Shown here piece after piece: positions 1 through 64,000 of a stretch of 64,000 nt of DNA (position 1 is its first letter; each line of letters begins with the position of its first letter). The DNA comes from Longimicrobiales bacterium (lineage in GTDB: Bacteria; Gemmatimonadota; Gemmatimonadetes; Longimicrobiales; Gaopeijiaceae), in contig CBDFMQ010000001.1 in NCBI GenBank assembly GCA_965249725.1, positions 288,001-352,000 of the forward strand. Reading direction: 5' to 3'. The translations under genes and the position numbers were made by a program. A model generated the notes under the pieces. It did no database searches and had not been told where the DNA came from. It worked only from the letters and a program-made list of their open reading frames with translations.

Positions 1-867
1 AGGATCGGGTTGAGCGTCCGTTCCGAAGAGGATCTATGGCTCGCCGAGTGCGATCCGGTACAAGTCGAGCAGGTTATCTTCAACCTCATCTTGAATGCCA
101 AGGACGCGATGCCGCGGGGTGGTGAGATCACGATCGGATGCATCAACGCCGAAGTCTATTCGCCTCTGGCCGTCGAGGGCGGTTTCCTGCCCGCAGGCAG
201 GTACGTTCACCTCATGGTAGCCGACACCGGATCGGGGATTACGAGTGAGGATCGAGAGCGGATGTTCGATCGTCACTACACAACGAAGCGGGGACGTGGG
301 GCCGGGTTTGGACTCTGGACCGTGCACCGGATCGTGCAGAGCTCCGGGGGAGGACTGGTCGTCGAGAGCGATGGGACCGAGGGTTCCACGTTCCACGTCT
401 ACTTCCCATGCGAGGGGGTCTCCGTGATGCCACTCGAAGAGGGCCCGGCATCGGAGCCGCAGGAGCTGGGTCAGGGACTTCGCATTCTCATCGTTGATGA
501 CGACGACCTGGTCGGTGGGGTTCTCGAGCGGTCTCTCGTCCGGGAGGGTCACTCCGTGGTCGTGGCGAAGTCGTTGGCCGAGTGGATTCCCACGCTCGAG
601 GGTCCCAATCCCGCCTTCAATTTGCTCATCGTCGACCTGGGCCGACTCGAGGAAGGTGGCGGCCAGGAGGTACTGACGCATCAACTCGTTTCCTTCCCTG
701 TGATCTTCACGTCGCGACTGGGTGAGCGGGCGTTGGACCGGCATGAGGGTCTTCGCCAGAGGGGTGTCTTCCTCCCGAAGCCGGTCGAGCCCGTCGTTCT
801 CCGTGAGGCTATCACTGATGCGACCCGATGGCATTCAGGCGCCCAGCACCGAGAGGCGTCCGGCTAG
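1..867 (+). CDS. Hybrid sensor histidine kinase/response regulator, C-terminal part (5' partial)
   Basis: HATPase motifs (QVIFNLILNAKDAM, DTGSGI, GAGFGL) followed by a receiver domain (ILIVDDDD...DLG...LPKP); frame open to the window edge. Confidence 0.85.
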   Translation, partial: RIGLSVRSEEDLWLAECDPVQVEQVIFNLILNAKDAMPRGGEITIGCINAEVYSPLAVEGGFLPAGRYVHLMVADTGSGITSEDRERMFDRHYTTKRGRGAGFGLWTVHRIVQSSGGGLVVESDGTEGSTFHVYFPCEGVSVMPLEEGPASEPQELGQGLRILIVDDDDLVGGVLERSLVREGHSVVVAKSLAEWIPTLEGPNPAFNLLIVDLGRLEEGGGQEVLTHQLVSFPVIFTSRLGERALDRHEGLRQRGVFLPKPVEPVVLREAITDATRWHSGAQHREASG

Positions 868-1326
868 GTGACGGAAAAACCGGCTGATGAGGGCCGTCCC
901 GAGGTCACCGATCGTGGACTGCTCATTTCCCACCTTCACGACCAGTTCTGGTCGGACGAGTACTACCGGGCGGCGGGATATGTGAGACGGTGGGTCCAAG
1001 AGTGCGGGGCTACCTGGGCCGGAGAGTTGTTCGCCGCCCTCGAGAGGCTGGAAGATCTTCCCGAAGTGGAGCAGTCCACCGTTCGTGAGACGAACGCGGC
1101 GCGAAGGCTCATCAAGTCGTACTTCCGCAAGGCCCAGTAGCTCTGCTCCCGCGGGCTGTTGGAGGCCGAAGACCTGCGCGAGTACCTGACCATGCCGCAG
1201 CGTATCAAGACGCTATTCCTGATCATCGAGCCCTTCGAGCAGGCCCGCGATCCCGAATACAACCGCGAGATGTTCGACTTCTTCGACGAGCTTCACGCCG
1301 GGCAGTTGGAGCGGCCGGCTCGATAG
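868..1326 (+). pseudogene. Hypothetical protein interrupted by an in-frame TAG at 1138-1140
   Basis: GTG start right after the upstream stop; the same frame continues with genome-typical codons (LCSRGLLEAEDLREYL...ERPAR) to TAG 1324-1326. Confidence 0.55.
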
Positions 1327-1360
1327 TTCCCAGGTCCGGCGGTTCCCGAGGTCTGTCGTC

Positions 1361-1588
1361 GCGCCGCCCGCTGCGCTGGACGTCCGGTACGGCACAGGGC
1401 ACGTCGTGCTCATCGGATTCCGGCCCCAGTGGCGCGGACAGCCGTTCGGCACCTTCAGGGTCCTCTTCAACTCGGTGTTGTTCTCGGGAGAAGTAGCCGG
1501 GGGCGCTACGGGCACGGACGGATTCTGGGAGGCGCCGGAGGAGGATGATGAGGTCGATGAGCCCGCTCCGGAGATCCACGGTCGCTGA
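1361..1588 (+). pseudogene. C-terminal remnant resembling secreted M14-type metallopeptidases
   Basis: AALDVRYGTGHVVLIGFRPQWRGQPFGTFRVLFNSVLF resembles the conserved C-terminus of that family; no N-terminal part present. Confidence 0.5.
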
Positions 1589-1664
1589 GCGAGACACTGG
1601 CAAACCCGCCCGCCATCCCCTAATAATCAGTTCTCGATATACCGCCTTGCAGAGGAGTTGTACC

Positions 1665-2807
1665 ATGGATCGCAGAGGATTCCTGAGAGCCGGCGCGCTG
1701 GCTTCTGTCGCCACCGCTTCCGGAGGCCCGTTGGCCGCAGAGACGAACCGCCTTTCGGCGTTTCTGTCGGCTCGGCCACACCTGGCTCCGGATGGCTCCC
1801 TTCGCTTGAATGCGAACGAGAACCCCATGGGCCTGTCGAAGGTGGCGCGCGAGGCGGTGATCGAGGCGATCACCTTGGCCAACCGTTACACGGACAACTG
1901 GGAGGCGGACCTCTTCCCGGCCATCGCGGCCAAGGTGGACGTGGCCCCCGAGAACGTGTTCACCGGAGGGGGCTCGAGCGAGATCCTCCAGGCCGCAATC
2001 CAGGCGTTGTCCTCTCCGAACATGCCCCTGATCATGGCCGAGCCGACGTTCGAGGACGCGCTCGACTACTCGTACAACCATCCGTACAACCTCATCAAGG
2101 TGCCCCTGGACTTCCGGTACGCCCACGATCTGGCACGGATGAGGGAGGCGACGAAGCGCGCGCGGCGGCCTTCGGTGGTCTACATCTGCAACCCAAACAA
2201 CCCCACCGCTACGCTCACGCCGAGTTCCGAGATCGATGCCTGGGTTCAGGACGCCCCGGAGTCGGTCTTTTTCATCATCGACGAGGCCTATTTCGAGCTG
2301 GTGGAAGAGCCCGGCTACTGGACCGCGATCAAGTGGGTCCACGACCGGCCCAACGTGCTGGTGACCCGGACCTTCTCCAAGATCTACGGCATGGCCGGCC
2401 TCCGCTTAGGGTACGGCATCGCTCATCCCTCCACCGCTGAGCGATTCAGAGCCTTCATCGCCCAGGGCAGCCGCAACATGATGGGCATTCAGGCCGGCCT
2501 CGCGAGCCTCAAGGACGAGGAACACGTCGAGCGCACCCTGGCCATGAACAACCAGTCCCGGCAGATCGTGCAGGATACGCTCGATGAGCTCGGGCTGGGA
2601 TACCTGCCGAGCTACACAAACTTCCTGATGCACGAGATCAATGGTGACCCGGAGACGTACATCGAGCGTTTCCATATGGAGGGTATCGCCGTGGGTCGGG
2701 TGTTCCCGCCCATGACGGATTACGCGCGCATCTCCTTCGGGCTTCCCGAGGACATGGGGCGTTGGTCCGACACTCTGCGCTCCTTCCGGTCTAGAGGCTG
2801 GGTCTAG
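1665..2807 (+). CDS. Tat-signal PLP-dependent aminotransferase, HisC-like (class I/II)
   Basis: AGAGGAG RBS; MDRRGFL twin-Arg signal; LNANENP, CNPNNPT, DEAY, RTFSKIYGMAGLRLGY (PLP lysine). Confidence 0.85.
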   Translation: MDRRGFLRAGALASVATASGGPLAAETNRLSAFLSARPHLAPDGSLRLNANENPMGLSKVAREAVIEAITLANRYTDNWEADLFPAIAAKVDVAPENVFTGGGSSEILQAAIQALSSPNMPLIMAEPTFEDALDYSYNHPYNLIKVPLDFRYAHDLARMREATKRARRPSVVYICNPNNPTATLTPSSEIDAWVQDAPESVFFIIDEAYFELVEEPGYWTAIKWVHDRPNVLVTRTFSKIYGMAGLRLGYGIAHPSTAERFRAFIAQGSRNMMGIQAGLASLKDEEHVERTLAMNNQSRQIVQDTLDELGLGYLPSYTNFLMHEINGDPETYIERFHMEGIAVGRVFPPMTDYARISFGLPEDMGRWSDTLRSFRSRGWV

Positions 2808-2812
2808 CCACG

Positions 2813-3751
2813 ATGACCGGACGCATATGGACTTCGTCTTTGGGGGCGGCGGCCTGCGCGGCCGCCGTTCTACTTTCGGTCACACCCACGCTCGGACAGA
2901 CGGCCCGTGAGGGGCCGGATCTGGCCAACTGGTTCACGGGCCTCACGGCCGTCAGCGGGTATGAAGCGACCTTCGCTCTCGTTCTCGAGGACCTGGTGCC
3001 CGGTGCCGAGCGTGATCGGGCCGGCAGTGTGGTGTCGGTCTTGGGATCCGGGAATCCCCGCCGTCTCGTAGCATGCCCGATGGACGAGTGGGGTTACGTC
3101 GTGGGCGGAATCCGGGATGATGGTTGGCTCACGCTCCGTAGGGTCGGAGGCGGCGCTCCTTGGATCTTCGACCAATCGCATGAGGGCCACCGTGTAACGG
3201 TCTGGGGCGATCAGGGACCCGTCGCCGGCGTCATGGCGGTACGGTCGACCCATCTCGCCCGGGAGCGGCCCACGTCGATGAACGCGTTCACGGTGGACGA
3301 CGCCTACGTGGACGTGGGAGCCAGCTCCGGGGAAGAGGCCCGGGGTATCGGGATCGACATGGTCAACCCCGTGACGATGCTGAAGACCCCCGTCGAGTAC
3401 GGCGACAGCCTGTTGGCCGGCCCGGAGTCCGGTCAGCGGGGATCGTGCGCCGCCCTCGCCAGGGCGGTCATGAACCGGCCGAATGCTCGAGGCACCGTGG
3501 TAGCGGCCTTCGTGGTAGAGAGCCACATCCGTCACCGGGGATTGATGACCGTCGCGAATGCGCTTGGCCCCTTCGAACAGACGCTCCTGCTGGATTATCC
3601 GCGGATGGGGAACTTCGCCGACGTGCTCGGTTCGGTGGAGACGCGGGGTCTGGCGACCCGGTACGACGGCTGGCCCGTGGAGACCATCGATCTGCGAGAG
3701 GTTCGGTCGTTGACGCGGAGCCTGGAGTCGTGGATCGGGGGTGGGAGATGA
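2813..3751 (+). CDS. Secreted M42 peptidase-like protein with degenerate active site
   Basis: Signal peptide; AVSGYE, ACPMDE (in place of AHMDE), YVDVGA; no DDR, EEIG or YSHS motif. Confidence 0.65.
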   Translation: MTGRIWTSSLGAAACAAAVLLSVTPTLGQTAREGPDLANWFTGLTAVSGYEATFALVLEDLVPGAERDRAGSVVSVLGSGNPRRLVACPMDEWGYVVGGIRDDGWLTLRRVGGGAPWIFDQSHEGHRVTVWGDQGPVAGVMAVRSTHLARERPTSMNAFTVDDAYVDVGASSGEEARGIGIDMVNPVTMLKTPVEYGDSLLAGPESGQRGSCAALARAVMNRPNARGTVVAAFVVESHIRHRGLMTVANALGPFEQTLLLDYPRMGNFADVLGSVETRGLATRYDGWPVETIDLREVRSLTRSLESWIGGGR

Positions 3752-4863
3752 GGGGCGTGTCCATGGGACGGTGGGCGGCTTGGGCCCCCCTACTCATCCT
3801 CGCGCTAGCGGCCGGGCCCATCCATGCCCAGGTGAGTCAGCAGCGGATCGAGAACGCGGCTCGGCTTCTGGAAGATCTCGTGGAGACGTACGGCGTCTCC
3901 GGCGACGAGGGTGAGGTCCGGAAGGAAGTACTCGATGCCCTGCCGGACTGGGCGGACCCCGATGTGGACTCGGCGGGCAACGTCTGGGTTCGCGTGGGCC
4001 AAGGTGAGCCGGTGTCGGTGTTCATCGCGCATATGGATGAGACGGGATTCCAGGTCACCGAGATCGGTGACGACGGACTGCTCACCGTGCGGGGTCGTGG
4101 CGGCTTCCTGTCCTCGTTGTGGGAGGGCACGCCAGCCATCGTTCACCAGGAGGACGAGCCCATAAACGGGGTCTTCGTTCCCAGAGAGGACACCAGCGAA
4201 CCGCGCCGAGCCGCATCAGGCATTCCCACGCACGTCGACGTGGGGGCCCGATCTCGGGCCGAAGCGGAGGCCATGGGTATCGAGGTTGGCCAGACGGTCA
4301 CCAACCCCAAGGAGTTCGTCCGATTGGCCGGGACCCGCGCAACGGGTCGGTCCTTCGATGATCGAGTGGGCACCGTTGCCCAGATTCTGGCGCTCCAGGA
4401 GCTGGACCCTGCCGCCGCCCAGCACGAGTTCGTCTTCCTCTGGGTCGTCGAGGAGGAGATCGGCTTGGTCGGAAGTGCCTATGCGGCGCGTACGCTCGGC
4501 TTCGAGGCCGATCGCGTCTATCCGGTCGATACGTTCGTCTCGGCGGACACGCCCATCGATCCGCAAAACTTTGCGGTGGCGCCCATCGGCAGGGGACCCG
4601 TTGCGCGGGCCGTAGACAACTCTTCGGTGACGCCTCCGGCGGTGCTCGATTCCCTCGTGTCGGTCGTGCGGGCGCGGGGCCTGCCCTTCCAGGTGGGCAC
4701 CACGAATGGGGGCAATGACGGATCGGCCTGGGCGGCGTGGGGTGTCGTGGACATCCCGTTCGGCTGGCCTCTGCGTTACTCCCACTCTCCGATCGAAGTC
4801 ATCGATCTCAAGGATGTGGTGACGCTCTCGGATTGGATTCGGGCGATCGTCGAGTCCTGGTAG
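3748..4863 (+). CDS. Secreted M42 family (TET-like) aminopeptidase
   Basis: ATGA overlap with the upstream gene; signal peptide; GVSGDE, AHMDE, FDDRVG, EEEIGLVG, GGNDG, RYSHSPIE. Confidence 0.85.
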   Translation: MRGVSMGRWAAWAPLLILALAAGPIHAQVSQQRIENAARLLEDLVETYGVSGDEGEVRKEVLDALPDWADPDVDSAGNVWVRVGQGEPVSVFIAHMDETGFQVTEIGDDGLLTVRGRGGFLSSLWEGTPAIVHQEDEPINGVFVPREDTSEPRRAASGIPTHVDVGARSRAEAEAMGIEVGQTVTNPKEFVRLAGTRATGRSFDDRVGTVAQILALQELDPAAAQHEFVFLWVVEEEIGLVGSAYAARTLGFEADRVYPVDTFVSADTPIDPQNFAVAPIGRGPVARAVDNSSVTPPAVLDSLVSVVRARGLPFQVGTTNGGNDGSAWAAWGVVDIPFGWPLRYSHSPIEVIDLKDVVTLSDWIRAIVESW

Positions 4864-4909
4864 GACTCAGTCCGAGGGTGGTTCGCCGTGCGCCGTCCGC
4901 AGCCTCTGC

Positions 4910-5096
4910 AGGCGTTAAGGAGGCGGCGTTCGAGGATCTCGGTGCGGAGCACCTGTGGCTCGATGTCTACGACTTCAACGAGCGGGCCCAAGCGGTATAT
5001 GAGGCCGAGGGGTTCGTCACGGAGCGGTCGCGGCCCGCCACGGAGGCCGGTTGTGCCGAAGGGACCGCCTACGTCATGGGGATCGTGAAGGGCTAA
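4910..5096 (+). pseudogene. C-terminal fragment of a GNAT acetyltransferase
   Basis: AFEDLGAEHLWLDVYDFNERAQAVYEAEGFVTE is GNAT motif B; N-terminal half missing. Confidence 0.55.
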
Positions 5097-5157
5097 AGGA
5101 CTAGCTCTTGGGCGACCCCACTCGGTCGGTGCACGCATCCACCATCTTCATGCACCC

Positions 5158-7053
5158 TCATGGAACGATGATGATCGGCCGTGCCACGACCATGGGCTCG
5201 CGACCGGCGAGCTCGATTTCCACCGTGAGGGTATACTCTCCGGGCTCCAGGTCTGGCAAGTTCAGCTGGACGGCACGGAACACCGTGCCGAGCACGTCGG
5301 GGCCGGCATCTTCGTAGGTCATGACCACGGGTGCGTCGGGCTCCAGCACCCGCAGGAACGCGCCGAGCCTTCGGAGCAGGCCTTCGCCCCCCTGGTCCAC
5401 ACCGATGCGTACGCTGGCGGACTCGCCGATGCGGAGTCCGTACAGCTCCCACGCGATCTTGAAGGCTTCTCCCGCGCGGATGCGCGTGGCCGCCATCGCG
5501 GTTGGAAGAGCCTCATCCAGAGTCTCCGGGAGCTCTCCGCCGCCTTTGAGGATCAGCAGGTCCGAGACGGCAGCCAAGCCGAGAACGATGTCGTCTTGCC
5601 AGAGGCCGTGCCGGTCCCTCCACGCTTGCTTGGCATCCTCGCTGAAGGCTTCCACGCCGACGATGTATCGACCGTTGTCGACCTGGAGTTGGAAGGCCCC
5701 TTCGGGGCCCTCACCGAGTACTTCGTGTCGATCCCCGTCCTCTGTGTCGATCAAGAAGAGCCCCGAGCGGATCGGGCCGTCCGGCTCGGGTTCGGCGGCT
5801 ACCATCGGCTGGGGTGTCTCGACGCGCTGTCCGAAGGGGTTCAGCCTCGCCTGCCGGTCTCCTCGGCTCTCGTTCCGTGGGGCGCCCTGGTTTACGACTC
5901 GCGGATTCCGATTCGTGTTCGCGCGACGCTCGTCGACCGGCGGGACATCTTCGACTGCCGGGGCAAAGGCCCCGACCACAAGAAGCGAGTCGCCCCTTCT
6001 GAAGCGGGCCACCTGAGTCTCGAGCGGATCGAAGTCCGGAGCATATGGAGGCGCATAGCCCGTCCACGGCCGGATCTCACCGATCGTCCAGTCTCCCGGC
6101 GCGACCTCTGCCGGATCGACCAGGCCTTCCCGGGGCGGAAGGAACTCTTTGCTCTTGGGATGATGCCGGCCCACGATCGTGCGCGTGTCCTGCAGTCCCT
6201 GTCCCACGAGTCCCTTGATGCGCTCCCAGGCCCTCTCCGCTCCGTAGCGGAGCGTGAGCTGCTCGATGTCGTCCCCCCATGCTACTCCGTACGCGTTCTC
6301 CGAGCCTTCGCGCATCCGGATCAGCACTTGCCGTGCGTACTGCTCTGTCTTTCTGTCGTTGCCCTCGACCATGTAAAGCGGATCGGACAGGAGCCAAAGC
6401 CGTTCCTCGGCAGCTTCCTTGTCCTCCGATTCTTCGTAGATCTCCATGGCGCCGGGATCGAGCAGGTATGTCGGTGTGCGGAAGAGCTCCGCTTCTTCGG
6501 GGGACATCTGCTGGATCGCTCGGTCGAAGATCTCCGCGGCGAAGACGTGGTCTCCCTGTGAGTGCTTCACGTAGCCGAACAGGGCCGTGCACCACCACTG
6601 CTCCCCGCTGCAACGGCGGATCAGGTTCTCGGCCGCCGACCAGTTGCCGACCTCACCCATGTAGTAGACGCGCTGGCCCAGCACCCACGAGTCACCCGGA
6701 ATCTCCTGTCCGATCTCCGCGAGGTCCTTCAGAACCTGCACCCGTGCCATGCCGAACTCGACCGGCTCTTCGGGCACCTGCCACTCATCGTCGTCCTCAC
6801 CGTTGCCGAAGCGAAGGCAGAAGCGTCCGACGAGGTCGTCGCAGCCACGCCCGCCATAGGTGGGCAGCTCGGGCGGAATCCGTTGCTCGCGATACCGCTC
6901 GAACTTCGCCTGGATCTCCTTGGCCTGGGCCAGAAGGTCGAGGGAATCCGGATTGGCCTCTTGGCCGGACAGACTGTTGGGAGCGGCTGGAACGAGGCCC
7001 ACCAGGACGGTGGCAAGGACAAGAATTCCAAGTGGGGTGCTGAGACGTGACAC
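5158..7053 (-). CDS. Secreted hypothetical protein (helical/TPR-like N-half, beta-rich C-terminal domain)
   Basis: AGGAG RBS plus GTG at 7053; signal peptide; long ORF with typical codon bias. Confidence 0.7.
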   Translation of the reverse strand: MSRLSTPLGILVLATVLVGLVPAAPNSLSGQEANPDSLDLLAQAKEIQAKFERYREQRIPPELPTYGGRGCDDLVGRFCLRFGNGEDDDEWQVPEEPVEFGMARVQVLKDLAEIGQEIPGDSWVLGQRVYYMGEVGNWSAAENLIRRCSGEQWWCTALFGYVKHSQGDHVFAAEIFDRAIQQMSPEEAELFRTPTYLLDPGAMEIYEESEDKEAAEERLWLLSDPLYMVEGNDRKTEQYARQVLIRMREGSENAYGVAWGDDIEQLTLRYGAERAWERIKGLVGQGLQDTRTIVGRHHPKSKEFLPPREGLVDPAEVAPGDWTIGEIRPWTGYAPPYAPDFDPLETQVARFRRGDSLLVVGAFAPAVEDVPPVDERRANTNRNPRVVNQGAPRNESRGDRQARLNPFGQRVETPQPMVAAEPEPDGPIRSGLFLIDTEDGDRHEVLGEGPEGAFQLQVDNGRYIVGVEAFSEDAKQAWRDRHGLWQDDIVLGLAAVSDLLILKGGGELPETLDEALPTAMAATRIRAGEAFKIAWELYGLRIGESASVRIGVDQGGEGLLRRLGAFLRVLEPDAPVVMTYEDAGPDVLGTVFRAVQLNLPDLEPGEYTLTVEIELAGREPMVVARPIIIVP

Positions 7054-7220
7054 AGATGTTCTCCTGAGGTGACGGGTACCCGAGCAAACGGCTCCGTTAA
7101 GGGATGATACGCCCGAGTCCCTCTCGCAATACACGGACCCACCCGAGCGGATCCAGAAGGGCTTGTGCCGGGGGGCGGGATGGAGGAGTATGCAACAATT
7201 CATCTCAGGTGGGATCCGTC

Positions 7221-10200
7221 ATGGCAAATACCCTGCCTGCCCTCCCCCTCGTCGGACGGTCCGAGGAGCTCAGTTTTCTCGGGTCTGCCCTGGCCAACGC
7301 AGCTTCTGACGCCGGCGGAGCCGTCTTCCTGAGGGGAGCCACGGGCATCGGCAAGTCCCGCCTCGCGGTCGCCGCGACCGAAGAGGCGCACCGGCTCGGT
7401 TTCCTGACCGTGCGGGGGCAGGCGTACAGGGTCGAAACGGGCGTCCCGTACGGGTTGTGGTCCAACGCTTTCCTGCCGGTTGTCCGCGAGATGGACGCCT
7501 CGGCCCTCACGGTACTCACGCGGGGTGGGGAGGAGGAACTCGCACGGGTCGTGCCTGCCCTCGGCATCGGAGGTGATGAGTCCTCGGCATCGACGGCGGG
7601 AGAGTCGGGTGAGCTTCAAACGCGGATTCACTGGAACTTCACCGAGTTCCTGCGCCGCTTGGGGGAGAAGAGACCGGTGCTCGTCGTGCTCGACGACGTC
7701 CATTGGAGTGATCCCTCGGGTCTCGATCTGCTCCACTTCGCCACCCGTCATCTCGCCGACTCATCGGTTCTGGTGGTGTGCACGTACAACGTCGAGAGGA
7801 AGGCTGAGAACGCCGGCTTCGAGGCCATGGAGGGCGCTCTCGTGTCGGTACACAATGCCGCGGCCCTGGACGTCTCCCCCATTTCGGCTGAGGCGACAGG
7901 CGAGCTCGTCCGACGGGTCTTCGAGGTTGAGGCCGGGGTTTCGGATGGGCTGTCGACCCGCGTCCACGCTCGGACCGGAGGCAATCCTCACTTCATCGGC
8001 GAAATCCTGAATGCACTCGTGGATGCGGGGAGCCTCTATCAACGTGACGGTACCTGGTTGGGGTGGGAGGTCGATGGTGTGGAGCTGCCGGATTCCGTCA
8101 CGGGGGCGGTGACCGCTCGGATCGGTGAGCTGTCTACTGAGGCCACTCAGATCGCTCATGTGCTGGCGGTGGCGGGCTCGAGTGCGACCTATGCGCTGCT
8201 TCGCGAAGTCACGGGACTCGAGGAGGACCCGTTCCTGGCCGGCGTCGATGAACTCCGTGCCAAGCAGCTCGTGGAAGAGTCGGCGGAAGGGAGCACGATC
8301 GTCTATCGCTTCTCTCATCCGCTCGTGCAGGAGGTGCTCTATGGTGACCTCGGCCTCGCGCGCGCCCGGAGCCTCCACCGCGGGATCGGTGAGGCGCTGG
8401 AGCGGGGTGTGGGCGGTTCGGGCGACGACCGTACGCACCAACTGGCCTATCACTTCTCGCGCGCCGGTACACATGACACGCGGGTTCTCGAGTATCTGTC
8501 GGCGGCCGGGCGAGAGGCCCTGTCTCGGAGAGCGGATCGTGAGGCGGTGGCTTTCCTGGGGGACGCGCTGGCTCTGGTTGGCGGGGGAGACGGCGGCGAG
8601 CCGGACCAGGGGTTCGACGTGTTGTCACTTCAGGAGGATATGGCCCGGGCCCTCCAGCGCGCCGGAGACTATGGAGGTGCCGCGGAGCACTGGCAGGCCG
8701 CGTTGAGCTTGGCCCTCGAGAGCGGAGAGGACGCGAGGGCCGGACGTCTCTACGGGCGAATCGGCCAAGGCGCGTATTTCAGGGGCCAGTACGACGATGC
8801 TCTCGATGCGTACGAAACAGGCCTGGAGCGGGCGATCGCGTCAGGCGACCCCGTCGTCGAAGCTCACCTGCGGCTCCATAAGGGAAATGCGCTGCAGTCT
8901 GAGGGCAGAGCGAAGGAAGCCCAGGCCGAGATGGAGGCGGCTCTGGAGCTGGCGAGATCGGTGTCGGACCCCGGCCTCCTGGCTCGAGTGCATCGAGGGC
9001 TGATGATCCTCTACACCTGGCTGGGTGATCCCGAGAAAGTTCGCGAGCACGGCAGCGAGGCCATTCCGCTCTCGCAGGCTGCGGGTGACGCGCACGTTAC
9101 GTACTGGGTCTACTGGCAGCTTGCCGTGCTTGAGGGGTTCCTGGGCGACACCGAGACGATGGATGCGCACATCCACCGGTGCCAGGAGTTGGCCGAGGAA
9201 CTCCGGTCACCGGTGCTCGAGCTCTGGACGGCAGAGATCTTCATCGAGCACGCGGCGGCGGCGGGTCGTTGGGACACGGGGATCGCCCTGGGTGAACGAG
9301 CCGTCGCCAAGGCGAGGGTGCTCGGGCAGGACGCCCTATTACCTCGGCTGCTCGTGTTCCTCTCGCTGATCTACTTCGGCCGGGGAGAGATCGAGCGAGG
9401 CAAGGAGTGCGTGGATGAGGCCTGGAGGCTGTCGGGCGCAGAAGGCGGGGACACGCTTCGGGTGCACCTGGTGCTCCCCGCGCACATCGGCAAGGCGGCC
9501 TGTCACGTAGCCGAAGGCGAGTACGAGGAGGCGATCCGGGTCGGGGAGCAGGGCCTCTCCATTGCAGAGAACTCGGGGTTTGTCGTGTGGGCCGTCCACC
9601 GTCTCCTACCCCTGATCGCGGAGGCCTACCTCGAACTGGACGACGCGCCGGGTGCCGCCCACATCGAGCAGCGCTTGAATCGCTACGGAAAGCGCATGGG
9701 CAATCGCCTGGCAATGGCTTGGAGCAAGGCGTTCGAGGGCATCAAGGTGTGGCACGCAGGCGACGTTGCGGCGTCGACGGTTCTGCTGGCGGAGGCCGCA
9801 GACGAGCTGGAGGCCGTACCCATGGTGTTCGACGGCGCTCGTGTACGCCGGCAACTCGCCGGGCGACTGGCCGATCTTGGGGACCGAGACGGGGCCCTAC
9901 GTGAGCTTCGGCACGTGCACGGCGCCTTTCTGAAGATGAAGGCCGAGGGGGAGTTCCAGAAAACCAGGGACATGTTCCGAGAGTTGGACGTGCGCCCACC
10001 GAGCCGGTCGGCCGGTACAGGGGCCGGGGGCCTTACTCAGCGTGAGCTCGAGATTGCCCGGCTCGTGGCGATGGGCAGATCCGACAAGGCGGTCGCCAAG
10101 GAGCTGGAGATCGCCCGACGCACGGTCAGCACGCATCTCTCCAACATCTATCGGAAGCTGGAACTCGGCTCCAGGGGTGAGCTTGCCGCCTACGTCACCG

Positions 10201-10235
10201 AGCACAACCTCCTGGAGCGCGGGCAGGCGGGCTGA
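7221..10235 (+). CDS. Large ATP-binding LuxR-family regulator (AAA ATPase + TPR + LuxR HTH)
   Basis: LVGRSEEL, Walker A GATGIGKS, VLDDVHWSD, TGGNPHF; C-terminal LTQRELEIARLVAMGRSDKAVAKEL...HLSNIYRKL. Confidence 0.9.
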   Translation: MANTLPALPLVGRSEELSFLGSALANAASDAGGAVFLRGATGIGKSRLAVAATEEAHRLGFLTVRGQAYRVETGVPYGLWSNAFLPVVREMDASALTVLTRGGEEELARVVPALGIGGDESSASTAGESGELQTRIHWNFTEFLRRLGEKRPVLVVLDDVHWSDPSGLDLLHFATRHLADSSVLVVCTYNVERKAENAGFEAMEGALVSVHNAAALDVSPISAEATGELVRRVFEVEAGVSDGLSTRVHARTGGNPHFIGEILNALVDAGSLYQRDGTWLGWEVDGVELPDSVTGAVTARIGELSTEATQIAHVLAVAGSSATYALLREVTGLEEDPFLAGVDELRAKQLVEESAEGSTIVYRFSHPLVQEVLYGDLGLARARSLHRGIGEALERGVGGSGDDRTHQLAYHFSRAGTHDTRVLEYLSAAGREALSRRADREAVAFLGDALALVGGGDGGEPDQGFDVLSLQEDMARALQRAGDYGGAAEHWQAALSLALESGEDARAGRLYGRIGQGAYFRGQYDDALDAYETGLERAIASGDPVVEAHLRLHKGNALQSEGRAKEAQAEMEAALELARSVSDPGLLARVHRGLMILYTWLGDPEKVREHGSEAIPLSQAAGDAHVTYWVYWQLAVLEGFLGDTETMDAHIHRCQELAEELRSPVLELWTAEIFIEHAAAAGRWDTGIALGERAVAKARVLGQDALLPRLLVFLSLIYFGRGEIERGKECVDEAWRLSGAEGGDTLRVHLVLPAHIGKAACHVAEGEYEEAIRVGEQGLSIAENSGFVVWAVHRLLPLIAEAYLELDDAPGAAHIEQRLNRYGKRMGNRLAMAWSKAFEGIKVWHAGDVAASTVLLAEAADELEAVPMVFDGARVRRQLAGRLADLGDRDGALRELRHVHGAFLKMKAEGEFQKTRDMFRELDVRPPSRSAGTGAGGLTQRELEIARLVAMGRSDKAVAKELEIARRTVSTHLSNIYRKLELGSRGELAAYVTEHNLLERGQAG

Positions 10236-10287
10236 GCCGCCAAGGCGCGATCGCGGCCCCCACGCCTTTGGAAATTCACCCAGCGAA

Positions 10288-10316
10288 ACGCCCCGACCGA
10301 AGGCCGGTCGGGGCGT
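10288..10316. terminator. Hairpin between convergent genes
   Basis: ACGCCCCGACCG-aaggc-CGGTCGGGGCGT stem-loop. Confidence 0.6.
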
Positions 10317-10343
10317 CCATACTCCGTGGCCGCTTAGCGTGCC

Positions 10344-10784
10344 CTAGAGGTCCTCTTCCAGCGCCTGGACTCCGAGCTGGGTCTCCTCCAACCGTCGGGG
10401 CATCACCGTTTCCACTCTCTCCAGGAAGGCTGGAGACCTGACGATGGCGATGACCTGGCTCTGCGACAGCTCGACCTCGGCCGACCGGCCGCTATCACAC
10501 CGCACTTTCACGGTCGTGGGCGAGTAGATCCCGCCGGTCAGCCCGCTGACCAAGCCGTTCAGGAACGTCTGCTCGTCATGAATCGTCGCGTTGCCCGACG
10601 GACAGAGCTGACCGATGTCGAGGTCTTTCTCCCCGATGAGTCCCCCCAACCAGTGGTCCTGCCACTCCTCATGGACGACCGGACCGGCCGGCGCCCCTTG
10701 CCCGACCGTGAACGTGTGCTCGTAACAGCCTGTCGTGGCGATGACCAGCCCCAGCGCCGCCGCCACCCGTCCCATCTGGATCAT
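10344..10784 (-). CDS. Bor/Iss-family lipoprotein
   Basis: Lipobox-like IATTGC; CPSG...EQTFLNGLVSGLTGGIYSPTTVKVRC matches the lambda Bor pattern; GGGAG RBS. Confidence 0.7.
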   Translation of the reverse strand: MIQMGRVAAALGLVIATTGCYEHTFTVGQGAPAGPVVHEEWQDHWLGGLIGEKDLDIGQLCPSGNATIHDEQTFLNGLVSGLTGGIYSPTTVKVRCDSGRSAEVELSQSQVIAIVRSPAFLERVETVMPRRLEETQLGVQALEEDL

Positions 10785-11112
10785 TGATTTGCTCCCGAGA
10801 TTCGAGTCCCGACCTTGAACGGACCGTTGTCCGATTCTGTCATGAGATGGTGGTGCCGAAGGATGTCGGCGCTCCATCGAGTCACAACATAGGCAACCTA
10901 CGTGCCAAACAGTGCAAGCGCATAAAATGTTGTCAATAAGACGGTTAGCCGGATGGTACGATCAGGAGAAGTGGGCGAAAATGTCCTCTCAAGAGGACAA
11001 TCTTCAGAACCCGGCCCCGACGGAACTGGACGGCGGACCGGGCTCGGCGTCATCTTTGGGGCTTCCTTCGCAGACCTCGATTGCCCGAAACCGCCGTACA
11101 GGAGATACCGCC

Positions 11113-12729
11113 ATGCACCGGAGATCACCGGCTTCCGCCGCCCTTGCCTCACTGCTCCTCGTCACGCTCGTAGGGAGTGCGGCAGGCCAGCAGAGCTCCG
11201 ATCTCGAGATGCCGGAGAGCTTCAAGGAGCCCATGCCGCTTTTCGCGAAGGGCCTCGGGCCGTTCGCGCGGACCGTCACGACGGACTCTCCTGACGCTCA
11301 GGCGTTCTTCAACCAGGGCATCCAGTTGATGTATGCCTTCACGCCCGAGGACGCGGCGCGCTCGTTCCGCGAGGCGCAGCTCCGCGACCCCGACTGTGCG
11401 ATGTGTTATTGGGGAGAGGCGTGGGCGTGGGGGCCTTATATGAACGGTCCCATGGGTCCCGGATCGCTTCCTCGTGCGCAGGCCGCCATGAAGAAGGCGC
11501 AGGAGCACGCGCCCGACCACGCCAACGAGGTGGAGCGTGACCTGATCGAAGCCATGGCGATCCGGTACACGGGCCGAACGGACCGTACCCCGCAGATCCA
11601 GATCGATACGATCTACGCCGAGGCCATGGGGAAGGTCTTCGGCGACCACCCCAACGACCTGGACGTCGGGTTCTTCTACGGCGAGGGGTTCATGCTCTTG
11701 GAGCCTCGTAGGGGCACCTGGGACGGCGATCGGGCCGAGATCCAGCGCATTCACGCCATCCTGGAGGACGTCCTCGCTCAAGACATCACCCATCCCGGGG
11801 TGTGTCACCTCTACATCCACGCCACCGAGTCGACGACGAGGCCCGACAAGGCCGAAGCGTGTGCCGATCATCTGGGCAACTCCATCCCGGGCGCCAGCCA
11901 CATCAACCACATGCCGTCCCACACCTACAATCGTGTAGGCCGTTGGGACGAGGCCGTACGTGGCAACCTTCAGGCGTTCCACTCGGACCAGGCGGCGGCG
12001 TATGGCGAGGGCTTTGCCATCTATCCCTCGCACAACCTGCACATGCTCTTGTTCGCGGCCTCGATGGGCGGCCAGGGTGCGGTGGCCATTCAAGCCGGTG
12101 AGGACTACGCCGAAGCCACCGGTGGGGCGGAGTATTACGAGGTACTGACCAAGCTGCGTTTTGGTCGATTCGAGGAGATCCTCGAGATGGACAACGATGC
12201 GGACAACCCGATCTTCCGAGGGCTTACCGACTTCGGTTTCGGCTACGCCCATCTTCGCCAGGGTCACGTCGCGGTAGCGCGGGGGTACCTGGACGCGGTC
12301 CGGACGGTGGCTCGCGAAGAGGATGAGGCTGAGTTTCGCGGCCACACGGCGGAGGACCTACTAGGTGTGGTCGGCGGCATCCTCGAGGGTGAGATCCTGC
12401 TGGAAGAGGGTGATCTCGACATGGCCGTCCAGGCGCTGGAAAGGGCGGTGGAGATCGAGGACGGGCTCCGGTACGACGAGCCTGAACCCTTGAACTTCTC
12501 GGCGCGTCATTGGCTCGGAGCCGCGCTCCTCGAGGCCGGGCAGCCCGCCCGAGCCGAGGCCGTCTACCGAGGGGCCCTGGTCGATCATCCCCACAACGGG
12601 TGGTCGCTCTTCGGGCTGGAGCAGGCGCTTCGCGCTCAAGACCGCCCGGCGGAGGCCGATGAGGCTCTGGCGGCCTTCAAGATCGCGTGGGCCGATGCCG
12701 ACACTTGGATCCGGGCCTCTCGCTTTTAG
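11113..12729 (+). CDS. Secreted tetratricopeptide-repeat protein
   Basis: GGAG RBS, signal peptide; AQAFFNQG, DPDCAMCYWGEAW, CHLYIHATE, HINHMPSH, HPHNGWSLFGL. Confidence 0.75.
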   Translation: MHRRSPASAALASLLLVTLVGSAAGQQSSDLEMPESFKEPMPLFAKGLGPFARTVTTDSPDAQAFFNQGIQLMYAFTPEDAARSFREAQLRDPDCAMCYWGEAWAWGPYMNGPMGPGSLPRAQAAMKKAQEHAPDHANEVERDLIEAMAIRYTGRTDRTPQIQIDTIYAEAMGKVFGDHPNDLDVGFFYGEGFMLLEPRRGTWDGDRAEIQRIHAILEDVLAQDITHPGVCHLYIHATESTTRPDKAEACADHLGNSIPGASHINHMPSHTYNRVGRWDEAVRGNLQAFHSDQAAAYGEGFAIYPSHNLHMLLFAASMGGQGAVAIQAGEDYAEATGGAEYYEVLTKLRFGRFEEILEMDNDADNPIFRGLTDFGFGYAHLRQGHVAVARGYLDAVRTVAREEDEAEFRGHTAEDLLGVVGGILEGEILLEEGDLDMAVQALERAVEIEDGLRYDEPEPLNFSARHWLGAALLEAGQPARAEAVYRGALVDHPHNGWSLFGLEQALRAQDRPAEADEALAAFKIAWADADTWIRASRF

Positions 12730-12748
12730 GGCCTCATAGGAGATAGTC

Positions 12749-13594
12749 GTGCGCGATCTCCTGATGTCGGTCATCAAGATCGCGGTATTCGCCTACCTGG
12801 GGTACGCGCTCGTCCTGTTCCTCCTCCAGCGACGGATGTTGTTCCCGGGCGGTGAAAGGGTCCCTGAGAGAGGTGCGTCGTCCGACCTGGGGCCCGGAGT
12901 CCATCGCGTGCGGTTGGAGTTGTACTCGGGGCTCGTCGAGGCCTGGTACATGGAGCCCGAAGAGACCGGGGCTCCCGGCCCGGCACTCGTCTTCGCGCAC
13001 GGCAATGCCGAGCTCATCGAGGACTGGACCGCTCTTGGAGAGCTGACACAGTTCGGCCTGGGCGTTCTGCTCGTCGAGTTCCCGGGTTACGGCCATTCGG
13101 AAGGCCAGCCGTCCCGAAGCGACATCGGTGAGGCCTTCAAGGCCGGGTACGACTGGCTCGTCGCGCGGCCCGAGGTCGATCCCGAGCGGGTCGTGGTCAT
13201 GGGGCGTTCTATCGGGGGTGGGGTCGCCACGGACCTGGCGGCGAGCCGGCCGACGCGGGCGCTGATCCTCCAGTCTACTTTCAGCTCGGTGTCCAGGATG
13301 GCGTGGGAGGCCTTCAAGGCGCCGGGGTTGCTTCTCCGTGATGCCTTCGACAACGAGAAGGTCCTTCGGTCCTTCGACGGCCCGGTGCTACTCATGCACG
13401 GGGTACATGACGACGTGATTCCTTTCACTCACGCGCGTGCGTTGGCCGCGGACCGACCCGATGCCGAATTGATCGAGTGGGACTGCGCTCACAACGACTG
13501 TCCCCCGGATTGGGACGCATTCATCTCGGATGTGACGAACTTCCTGGCCGATCACTCCGTGATCTCGGCCGGTGACGGGCCGAACGTGCCGTGA
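12749..13594 (+). CDS. Alpha/beta hydrolase (ABHD17/Bem46-like), membrane anchored
   Basis: HGNAE, PGYGHSEG, GRSIGG nucleophile elbow, HGVHDDVIP, HND. Confidence 0.85.
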   Translation: MRDLLMSVIKIAVFAYLGYALVLFLLQRRMLFPGGERVPERGASSDLGPGVHRVRLELYSGLVEAWYMEPEETGAPGPALVFAHGNAELIEDWTALGELTQFGLGVLLVEFPGYGHSEGQPSRSDIGEAFKAGYDWLVARPEVDPERVVVMGRSIGGGVATDLAASRPTRALILQSTFSSVSRMAWEAFKAPGLLLRDAFDNEKVLRSFDGPVLLMHGVHDDVIPFTHARALAADRPDAELIEWDCAHNDCPPDWDAFISDVTNFLADHSVISAGDGPNVP

Positions 13595-13708
13595 GTCGGG
13601 ATGGAGGGCGGGGTGAGGGGGGCACAAAGCGAGGCCGCCGATCGCTTCTCGCCAAGGGAAATTATCGACGGCCTCACCTAATGCACGCCCTGACAGCTGG
13701 CGTCTTAG

Positions 13709-14221
13709 TTGAATACGACAGGCAACCGATCTTGTTTCCGGTTGCGCGCGAGGACGGCCTCCACGATGGGAGTTCCGGTCGCAGATCAGACGTGTTGCCG
13801 ACGTGGGGAAGTCACCACTTATGCCTTCGCTGGCCAGCCCGACGCCGTTTCGCTACAGCGTCTGGCCCAGGAGGGAGTCAAGACGGTCGTCAACATTCGG
13901 CGACCCTCTGAGTTGGAGGGTCTCGGCTTCGACGAACCTTCCGTAGTGGGGGAGACGGGGATGGCCTACCTGAACATCCCGGTGACACCGGCCACGCTCT
14001 CAACGGATGACGTGGACCAGCTCGCCGAGATTCTCGCGCGAGCGGAAGGTCCTGTGATGCTGCACTGCGGATCCTCGAACCGCGCCGGAGGCCTTTGGGC
14101 CACCTACCTAGTGCGGCATCGTGGGGTGGACCTCGAGGCCGCCATCGACATCGGCAAGGCCGCCGGCCTCCGGAGTGAATCGATGATTGCTGCCGTGCGC
14201 CGGGTCGCCGCTGATCCCTAG
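13709..14221 (+). CDS. DUF442/Blh-type phosphatase-like or sulfur-transferase domain protein (start uncertain)
   Basis: AGQPD, GVKTVVNIRRPSE, YLNIPV, PVMLHCGSSNRAG (HCx4R-type loop). Confidence 0.7.
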   Translation: MNTTGNRSCFRLRARTASTMGVPVADQTCCRRGEVTTYAFAGQPDAVSLQRLAQEGVKTVVNIRRPSELEGLGFDEPSVVGETGMAYLNIPVTPATLSTDDVDQLAEILARAEGPVMLHCGSSNRAGGLWATYLVRHRGVDLEAAIDIGKAAGLRSESMIAAVRRVAADP

Positions 14222-14372
14222 GCTATGGCCGATCCCGAGGCTATGAAGGCCCTCATCCCCAGGCTTTGAAGGCCTTCAGGGGCGAAATCGCGTCTGTTCC
14301 CCTATTTTGTGGCCAGCCGGGGCGCCGCCTAACGTTCGCCCCATTCATCACGGAGCCAGCAGGGAGACATCT

Positions 14373-14807
14373 ATGAGTTCAGAGCCCGAGGTACCCGTCG
14401 ACCGGAGGGACAAAGACACCCCCGAGACCCTTCGTCTGCGAGGCATGTCGGCCATGCTGACCGTAGGGGACATCGACGCGAGTCTCGCGTGGTATCGCGA
14501 CGTGGTCGGATTTCATGTGCAGGAGCTTTGGGAGCACGAGGGCAAGGTAGGTGGTGCCGCGCTCGTGGCAGGCGCCACCAACATCTTCTTGGGACAGGAC
14601 GACTGGGCCAAGGGGCGCGATAGGGTGAAGGGCGAGGGCTTCCGGCTGATCCTGGAATCCACCGGGGACGTAGATGCCCTCGCGGCGGCGATCGAGGCAC
14701 GGGGAGGCACCCTGGATAGCCCCCCGGCGGACAACCCCTGGGGTCGTGCGTTCAGCCTCGTCGATCCCGACGGATTCAAGATGACGATCTCCACAAAGCC
14801 GGAGTAA
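14373..14807 (+). CDS. VOC/glyoxalase family protein
   Basis: GGGAG RBS; LTVGDIDASLAWYRDVVGF...PWGRAFSLVDPDGFKMTI. Confidence 0.85.
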   Translation: MSSEPEVPVDRRDKDTPETLRLRGMSAMLTVGDIDASLAWYRDVVGFHVQELWEHEGKVGGAALVAGATNIFLGQDDWAKGRDRVKGEGFRLILESTGDVDALAAAIEARGGTLDSPPADNPWGRAFSLVDPDGFKMTISTKPE

Positions 14808-14912
14808 CGGACGGGAGACCGTCTACCAGCGATATCAGACCGGGACTATCTTTGTGCGACGGTCCCACCGGGGTTCATTGACGTGAACTCCGGTGGGCCG
14901 TCTTCACGAAGA

Positions 14913-14953
14913 GGGGCCATAGCTCAGTTGGGAGAGCGCTGGCTTTGCAAGCC
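14913..14953 (+). pseudogene. 5' half of tRNA-Ala(TGC), truncated after the anticodon loop (probable att site)
   Basis: GGGGCCATAGCTCAGTTGGGAGAGCGCTGGCTTTGCAAGCC then unrelated sequence; no T-arm or acceptor 3' strand follows. Confidence 0.8.
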
Positions 14954-15056
14954 CGCCGGACAGACGCCGATTTTCCCAATTCTCCAGTAAACATAAGGGA
15001 TTCGTTCACTAGTCCCGAGTACCGTTTTCAGCCCATACACGGGGTTAGAGTACGCC

Positions 15057-15250
15057 AACGTGCACACGAACGTGCACACTCTTCAGATGGGGGAGGGGCT
15101 TCGGCCTCTCCCCTCACGCGCGCGGCTTTTCCTCAGTGGTATGCGCACTCAAAACCCCCTTCTCCTGCCTATGGGGCAGGCGGTCGGTGCCTCGTTCGTC
15201 CTTTCGCTAGGCCAAGCCTCCCCCGCGTTGTGCACGTTGTTGTGCACGTT
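15057..15250. repeat. Two tandem pairs of AACGTGCACA repeats in inverted orientation (integrase arm-site-like)
   Basis: AACGTGCACAC x2 at 15057-15079 and GTTGTGCACGTT x2 at 15227-15250, each pair with 12-bp period. Confidence 0.75.
15090..15113. terminator. GC hairpin with TTCG loop
   Basis: GGGGAGGGGC-TTCG-GCCTCTCCCC. Confidence 0.45.
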
Positions 15251-15636
15251 CGGGCTTGGTAGAGGCCCTCTTTCCGTAGTCACCTCACAGCGTCGGCCAG
15301 CCTAAAGATTCTTCAACGACCGCGCCTGTTCTATTCTATACTTCCGCCCTCGCATTTCTTCGGGGTTTTGAATCTTCGTTGGACGCCAGGGTAGGTCCGC
15401 CTCGGACTCAATGAGGCGCACGCGCTTCGCTTGTGATCAGCACATCACTCGCGCAGCACTAAAATTGGTCTGCTGCGCCGTACCAACAGGTTTTTGCTGC
15501 GCGGGTCTGAGCCTGAAGGCAAGGAAATCGCTCACCCATTGTTGCGCCACTGGGGAAGAGTGGCCGATGATGGGGGCGAAATCGTGCAGTACAATAGGAG
15601 TTAGGCTGATTCCCAGATTTCTTGGAGCGCCGAGGA

Positions 15637-16098
15637 ATGGACCGAAAGACCGTGATCGAGGTTGTCGGCGTCCTCGGCGTGATGGGCTCCCTATTGTTCG
15701 TCGGCGCGGAGGTCCGACAAAGCGCAGAGGCGACTCGCGCGGCCACCGTCCTCCAGCTCAAACAGAACTGGATCCAGCTGAACCTCACGTATCTCGAGGT
15801 GCCGGAACTGGCGGTTGCCTTCCCCAAGATGGACAGCGTCGGCTACGCCAACGTAGATGTACGATCTCGTTTCCTTGTCACGTCGTCGTACCGAGTGATT
15901 CTGCAGAACTGGTCAAACGCGTACTACCAGAAACGTATTGGCACGCTTGATGACGAGCAGTGGCTGCCGTTTCTGCGCGACATCGAGTACGAATCGCGTA
16001 GAGCAAAGCTCTGGGACATCTGGGACGGGCAGAAGTACGGGTTTGATGATCCATTCCGAAGCCTCATGGACAGTCTCAAGGCTGTGAATTTCGATTGA
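15637..16098 (+). CDS. Integron cassette gene 1, hypothetical protein with N-terminal TM anchor
   Basis: Preceded by GTTAGGC (15600-15606) and followed by attC; EVVGVLGVMGSLLFVGAEVRQS. Confidence 0.75.
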   Translation: MDRKTVIEVVGVLGVMGSLLFVGAEVRQSAEATRAATVLQLKQNWIQLNLTYLEVPELAVAFPKMDSVGYANVDVRSRFLVTSSYRVILQNWSNAYYQKRIGTLDDEQWLPFLRDIEYESRRAKLWDIWDGQKYGFDDPFRSLMDSLKAVNFD

Positions 16099-16111
16099 GC
16101 CAGCAGAATCA

Positions 16112-16211
16112 GCCTAACAAGCGATTGCTGCAGTCGCGGTAGGCACCTGGCTCGCGCGCTTCGCTTGCGGTCGGCATCTTGGTCGCGCAGCAGAATCGCA
16201 ATCCGTTAGGC
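16112..16211 (+). mobile_element. Integron attC site 1
   Basis: GCCTAAC (R'') ... GTTAGGC (R'); inner imperfect palindrome GCGATTGCTGC/GCAGCAGAATCGC; 100 bp, just after a stop codon. Confidence 0.85.
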
Positions 16212-16288
16212 CGCGCATCGTCACGGGACGAACAGGTGTGAAACGGTCCATCCAGAAGTCGCAGGCAACACAGCCCAGGCGGGGCCAA

Positions 16289-16816
16289 ATGACTAACGAA
16301 TCCAAGCGGGAAATGGTCGCTGCCGTTGGTGTGATCGTGGGCCTGGTATTCGTCGGTCTCCAGGTCAGGCAGAGCAACGTCCAGGCTAAGGCAGCTGCGT
16401 ATCAGGCGATCGGTATCCAAACGTCTCAGTATTTCCTGAACAGAGACGCCCGCGTTAATCGACTGTATACGGAGGCGAACTACTCGGAGGCACTCAGCCG
16501 CTGGACGCTCGGTGACTGGGAAGTTTACTCAAGTGACATGCTCGCCGGGCTTCGGATGTTGGAGACCGTCCAACTTCAGGTTTCTCAAGGATTACTTGAT
16601 CCGGAGGCCATGGAGAGTCTTGGGTACTCCCTAGATGACCACCAAGCCCTTGCGACTCCGGGCTTTGTTTGTCTGTGGCCCACCATCCGCGGCGCGGTTG
16701 GATCGTCTCTCCGCGACTTGATCGAGGAGTCAGTTCAGGAGTACGGCATCGAGTGCCCGATCGACGTTCAATCGCTGCAGGACCAGGTCGCCGACTCGGC
16801 TACGGGGCGGCGATGA
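16289..16816 (+). CDS. Integron cassette gene 2, hypothetical protein with N-terminal TM anchor (similar N-terminus to cassette 1)
   Basis: EMVAAVGVIVGLVFVGLQVRQS; flanked by attC1 and attC2. Confidence 0.75.
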   Translation: MTNESKREMVAAVGVIVGLVFVGLQVRQSNVQAKAAAYQAIGIQTSQYFLNRDARVNRLYTEANYSEALSRWTLGDWEVYSSDMLAGLRMLETVQLQVSQGLLDPEAMESLGYSLDDHQALATPGFVCLWPTIRGAVGSSLRDLIEESVQEYGIECPIDVQSLQDQVADSATGRR

Positions 16817-16904
16817 TGCAGGTGCCTTTCCCACATCGGTGAGGCCCCAAGGATCGGACGTGACGCCGATGCCCCGGAGGAAGTGTCAGGGGACCAACCG
16901 CGCG

Positions 16905-17005
16905 GTCTAACAAGCGATTGCTGCAATCGCGGTAAAAATCGGGCTCGCGCGCTTCGCTTGCGGTCACCACATTAGCTGCGCAGCAGAATCGTAAATCCGT
17001 TAGAG
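16905..17005 (+). mobile_element. Integron attC site 2
   Basis: GTCTAAC ... GTTAGAG; highly similar to attC1 (AAGCGATTGCTGCA, GGCTCGCGCGCTTCGCTTGCGGTC, GCGCAGCAGAATCG). Confidence 0.85.
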
Positions 17006-17024
17006 AGCCCTCCAGCTGAGGACG

Positions 17025-17360
17025 GTGGTGACGCGCTCGACTATTCCGTGGCGACGGATCTTGGCCGAGGGAGCTGTGATCGTGGGGAGCATCCTCCTCG
17101 CGCTGTTCCTCGATGCCTGGTGGGCCTCGCTCCAGCAAGATCGGGAGTATCAAGACGTTCTCGTGGCGTTGACCGCCGAGTTCGAGGAGATCAGCCGGCA
17201 GATAGAGTTACATGAGTCCCAGTCAACCGCCATCAACCAACAGGCTGCCTCGATCGTCGGTGTGCTCCGTTCGAGCTCCGGCAGCGTTGAGATACCTGTC
17301 TGCGATGTCGTCGCACTCGTCAGACGTCCTACGCTGGACCTTCCCGGTGGAGAACTCGAT
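17025..17360 (+). pseudogene. Integron cassette gene 3, TM-anchored hypothetical truncated by the IS
   Basis: IPWRRILAEGAVIVGSILLALFLDAWW; the frame runs into the IS left end at 17361. Confidence 0.7.
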
Positions 17361-17433
17361 CCCTCTCTGCCAACTTAGGTGAGACACGGAACGAGTAAAG
17401 AATTAGAGTAGGGCGAAGGCAGAGAAACCGAGG

Positions 17434-17886
17434 ATGCTGAGACACCGAGAGAGAATGGAAGAGAATGGAATCGCCCCACTAACCTGGGAGGGTAAGCGAA
17501 GCGCGGCAGCTGCTCCGGACGCGGAGGTGGTAGATAAGCCGACGCGCCGACGGTTTAGTCCGTCGTACAAGCTGCGGGTCGTCGAAGAAGCGGACCGGTG
17601 CACGGAGCCGGGAGAGGTAGGGCGACTCCTGCGACGGGAGGGCTTGTACTCGTCGCACCTGACGACATGGCGCAAGGCGGTGCGGAGTGGGTCGCTGAGA
17701 GCGCTGTCGAAGAGACGAGGTCGAAAGCCGAGCGAACGGAATCCGCTGGAGGGGAAAGTGCGCAAGCTGGAGCGCGAGAACACTCGCCTGGAGAAGGAAC
17801 TCGAGAAGGCGCGCCTGATCCTCGACGTCCAGGGAAAAGTTGCAGGGCTGCTGGGATTGAGCCTCGAGGACGGGACGAACTCGTGA
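17434..17886 (+). CDS. IS3 transposase OrfA (HTH + coiled coil)
   Basis: RRRFSPSYKLRVVEEAD...LLRREGLYSSHLTTWRK...LERENTRLEKELEKA. Confidence 0.9.
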   Translation: MLRHRERMEENGIAPLTWEGKRSAAAAPDAEVVDKPTRRRFSPSYKLRVVEEADRCTEPGEVGRLLRREGLYSSHLTTWRKAVRSGSLRALSKRRGRKPSERNPLEGKVRKLERENTRLEKELEKARLILDVQGKVAGLLGLSLEDGTNS

Positions 17887-18890
17887 AGGCGGCCGAGGCG
17901 CTGGCCACGTACGTAGGGGTAAAGCCCGCGTGCGATGCGCTCAGGGTCGCCCGAGCCACGTTCTATCGTCGTCGGAGGCCATCGACCGGGCATCAGCAGC
18001 CCCGCCCGACCCCAGCCCGTGCCTTGAGCGAGAAGGAACGAGACAAGGTCTTCGACACGCTGTGTTCGGAGCGATTCGTGGACCGGTCCCCGGCCGAGGT
18101 TGTGGCGACCCTGCTCGACGAAGACGTCTACCTGTGCAGCGAACGTACGATGTATCGCGTTCTGGCCTCCCAAGTGCCAGTTCGAGAGCGCCGAGCGCAG
18201 CGGAGTCATCCCGAATACCAGAAACCCGAGTTGATGGCGACGGGCCCGGGCCAGGTCTGGTCCTGGGATATCACACGGCTGCTGGGGCCGAGGAAGTGGA
18301 GCTACTTCTACCTCTACGTTATCATGGACATCTTCAGCCGCTACATCGTGGGATGGATGGTGGCGGATCGGGAGAGCTCGGCCTTGGCCGGGCGCCTGAT
18401 CCAGCAGAGTTGCCTGAAGCATGGCGTCCAGCCCCAGGTCCTGACCTTGCACTCGGATCGAGGAGCTCCGATGACGAGCCAATGCACGGCTCAGCTCCTC
18501 GCCGATCTCGGGGTGACCCGCTCGCTGAGCCGACCTCAGGTGTCGGATGACAATCCGTTCTCCGAAGCCCAGTTCAAGACCTTGAAGTACCATCCCTCGT
18601 TTCCTGGACGGTTCGAGGATCAGGGCCAGGCCAAAACCTTCTGTCGCTCGTTCTTCCGCTGGTACAACGCCGAGCACCGCCATGGTGGTATCTCGATGCT
18701 GACCCCCGAACAGGTCCACTTCGGGAATGCAGATCAGGTCATCGCCGGCAGGCAGGCCGTGCTACGCGAGGCCTGGGCCGCTCATCCCGACCGCTTCGTC
18801 TCCGGTGAGCCGAAGCCCAAACCGCTCCCGGAGGCCGTCTGGATCAATCCTCCAACCCCCTCCCTCACGACACAGGAGATTGCTCTCTAA
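17883..18890 (+). CDS. IS3 transposase OrfB (DDE/rve core)
   Basis: WSWDIT, DIFSRYIVGW, LHSDRG, DNPFSEAQFKTLK; GTGA overlap; slippery G GGA AAA at 17832-17838 would give a -1 OrfAB fusion. Confidence 0.9.
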   Translation: MKAAEALATYVGVKPACDALRVARATFYRRRRPSTGHQQPRPTPARALSEKERDKVFDTLCSERFVDRSPAEVVATLLDEDVYLCSERTMYRVLASQVPVRERRAQRSHPEYQKPELMATGPGQVWSWDITRLLGPRKWSYFYLYVIMDIFSRYIVGWMVADRESSALAGRLIQQSCLKHGVQPQVLTLHSDRGAPMTSQCTAQLLADLGVTRSLSRPQVSDDNPFSEAQFKTLKYHPSFPGRFEDQGQAKTFCRSFFRWYNAEHRHGGISMLTPEQVHFGNADQVIAGRQAVLREAWAAHPDRFVSGEPKPKPLPEAVWINPPTPSLTTQEIAL

Positions 18891-18928
18891 TTAATTCCCA
18901 AGAGTGTCTCACTGGCGTTGACAGGCTC

Positions 18929-19709
18929 CGCTGCACAGGTAGACGTCTTCGTCGAGCAGGGTCGCCACAACCTCGGCCGGGGACCGGTCCACGAATCGCT
19001 CCGAACACAGCGTGTCGAAGACCTTGTCTCGTTCCTTCTCGCTCAAGGCACGGGCTGGGGTCGGGCGGGGCTGCTGATGCCCGGTCGATGGCCTCCGACG
19101 ACGATAGAACGTGGCTCGGGCGACCCTGAGCGCATCGCACGCGGGCTTTACCCCTACGTACGTGGCCAGCGCCTCGGCCGCCTTCACGAGTTCGTCCCGT
19201 CCTCGAGGCTCAATCCCAGCAGCCCTGCAACTTTTCCCTGGACGTCGAGGATCAGGCGCGCCTTCTCGAGTTCCTTCTCCAGGCGAGTGTTCTCGCGCTC
19301 CAGCTTGCGCACTTTCCCCTCCAGCGGATTCCGTTCGCTCGGCTTTCGACCTCGTCTCTTCGACAGCGCTCTCAGCGACCCACTCCGCACCGCCTTGCGC
19401 CATGTCGTCAGGTGCGACGAGTACAAGCCCTCCCGTCGCAGGAGTCGCCCTACCTCTCCCGGCTCCGTGCACCGGTCCGCTTCTTCGACGACCCGCAGCT
19501 TGTACGACGGACTAAACCGTCGGCGCGTCGGCTTATCTACCACCTCCGCGTCCGGAGCAGCTGCCGCGCTTCGCTTACCCTCCCAGGTTAGTGGGGCGAT
19601 TCCATTCTCTTCCATTCTCTCTCGGTGTCTCAGCATCCTCGGTTTCTCTGCCTTCGCCCTACTCTAATTCTTTACTCGTTCCGTGTCTCACCTAAGTTGG
19701 CAGAGAGGG
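18929..19709 (-). mobile_element. Truncated inverted copy 2 of the same IS3 (left end, orfA, start of orfB)
   Basis: Reverse complement of 17361-18141; orfA at 19184-19636. Confidence 0.9.
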
Positions 19710-20079
19710 CGGCTTTCGACCTCGTCTCTTCGACAGCGCTCTCAGCGACCCACTCCGCACCGCCTTGCGCCATGTCGTCAGGTGCGACGAGTACAAGCCC
19801 TCCCGTCGCAGGAGTCGCCCTACCTCTCCCGGCTCCGTGCACCGGTCCGCTTCTTCGACGACCCGCAGCTTGTACGACGGACTAAACCGTCGGCGCGTCG
19901 GCTTATCTATCACCTCCGCGTCCGGAGCAGCTGCCGCGCTTCGCTTACCCTCCCAGGTTAGTGGGGCGATTCCATTCTCTTCCATTCTCTCTCGGTGTCT
20001 CAGCATCCTCGGTTTCTCTGCCTTCGCCCTACTCTAATTCTTTACTCGTTCCGTGTCTCACCTAAGTTGGCAGAGAGGG
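19710..20079 (-). mobile_element. Truncated inverted copy 3 of the same IS3 (left end, partial orfA)
   Basis: Reverse complement of 17361-17730 with one visible substitution (EVVDK to EVIDK). Confidence 0.9.
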
Positions 20080-20285
20080 AAGTGGCGCTCAACAATACGC
20101 TTGGGCCTACGACAATCAGTGGCTCATTGTCCCGTGTGAGCGAGCTATTCATTGGGCGACGGCAAGCCTCTGAAGGATACTTCGCAGGCTTCATAGACGA
20201 GGTTGGGCTATATGACGGTGAGCTTTCAGTGGCAGAGGTCCAACGAATCTTCAACGCCGGCCCCGCAGGTAAGTGTAAGTCGTAG
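20080..20285 (+). pseudogene. C-terminal remnant of a LamG-like jellyroll protein
   Basis: LFIGRR...YFAGFIDEVGLYDGELSVAEVQRIFNAG; 5' part replaced by the IS. Confidence 0.65.
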
Positions 20286-20394
20286 CCATCTGGGACATCG
20301 GCTGACGCGAATACACGTCCCCTAAACGCTTTATGCTTGCGCTTCCCGACCTGCGGATAGGATGTTGGTCTCCGTCTGATTCGGGAGTCTCGCC

Positions 20395-23010
20395 ATGTCC
20401 GATCCCATCGAACGACTTAATACCGCTCTTGAGGGCCGCTACACCATAGAGCGAGAGCTTGGTGAAGGCGGCATGGCTACGGTGTACCTGGCCGACGACC
20501 TCAAACACGAGCGCAAGGTTGCTCTGAAGGTCCTGAAACCCGAGCTGGCTGCGGTAGTCGGAGCCGAGCGGTTCCTGGCCGAGATCAAGACGACGGCTAA
20601 CCTGACCCACCCGAATATCCTGCCTCTCCACGATTCCGGTGAGGCCGACTCCTTCCTCTATTACGTCATGCCCTACATCGAGGGCGAGTCGTTACGCGAC
20701 CGGCTCGACCGTGAACACCAACTCCCCGTGGACGAAGCGGTGAAGATCACCACGGACCTGGCCGAGGCGCTCGACTACGCGCACCGCAACAAGGTCATCC
20801 ACCGCGACATCAAGCCCGCCAACATCATGCTGCACGAGGGGCGACCCTTGATTGCAGACTTCGGGATCGCGTTAGCGGTGGGAGCGGCAGGAGGAGGTCG
20901 CCTGACGGAGACCGGCCTCAGCTTGGGCACCCCGTTCTACATGAGCCCTGAACAGGCAACGGGCGATCAGTTCGTGGGTGCGTCCACTGACACCTATGCA
21001 CTGGGGTCTGTGCTATACGAGATGCTCACAGGTGACCCGCCCTACATGGGGAGCACCGCACAGGCTGTGCTGGGTCAGATCATTTCGTCCAAAGCGATTT
21101 CCGCCACGGAGAAGCGGACCTCAATCCCAGCCAACGTGGACGCTGCGCTCCGCAAGGCGTTGGAGAAACTACCTGCGGATCGCTTCAAGTCGTCCCAGGA
21201 ATTCGCGAAGGCGCTGGAGGACGAGCACTTCCGATACGGGGAGTCGGTAGGCGTGGTAGGTGGGGTTGCTGTCGGGCCGTGGAAGCGAGTGGCCATGGCT
21301 GCGACCGTGCTCGCCTTGGGGTTCGCGCTCACCCTCGGTTGGGTGCTGCTGCGTCCCGAACCACCCCAACCAGTCGAACGGTTCGTCTTGGCGGTGGGTG
21401 AGGGTCAGGCGCCGAGCGAGCAGTTGGATGTTGCTCCAGACGGGTCTTCGATAGTGCTGGTTTACCCAAACGAGAACGGCGAGCCCCAGATTTGGCTGCG
21501 ACGTTGGGACGACCTGACACCAACACCCATCCCTGGGACCGAAGGTGATATCCACGATCCGGTCATCTCTCCTGATGGTGAGGAGGTGGTGTACGTCTCG
21601 GTCGGAGAGTTGAAGGTCGCTCCGCTGAAGGGAGGGTTGGTCCGCACCCTCGCAGATGACGCGGTTTGCTGTTCCCGATGGAGCCCAGACGGCTTCATTT
21701 ACTATTCGCCGGTGGGCCGGACGATCAACCGGGTCCGGGCGGACGGTACTGGGGTGCCAGAACCCGTCACGCAGCGTGAAGAGGGCGATGGTAGTCACGG
21801 TTACTTTGAGGTGCTGCCCGGCGGAGAAGTGGGAGTGTTCAACGCGGGCTTCACGGTGGCGCGCCTCGATGCCATACGCATGGCTACTGGGGAGCGGAAG
21901 GTGCTTGCTCCGGGCCTACGGGCCTACGCGACGCCGACTGGGCACCTGGTGTTCGCCACCTTGGATGGTCAAATCTTGGCCGCTCCATTTGACCATGAGA
22001 CAATGGAGTTAGAGCGGGTACCAATCCCTCTTGTCGATGGGATCGGCATAACACCCACGTCCGATGCCATGTACAGTCTCTCGGAGAATGGCACACTGGT
22101 TTACTGGACGGGCCAGGGACCAGCCGATCTGGTGCAAATGGCTGTCGTGAACCTAGCCGGTAGCACCGATGTGTTGCCGCTCACCCCACGGGCGTTTGGC
22201 GGCCAACGATGGTCACCAGACGGCAACTCCATCGCGTACTTCAGTGGTGAGGCGGGGGACCGCCAAATCTACACCTACGATGTGGAGGCGGGGACCACGC
22301 CGAGGCAACTCACGTTCGAGGGGGACAATAGCTTCCCCGTATGGTCGCCGGATGGGAATCGCATCGCGTTCAGGTCCCGACGGGAGGGAACCGACGGGTG
22401 GGACCTCTTTGTGCGGTCCGTCAACGACGATTCGCGGGAGGAGCGAATTCGGACTCTCCCCGGTAACCAGTTCATCCGAAGCTGGCCCGAGGACGACCTT
22501 GTGGTGTTTGAGAATACGCCCAACCCGTCATCCCTATGGACTTTCGCGCCCTCAGGTGGTGAGAATCCTACGGCGTATCTCGCTTCGGACGCGGATCTCG
22601 ACGATGTCGTCGTCTCACCTGCTGGTGGCTGGGCCGCATACCAGTCCGACGAGACCGGTACCGGGGAGGTCTACGTGCGCAGCTTCCCGAACCCCCAGCA
22701 GCAAGTCTCCGTTTCGCGGGGCGGCGGCGAGTTCCCGCGATGGTCGCCTGACGGCAACACCATTTACTACTGGGGGCGGGTGGACGCTCGGGTCGATACA
22801 CTGTACGCAGCCCGAGTCGAGACCGAGCCTACGTTCAGTGTTCGATCCCGAGAGGTCGCCCTGGTCGGAGAATTCGCTAATCCCGAGTCCTGGGATCTCC
22901 ATCCCGACGGCGACCGGATCATCGTCCTTCTGTCGGAACAGTCCTTCGAGGCGCGCCTCATCCTGGTCCAGAACTTCTTCGAGGAGTTGAAGCGTCTGGT
23001 GCCGAATTGA
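20395..23010 (+). CDS. Hanks-type Ser/Thr protein kinase with TM helix and TolB/PD40 beta-propeller
   Basis: LGEGGMATVY, VALKVL, HRDIKPAN, DFGIA, GTPFYMSPEQ; repeated WSPDG motifs. Confidence 0.92.
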   Translation: MSDPIERLNTALEGRYTIERELGEGGMATVYLADDLKHERKVALKVLKPELAAVVGAERFLAEIKTTANLTHPNILPLHDSGEADSFLYYVMPYIEGESLRDRLDREHQLPVDEAVKITTDLAEALDYAHRNKVIHRDIKPANIMLHEGRPLIADFGIALAVGAAGGGRLTETGLSLGTPFYMSPEQATGDQFVGASTDTYALGSVLYEMLTGDPPYMGSTAQAVLGQIISSKAISATEKRTSIPANVDAALRKALEKLPADRFKSSQEFAKALEDEHFRYGESVGVVGGVAVGPWKRVAMAATVLALGFALTLGWVLLRPEPPQPVERFVLAVGEGQAPSEQLDVAPDGSSIVLVYPNENGEPQIWLRRWDDLTPTPIPGTEGDIHDPVISPDGEEVVYVSVGELKVAPLKGGLVRTLADDAVCCSRWSPDGFIYYSPVGRTINRVRADGTGVPEPVTQREEGDGSHGYFEVLPGGEVGVFNAGFTVARLDAIRMATGERKVLAPGLRAYATPTGHLVFATLDGQILAAPFDHETMELERVPIPLVDGIGITPTSDAMYSLSENGTLVYWTGQGPADLVQMAVVNLAGSTDVLPLTPRAFGGQRWSPDGNSIAYFSGEAGDRQIYTYDVEAGTTPRQLTFEGDNSFPVWSPDGNRIAFRSRREGTDGWDLFVRSVNDDSREERIRTLPGNQFIRSWPEDDLVVFENTPNPSSLWTFAPSGGENPTAYLASDADLDDVVVSPAGGWAAYQSDETGTGEVYVRSFPNPQQQVSVSRGGGEFPRWSPDGNTIYYWGRVDARVDTLYAARVETEPTFSVRSREVALVGEFANPESWDLHPDGDRIIVLLSEQSFEARLILVQNFFEELKRLVPN

Positions 23011-23120
23011 ACCGTCAGGTCCCTTGGCTGCGCGTCTTCGTGGAAGGGGTGGTGATCGTAGGCTCGATGCCGCCGTGTGAGGGGTGCATGTTGGACGGGA
23101 AGCACTGAAGAGGTAGGCGT

Positions 23121-23360
23121 ATGGACCCCACGATGCCGACCAGGCCGAAGCACTGGAGGAAGTTTGGGAGGCTCAGCTTGTTCCTACTCGTCGCGGCACT
23201 TGTGAGCGCTACGGGTGGGTGGGCGGCCTCGAACTTGGGCCTAGATGCGAGCCGCGCGTATCGGCTCGCTGCCCTGTTCGGCGCGGGGGCGATGTTGTTT
23301 GGGCTCATGTTTCTTGGCTCGGCTGGTATGAGCGGTGCAGCGGACGACCACAGTGAATAA
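23121..23360 (+). CDS. Small two-TM membrane protein
   Basis: GAGG RBS, ATG, two hydrophobic stretches. Confidence 0.45.
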   Translation: MDPTMPTRPKHWRKFGRLSLFLLVAALVSATGGWAASNLGLDASRAYRLAALFGAGAMLFGLMFLGSAGMSGAADDHSE

Positions 23361-23632
23361 CCGCGTCGGCTGCCGGAATGACGACTGCCAGAGCTTTCAT
23401 ACTCCTTGGAATTGGAGCCAGGTTGGAGACGGTGCGCGTGTCTTACGAACAGATCACTGCGGCGGGGATGTCTGAGGTAATCGCCGATCCGGCCCTGAGG
23501 CGACAGATCGCACGCTACTATGCGCTGGCGGAGGAAGCTTGATGCGCGAGGTTGAACGACACCGGCCTTAGCCCCCTCATTACCTACCCGCATCCCGCAC
23601 GGCAGCCTCATGCAGCACCCACTTCGTTTCAC

Positions 23633-23671
23633 TCCCATCCAGCCATCGCCCAACCTCAGCATCACCCATAG
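23633..23671 (+). repeat. 39-bp direct repeat, copy 1
   Basis: TCCCATCCAGCCATCGCCCAACCTCAGCATCACCCATAG; one mismatch to 26681-26719. Confidence 0.85.
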
Positions 23672-23830
23672 CGGTGATCGCCTTCGCCGACATCGTAGGC
23701 TACAGCACGTTGGCATCCGAGAACGAAGATGACGCCCTAACAATGCTCAACGTGTTCCACAGGCAGGCCCGCCGAGCAGCCAAACAGCACAAGGGCAAGC
23801 TGGTGAAGACCATGGGCGACGGTGTAATTC
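23668..23830 (+). pseudogene. Class III adenylate/guanylate cyclase fragment
   Basis: IAVIAFADIVGYSTLASENEDDAL...HKGKLVKTMGDGVI. Confidence 0.65.
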
Positions 23831-24029
23831 AAGACGTGTGACGCCGCGCTGCTGGCCGCCCCTTACGCCACTGAGTTGGTCGAAGGCTGCATGGCGCGAA
23901 CCGTGCGCGGCCTCTATGATGAAAACTTGAACAAATGCCTCCCGGTCCCGCCGCCGCTGTAGACGGCCCGCCCCGACGACGAGACCCTTAGGTCGCTTGC
24001 CCCTGGAACCAATCGGAAGGAGCGTCACG

Positions 24030-24764
24030 ATGGTTAAGGGATTAGCGTTTCTGTATGGTGCAGTCGCCTATCTGGTTTTCCTTGTTGCGTTTCTGTACGC
24101 CATCGGCTTTACGGGAAACGTGCTGGTTCCGAAGGGGATCGACTCCGGAACCGTGGGGCCGGTCGGTCAGGCCATCCTGGTCAACGTGCTTCTGCTGGGG
24201 TTGTTCGCGATTCAACACAGCGTCATGGCTCGCCCTGGCTTCAAGCGCTGGTGGACGACAATCGTCCCGAAACCGATCGAGCGGAGCACTTACGTCCTCC
24301 TTGCGAGCCTGATCCTCCTCCTACTCTACTGGCAGTGGCGGCCCATGACTGGGACGGTGTGGAGTGTTACGGGCTCAGCATCGAGCACGATCCTCTGGAC
24401 GGTGTTCGGCTTCGGCTGGGTCGTCGTGCTGCTGTCGACGTTCATGATTGGGCACTTCGACCTGTTCGGTCTGAGACAAGTACTCATGAACCTGCGGGGC
24501 CAGGAGCCAGAACCAGCCAGTTTCAAGAGCCCGGGGTTCTACAGTCTGATCCGTCATCCGATCATGACGGGATTCATCATCGCCTTCTGGGCAACACCTG
24601 AGATGTCGACGGGACATTTACTTTTCGCAGCTGTGACCACGACCTACATCCTGATCGCGATTCAGGTCGAGGAGCGTGACTTGGAAGAGATGCTGGGCCA
24701 GGCCTACGCCGACTATCGGACGCGGGTTCCCGGCTTGATCCCATTCACCAAGCGGGGTCGGTAG
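24030..24764 (+). CDS. mddA: Methanethiol S-methyltransferase (MddA/nurim-like membrane methyltransferase)
   Basis: [74 protein letters not shown]. Confidence 0.8.
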
Positions 24765-24851
24765 GAAATAGACCCCCATCATCGTCGGCGATGCGCCATC
24801 CCTTCCGCTCGATGTGTACCACTACCCGCTCAATGGGCTAGCCTGACGAGC

Positions 24852-25115
24852 TTGCTCTTCGGGATCACCGTGACAGCGTATGGTGTCGCCATGATCCTTA
24901 GCCCGATCTACCCAGTTTGGGTTGGCTTCTTGGCGATACTTGATGGGCTGGGGACCGCAGCTGGTGCCGTGGTTATGGCATACACCGGGTTTTCGGAATC
25001 GATGATGATGATAAGCATGCCTGCCAACCTCCTCCTGCTGGTGTGGATGATCATAGTTGGCGTTTTGATGTGGCGTCGAGTCGACAAAGACCACACGGGC
25101 AAGAGTGGGGCCTAA
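24852..25115 (+). pseudogene. C-terminal fragment of a DUF4386-like membrane protein
   Basis: YGVAMILSPIYPVWVGFLAIL...LLVWMIIVGVLMWRR; no clear start. Confidence 0.45.
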
Positions 25116-25150
25116 CAATGATGGTGGCAGACGCCTGTCCTGCCGGAGCC

Positions 25151-26671
25151 ATGATGGCCGACGAACGGCGACGAAGCCTGGTCGCGGTGATGTTCACCGA
25201 CGTGGTCGGGTACACGACCATGATGCAGGAGGACGAGGAAGTAGCCCTCAACGCCCGTCGTCGGCACCGGGAGGCGCTGGAGAGGATCGTTGCCGAAGCA
25301 GGTGGTGAAGTGCTTCAGCTCTTCGGCGACGGCGGACTGAGCATCTTCCCTAGCTCTGTGAACGCGGTCAAAGCAGCTACCGAGCTTCAGCAGACTTTCC
25401 GAGAGGAGCCAGAGGTCCCCGTTCGCATCGGCATCCACCAGGGTGATGTCGAGCTCGACGAGTTCGGAGCAGCAGGTGACGCCGTCAACATCGCCTCTCG
25501 GATCGAGAGCCTGAGCCCACCAGGTGGAGTTCTGATCTCGGAGAAGGTGTTCGCGGACGTTCGCAATCAGCCCAACATCGACATCGCGTCCTTGGGCCTA
25601 TTCCACATCAAGAACGTAGGTGAACCGATTCAACTCCACGCGGTCCAGGGCGACGGTCTGGCCGTCCCCGAGAAAGAGCAGCTCGGGGGATCAAAAGGGG
25701 AGAGAATTGGAACCAGGGCCAGGACGATCGCGTTCCTGCCGGTGCTTGTTGTAGGCGGGGTTCTGGTTCTAGCGATAGCCACCGTCGTCTCGGCCCAGTC
25801 GACACATGCGAGCTTCGGCGTGCTCTCCTATCTGGGAACTTGGGCAGCCTTCGCTGGTGGGCTTTGGTTCCTGTTCGACAAGGCTGAGGAAGCGGTGTCG
25901 CCCACCGTCAGACGCTCGGCGTCTGCGTGGCTGCGCAACGTAGATCCGAAGTCGCATGTGGCTCGCTGGTCCAGCCTCTTTGCGGTCGCGTTCGACAAGT
26001 TGTTCGGAGAGAGGCACTGGTCGTGGAGGTGCTTTCGCCGCTCAGCCGTCGCCTCCCTTCTGAGCGTGGGCGTTCTGTTGTGCCTCTACTGGTCGATCCA
26101 TGGCTACGTCGGTTGGGATTTGGACGGACCGGCTTCTCTTGGGGAGTCGCTCCCGTACGTCGCAATGTGGGGGGCTTGGAACGTCCTGCCAGACTATCTG
26201 TCGCTGCTTCAGACACGCTGGGTCCTTCGGCGGCTCGAAGCTCGGGGAAGCGCAGCCCTGGTGGTCTTCGATCTCGTGATAACCGCTTTTATCGCGATAG
26301 CGGGCCACGTGCTGCTCATGTTTGTCCAGACGATTTTCGCTGTAAGCATCAATGACGTTCTTTCCTCTCTCTCGGGTGATTTCGAGTGGTGGCTCGATCA
26401 TATGCGTGACCTCGTCACATTGGATTCGACCCTCGCTCCTGTCACACTTGGCATCTTCTTCTACTCCACTTTTCTCACGTCCGTTTGGCTCTGGTTCTAC
26501 CTAGCGGCGGGGGCAGCAGTCCGAGTAGCCGGTGGCTTCAACGTCGGTCTTCGCTGGCTCAGAGGGTTCACCGACCTCGATGAGCAGCCTTTCCGCTCTC
26601 TGGGCTTCGCAGCGGTACTGATCACCACCCTCACCTTCCTCGCTGGGATTCCGCTGATTCTGCTCAATTAG
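25151..26671 (+). CDS. Class III nucleotide cyclase domain fused to a multi-TM domain
   Basis: VMFTDVVGYT, FGDG, RIGIHQGDV, GDAVNIASRIES, then several hydrophobic helices. Confidence 0.8.
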   Translation: MMADERRRSLVAVMFTDVVGYTTMMQEDEEVALNARRRHREALERIVAEAGGEVLQLFGDGGLSIFPSSVNAVKAATELQQTFREEPEVPVRIGIHQGDVELDEFGAAGDAVNIASRIESLSPPGGVLISEKVFADVRNQPNIDIASLGLFHIKNVGEPIQLHAVQGDGLAVPEKEQLGGSKGERIGTRARTIAFLPVLVVGGVLVLAIATVVSAQSTHASFGVLSYLGTWAAFAGGLWFLFDKAEEAVSPTVRRSASAWLRNVDPKSHVARWSSLFAVAFDKLFGERHWSWRCFRRSAVASLLSVGVLLCLYWSIHGYVGWDLDGPASLGESLPYVAMWGAWNVLPDYLSLLQTRWVLRRLEARGSAALVVFDLVITAFIAIAGHVLLMFVQTIFAVSINDVLSSLSGDFEWWLDHMRDLVTLDSTLAPVTLGIFFYSTFLTSVWLWFYLAAGAAVRVAGGFNVGLRWLRGFTDLDEQPFRSLGFAAVLITTLTFLAGIPLILLN

Positions 26672-26680
26672 TCAGGAGCG

Positions 26681-26719
26681 TCCCATCCGGCCATCGCCCA
26701 ACCTCAGCATCACCCATAG
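26681..26719 (+). repeat. 39-bp direct repeat, copy 2
   Basis: TCCCATCCGGCCATCGCCCAACCTCAGCATCACCCATAG. Confidence 0.85.
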
Positions 26720-26885
26720 TCATCTATAGTCATAGTTGGAGTGGTGGAGCCCTTCGTCGTTTGCGTCTAACATGCCCGCCGGGTAATGTCGGACCTCGTC
26801 CCGCCACGGAGTACCAAGCTGGATCAGGAGGCCGTCCGGGATTCCCTATCCTGGATGCAACTGGTTTTCCACAAGGAGGTGACTC

Positions 26886-27350
26886 ATGCGTTCCATACCA
26901 CTTCTCACCCTCGGCTTAGCGATCACTCTTCTTCTCCTGCCACGCCCAACGCAGGCCCAGGACGCCTCGCAGCCCGAAGCCCGTTTCGCCGTAATCCTCA
27001 CGATTCAAGTGCCCTACGGTGAGGAAAATCAGGCCGTCTCTTGGTGGATTGACAACTGGCTCTCGCCCCAGTGGAATCTCAATCCGAACATTCTCACGGT
27101 CCGCGTCGGAGGGCACCTGTACGGCATCAACGGCGGTCAGATCATGAGGTACGTGGAGTATGCCGATATGTCGCACCTCACCCCCCCGGCGCCTTGTCAG
27201 GTATGCGCCGAATGGAGGAATGCGAACAGGCCAGAAGAGGGGACGGCTGAGTGGGAAGAGTGGGACGCCAATCGTAGGACATATCTGAAGTACAACAGCG
27301 TTCACCATGACGAAATCTTTGCCCTAAACATGAATTGGGCGAAAAACTGA
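26886..27350 (+). CDS. Secreted hypothetical protein
   Basis: Strong AAGGAGGT RBS; signal peptide ending TQA-Q; downstream hairpin at about 27380-27415. Confidence 0.75.
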   Translation: MRSIPLLTLGLAITLLLLPRPTQAQDASQPEARFAVILTIQVPYGEENQAVSWWIDNWLSPQWNLNPNILTVRVGGHLYGINGGQIMRYVEYADMSHLTPPAPCQVCAEWRNANRPEEGTAEWEEWDANRRTYLKYNSVHHDEIFALNMNWAKN

Positions 27351-27563
27351 CACAGCCTGAGACTCCACTCGCCTGACACGGGGAGGGAGTGGTGATGCAC
27401 GGGCCACTCCCTCTCGGAGTGGTGCGAGCGGGGAGTAACACCTAACCCACACATATCAGGGATTTCCCCCACTGGTGGTCGTGTCGCTGCTCGCGAAGAG
27501 AGGCGTGCTGTCGTTTGGGAGCGGGTAGGTCAGGAAGCGCCCGCAGGCGCTCCCTGACTCGAT

Positions 27564-27929
27564 CTAGCCTTCCGCTGCCTGTGTCTTACCCATCCAGATC
27601 ACGCCGACCAGAGCGACCCAAACGATTGCACCCCAGTTGCTCAGAAGCCCGCGGACGGGTCCGAGCGTGATCCCGAACGTGAAGAGGGCCAGGGTCACGA
27701 CCCCCACTGCGACCCCCAACCAAGCGAGCCACGCTGGCCATCCTCGGGTCTTCAACATTCCGATGCCGTACGCAGCCATGGCTACCGGAAAGAGGTAGCG
27801 GGCTCCGATGTTCACCGATGCCATGGTGTACCTCATGCCCAGGAAAGCGTGATCCGCTCCGGCGCCGGCACCAGCCGCTTGGGCAGCGAGCAACCTCGAG
27901 AAGCCTCTCGTCTCGAGCGTGCCCACCAC
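27564..27929 (-). pseudogene. C-terminal fragment of a DUF4386-like membrane protein
   Basis: YGIGMLKTRGWPAWLAWLGVAVG...IVWVALVGVIWM; no credible start. Confidence 0.45.
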
Positions 27930-28039
27930 GTAAAGCGCGAAGCCACAGAGACGACCCTTCTAAGCCCCGAGGACTGTTCAGCCTACCTCGGATACCGAAG
28001 ACCGGGCCGACATAGCTGCTTCGGCCTTGTCGAACAGAA

Positions 28040-28288
28040 ACCACAGTCGGACACTTGGAGTGCGAGTGCGGACCGTAGGGCGGCGTCGGCTGAGTCAAAA
28101 ACTGCGAGTACGGCATCACCCACAAACTTCACGACGCGACCGCCGTGGGCCTCCGTCTCCTCGCGGGCGAAGCGTTGAAGGTCATCGACGACTTCGAGCG
28201 CAGCCTCCTCATCACGCGACGAGAGGTCGGTGTAGCCAACGATGTCTGCGAACCAGACAGCAGCGAGACGCCGGGTGCGTTCGGTCAT
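28040..28288 (-). pseudogene. N-terminal fragment of a class III adenylate/guanylate cyclase
   Basis: MTERTRRLAAVWFADIVGYT...GGRVVKFVGDAVLAVFDSADAALRSALALQ, after which similarity stops. Confidence 0.7.
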
Positions 28289-28313
28289 CCCGCAGGATGT
28301 AGCATCACAGCCG

Positions 28314-28613
28314 CTATCGTCTGTACACGAAGGCCACACCATCCGACGAAACGAGCGTTAGCACGTTGCCGGTCAGAGAACCGGTGCTTCGAGTGCCGAA
28401 CCCGTCGTCCAGCAGGATGGTCGAACCGTCCTCTTGAAACGATCCGGCTGTCACCAGCCAGAGGAATCCAGGGCTTTCCCTGAGCGTAGCGGGGAGGGGT
28501 TCCCCGGCAACGCTCTGAAATTTGTAAGTACCAGCTACGCTCTCAGGTGCAGAAGGGTCTCCACCACAGGCGAGGGCTGCCAGCGACACCAACAGAATGA
28601 ACGAGCGTTTCAT
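28314..28613 (-). CDS. Small lipoprotein, possibly internally deleted
   Basis: Lipobox ALACGG; GTYKFQSVAGEPLP...AFVYRR; paralog of 31313-31732. Confidence 0.6.
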   Translation of the reverse strand: MKRSFILLVSLAALACGGDPSAPESVAGTYKFQSVAGEPLPATLRESPGFLWLVTAGSFQEDGSTILLDDGFGTRSTGSLTGNVLTLVSSDGVAFVYRR

Positions 28614-28645
28614 CGGATGGCCCCCTATTGGGTGCTGCGTAGGGT

Positions 28646-28975
28646 TTGATAAGACCCGCTAGAATGAGTGTAGATGAGTGGTGTTGGACGAGCAAACAGA
28701 TCGGTCACCACCTCACCCTCCACCCCACTAGAGCTCGGCTCCGCAGGAGGCGAGTGGAAGAGTTGCTTAGGGCCGATCCTGACATCATCGATCTCGAGGC
28801 TCGCGGCCTCTCCCCACTCCGAACCGCCGCTTGGTTCGGCCACGCCAACATCGTGCGTATGCTCCTCGATAACGGTGCGGACCCAATGTCCGAGCACCCC
28901 GAGACCGGAAAGACCGCTCTCGATCACGCGGTCGAGCAAGGCCACCGCGATGTCGCCGAGATGCTTCAGCGCTAG
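28646..28975 (+). pseudogene. Ankyrin-repeat fragment
   Basis: GLSPLRTAAWFGHANIVRMLLDNGADP, GKTALDHAVEQGHRDVAEML; 5' end looks non-coding. Confidence 0.6.
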
Positions 28976-29084
28976 TCTGCGACGAAAGGACGAATCGGAC
29001 CGGTGTTCCGGTCCCGACCGGCGCCGTACAATGTGCCCCGTGGCATCACACCACCCACCTGTCACCTCCCTAGGAAGACCTTCG

Positions 29085-31286
29085 ATGAAGAAGCTGCTCC
29101 TCGCACTCGCACTGATCACCTTCGCGTGCGCCCCCGGCGAATCCTCCGAAGAGGTTGCCCGCTGGGAGGCACGTGCCGCGGGGATCACGATCATCCGGGA
29201 CGACTGGGGCGTGCCGCACATCTACGGAGAGACGGACGCGGATGCGGTCTTTGGGCTCATGTACGCTCAGGCCGAGGACGACTTCAACCGCATCGAGGTG
29301 AACTTCCTCAACTCGCAGGGGCGACTCGCGGAAGCGGAGGGCGAGGCCGAGGTCTGGCGGGACCTACGGATGAAGCTCTTCATCGACCCGGCCGACACGC
29401 AGGATCTGTACGCCGACAGTCCGGAGTGGTTGAAGGACCTCATGGATGCTTGGGCGGACGGCCTGAACTACTACCTGCACACCCATCCCGAAGTCGAGCC
29501 GAGGGTGCTTGCCCGGTTCGAGCCGTGGATGGCACTGACCTTCAGCGAAGGCAGCATCGGTGGGGACATCGAGCGGGTGAATCTCGGGCTGCTCGAGGAT
29601 TTCTACGGAAATCCCGAGGGCCAGATGTCTTCCGTCATCCAGGTCGATGAGATCGACGACGTCTCGGGCGCGCGTCTGGCCCTGGATCGTTCGCCGGTCG
29701 GACGGGTCGCGAGCGCCCTGGTCGAGCCCGACCCCTTCGTCGAGCCGGAAGGGTCGAACGGATTTGCCATCGCCCCCGCCAACACGGTGAACGGGAACGC
29801 ACTCCTGCTCATCAACCCGCACACCTCCTTCTTCTTTCGCCACGAGGCGCACGTGGTCAGTGAGGAAGGGCTCAATGCCTACGGCGCTCTCACCTGGGGA
29901 CAGTTCTTCATCTACCAGGGCTTCAACGAGACTACGGGGTGGATGCACACCTCTAGCGGCGTTGACAACATCGACGAGTACCTCGAGACGGTCGTGGAGC
30001 GCGACGGACAGCTCGTCTATCGCTACGGAGAGGAAGAGCGGGAGGTTGAGACGCGAACCGTGTCGGTGCCCTACCAGACTGCCGGCGGCATGGCCGAGCG
30101 TGAGTTCACGGTCTATCGCACGCACCACGGACCCATCGTGCGCGCTGTGGACGGTCGCTGGGTGAGTGTGGCGCTCATGGAGGAGCCAATGCGGGCGCTC
30201 GTGCAGTCGTACGCTCGAACCAAAGCGACCAACTACGACAGCTTCGTCGAGACGATGTCGACGCACACGAACTCCTCGAACAACACCGTGTTCGCAGACG
30301 CCGAAGGCAACATCGCCTACTTCCACTCGAACTTCATTCCGATTCGGGACACGAACTTCAACTGGCTCGAACCCGTGGACGGCAGTGATCCGGCCACGGA
30401 TTGGCAGGGCGTGCACACCCTCGAAGAGACCCCGGGGTCCCACAATCCGTCGAACGGGTGGATTCAGAACACCAACAACTGGCCATTCTCCGTGAGTGGG
30501 GCGACGAGTCCGAATCGGGACGACTTCCCGGTCTACGTCCAGCGCAGCGGGGAGAATGCCCGGGGACTACACGCCATCCGCGTGCTCGAAGGGAAGACGG
30601 ACTTCACGCTTCAAAGCCTGATCGCCGCCGCGTACGACAGTTATCTGACGTGGTTCGAGCCGATGCTCCCGGCACTGGTGCGAGACTACGACGCCCTCCC
30701 CGCGTCCGACGCTCGCAAGGGCCAGCTTGCGGATCCGATCGCCCTGCTGAGGGACTGGGATCTACGCTGGGGCGCCCAGTCGGTCGAGACGTCGTTGGCG
30801 GTGTTCTGGGCCGACGCGCTCCCGCGTCAGGGTACCGACGACGCGGGCGTTCGGCTGGAGGCATTGGCCTCCGCGACGGAGCGTCTGACCGAGGACTTCG
30901 GCAGCTGGCGAACGCCTTGGGGGGAGATCAACCGGTTCCAGAGGCTCACCGGAGACATCGTTCAACCGTTCAACGACGATGGGCCGAGCACGCCCGTCGC
31001 CTTTACGTCCTCGCGCTACGGCTCGCTCGCCTCGTTCGGGGCACGGCCGTACGAAGGCACCAAGAGGTGGTATGGCACTAGCGGCAACAGCTTCGTGGCC
31101 GTGGTGGAGTTCGGCGACCGTCTACGGGCTCGAGCCGTGACCGCCGGTGGGCTGAACGACCAACCGTCGTCTCCGCATTTCAACGATCAGGCGGAACGGT
31201 ACGCCCAAGGGAACCTCCGCGACGTCCGGTTTTATCGTGAGGACGTCGAGGCGAACGCCGAGCGGGAGTATCGTCCGGGGGGCTGA
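29085..31286 (+). CDS. Penicillin acylase family (S45 Ntn hydrolase) lipoprotein
   Basis: Lipobox TFAC; IIRDDWGVPHIYG, YAQAEDD, G-SNGFAIAP (beta-chain Ser nucleophile), NPHT. Confidence 0.9.
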   Translation: MKKLLLALALITFACAPGESSEEVARWEARAAGITIIRDDWGVPHIYGETDADAVFGLMYAQAEDDFNRIEVNFLNSQGRLAEAEGEAEVWRDLRMKLFIDPADTQDLYADSPEWLKDLMDAWADGLNYYLHTHPEVEPRVLARFEPWMALTFSEGSIGGDIERVNLGLLEDFYGNPEGQMSSVIQVDEIDDVSGARLALDRSPVGRVASALVEPDPFVEPEGSNGFAIAPANTVNGNALLLINPHTSFFFRHEAHVVSEEGLNAYGALTWGQFFIYQGFNETTGWMHTSSGVDNIDEYLETVVERDGQLVYRYGEEEREVETRTVSVPYQTAGGMAEREFTVYRTHHGPIVRAVDGRWVSVALMEEPMRALVQSYARTKATNYDSFVETMSTHTNSSNNTVFADAEGNIAYFHSNFIPIRDTNFNWLEPVDGSDPATDWQGVHTLEETPGSHNPSNGWIQNTNNWPFSVSGATSPNRDDFPVYVQRSGENARGLHAIRVLEGKTDFTLQSLIAAAYDSYLTWFEPMLPALVRDYDALPASDARKGQLADPIALLRDWDLRWGAQSVETSLAVFWADALPRQGTDDAGVRLEALASATERLTEDFGSWRTPWGEINRFQRLTGDIVQPFNDDGPSTPVAFTSSRYGSLASFGARPYEGTKRWYGTSGNSFVAVVEFGDRLRARAVTAGGLNDQPSSPHFNDQAERYAQGNLRDVRFYREDVEANAEREYRPGG

Positions 31287-31312
31287 GGGTCGATGGGTGT
31301 CCCCGCCCCGGC

Positions 31313-31732
31313 CTATCGCCGAAACACGAAGATCGTGTTGTCCGACCGGAGCGACACCGTCTCGGATGTCACGAGCCCGGTGTCGACGCTCCCATTCGGA
31401 TAACTGACCGTGATCGCTCCGTAACCGTAGGTGTACTCACAGTCCACGGAGTCGTTTGCCGTCGTCGAGACGCCGTCCTCGGTGGTGATCAGCGTGAGTG
31501 AGACGCGGCACCCCGTACCGGAGCTGATGGTCAGGTTTCCCGCCGTCACTTCCGTCCTGACCGGACCCAAGCTGAGCAGCCTCCACGGAAGGGGTGCTCC
31601 GTTCACCGACTCGAGGGCATAGCTACCGATCAGGTCGACTTCGACGGGCCCTGTCCCGTCTCCGCGGCAGCTCATCAACGTGAGGGCCGAGAACACGACG
31701 AGTATCGTGCGGTGCATGGAGTCCACTCTCAT
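31313..31732 (-). CDS. Small beta-rich lipoprotein
   Basis: Lipobox LMSC; GSYALESVNGAPLP...IFVFRR. Confidence 0.65.
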   Translation of the reverse strand: MRVDSMHRTILVVFSALTLMSCRGDGTGPVEVDLIGSYALESVNGAPLPWRLLSLGPVRTEVTAGNLTISSGTGCRVSLTLITTEDGVSTTANDSVDCEYTYGYGAITVSYPNGSVDTGLVTSETVSLRSDNTIFVFRR

Positions 31733-31880
31733 CGGTCCACCCGGGGCGGGCAAACGCTTCCGTTCAGCGTAGGGGCCCGTAGCCAGGTGAGGCAAGCGGG
31801 AACTCGACCACCTGCCAACGCGTTCGTAGCGTGACGCCGAGACGGTAGACTGCAGGATAACGTGGCCCGTGCCGAGAATC

Positions 31881-33011
31881 ATGCGACAGACACTCGCCAA
31901 GAACATCTTTGGGGCTGCAACACTAGCCCTCGCCACGCTGACGCTGGCGTGTGGCGATTCTCCGGTCGCGACGAGCTTCCCCAAGCTCGAGCGCGAGGCA
32001 GACGGCACCTGCAGCATCCCGGAGGATGAGATCTTCTCGGGTGGAGTCCGCCGTGACGGGATTCCAGCCTTGTCCGATCCGCCCCTCGTGAGCCCGGATC
32101 ACCCCGACGCCACGTACGTGCGGTCATGGGATCGGGTGATCGGGATGGAGATCGACGACACCTACATCGCGGTTCCTCACAACATTCTGTGGTGGCACGA
32201 AATCGTGAACTTCAGTGCGCTCTCGAAGCCGTTGGCCGTGACCTATTGCCCGTTGACTGGATCGAGCATGGTCTTCGACCGGACTGCCGCGGGTGGGGCG
32301 GAATTCGGGGTGTCGGGGCTGCTCTTCCAGAACAACCTGATTCTGTACGACCGCTCCGAGGAGCAATCGCTGTGGCCGCAGATGTTGCGGGGTGCACGCT
32401 GCGGACCGCGCGACGGCCAGCAGTTGGAGATGGTGCCTTCGATCGAGATGCGTTGGGACGCGTGGGTGGGATTGCATCCGGACACAAAGGTCATCGGAAT
32501 CAGCAGCGGCCTCAACCGAAACTACCAGCAATACCCTTACGGAGACTACGAGAGCCTGAACAACGAGAGGACGTTGTTCCCGCAGGACAACTTCGACGGA
32601 CGGCGTCCGCCCAAAGAGCGCGTGCTGGGGATTCCGTTTGCATCAGGCGGTGGGATGGCGTTCCCGTTCACGGCCCTGGACTCGGGGGGAGACCGGTTGG
32701 TGGTGCACTCCCAGGCCGAAGGCGACGACATCGTCGTCTTCTGGGACCGCGACTCCAAGGCGGCCGTGGCGTTCGAGGCCACGCTCGACGGTCAGGCGTT
32801 GGAGTTCGAGCTCTCCGAGGGACGCTACGTGGACCTCGAAACCGGGAGCGAGTGGACCCTGGACGGTCGCGCGATCTCGGGAGCCTTGGAGGGGCGGCGA
32901 CTCGTCCAGATATCGGACGCGTACGTGGCGTTCTGGTTCGCATGGGCCGCCTTCGTTCCCGGCACGGATCTTTGGCTATCCCAGAGGCCCGTTCCCGGGC
33001 TGACGAACTAG
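31881..33011 (+). CDS. DUF3179 family lipoprotein
   Basis: Lipobox TLAC; SGGVRRDGIPALSDP, WHEIVN, VTYCPLTGS, FGVSGLLFQNNLILYDR, FWFAWAAF. Confidence 0.85.
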   Translation: MRQTLAKNIFGAATLALATLTLACGDSPVATSFPKLEREADGTCSIPEDEIFSGGVRRDGIPALSDPPLVSPDHPDATYVRSWDRVIGMEIDDTYIAVPHNILWWHEIVNFSALSKPLAVTYCPLTGSSMVFDRTAAGGAEFGVSGLLFQNNLILYDRSEEQSLWPQMLRGARCGPRDGQQLEMVPSIEMRWDAWVGLHPDTKVIGISSGLNRNYQQYPYGDYESLNNERTLFPQDNFDGRRPPKERVLGIPFASGGGMAFPFTALDSGGDRLVVHSQAEGDDIVVFWDRDSKAAVAFEATLDGQALEFELSEGRYVDLETGSEWTLDGRAISGALEGRRLVQISDAYVAFWFAWAAFVPGTDLWLSQRPVPGLTN

Positions 33012-33149
33012 AGGCGGCCACCCCGGTACCCCGGTGGATCGCCCCACAAAGGGGTGGCGTCCTGTTCTCGCTCGCCACAGCTTATCCAACCGAGTCCGCG
33101 TCGGAGACTCCTCCGAACCTCAAACGATCAGTCGCTCCGCCTGGCACCC

Positions 33150-35204
33150 ATGCCCGTAGACCCCAATCCCCTCCTTCTGGAAGTCGAGCGAGCGCCCTTC
33201 GATCAGATCGAGGCGTCTCACGTGGTGCCGGGTGTACGTCAGATTCTGAGTGATGCGCGCGCGGCCATCGAAGAGCTTTGCTCGAGACCTCTCCCACCGA
33301 CCTATGAGGATACGATCCGGCGTCTCGACGACGTGATGGAAAGAGTGAAGACGCGGGTCGGTCCTGTGACACATCTTCTGTCCGTTGCTGAAACGCCAGA
33401 GCTTCGGGAGGCCTTCAATGAGGTGCTGCCCGAGATCACCGAGTTCTGGACTCGTATCACGTTGAACGAGGTGTTGTGGAGCCGCCTGAAGTCCTTCGCC
33501 GAGACCGCTGAGGGAGAGGGGCTCGATGGCATCCGGAAGCGCCACCTCGAGACGGTGTTGAGGGATTTCCGTAGGGCCGGCGCCGACTTTAGGGCCGGCG
33601 CCGACCTCTCGCCCGAGGGTAAGGACCAGCTCAGTGCCGTTCGCCTGGAAATCTCCCAACTCCAGCGCAAGTTCTCGGAGAACGTCCTCGATGCCACCAA
33701 TGCCTACACTCTGTTGGTGACGGACGAGGCCCGCCTCGATGGAATTCCGGTCGCGGACCAAGAACAGGCGAGGCAGAAGGCCAGCGATATCGGCAGGCAG
33801 GGCTGGCTTCTCACCCTCGATTATCCATCGTTCGAACCGGTCGTCAAGTACGCCACGGACGGGAGTCTGCGCAAAGAGCTGTTCGACGCCTATGTATCGC
33901 GCTGTCGTGACGGAGAGTTCTCCAATGTGGAAGCCATCCGTCGCCTCCTGGAGCTCCGAAGGGAGCTCGCCGAAGTACTGGGTTACTCCGACTTCCCGGA
34001 CTTCCGCCTCGAGGATCACATGGCGAAGACGGGACAGGCGGCGTTCGAGTTCGTCGAAGAGCTGACCGGCCGAACGCGTCCCTATTGGGAGCGCGATCAA
34101 GGGGAACTCCGGGAGCATGCGAAGGCGCTCGGCCTCGAGGACCTCTATCCTTGGGATGCGGCTTTCGTCAGTGAGGACCTGCGGCGTGCCCGCTACGACA
34201 TCGATGACGAGGTGATCCGGCCGTTCTTCCCGCTGGAGCGTGTATTGGACGGCCTGTTCGAGGTGGCGAGGCGTGTGTTCGGCCTTGCCGTGCAACCCCG
34301 TGAAATCAAAGAGGTCTGGCACCGGGACGTCCTCTTCTACGACCTGTTGGACGAGAACGACGGAACGCGCCTGGGGTCGTTTTACGCGGATTGGCATCCT
34401 CGTCGCGAAAAGCGACAGGGTGCCTGGATGAACGACCTGGCCACCGGAGGGCCGACCGAAGACGGCTTCCGGCCGCACATGGGGATCATCGCCGGCAATC
34501 TCACGCCCCCCAAGGGTGAGATTCCCTCTTTGCTGACGCATAGGGAGGTCGAGACGATCTTCCACGAGTTCGGGCACCTTCTCCACCACCTGACCTCACG
34601 TGTGCCCATCGCGCCGATGGCGGGCATCAACGTGGCCTGGGATTTCGTGGAACTCCCGTCACAGATCATGGAAAATTGGACGTGGGAGGAGGAGGCGCTG
34701 CCCCTCTTCTCGGGCCACTATGAGACGGGCGAGCCGCTCCCGGAGGAGCTCTATGCGCGACTCAAGCGGGCGCGCCGGTTCATGGGCGGCTGGAGGCAGA
34801 TGCGGCAGCTCGCGTTCGGTTTCCTCGACCTTCGACTTCATCGGGACGACGTGTTGCCGGCAGACGCAGACGTAATGGCGCGCATCGAGGAGCTTCTCGG
34901 GGGCTACATGCCGTGCCCGACCTTCGCGAGTGCCCACACGACGACGTCGTTCACGCACGTCTTCTCGGGTGGCTATGCGGCCGCCTACTACTCGTACTTA
35001 TGGTCCGAGGTGCTAGAGGCTGACGCGTTCGGGAGGTTCAAGGAGGAGGGCATCTTCAACCGCGAGGTCGGAAGGGCTTACCTGGACTGCATCCTGACCA
35101 GGGGTGACAGCGATGAGCCTGAGATCCTATTCCAGGATTTCATGGGCCGGGACCCCGATCAGCAGGCTCTTCTCGAGCGGAATCTCGGGCCGCCGCTGGA
35201 GTAG
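33150..35204 (+). CDS. prlC: Oligopeptidase A (M3 family)
   Basis: KRQGAWM, FHEFGHLLH, WDFVELPSQIMENW, GGYAAAYYSYLWSEVL. Confidence 0.88.
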   Translation: MPVDPNPLLLEVERAPFDQIEASHVVPGVRQILSDARAAIEELCSRPLPPTYEDTIRRLDDVMERVKTRVGPVTHLLSVAETPELREAFNEVLPEITEFWTRITLNEVLWSRLKSFAETAEGEGLDGIRKRHLETVLRDFRRAGADFRAGADLSPEGKDQLSAVRLEISQLQRKFSENVLDATNAYTLLVTDEARLDGIPVADQEQARQKASDIGRQGWLLTLDYPSFEPVVKYATDGSLRKELFDAYVSRCRDGEFSNVEAIRRLLELRRELAEVLGYSDFPDFRLEDHMAKTGQAAFEFVEELTGRTRPYWERDQGELREHAKALGLEDLYPWDAAFVSEDLRRARYDIDDEVIRPFFPLERVLDGLFEVARRVFGLAVQPREIKEVWHRDVLFYDLLDENDGTRLGSFYADWHPRREKRQGAWMNDLATGGPTEDGFRPHMGIIAGNLTPPKGEIPSLLTHREVETIFHEFGHLLHHLTSRVPIAPMAGINVAWDFVELPSQIMENWTWEEEALPLFSGHYETGEPLPEELYARLKRARRFMGGWRQMRQLAFGFLDLRLHRDDVLPADADVMARIEELLGGYMPCPTFASAHTTTSFTHVFSGGYAAAYYSYLWSEVLEADAFGRFKEEGIFNREVGRAYLDCILTRGDSDEPEILFQDFMGRDPDQQALLERNLGPPLE

Positions 35205-35251
35205 GCCGTCGAGTTCTCCTCGCCGTCGTGGAAAACCGGGCTTTTCGGGCC

Positions 35252-35280
35252 TTGATGACGGTTTATCGAGTGGTTAGCTT
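35252..35280 (+). promoter_or_regulatory. Sigma70-like promoter of the tRNA-tuf operon
   Basis: TTGATG-17 bp-TAGCTT. Confidence 0.55.
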
Positions 35281-35357
35281 ATCAAGCTCGCCTGGAAAAG
35301 GCCGCCTATGTGAGGCGGCTTGCTTTGTTCCGGGGTAGAGGCCTCGAAGCCGTAGCC

Positions 35358-35439
35358 GGTGGGGTACCGAAGCGGTCAAACGGGGCAGACTGTAAATCTG
35401 CTGGCTTAGCCTTCGTAGGTTCGAATCCTACCCCCACCA
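35358..35439 (+). tRNA. tRNA-Tyr(GTA)
   Basis: GGTGGGG acceptor, GCAGA-CTGTAAA-TCTGC anticodon arm, long variable arm, GGTTCGAATCC; CCA not encoded. Confidence 0.95.
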
Positions 35440-35466
35440 CTTGAGTCCCTTGAGAACGATGGCTTT

Positions 35467-35540
35467 GCGGGAGTAGCTCAGTTGGCTAGAGCATCAGCCT
35501 TCCAAGCTGAGGGTCGCGGGTTCGAGTCCCGTCTCCCGCT
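35467..35540 (+). tRNA. tRNA-Gly(TCC)
   Basis: GCGGGAG acceptor, TCAGC-CTTCCAA-GCTGA, GGTTCGAGTCC. Confidence 0.95.
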
Positions 35541-35553
35541 CTATACGGATGGC

Positions 35554-35625
35554 GCTCCGATAGCTCAGTGGTAGAGCGCCTCCTTGGTAAGGAGGAGGTC
35601 CCGGGTTCAAATCCCGGTCGGAGCT
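35554..35625 (+). tRNA. tRNA-Thr(GGT)
   Basis: GCTCCGA acceptor, CCTCC-TTGGTAA-GGAGG, GGTTCAAATCC. Confidence 0.95.
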
Positions 35626-35653
35626 CTGTAGGAGCTTTGTAGGAGCTTTGTAG
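35621..35653 (+). repeat. Three 11-bp tandem repeats starting in the tRNA-Thr 3' end
   Basis: GAGCTCTGTAG GAGCTTTGTAG GAGCTTTGTAG. Confidence 0.8.
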
Positions 35654-35703
35654 GTGTTGCGGGCACACAACTAAGGAAGCGGTCAAACCCAACGAGGGGA
35701 ATA

Positions 35704-36894
<1,191 letters not shown>

Positions 36895-36897
36895 GTA

Positions 36898-36989
36898 GGG
36901 ATTCGCATTTGATCGCGCCGCGACTCGGAGCTAACGCAGCTGCCGCTTCGCGGCAGACCCTCGCTGCGGCGCGATCAAATCCGAATCCC
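36898..36989. repeat. Long inverted repeat with nested hairpin
   Basis: GGGATTCGCATTTGATCGCGCCGC / GCGGCGCGATCAAATCCGAATCCC with inner CTGCCGC-TTC-GCGGCAG. Confidence 0.75.
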
Positions 36990-37075
36990 TCGGACATAGC
37001 GAGATATCCGGGAAGGCGCCCAACAGTGCGCTCGCTTCCGGACGCTTACTGAGGGCTTTGGCGGGAAAATAGAGA

Positions 37076-37228
37076 ATGGCTAGAGATAAGATCATCCTCG
37101 CTTGCACGGAATGCGAGGAGCGGAACTACAGCACGAAGAAGAACAAGCGGCTGCATCCGGAGCGGGTGGAGCAGCGCAAGTATTGCCCGCGGTGCAAGAC
37201 GCACACGGCGCACAAAGAGACTAAGTAA
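37076..37228 (+). CDS. rpmG: 50S ribosomal protein L33 (Zn-binding form; not in the ORF track)
   Basis: [50 protein letters not shown]. Confidence 0.97.
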
Positions 37229-37231
37229 CAC

Positions 37232-37444
37232 ATGGCTATAGGCGAGAAAATTACGAGCACTCGGGACTTCGTCGAGGAGTGCTGGGAGGAGTTGGGTAAG
37301 GTTACCTGGCCCGACTACGATCAGCTCAGGAGTGCTACCCTGGTGGTTATCGCCTTCGTGATCCTCATCTCGGGTATCATCTGGATGATGGATGTGGCTT
37401 CCCGGACGGTGATCGGCTTCATCATGGGCATCTTCGGCGCTTGA
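37232..37444 (+). CDS. secE: Preprotein translocase subunit SecE
   Basis: ELGKVTWP plus a TM helix; synteny. Confidence 0.93.
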   Translation: MAIGEKITSTRDFVEECWEELGKVTWPDYDQLRSATLVVIAFVILISGIIWMMDVASRTVIGFIMGIFGA

Positions 37445-38004
37445 GTGAGACGCGCATGATCATGACCTACTCGAAGTGGTATGCGATTCAGACCTATTCG
37501 GGGCATGAGAACAAGGTCCAGAAGCTCATCCAGCGTCGGATTGAAGAAGAGGTCGACGAGGACGCGAGAGAGATCCGCGACGTCGTTGTTCCGACTCAGG
37601 ACGTGGTCGAGATCCGCAACGGAAAGCGGGTTACGGTCACGAAGCGTCTTTACCCTGGATACGTGTTGGTGAACATGGACCTCAACGAAAGGACCATGCA
37701 CACCATCAACAACATCCAGGGCGTCATCAAGTTCGTAGGTGCCGGAAAGGCGCCCCAGCCTCTACACGAGGAAGAGATCAACAAGATTCTCGGAATCGAG
37801 GTGGAGAAAGAGGACGACGGCACTCAGGAGGAGATCCCCTTCCACGTCGGTCAGGTCGTCGAGGTCACGCAGGGTCCGTTCAGTGACTTCTCCGGCACGA
37901 TCCAAGAGGTCTACGCGGAAAAGGGCAAGGTCAAGGTCGAGGTGTCGCTCTTCGGGCGACCGACTTCGGTGGAATTGGATTACACGCAGCTGAAGGGCTT
38001 CTAG
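37441..38004 (+). CDS. nusG: Transcription antitermination factor NusG
   Basis: KWYAIQTYSGHENKV, YPGYVLV, KOW GPFSDFSG, FGRPTSVEL; start may be ATG 37457. Confidence 0.97.
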   Translation: MSETRMIMTYSKWYAIQTYSGHENKVQKLIQRRIEEEVDEDAREIRDVVVPTQDVVEIRNGKRVTVTKRLYPGYVLVNMDLNERTMHTINNIQGVIKFVGAGKAPQPLHEEEINKILGIEVEKEDDGTQEEIPFHVGQVVEVTQGPFSDFSGTIQEVYAEKGKVKVEVSLFGRPTSVELDYTQLKGF

Positions 38005-38036
38005 AGGCCCTGGCGGCAACGTCTCGGGATTAGAAA

Positions 38037-38462
38037 ATGGCGAAGAAGGTCATCGGTTTCATCAAGCTCCACGTTACGGGCGGCCAGGCGAACCCTGCGC
38101 CCCCCGTCGGCCCCGCACTGGGCCAGCACGGCGTGAACATCATGGAGTTTTGCAAGCAGTTCAACTCCAAGACTCAGCAGCAGCCCGGGGTGACGATTCC
38201 GGTGGAGATCACGGTCTATGCTGACCGGTCCTTCACGTTCATCACCAAGACTCCGCCCGCCTCTTTCCTCATCAAGAAGGCCGCCGGCCTGCAGAAGGCT
38301 TCGGGTGAACCCAACCGCGAGAAGGTGGGCAAGGTCAGCCGGAAACAGTTGGAAGAGATCGCCGAGACCAAGTGGGTAGATCTGAATACGCAGGACATGG
38401 ACGCAGCAGTCCGGATGCTATCCGGCACCGCCCGCTCCATGGGCATTGAAGTTGGAGGATAA
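38037..38462 (+). CDS. rplK: 50S ribosomal protein L11
   Basis: [26 protein letters not shown]. Confidence 0.98.
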
Positions 38463-38647
38463 CAATACGTAAATCGCCATAAAGGACTTCAGCGGGTCGT
38501 TCGGGATCTTCCCACAGCGACCATCTGAGAGCGAAGCGAACAGCAGGGAGCGAGGAGAAGATACCGCTCGATCCCGCTGCCACAGTCCGCTGACCACCTG
38601 GTGTGAGCCGCCACGGGTGGGAGGATGAACAAGCCGGCTCTAGAGCC

Positions 38648-39349
38648 ATGCCAAAACACGGTAAGAGATTCCGTGACGCCAGGGCCAAGGTGCCTGTAGG
38701 CGTCCAGTTCAAGCCCGACGAGGCGGTCCAGATGGTCAAGGATCTCGCGTCGGCGAAGTTCGACGAGACCGTCGAGGTCGCAACCTGTCTGAACGTCGAT
38801 CCCAGGAAAGCCGATCAGATCGTTCGAGGTACAGTCGTACTCCCCCACGGCACCGGTAAGACCGTTCGGGTGCTCGTGATCGCCCAGGGCGAAAAGGAGA
38901 CCGAGGCTACCGAGGCGGGCGCCGACTATGTGGGCACGGAGTACGTCGACAAGATCCAGCAAGGTTGGATCGATTTCGACGTGTGTGTCGTCACGCCGGA
39001 TCTCATGGGCAAGGTTGGCCCGCTCGGCCGCATTCTCGGTCCACGCGGACTCATGCCGACTCCCAAGAGCGGTACCGTGACGTTCGATGTCGGTCGTGCA
39101 GTCAAAGAGATCAAGGGCGGTAAGATCGAGTATCGCGTCGACAAAACCGGGAATGTGCACTGCCCCATCGGACGCGTGTCGTTCGAGCCGGACCAGCTGA
39201 ACGACAACCTGGGCGCCATCATGGACTCGATCGTTCGTGCCAAGCCGTCAGCGGCCAAGGGCACTTATGTGAAGAGCGTGACGATTTCGAGCACGATGGG
39301 GCCTGGCGTTGCGATTGATCCAAACCTGTTTCTTCGCCGGAGCCTATAG
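38648..39349 (+). CDS. rplA: 50S ribosomal protein L1
   Basis: [34 protein letters not shown]. Confidence 0.98.
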
Positions 39350-39880
39350 ATGAATCGCACGGAAAAAGAAGCCTTCGTCGCGGACTTCCGCGACAAGGTC
39401 GGACAGGCTCCGGTCATGTACCTCACCGACTTCACCGGACTGGATGTGAAGTCGATGACCACGCTGCGGCAGAACCTCAAGGATTCCGGGGCCGAGTACC
39501 TGGTGGTGAAGAACCGCCTGGTTAAGCTTGCCCTGGAAAACCTCGACCTGCCCGACATCACCGAGGTCCTCCTCGGCCCCACCGGGGTCGTGTTGGGCTA
39601 CGAGGGAGTCGTCGAGCCTGCGAAGATCATCAGTGACTTCGCCAAGGAGCACGACGACAAGCCGGTGTTCAAGCTCGGCGTTCTCGACAACAAAGTGGTT
39701 TCGGCCGACGAGATTAAGCGTCTGGCCAAGCTGCCTCCCAGGGAGCAGTTGCTCGCCGAGTTGGCCGGAGCCCTCGAGGCGCCGATGGCCATGCTGGCGA
39801 CCGCTCTGGAGGGCAAGCTCCAGGAGATGTCTGGTCTGCTGGATGCATACAAGCAGCAGAAGGAGGCCGAGGGGGAATAG
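39350..39880 (+). CDS. rplJ: 50S ribosomal protein L10
   Basis: DFTGLDV, VVKNRL, LLGPT, LAKLPPREQLL. Confidence 0.96.
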   Translation: MNRTEKEAFVADFRDKVGQAPVMYLTDFTGLDVKSMTTLRQNLKDSGAEYLVVKNRLVKLALENLDLPDITEVLLGPTGVVLGYEGVVEPAKIISDFAKEHDDKPVFKLGVLDNKVVSADEIKRLAKLPPREQLLAELAGALEAPMAMLATALEGKLQEMSGLLDAYKQQKEAEGE

Positions 39881-39962
39881 CCTCCTGGCATATCAGGTAA
39901 CAACCGGGAATTCACACCCAGCCCTGGGCAGAGACAGGGTGAACTAGGAGAGAGCCACGATC

Positions 39963-40343
39963 ATGGCTACCAATCAAGAAGAGCTTCTCGAGACCATTGG
40001 CAACATGACCGTCCTCGAGCTGTCGGAGTTCGTCGACGCGTTCAAGGACAAGTTCAACGTCACCGCCATGGCCGCCCCCGTAGCCGTTGCAGGCGCGCCT
40101 GCAGCCGGTGGTGCCGAGGCTGCCGAAGAGCAGGATGAGTTCGACGTCGTTCTCGAAGGCATTGGCGACAAGAAGATCCAGGTGATCAAGGTGGTCCGTG
40201 AGGTCACGAGCCTGGGCCTGAAGGAAGCCAAGGAAGTCGTCGACGGAGCCCCCAGCACCGTAAAAGAGGCCGTCACGAAGGACGAGGCGGAGCAGATCAA
40301 GGCGAAGCTGGAGGAGCAGGGCGCTACGGTAGCCCTGAAGTAG
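39963..40343 (+). CDS. rplL: 50S ribosomal protein L7/L12
   Basis: [32 protein letters not shown]. Confidence 0.98.
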
Positions 40344-40438
40344 GTCACGCCTGTGACGTTACCTCTCGGCTCGGCTGAGAGTCACAAGGTGAGACCCGCC
40401 AGTTTTCGGGATGATCACCAAAGTGCCAACTCGCGTCG

Positions 40439-40470
40439 GCCCCTGGAGACGTACGCGTATGTCTCTGGGG
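40439..40470 (+). terminator. Hairpin in the rplL-rpoB spacer (possible attenuator)
   Basis: CCCTGGAGACGTAC / GTATGTCTCTGGGG stem followed by a T-rich tract. Confidence 0.45.
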
Positions 40471-40548
40471 TCCGTTCGCTTCTTCTGTTATTGAACACGT
40501 GCTCGTTCGGCCTCTCCTCGGGGTTCGGGCCGACAAAGGGGGCAACCC

Positions 40549-44745
<4,197 letters not shown>

Positions 44746-44748
44746 ACG

Positions 44749-49047
<4,299 letters not shown>

Positions 49048-49053
49048 GTGATG

Positions 49054-49158
49054 GGGGAGAGTATCGTCGTCTTCCGCTCCGCGCGGACGCTACGCTCTGC
49101 GGCGTTGCCGCAGACGCCGGGCTTCAACCGCGCTTCGGGAAGGCGACGATCCTCTCCT
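49054..49158. repeat. Long inverted repeat with nested hairpin after rpoC
   Basis: GGAGAGTATCGTCGTCTTCC / GGAAGGCGACGATCCTCTCC with inner TCTGCGGC-GTT-GCCGCAGA. Confidence 0.7.
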
Positions 49159-49248
49159 CGATCATCTTGTCGGCGTTACGCTGCAACAAGCCGGTAGCAG
49201 GCTTCGCAGGATCTTCCATGTTGGCTTTGAGCGGGGGCGTATAGATCC

Positions 49249-50430
49249 ATGCGCGCCGATCCAGCGATTGACTTTCTTGCCGATGTGTTGGCGGGTCGCA
49301 CACCCTTGGAGCTTGGACCGGCGGGGGCCGATCGGGATCGTACGGTCGAGCTGCTGGGCTTTCACCGACTGATGGGGCTCTGGTACTCGGAGGTGCGCGC
49401 GGCGGGGACCGACCCGGCGGCGGGCCTGGAGCCGGAGCTGGCCGAGAGCCTGAGAGACCAGTACCTGCGGACCGGGTTTCACTCCACTCTGGTCGTCGAG
49501 TCTGCTGAGCGTGCGCGGATGGCCCTTCAGGCTTCCGGGATTCCCTCCATCGCGTTCAAGGGTGTCGCTCTGCTCCAGAACGGGACGTACAAAGAGCCGG
49601 CCCGCCGGAGCCTGGACGACGCGGACCTTCTGGTCCCTGAGGACTCGGCGGGCGCTGCGGTGAAGGCACTTCAGTCCGTGGGCTTCGACCCCTGGGTGGA
49701 ATGGGATGAATCCCGTGTCGGGTGGCTGCCGGCCTTCACCTTTGCGGACACGCGGGCCCCGGAGGGCATGCCGGTCTCTCTCGACCTCCATTGGCGTACG
49801 CCCTACGCGTCGTTTCGAAGCGGATCGGACGTAGACCCACAGGTGTTGTGGGAGGGGGCGGACGTCGAGGCGGGGCTGCCGGCCGAAGAGCCGCACTTCC
49901 TGCTCCTGATCGAGCATTTTCTGAAGCACCTACGGGTGGTGACCCATGCGAGAGCGATCGGGGACATGGTTCGGTCGCTGGACCGAGTTGCCAGGCCCGA
50001 ACTCCTGGTCACCCTCGCGGATCGGCGGGGGAGCCTTCGCGGTCTGCGGGTAATGCTAGCCTTTCTGAGGGACGACCTGGAGGTCCCGGTGCCGGACCCC
50101 ATACTTTCGGGTGTCGGCGTGCCGGGGCGGATGCCGCGCGCCTCCTCCAGGTTCCTGAATCGGGCGCGCCTCTTCGGCACCGAGCCGGCTGTCACGGGCG
50201 GCCGAGTCCGAGGGCTGCGCGCACAGTGGGCGCTCGGCGGATCGCCGTTCTCGATACTGCGCGACGCCTTCGAAGTCGTCCTGCCCCCGAGGTCCTGGCT
50301 GGACCACCGCTATCCGGACGTCGCGGCCGGATGGAGCCGTCGACGTCTGCGTCACTTCAAGGCGGTGGGGGCGTGGCTGATCGGGCAGGGTGTGTCCCCG
50401 CTGTCTCCGAATCAGGAGTTCGAGGAGTGA
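49249..50430 (+). CDS. Nucleotidyltransferase family protein (NTP_transf_5-like)
   Basis: GIPSIAFKGVAL...Y.EPARRSLDDADLLV, LDLHWR. Confidence 0.82.
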   Translation: MRADPAIDFLADVLAGRTPLELGPAGADRDRTVELLGFHRLMGLWYSEVRAAGTDPAAGLEPELAESLRDQYLRTGFHSTLVVESAERARMALQASGIPSIAFKGVALLQNGTYKEPARRSLDDADLLVPEDSAGAAVKALQSVGFDPWVEWDESRVGWLPAFTFADTRAPEGMPVSLDLHWRTPYASFRSGSDVDPQVLWEGADVEAGLPAEEPHFLLLIEHFLKHLRVVTHARAIGDMVRSLDRVARPELLVTLADRRGSLRGLRVMLAFLRDDLEVPVPDPILSGVGVPGRMPRASSRFLNRARLFGTEPAVTGGRVRGLRAQWALGGSPFSILRDAFEVVLPPRSWLDHRYPDVAAGWSRRRLRHFKAVGAWLIGQGVSPLSPNQEFEE

Positions 50431-51314
50431 GGGTCCGGTTCTCGTTCGAGGGTGCGATGACCGAAGTGCTGGTAGAGGCGACGACGCTCGCTCCCCAGGT
50501 CTCGGCGCTGTTTCCGGGAGGCCGGATCGAGGAGGCCGATGGGACTGAGGCGGAAGAGGGTGCAGCGGAAGGGGGTGTAGCCCCCGGCATGCGTGTCCTG
50601 CCCGAATCGGACGGGTTCGCTCTTCACGTGCAGGACGCGCGAGAGACGTTCGATTCCGTTCCCGACCTGCTGGCGGCGATCGAGTTCGCCGTAGTGAACG
50701 ACCTTCTCGCTCAAGATGTGGGGAGCACCCACCTGCATGCGGCAGGTGCGATGACCGAACGGGGCGCCGTGTTGGTCTCGGGTCCCTCGGGCGCCGGCAA
50801 GTCCAGCATGGCGTTGGCGTGGTCCTTGGCGGGACATCGACTCCTGGGCGACGATGTCGTACGCCTCGATGAGAACGGCTTGTTGGGACCCTTTCCCAAG
50901 CTGCTCAAGGTGGACCCGCTCCTGTTGCCGGAGCATGGGCTCGCCCCGGAGGATACTCCTGCTTGGGATCCCGAGGCCGACGAGGCGTGGTTCGACCCGA
51001 CGACTGCCGGCGGTTGGGCAAACAAGGGGAGTCGCGCGGCCGTCTTGGCCCGGATAGAGTATGGTGACTTGGAGAGGACGCAGATCCGAGAAGAAGAGGC
51101 GGGCGTAGGCCTTCGCATTCTCTTGGATTCGGTGCAGGCGACGGGCTTACGGAGAGAGGAGAGCATGGACCGCTTTATCGCCCTGTTGGAGGGTGTTCGG
51201 GTGTTCGATGTGCGTTACGCGTCGTCCCGAGATGCGGCCCGTGCGATCGCCGAGCTGGCCGAGGAGGCCGGAGAGTCGCCGACTCGGGTGTCGGAGACTC
51301 GGGTCGAGTCGTGA
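50427..51314 (+). CDS. HPr kinase-related P-loop kinase
   Basis: HLHAAG, Walker A GPSGAGKSS, LLGDDVVRL; GTGA overlap with the upstream gene. Confidence 0.82.
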   Translation: MRVRFSFEGAMTEVLVEATTLAPQVSALFPGGRIEEADGTEAEEGAAEGGVAPGMRVLPESDGFALHVQDARETFDSVPDLLAAIEFAVVNDLLAQDVGSTHLHAAGAMTERGAVLVSGPSGAGKSSMALAWSLAGHRLLGDDVVRLDENGLLGPFPKLLKVDPLLLPEHGLAPEDTPAWDPEADEAWFDPTTAGGWANKGSRAAVLARIEYGDLERTQIREEEAGVGLRILLDSVQATGLRREESMDRFIALLEGVRVFDVRYASSRDAARAIAELAEEAGESPTRVSETRVES

Positions 51315-51601
51315 CCGGCTCCGGCATGCCCGCGAACGCGGGCCACCCGAGGGTGAGGGACGACGCGGTCTTTCGGTCTCTCGGAACGGAGTGGGTGGTG
51401 TATGATCCCCGCACGCAGCTGCTGCACGTGCTGAACACCACGGCGGCTCTCGTCTGGTCGTCCTGTGACGGCTCTCGGTCACCCGAGGACATCGCACGTG
51501 AGTTGACCGAGGTCCTGTCCGAGGCTCCTTCCGGGGATCTCGTCCTCGAAGAGGTGCGCGAGACGATCGACGGATTCCGAGGCCAGGGACTGCTCGAGTG
51601 A
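51311..51601 (+). CDS. PqqD-family RiPP recognition element (peptide chaperone)
   Basis: EWVVYDPRTQLLHVLNTTAALVWSSCDGSRSPEDIARELT...FRGQGLLE; GTGA overlap. Confidence 0.88.
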   Translation: MTGSGMPANAGHPRVRDDAVFRSLGTEWVVYDPRTQLLHVLNTTAALVWSSCDGSRSPEDIARELTEVLSEAPSGDLVLEEVRETIDGFRGQGLLE

Positions 51602-52590
51602 GCACCCCCTATTACGCGAGCCTGCTGAGTTACTCGAACCGCATCGACCTCTTTCGGCGCGCGATCGAGGAGGCCGTGAGACCCGGCGACCGAGTGCTTG
51701 ATGTCGGAACGGGCCTGGGGACGTTCGGCTTCTTCGCGGCGCAGTCGGGGGCCGAGCGTGTGGTGGCCGTCGACTCGAGCCCGGTAGTCCACCTCGCGGA
51801 GACTCTGGCTTCGGCGAACGGGCTGGCTGACCGGATTGAGTTCGTTCGGGGCTCCCTTCCGGGTGCGCCCATCCAGGGGGAGTTCGACGTCATCATCTTC
51901 GAGGACTTCCCGACGCCGTTCCTCGACCACTCCACATTCGGTCTGCTCAAGACTCTGCAGGAGGAACATCTCGCGCCCGGTGGCAGGGTGCTTCCCCGAT
52001 CGGCTCGCATGTGCCTGGCGCCGGTGCAGTCACATTCCGTATGGAACGAGACGTTTCCCTTGGACGCACAAGGGCACGAGCGCTGGGATCTGGATTGGAC
52101 CGGCATCCGGCCCTTCCTGGCCAATACGCCCCGGCAGCTCAGCCTGAGGCCTGAGGACATACAGGGAGAAGTGGTATTTGGACCCTCCTTGCCGCTGCAG
52201 CCGGTGCCCACGGCTCCGGAGCTTCGGGTAGAGGGGAGCTGGGATGGCGGGGAGCCTGGAGTTGTCCACGGGCTGGCACTGTGGTTCGACCTCGAGATAC
52301 ACGCAGGTGGGTGGATCTCCAACGGCCCGCGGCCGGATACGGAGCCCTGGGGGCAGTGGTTCCTGCCCGTCGACCGGCCGCTCGAGGTAGGTGCGGGACA
52401 AACGCTGCAGGCCTCCGTTTGGCGGGAGGCCTTGGAGCACGGGGCCCCCGGGTGGACGGGGTGGGAGTGCCGGGTCGAGGGTGAGGTGAGGAAGGGCCAT
52501 GAGTTCGCGGGGATGGTCGTTGGCGTCCAGGACTTGACGGACCCAGTGACGGACCCAGTGACGGAACGTGGTAGCGGAGACACCCCGTAG
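51598..52590 (+). CDS. SAM-dependent methyltransferase with protein-arginine-methyltransferase (PRMT)-like two-domain layout
   Basis: VLDVGTGLG, FAAQSGAERVVAVD, FDVIIFE, LAPGGRVLP, VHGLALWFD, SNGP...EPWGQ; GTGA overlap. Confidence 0.8.
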   Translation: MSTPYYASLLSYSNRIDLFRRAIEEAVRPGDRVLDVGTGLGTFGFFAAQSGAERVVAVDSSPVVHLAETLASANGLADRIEFVRGSLPGAPIQGEFDVIIFEDFPTPFLDHSTFGLLKTLQEEHLAPGGRVLPRSARMCLAPVQSHSVWNETFPLDAQGHERWDLDWTGIRPFLANTPRQLSLRPEDIQGEVVFGPSLPLQPVPTAPELRVEGSWDGGEPGVVHGLALWFDLEIHAGGWISNGPRPDTEPWGQWFLPVDRPLEVGAGQTLQASVWREALEHGAPGWTGWECRVEGEVRKGHEFAGMVVGVQDLTDPVTDPVTERGSGDTP

Positions 52591-52723
52591 CTCCGCGGAC
52601 CGTCCTTTGGCGATGCCCCCAAGGTTGACATCCACTCCAGAGTCGGCCGACCTTTGAGAATGGCGCCTGTCCCTAGAAGAGGGGGGCGCCAAACAGTTCT
52701 TGATCCCGTGGGGGAGAGAGTCA

Positions 52724-52936
52724 TTGGACGACCGACGTAGGTTCCTACTCAAGGTGGCGGCGGGTGTCACGTATGCCACGCCGGTGATCCGCACGATGGC
52801 CGCCCCACCCGCGCTCACGGCCCAGGTCACCGGAAAGATGATGATGGGCATGGGCATGGGCATGCTTATCATCGCGCCGCCGCCACCCTCTCCTACGACG
52901 AGTACTGCCCCCTGGGCGAAGAGGCCCCCGGGTTAG
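52724..52936 (+). CDS. Putative precursor/substrate peptide (70 aa)
   Basis: GGGGAG RBS plus TTG; MDDRRRFLLKVAAGVTYATPVIRTMAAPPALTAQVTGKMMMGMGMGMLIIAPPPPSPTTSTAPWAKRPPG; TTGACA upstream at 52625. Confidence 0.7.
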   Translation: MDDRRRFLLKVAAGVTYATPVIRTMAAPPALTAQVTGKMMMGMGMGMLIIAPPPPSPTTSTAPWAKRPPG

Positions 52937-53052
52937 CTTCCAGAAGCTCGCCGCACGGCCGCATTTGATCACCCTTCCGCTCCCCTGAGGCATCTGCTCT
53001 CGCGGACCCGCAAGCCCCCGGCTGGAGCGGGTTTTCCGGGTGCTCGAACCCG

Positions 53053-53081
53053 TTGACACCCCCCTAAGCCTCTTTTAACTT
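53053..53081 (+). promoter_or_regulatory. Sigma70-like promoter of the str operon
   Basis: TTGACA-17 bp-TAACTT. Confidence 0.7.
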
Positions 53082-53204
53082 TCCAAGTCTTTCCCGGAGA
53101 TGCGCCGACGCGTCGGTGACTCCGGCTCCTAAACCGCGCTAAAACCCGCGCCAGGAAGGCGCGCAATGAAGCGCGTTTTTTTGACGACATGAACCTGGGC
53201 TGAC

Positions 53205-53576
53205 ATGCCTACGATCAACCAACTCGTTCGCAAGGGACGTCGCGAACTTCAGAAGAAGAACAAGTCCCCTGCGTTGCAGAAGAATCCTCAGAAGAGGGGC
53301 GTTTGCACACGTGTATACACCACCACACCCAAGAAGCCGAATTCCGCGCTGCGGAAGGTGGCCAGGGTGCGGCTCACGAACGGGTACGAAGTCACGTCGT
53401 ACATCGGTGGAGAGGGACACAACCTCCAGGAGCACTCGATCGTGCTCATCCGAGGGGGCCGGGTGAAGGACCTGCCCGGCGTGCGGTACCACGTCGTCCG
53501 GGGAACCCTGGACGCATCAGGTGTCAGCGATCGGCGACAGGGTCGGTCGAAGTACGGCGCCAAGAGACCTAAGTAG
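53205..53576 (+). CDS. rpsL: 30S ribosomal protein S12
   Basis: [29 protein letters not shown]. Confidence 0.99.
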
Positions 53577-53586
53577 CGGATAGAGA

Positions 53587-54057
53587 ATGAGTCGTCGCAC
53601 AAGGGCAGTTCGCCGGGAACTCACCCCAGATCCGAGATATGATTCGACCGAGGTGACGAAGTTCATCAACAACCTCATGGTCGATGGGAAGAAGTCCCTG
53701 GCTGAAAAGATATTCTACGGGGCTCTGGATATCTGCGAGGAGCGTTCGGGCCAACCTGGTCTGAACATCTTCTCGCAGGCGCTCACCAACGCGAAGCCCG
53801 CGCTCGAGGTTAAGAGCCGGCGCGTAGGTGGTGCCACATACCAGGTTCCGATCGAGGTCCGGCCTGATCGCCGGGCCGCACTAGCGAGCCGCTGGCTCAT
53901 CAGCTTCTCCCGCAATCGTGGGGAAAAGACGATGGCCGAACGACTCGCGTTTGAATTCCTGGCAGCTAGCCGGGGTGAGGGCGCAACTATCAAGAAAAAG
54001 GACGACATACATCGGATGGCGGAGGCGAACAAGGCGTTCGCCCACTATCGCTGGTAG
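53587..54057 (+). CDS. rpsG: 30S ribosomal protein S7
   Basis: [35 protein letters not shown]. Confidence 0.99.
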
Positions 54058-54325
54058 TCAAAATCCGCTTGAGCCCCAGGTGCCGCTGAACGAGGCCTGG
54101 TAAGAGCTCAACCCTGTTGTCTCGCGCATGTAGCGTCGGGGCACGAAGCGCGGAGGCTGCCGGTGTAAGGCTACGGCAGCCAGACAGAAGGGCGCGCTTT
54201 CTGCTTCAGAATCGCTCGTGCGCTTTTTTTTCCGCCGAAGGGTGTGGTCCGACGACGTCGGCATGTTGGACGTCGACAATGGGAATCAACTGAAGGAAAG
54301 AGTCCGAGAGACGGAATAGAGATAG

Positions 54326-56425
54326 ATGTCCAGACGTACACCCCTGAAGGACCTGAGAAATATCGGCATCATGGCCCACATCGATGCCGGTAAGACGACT
54401 ACGACCGAGCGCGTCCTGTACTATACGGGTCGACTGCATCGGGTCGGTGAGGTTCATGAGGGCGCTGCCACCATGGACTGGATGGAGCAGGAGCAGGAAC
54501 GCGGGATCACCATCACCTCGGCTGCCACGACCTGCCAGTGGGAGCGCAACGAGACCGAGTATCGCATCAACATCATCGATACTCCCGGTCACGTGGACTT
54601 CACCGCCGAGGTCGAGCGCTCGCTCCGAGTCCTCGATGGTGCGGTTGCCGTCTTCTGCGCCGTGGGTGGCGTGGAGCCTCAGTCCGAGACAGTCTGGCGA
54701 CAGGCCGACCGATACGGGGTCCCTCGAATTGCCCTGGTCAACAAAATGGACCGAGTCGGCGCCGATTTCGAGAATGTCCTCGGAATGATGCGCGAGAGAC
54801 TCGGAGCCAACGCCTTCGCCGTCCAGTATCCCCTCGGCGAAGGCGATCTTTTTACGGGTATCATCGACATCGTGGGCCAGAAGGCGCTGCACTATCAGGA
54901 GGAGCTGGGTTCCGAGGTGACCGAGGGCCCCGTACCGGATTCCCTGACCGAGAAGATCGCGGAACTCCGGCACGAGATCATGGAAGCTGCGGTCGAGCAC
55001 GACGACGAACTGCTCGAGAAGTACTTGGGAGGCGAGGAGCTCACCGAGGACGAGCTCCGCAAGGCGATCCGCAGCGCTACCATCTCCGGCAAGCTGTTCC
55101 CGGTCTTCTGTGGCTCGGCGTTCAAGAACAAGGGCGTTCGGGCGATGCTGGACGGCGTGATCGACTATCTGCCGTCCCCGCTCGATGTGCCTCCGATCCA
55201 GGGTCACCTTCCCCAGCACGACGAGACCCACGAGTTCCGGGAGGCATCGGACGACGCCCCGTTCAGCGCGCTGGCGTTCAAGATCATGACCGACCCGTTT
55301 GTCGGGAAGCTCACGTACGTCCGGGTCTATTCGGGTTCGCTCCCGTCGGGCAGTTATGTGCTCAACGCGACCAAGGATCGTAAGGAGCGCGTCGGCCGTT
55401 TGCTCCAGATGCATGCGAACAAGCGGGAGGAGCGAGAAGAGGTCTTCGCGGGCGACATTGCCGCCGTGGTCGGTCTCAAAGACGTGAAGACAGGACACAC
55501 CCTCTGTCACCCGGATTCTCCGATCATTCTCGAGGCGATGAATTTCCCCGAGCCGGTGATCGCGGTGGCCATCGAGCCGAAGACCAGGGCCGATCAGGAC
55601 AAACTGACCGCAGGGCTGGTCAAGTTGGCCGACGAAGATCCGACTTTCCGTGTACGCACGGACGAGGAGACGTCGCAAACCATCATCAGCGGCATGGGTG
55701 AGCTCCACCTGGAGATCATCGTGGACCGGTTGCGCAGAGAGTTCAGTGTGGAGGCCAACATCGGTCGCCCGCAGGTCTCCTACCGCGAGACCATCCGAAC
55801 CCGCTCCGAGAAGGTCGAGGGCAAGTTCGTCCGGCAGTCAGGTGGACGAGGCCAGTACGGACACGTGGTCATCAACGTCGAGCCGTCGGGGGCGGGCATC
55901 GGGTTCGTCTTCGAGGACAAGATCAAGGGTGGCACGATCCCCAGGGAGTACATCAGCTCCGTGGAGCAGGGGGTCAAGGAAGCTCTCGAGACCGGCATCC
56001 TGGCCGGCTATCCCGTCATCGACGTGAAGGTCGAGCTCATCGACGGGTCCTATCACGACGTGGACTCGAGCGAGATGGCCTTCAAGATCGCCGGCTCCAT
56101 GGCGATCAAGAACGGCATCAAGAAGTCCAAGCCCGTGCTCCTGGAGCCCGTCATGGACGTCGAAGTCGTGACGCCCCATGACTACATGGGCGACATCATT
56201 GGCGACCTGTCTTCCCGTAGAGGCAAAATCGGCGGGATGACGGACCGGGGCGATGCCCAGGTCATCGGGGCCAGCGTGCCCTTGGGCGAGATGTTCGGAT
56301 ACGCCACGACCCTCCGCTCGCTGAGCCAGGGCCGGGCCGTGTACACGATGCAGTTCGCCCAGTACGAAGAGGTACCCAAGAACGCTGCAGAGGAAATCAT
56401 CAACGCCAACGGCGGTGGCGACTAA
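54326..56425 (+). CDS. fusA: Elongation factor G
   Basis: [29 protein letters not shown]. Confidence 0.99.
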
Positions 56426-56466
56426 CCGATCACCGGCACAGGCTAGGAAGCCTCCGAGGAAGAACC

Positions 56467-57657
<1,191 letters not shown>

Positions 57658-57669
57658 ATAGAGGAAAAG

Positions 57670-57978
57670 ATGGCAGACAGGATTCGCATCAGGCTGAAGG
57701 CCTTCGACCACTGGGTCGTGGATCAGACGGCGGCGGACATCGTGCGTACGGCGCAGAAGACGGGCGCCAGCGTGCGGGGTCCGATCCCGTTGCCCACGCG
57801 GCGCGAGCGTTGGACGGTGTTGCGCTCGCCTCACATCGACAAGAAGAGTCGCGAGCAGTTCGAGCTTCGGACGCACAAGCGGCTCATCGACATCGTCGAT
57901 AGCCGCCCGCAGACAGTCGACGCGCTGACGAAGCTCGATTTGCCTACTGGCGTAGACGTCGAAATCAAGGTCGACTAA
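57670..57978 (+). CDS. rpsJ: 30S ribosomal protein S10
   Basis: [24 protein letters not shown]. Confidence 0.98.
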
Positions 57979-58595
57979 TGCCTGGATTGATTGGAAAGAA
58001 GATCGGGATGACCCGGATCTTCGACGAGGATGGCGCGGCACAGTCCGTGACGGTCGTGGAGGCAGGGCCTTGCCCGGTGCTCCAGATCAAGAGCGACGAG
58101 ACCGACGGGTACTCCGCCGTCCAGTTGGGCTTCGGCGCCCAGAAGGACAAGCGAGGCAGCATGGCAGAAAAGGGCCATGCCGCGAAGGCCGGAGTCGACG
58201 TGGCTCCTCGCGTTGTACGTGAGTTCCCGGTGGACGAGGGCACCGAGCACGAGCTCGGACAGGCCATCACCGTCGAGGTCTTCGAGGCGGGTGACGCGGT
58301 CAAGGTGACCGGTACCTCGAAGGGGAAAGGCTTTCAGGGCGTTGTGAAGCGTTGGGGCTTCGCAGGGCGGCCGGCTTCGCACGGGCACCCGGGTTCGCGG
58401 ACTCCGGGCTCCATGGGACCCGGAACGGATCCGTCGAGAGTCATCAAGGGCAAGAAGTTGCCGGGCCGCATGGGTGGCCGAAGGGTCACGCTGGGCAACC
58501 AAAAAATCGTGAGAGTGGACGCGGAGCGTAACCTGCTCTTCATCAAGGGTGGGGTTCCGGGATCCAGAAACAGCTATCTGTTGATACAGAAGTGA
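57978..58595 (+). CDS. rplC: 50S ribosomal protein L3
   Basis: GKKIGMT, DGYSAVQLG, SKGKGFQG. Confidence 0.98.
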   Translation: MPGLIGKKIGMTRIFDEDGAAQSVTVVEAGPCPVLQIKSDETDGYSAVQLGFGAQKDKRGSMAEKGHAAKAGVDVAPRVVREFPVDEGTEHELGQAITVEVFEAGDAVKVTGTSKGKGFQGVVKRWGFAGRPASHGHPGSRTPGSMGPGTDPSRVIKGKKLPGRMGGRRVTLGNQKIVRVDAERNLLFIKGGVPGSRNSYLLIQK

Positions 58596-58598
58596 CGC

Positions 58599-59699
58599 AT
58601 GCTTAAAGCACGCTACTACCAGACTGATGGAGCCAAGGGGGGAGAGCAGAAGCTCCCCGAATGGCTCTTTGACGGCGTCGTCAACGAGGACGTCCTCCAC
58701 CAGGTGATCAAGGCCTACCTGTCGAATCAGCGACAGGGGACGGCGGCGGCCAAGTCCCGCGGACAGGTTGCCGGCGGTGCGGCTAAGCCCTGGAAACAGA
58801 AGGGAACCGGTCGCGCCCGTGCAGGAACGATCCGGGCCGCACAGTGGGCCGGGGGCGGCGTGGCCTTCCCTCCGATCCCCCACTCGTGGCGGCAACGGGT
58901 GCCCAAGAAGGTACGGGCCCTCGCCCGCCGGTCCGCGTTCAACACGCGAGCCCAGGGTGAGCGCGTGGTCCTGGTGGACTCCATCGACTTCGAGGCTCCC
59001 AAGACCAAGCAGTTGTTGGCCTTTCTCGCGGCCATCGGCGCGGAGGGAAAGACCCTCGTGCTGACGGACGGCGCCAAGGACAACGTCCACCTTTCGGCGC
59101 GCAACCTGCCGAACGTGGAGACGCGTCCCTTCGGCCAGGAGTCCGCGTACGACATTCTGTGGGCCAACGTCGTGGTCATCGAGAAGGCCGCTCTGGACGC
59201 GGCCGAGCCGTCTGAGGCCGACCGCGAGGCGACGGCGACCAAGGGTCGCGGTGAGGAGCCGGAGGTGCGGGGCCGCGAGCGCGACGCCATAGCGGCCCAG
59301 GCCGAGCGCAGGAAGGCTCGCATGGGCCACAAGAAGACGGCGAAGCCAGTGGCGAAGCCAGTGGCCAAGGCGGCCGCTCCAAAGGCGAAGGCCAAGGCCG
59401 ACGTCGAAGAGGCGAAGCCCAAGGTCGAGACGAAACCGAAGGCCGAGGCGAAGCCCAAGGTAGAGAAGGAAGCTGCGCCCAAGGCGGAGAAGCCCGCCGA
59501 GGCCGCACCGGCCGACGCGGCTGCCGTGAAGCCGCCCAAGGTCGGGGAGTTGGCTGACTTCCTAGCCAACATCGACTCGGCCGACGACGTGAAGGCGCTC
59601 AAGGCCGCCGACAGCCGGAAGACGGCCCAGGCCCACTATGATGCGCGCCTGCTCGAGCTTTCGGGCGGAGCCGACGAGGAGGGTGGCGACGATGCGTGA
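58599..59699 (+). CDS. rplD: 50S ribosomal protein L4 with a long C-terminal extension
   Basis: RQGTAAAKSR, KPWKQKGTGRARAG, LSARNLP; about 165 extra C-terminal residues. Confidence 0.96.
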   Translation: MLKARYYQTDGAKGGEQKLPEWLFDGVVNEDVLHQVIKAYLSNQRQGTAAAKSRGQVAGGAAKPWKQKGTGRARAGTIRAAQWAGGGVAFPPIPHSWRQRVPKKVRALARRSAFNTRAQGERVVLVDSIDFEAPKTKQLLAFLAAIGAEGKTLVLTDGAKDNVHLSARNLPNVETRPFGQESAYDILWANVVVIEKAALDAAEPSEADREATATKGRGEEPEVRGRERDAIAAQAERRKARMGHKKTAKPVAKPVAKAAAPKAKAKADVEEAKPKVETKPKAEAKPKVEKEAAPKAEKPAEAAPADAAAVKPPKVGELADFLANIDSADDVKALKAADSRKTAQAHYDARLLELSGGADEEGGDDA

Positions 59700-60003
59700 C
59701 GTGTACGACGTGATCTACTCGCCGGTCGTCTCCGAGAAGTCCGCACAGGCCATCGATGAACGCAACGTCTACACCTTCATCGTGAACAGGAACGCGAACA
59801 AGATCGAGATCGCCAAGGCCGTCGAAAAGCTTTGGGACGTGCAGGTCAGTCACGTTCGCACCATGCGATATGCCGGGAAGTCCAAGCGTGCCCTGATGGG
59901 CCGCATGTCCCGGAATCCGAACTACGGACGGCGCCCCGCCTTCAAGAAGGCGGTGGTTCAGCTAGCCGAAGGCGACCACATCGAGTTCTACGAGGTCGGA
60001 TAA
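59692..60003 (+). CDS. rplW: 50S ribosomal protein L23
   Basis: PVVSEKS, YTFIV, ANKIEIAKAVE, KKAVVQL. Confidence 0.96.
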   Translation: MRDVYDVIYSPVVSEKSAQAIDERNVYTFIVNRNANKIEIAKAVEKLWDVQVSHVRTMRYAGKSKRALMGRMSRNPNYGRRPAFKKAVVQLAEGDHIEFYEVG

Positions 60004-60009
60004 CCAACT

Positions 60010-60852
60010 ATGGCTATCAAGAAATTCAAGCCGGTTACTCCGGGAATGCGCTTTCGCTCCATCATCGACAACTCCGACATCCTCACGAAGAAGGATCCGG
60101 AGAAGTCGCTGATGGGGCCGTTGAAGAAGTCGGGTGGGCGGAATCACCACGGGAGGATCACCTCTCGGCGCCGGGGTGGCGGCCACAAGCGCCGTTATCG
60201 CCGGATCGATTTCCGACGCAACAAGACGGGCATTCCCGGTAAGGTCGCTGCCATCGAGTACGATCCGAACCGGAGTTCGAACATTGCATTGATCCACTAC
60301 GTGGACGGCGAGAAGCGGTACATCGTGCATCCGCGGGGCCTGCAGGTAGGCACCACGATCGTGTCGGGACCCGACGCGGACATCCGGGTCGGCAACGCAC
60401 TGCCTCTCGGGAAGATCCCGTTGGGCACGGTGGTTCACAACATCGAGTTGAAGCCGGGTAAGGGCGGTCAGATGGCGCGTTCGGCGGGAGCCGGCGTGCA
60501 GATCGTCGCCAAGGAAGGGAAGTACGTCGCCTTGCGGCTGCCTTCGACGGAGGTCCGGCAGGTGCTCAATACCTGCATGGCCACCATCGGACAGGTGGGG
60601 AACATCGAGTACAACCTCCAGACCATCGGTAAGGCCGGCGCGAATCGCTGGCGCGGCAAGCGCCCCGAGGTCCGCGGTGTGGCCATGAACCCGGTCGATC
60701 ACCCGCTGGGTGGTGGTGAGGGTAGGGCTTCCGGCGGACGTCCTCCGGTGACGCCCTGGGGCAAGCGCGAGGGGACGAAGACCCGCAAGAGGAAGAAGCA
60801 GTCGAACAAGTACATCATCCGCGGACGCAAGCGGGGCAAGGCTACACAGTGA
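60010..60852 (+). CDS. rplB: 50S ribosomal protein L2
   Basis: [25 protein letters not shown]. Confidence 0.99.
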
Positions 60853-60876
60853 TGTCCCTTAGCAGAGGTCGGTTAT

Positions 60877-61164
60877 ATGCCGCGTAGTGTAAAGAAGGGC
60901 CCGTTTATCAACGAGAAGCTCCTCCTGAAGGTCGAGGTCATGAACTCCCGTGGCGAGAAGAAGGTCATCAAGACCTGGGCGCGGGCTTCGACGATCTCTC
61001 CGGACTTCGTGGGACACACGATCGCCGTGCACAACGGGAATAAGTTCATTCCCGTTTACATCACGGAAAACATGGTAGGCCACAAGCTCGGCGAATTCTC
61101 TCCCACCAGGCTCTTCAGGGGTCACAGTGGAAGACTCGCCGACAAGCGGTCCTCGGTGGGGTAG
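60877..61164 (+). CDS. rpsS: 30S ribosomal protein S19
   Basis: [21 protein letters not shown]. Confidence 0.99.
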
Positions 61165-61171
61165 GCGAGAG

Positions 61172-61528
61172 ATGGAAATGCAAGCAAAGGCGATTGCTCG
61201 CCACGTACGGATGAGCCCGCGGAAGATTCGCTTGGTCGTGGATCAGATTCGCGGAAAGTCGGTCAATGAGGCGTATGCGATCCTTCGGTTCTCGAAGAAG
61301 GCCGCCGCGGACCCGGTGAGTAAGACACTGCGCTCCGCCGTGGCGAACGCCCAGAACAAGGCGCAGGACCATGGCGACGTTCTGGACGTGGACGAGTTGG
61401 CGGTGGCTACCGCGTTCGTCGACGAGGGCCCGACCCTGAAGCGTTGGATGGCCCGGGCCATGGGTCGTGCCGGCCGCATCAACAAGCGGACCAGCCACAT
61501 CACTGTAGTTGTGGATACCAAGGAATAA
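61172..61528 (+). CDS. rplV: 50S ribosomal protein L22
   Basis: [26 protein letters not shown]. Confidence 0.97.
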
Positions 61529-61530
61529 GC

Positions 61531-62190
61531 ATGGGACAGAAGACTCACCCATTGGGGTTCCGTCTCGGAATCGTCAAAGACTGGAAGTCTCGCTGGTATG
61601 CCGAGCGTGACTTCCCGCGCCTTCTCAAGGAAGACGAGACGATCCGCACGTACCTCCACAGGCGCCTCGCGCATGCCGCGCTCTCCAAGGTGGAGATCGA
61701 GCGGAAGCCGTCGAAGATCGTCGTCACGCTTTTCACTGCCCGCCCCGGCGTGGTGATCGGAAAGCGTGGAGCCGAGGTCGACAAGCTGCGCGACGAGCTC
61801 GCGGTTCTGACCAAGGCCGAGATCTCCGTGAACGTAGAGGAGATCCGCAGGCCCGAGGTCGATGCCCGTTTGGTGGCCGAGAACGTAGCCCACCAGCTCC
61901 GGCAGAGGATTTCGTTCCGTCGCGCCATGAAGAGGGCGGTCCAATCCGCCATCCGAGGTGGCGCCGAGGGCATCAAGATTCAGTGCGCGGGTCGCTTGGG
62001 CGGCGCCGAGATCGCTCGTACCGAGGGATACAACGAGGGGCGCGTGCCGCTTCACACGCTGCGTGCCGATATCGACTACGCTCAGGTTGCGGCAATCACG
62101 ACGTACGGAACGGTGGGCGTGAAGTGCTGGATCTTCCGCGGCGAAGTGGTTGAAGAGCGCCGTGACCATACGTACTCCACCGGCGCCTGA
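61531..62190 (+). CDS. rpsC: 30S ribosomal protein S3
   Basis: [27 protein letters not shown]. Confidence 0.99.
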
Positions 62191-62236
62191 GCGCCGGCGC
62201 TTGGACACCGGTGATTCACAAGAGGATTAGAAGACG

Positions 62237-62653
62237 ATGCTAGCGCCAAAGCGCGTAAAACACCGCAAGACGCACAAGGGCCGGATGCGCGGCAAAGCGC
62301 TCCGCGGCAACAAGGTCTCGTTCGGCGAATACGGTCTCCAGACGACAGAGTGCGGCTGGATTTCGAATCGCCAGATCGAGGCCGCTCGTGTTGCCATGAC
62401 CCGCCACATCAAACGTGGTGGAAAGGTGTGGATCCGCATTTTCCCGGATAAGCCCATCACGTCCAAGCCTGCCGAGACCCGCATGGGTAAGGGTAAGGGC
62501 AACCCGGAGGGTTGGGTCGCCGTGGTGAAGCCGGGTCGAATGATGTTCGAGCTGGAGGGCGTGCCGGTGGAGATCGCAAAGCGGGCCATGAAGTTGGCCG
62601 CGGCCAAGCTGCCCGTGGCGACCCGCTTCGTCATCCGAGAGCACCAGCTCTAG
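62237..62653 (+). CDS. rplP: 50S ribosomal protein L16
   Basis: [16 protein letters not shown]. Confidence 0.99.
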
Positions 62654-62676
62654 AACTACGAGATAGAGAAGAGACG

Positions 62677-62913
62677 ATGAAGGCTGAAGAGATGCGCGAG
62701 TGGGACAACACAGAGGTCCTCGCCCGGCTCGAGGAGTTGAAGGAGGAGCAATTCCGCCTCCGCTTCCGGACCGGCACCATGGATCTCGAGAATCCCAAGG
62801 TGCTACAGCACATCCGGCGCGACATTGCGCGCCTGAACACGATTCTCCGGGAGCGCGAGATGGCCGGCGCATCCGCAGAGTCAACTGGGCAATCCGAAGA
62901 GTCGACTGAGTAA
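62677..62913 (+). CDS. rpmC: 50S ribosomal protein L29
   Basis: MKAEEMRE...FRLRF...[14 protein letters not shown]. Confidence 0.95.
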
Positions 62914-62915
62914 TC

Positions 62916-63251
62916 ATGACAGACAAAGCACCGGAACAGGCCGAGGCGGCCGAGACTGCACAGGCACCAGAGGTGCCTTTGGCACCCGAAGCCGGCGACG
63001 CGCGAAATCGACGGAAAGTCCGGACCGGCGTGGTGACCAGCGACAAGAGCGACAAGACCGTGACGGTACGAGTGGAGCGGCAGTTCGCCCACGCGTTGTA
63101 CGGCAAGCAGGTCAAGAAGACCAAGAAGTACCATGCCCACGACGAAGACAATCAGTACAAAGCAGGCGACGTGGTCAGGATCGTCGAGACCCGGCCTCTT
63201 TCGAAGACCAAGCGGTGGCGTGTTCTCGAACTGCTTGAACGCTCCGAATAA
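62916..63251 (+). CDS. rpsQ: 30S ribosomal protein S17 (acidic N-terminal extension)
   Basis: [29 protein letters not shown]. Confidence 0.97.
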
Positions 63252-63295
63252 GAACGCGCTTCTGACGCGATTTGAACGCGAATTAGGACACAGAG

Positions 63296-63664
63296 ATGAT
63301 TCAGCAGGAATCGATCCTCAAGATTGCCGACAACTCAGGGGCCAAGAGCGCCCTGTGTATTCGGGTCATGGGTGGATCACGGCGACGCTATGCGAGTGTC
63401 GGTGATGTCATCGTGGCGACCGTCAAGGACGCCATCCCCAATTCACCCGTGAAGAAGGGTGAGGTGGTGCAGGCGGTGGTCGTACGCACGGCCAAGGAAG
63501 TGCGCCGCCGAGATGGCACCTATATCCGCTTCGACGACAACGCGGCAGTACTCATCACGCCCCAGGGCGAACCCCGCGGCACCCGCATCTTCGGGCCCGT
63601 AGGAAGAGAACTCCGCGAAAAGCGCTATATGAGAATCGTTTCGCTGGCTCCGGAGGTGCTGTAA
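63296..63664 (+). CDS. rplN: 50S ribosomal protein L14
   Basis: [24 protein letters not shown]. Confidence 0.99.
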
Positions 63665-64000
63665 TGGCCACCAAAGCAACCCATCCTTCGATTGTGCGGG
63701 GTGACCGGGTCAAGGTGATCCGCGGCAACCATCGCGATATGGAAGGCACCGTCCTTCGTGTACTCAGGGACGACGGCCGGGTCGTGGTGGAGGGCGTTAA
63801 CATGCGTAAGCGGCATGAGCGCCCCACCGAGGCGAACCCGGAGGGCGGAATCATGACCTTCGAGGCCCCGATCCATCTATCCAACGTGATGTTGGTGGAT
63901 CAGGCTTCGGATCAGGCGAGCCGGGTCCGCAAGCGGATCGAGGCCGATGGAACCAAAGAGAGGATTGCCGTAAAGACCGGCAATCCGATCCCCAAGCCGT
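63664..64000 (+). CDS. rplX: 50S ribosomal protein L24 (stop codon beyond the window; not in the ORF track)
   Basis: GDRVKVIRG, VVVEGVNM, EAPIHLSNVML. Confidence 0.95.
   Translation, partial: MATKATHPSIVRGDRVKVIRGNHRDMEGTVLRVLRDDGRVVVEGVNMRKRHERPTEANPEGGIMTFEAPIHLSNVMLVDQASDQASRVRKRIEADGTKERIAVKTGNPIPKP

Follow-up and report, generated by a model that had tools for sequence, protein, structure and literature searches.

A candidate peptide substrate with a twin-arginine-type, probably RRE-binding leader in a kinase and methyltransferase cassette of a Longimicrobiales bacterium

In the LPP system (lppAKBSDN) of Paenibacillus alginolyticus, the peptide is phosphorylated on core Ser3, and LppK rejects a Ser3Thr substitution (PMC13381572). 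In LppB, the RRE of this system, D70 forms a hydrogen bond with the Tyr of the leader, and the kink at Pro is held in place by N33 (PMC13381572). YxxP is an RRE motif that is shared broadly (PMC12710340). In the pseudomycoidin pathway, PsmN is needed for the hexose on the peptide phosphate (PMC6993621). LPP clusters sit in polysaccharide-type regions.

In the current study, a comparable set of genes was characterized in a 64 000 nt stretch of DNA from a Longimicrobiales bacterium, referred to below as the window. The last ORF of the set encodes its conserved, substrate-like peptide, with a leader that is likely both the handle for the RRE and a Tat/signal-peptidase export signal; we assign this reading a probability of about 0.55.

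The precursor gene and its cassette

The cassette lies between rpoC and rpsL. Its genes, like all features given here by window coordinates, are on the forward strand. They encode an NTP_transf_5 nucleotidyltransferase (49249–50430; PF14907, E 1e-20) with an intact DxD motif (D124, D126), an HprK-like kinase (50457–51314, with a possible GTG start at 50427) in which the His, Walker A and DD elements are intact, a PqqD/RRE adaptor (51311–51601), which is the sole PF05402 match in the genome and has LppB as its nearest solved structure, and a SAM methyltransferase (51598–52590) with a full PRMT/CARM1 fold and an altered active site. The precursor gene comes last (52724–52936; 70 aa). An earlier note on this DNA had read DRRRFLLK, YATPVI, a possible signal peptidase site LTA-Q and a core with six Met in nine residues (MMMGMGMGM) from this ORF, and translation bears out all four.

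The precursor has a TTG start at 52724, and GTG occupies the equivalent place in two same-genus orthologues. The ribosome-binding site proposed in the note is present as a GGAG-type site, GGGGGAG, 7 nt upstream of the TTG. The TTGACA that the note had placed upstream is also present (52625–52630); it resembles a −35 hexamer, and GTTGACAT is preserved at this position in all three aligned genomes. The predicted promoter is only half shown, since no good −10 follows the hexamer, which is absent from the output of a consensus promoter scan. A separate promoter-like site, TTGACA-17-TAACTT, lies upstream of rpsL (53054–53082) and is kept in same-genus genomes.

Judged by its relatives, the precursor ORF is real and conserved. 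Clear relatives are present in kin genomes, and a profile built from 15 leaders finds matches in 19 of 401 phylum genomes, which fall in four families including that of the source genome, and in 38 of the 314 genomes of the source family. It also matches 159 protein clusters at 50% identity. The core varies, and a precursor with a conserved leader and variable core, as anticipated by the note, is supported. Conservation is at the protein level, with length changes in frame, across five families of the phylum. The frame is intact in close relatives, as the note's proposal demanded, except for a 1 nt shift in one same-genus assembly (L026), the leader of which is also borne by five intact database proteins (P0003–P0007). 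Predicted cores of merely 1–7 residues, mostly Ser/Gly, were seen in P0101, P0118, P0136, P0138 and P0142.

The combination of motifs in the precursor is beyond chance, because although 94 predicted ORFs of the source genome carry RRx[FL][LIVM] within their first 60 residues, [YFW]xxP occurs at the leader register in two of them, the precursor and its paralogue, and in none of 42 Tat-like signals of this genome. Domain and family profile scans gave no match above cut-off for the precursor peptide. An ESM Atlas search gave a low recognition score, with all leads below 0.9 and one of them a PF10518 cluster, and the fold model is of low confidence (pLDDT 60, pTM 0.24). No name past 'hypothetical protein' was found for 10 member clusters looked up, and the family is not described in the parts of PMC7470986, PMC10036551 and PMC11316326 drawn on here. 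It is apparently uncharacterized.

Sixty-one loci with a leader match were compared; this count includes L078, which, like L034, is a false match to an ordinary signal peptide. The kinase was found in 47 loci, kinase and RRE together in 43, the methyltransferase in 36 and the NTP transferase in 24. No cassette gene accompanies the leader in 11 loci, of which five lie less than 1 kb from a contig end and one is a false match. The leader is present in 38 of the 314 family genomes and a close RRE (E<=1e-18) in 40; the two coincide in 34, compared with about five by chance. These are kin genomes, so the co-occurrences are not independent. The leader occurs without a close RRE in four genomes, and a close RRE without the leader in six. 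All five genomes checked for orphan or partial loci hold a family RRE somewhere. A hidden, divergent precursor had been predicted beside the RRE in the six RRE-only genomes; this failed in all six, with neither a precursor nor a kinase found near the RRE (one contig is only 3.5 kb).

Three layouts recur: that of the window, one with an A-I-[VI]-T-S-G-M motif and the kinase immediately upstream, and one of FxxP type with kinase, RRE and an SdpB-like HTTM protein. The FxxP sub-family (L076, L094, L096–L099, L101 and L035) has an RRE without the Tyr-binding Asp, the SdpB-like HTTM protein and a small membrane protein, and several of its cores share an [IL]SPT-A motif. A rule by which leaders end in A-Q where the methyltransferase is present and in A-I where it is absent was ruled out by L079 and L080, which combine A-I/A-V with a methyltransferase. 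At L104:7006-8662, an RR…YxxP peptide adjoins a tubulin-tyrosine-ligase-family protein fused to PqqD.

The source genome has a single cassette of this kind and a single PqqD. A second precursor stands alone on another contig (G000:C3:1748330-1748587; L022:10331-10588, reverse strand) and is 64% identical to the first. A TTGAC-like hexamer of its own lies upstream of this paralogue, which adjoins a GMC oxidoreductase gene; a second genome, G001 (L024), has the same orphan. The one cassette of the source genome would serve both precursors, the stand-alone one in trans. A polysaccharide-type region with two asparagine synthetase genes lies approximately 22–43 kb downstream of the cassette (G000:C2:363000-384000).

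Probable RRE docking and proposed export through the leader

The conserved leader (residues 1–33; 52724–52822) comprises RRxFL, YxxP-x-I-x-T, a further Pro and L-x-A. In the 113 best-scoring homologues, the conserved columns are R (111), R (110), F (101), L (99), Y (103), P (113), T/S (110) and P (106), frequencies that are partly circular as the homologues were chosen with a profile of this same leader. The note had asked whether RRxF and YxxP are kept in homologous loci, and they are: the RR of the twin-arginine motif R4-R5-x-F7-L8 (52733–52747) is present in 143 of 148 homologues, with F at +3 in 132, and the Pro of the predicted RRE-binding motif Y17-x-x-P20-V-I (52772–52789) in all 113.

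Compared with solved structures, the RRE profile is closest to LppB (9x8z, E 1.5e-5), followed by TfuB1. D70 of LppB aligns with E81 of the window RRE. Where the leader has Tyr, this position is D/E in 31 of 33 loci; where it has Phe or Trp, D/E occurs in none of nine. Three further RRE rows are gapped here. In the kinase tree, eight of the nine Phe/Trp-leader loci form one well-supported branch, with L091 apart; this brings the number of independent events to about two, so that a Fisher p of 1e-7 overstates the covariation. N42 of the window RRE is kept in 44 of 45 RREs. Docking of the RRE on Y17xxP20 is well supported by this homology and covariation, which agree with the note's view of YxxP as the RRE handle. 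As a first step, the RRE would very probably bind this motif in the cytoplasm, and by analogy with Tat proofreading chaperones the bound leader may be held back from export.

A segment related to the leader, RR…LxxP-VI…A-A-Q, is fused in frame behind the RRE in three loci (L120:6035-7700, L122:5800-6036 and L123:5988-6248), two of which (L120 and L123) adjoin a kinase and an NTP transferase. The cores of the L120 and L122 fusions are Cys-rich, and in L120 three tandem copies lie between the kinase and the NTP transferase.

Several features make Tat export of the peptide plausible. An S/T/D-R-R-x-F-L motif stands near the N-terminus, and the leader ends in an A-x-A-type site of the signal peptidase I pattern, L-T-A|Q (52814–52825), at which cleavage is predicted; A/G occupies −1 in 109 of the 113 homologues, L/A/V −3 in 111 and Q +1 in 85. 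The hydrophobicity of the family leaders (1.48±0.33) is similar to that of the 42 native Tat-like signals (1.58±0.29). The source genome encodes TatC and two signal peptidases; an archaeal-type signal peptidase (TIGR02228) was not found in this 96%-complete assembly. The note had held that a dedicated protease and transporter are missing, and no conserved peptidase or exporter was found among the 95 flanking proteins of related loci that were scanned, of 155 listed. One ABC exporter, beside L062, was seen among the 37 loci with flanks listed.

Distant homologues carry other passengers behind the leader. One of these, L107 (E 3e-4), has a PEP-CTERM tail above cut-off, with PqqD and glycosyltransferases adjacent; another has a DUF11 passenger beside a glycosyltransferase similar to that of L107, and a third has IPTL-CTERM below threshold. 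In the L107 region (L107:10001-15614, Bryobacterales), the RR…FxxP leader and PEP-CTERM protein are followed by several glycosyltransferases, the first SunS-like with TPR, and PqqD.

Alternatively, the peptide may be bound by the RRE, modified and kept in the cytoplasm, with RRxFLxxLAK, despite its likeness to a Tat signal, serving as an amphipathic docking helix for the kinase or methyltransferase. This appears unlikely, although several observations fit it or speak against Tat export. K/R occurs at +9, within the h-region, in 86 of 113 leaders and in one of 42 native signals; the window peptide has Ala there. An uncharged run of at least 13 residues is found in 112 of 148 homologues compared with 38 of 42 native signals, and the run in the window is 12 residues. 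TIGR01409 is passed above cut-off by 10 of 141 homologues (of 150 listed), with 25 matching at E<=0.1, and the window peptide matches neither TIGR01409 nor PF10518. In the RRE fusions the RR motif is internal, approximately 100 residues from the N-terminus, and residues 2–25 of the window peptide are predicted, with low confidence, to be helical. A cytoplasmic role leaves unexplained the near-invariant RR and F, the strictly small residues at −1 and −3 with Q at +1, and the PEP-CTERM and DUF11 passengers. Export is thus somewhat favoured: Tat translocation and cleavage by signal peptidase I would yield a 37-residue, disordered periplasmic peptide.

Core peptide and tailoring enzymes

The core was analysed in 104 homologues, after removal of short cores and one frameshifted read. 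What the family conserves in these cores is a Ser/Thr-x-Lys motif near the start; the Ser/Thr tail is not the conserved feature. Ser falls within core positions +2 to +9 in 91 of 104 cores, compared with 53±5 in shuffles, and [ST]x[KHR] is found in 62, compared with 11.5. The Pro/Ser/Thr tail, which the note had matched to the kinase, is not supported as its target; the conserved hydroxyl lies instead at +3 to +6, matching Ser3 of LPP (PMC13381572). In the window, the motif is T36-G-K38 (52829–52837), and by analogy with LPP the HprK-like kinase would probably phosphorylate Thr36 at core +3. Thr at this position is a caveat, because LppK did not accept Ser3Thr. The NTP transferase could then cap the phosphate, probably with a sugar or a nucleotide, a possible step modelled on PsmN. 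The Pro-rich tail contains a conserved A-P-W motif (52907–52915), and [AP]PW is present in 75 of 104 cores.

The Met/Gly tract (52838–52864) derives from (ATGGGC)n of variable copy number: two runs from other studies (X4 and X5) have an in-frame gain of 12 nt, or two units, and P0002–P0007 differ in repeat number. The note had offered metal binding or methylation as the role of this tract. If the product served mainly to buffer Cu(I)/Ag(I) in the periplasm, with the tract as ligand, it would resemble the bufferins, which are exported copper-binding RiPPs (PMC11626156). Met makes up 6.4% of core residues and at least three are present in 52 of 104 cores; Met, His and Cys together number at least three in 71, and some relatives have His-rich cores instead. 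Against this, 38 cores have one Met or none, many cores are rich in Gly/Lys, (MG)2+ is confined to 15 of the 104 and no metal-handling neighbour is conserved among the 95 flanking proteins. Copper binding is not the defining role of the family, because the tract is a slipping 6 bp repeat that varies within the species and so many cores have at most one Met; as the chief function of the product it is distinctly unlikely, although a copper site in the window's own member is possible. The repeat variation and the Met-poor cores likewise make the tract a weak candidate for the methyl target.

The methyltransferase model is confident (pLDDT 88) and has the Rossmann and β-barrel domains of the PRMT fold (Foldseek TM 0.71; Z 28.5, rmsd 3.6, 299 aligned). 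In the double-E loop the first Glu (E102) and an invariant extra D103 are kept and the second Glu is absent, while the THW loop has lost its His and kept its Trp. In precursors from methyltransferase loci, counted by eye, the position two beyond the Ser/Thr is occupied by K/H in 22 of 37, by Met in six and by none of these in nine. The best guess for the acceptor is Lys38, with the leader Arg or Met as alternatives, and we tentatively suggest that the enzyme methylates the residue two after the Ser/Thr. A resemblance to the proteusin amide methyltransferase AerE was considered; AerE is absent among the methyltransferase matches listed.

If the enzyme were instead a true PRMT acting on the leader arginines, methylation could gate Tat export. 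The full PRMT fold would suit this, and the RR pair is the sole basic element common to all precursors, two cores (L072 and L074) being free of K, R and H. This is nevertheless very unlikely: the double-E loop keeps its first Glu only, the THW His is gone, and the same leader occurs in loci and genomes that lack the methyltransferase.

Several further features of the methyltransferases were seen. P0054 (446 aa) is a methyltransferase fused at its C-terminus to a full precursor, possibly through an assembly error or frameshift. About half of the methyltransferases end in a helical extension with a weak score against a PqqD (alignment A3, columns 330–400; for example, L067, L060 and L064); the window enzyme has no such extension. 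In the window, a direct repeat with a GTGACGGACCCA-like unit (52548–52571) encodes DPVT-DPVT at the methyltransferase C-terminus.

That the ORF is a chance or non-coding frame with no tie to the cassette can be set aside, as the TTG start, the lack of a family match and the low ESM Atlas score that would suit it stand against protein-level conservation in five families, length changes in frame and a fixed linkage to the cassette.

Comparison with described systems

The preferred reading, a leader that serves both RRE and export, may belong to a wider, modular pathway, which we put forward with reserve. The RRE motif would lie inside a twin-arginine signal, the RRE would act as a Tat proofreading chaperone, interchangeable enzymes would decorate the residues that immediately follow the signal, and export and trimming of the product would fall to the housekeeping Tat and signal peptidase. 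Enzyme sets in such a pathway would be the kinase with nucleotidyltransferase and PRMT-fold methyltransferase, the kinase with the SdpB-like HTTM pair, and glycosyltransferases; passengers would range from short peptides to PEP-CTERM surface proteins. The window would add a PRMT-fold enzyme with a non-arginine target.

The locus contributes three things: the covariation between Tyr and Asp, a PRMT-fold branch, and a lesser standing for the Met tract. For one kind of orphan RRE/kinase/nucleotidyltransferase cassette it identifies the likely substrate, which four genes and a 70-residue peptide would make testable in E. coli; it also offers a candidate substrate for a widespread, uncharacterized bacterial PRMT-fold enzyme. 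If export is true, RiPP leader recognition would be joined to Tat proofreading, which would explain RiPP-like clusters without a protease and transporter; the leader may also provide a portable tag for modify-then-secrete engineering.

A lasso peptide was considered and rejected, as the locus has no macrolactam cyclase or B2 protease and the core contains no Asp or Glu, at positions 7–9 or elsewhere. The one PF13471 match in the genome is an unrelated 509-aa protein, and two strong PF00733 matches begin MCGI like ordinary AsnB and lie in the polysaccharide region. Pseudomycoidin (PsmK/PsmN; PMC6993621) is similar in that an HprK kinase and an NTP transferase act on a peptide Ser behind a YxxP leader; it differs in that the locus lacks the cyclase, the B2 protease and a ring Asp/Glu, and its predicted site is near the core N-terminus. 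The best NCBIfam matches of the kinase and RRE are TIGR04352 and TIGR04353 of the HPr-rel-A cassette, but these score 35.9 against a cut-off of 200 bits and 24.8 against 35 bits, respectively. A literature search found no paper on TIGR04352, TIGR04353, HPr-rel-A, HprK-related kinase or TIGR04355.

Bufferins (PMC11626156, PMC12452194) are likewise RiPP precursors that use housekeeping export, and an RRE-type partner has been proposed to mask their signal peptide. Unlike the putative route here, theirs is Sec, not Tat, with MNIO chemistry on Cys; the cassette has no MNIO, and the window peptide has no Cys. On overexpression, bufferins can be modified without their signal, whereas in the window peptide the RRE motif is embedded in the signal itself. 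With the Tat proofreading chaperones (NapD/NapA, TorD; PMC3712460, PMC4159696) the locus would share a small cytoplasmic chaperone that holds an epitope inside a twin-arginine signal until maturation. Those chaperones serve cofactor loading of folded redox enzymes, whereas the predicted system has an RRE and tailoring enzymes acting on a short, disordered peptide. A Tat-type RRE leader is nowhere described in the open-access main texts searched; these RREs may be listed in the data files that accompany PMC13381572, PMC12710340 and PMC7470986.

The closest known system is LPP (PMC13381572). Both have a free-standing RRE, along with an HprK-like kinase and an NTP transferase, a leader motif of the form YxxP-x-V (YxxPx[VIL]), and a Ser/Thr shortly after the start of a linear core that varies, and the spacing from Tyr to hydroxyl is about equal (18 versus 19 residues). 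The locus differs in having neither the dedicated SipW-like/archaeal-type peptidase (LppS) nor the MsbA-like ABC exporter; its leader end departs from LxHQxIxFET, and Thr, not Ser, is at core +3. The locus works like LPP but fails two of its defining features. In place of the missing parts it has a twin-arginine motif and an A-x-A|Q site, along with a PRMT-fold methyltransferase and an APW tail.
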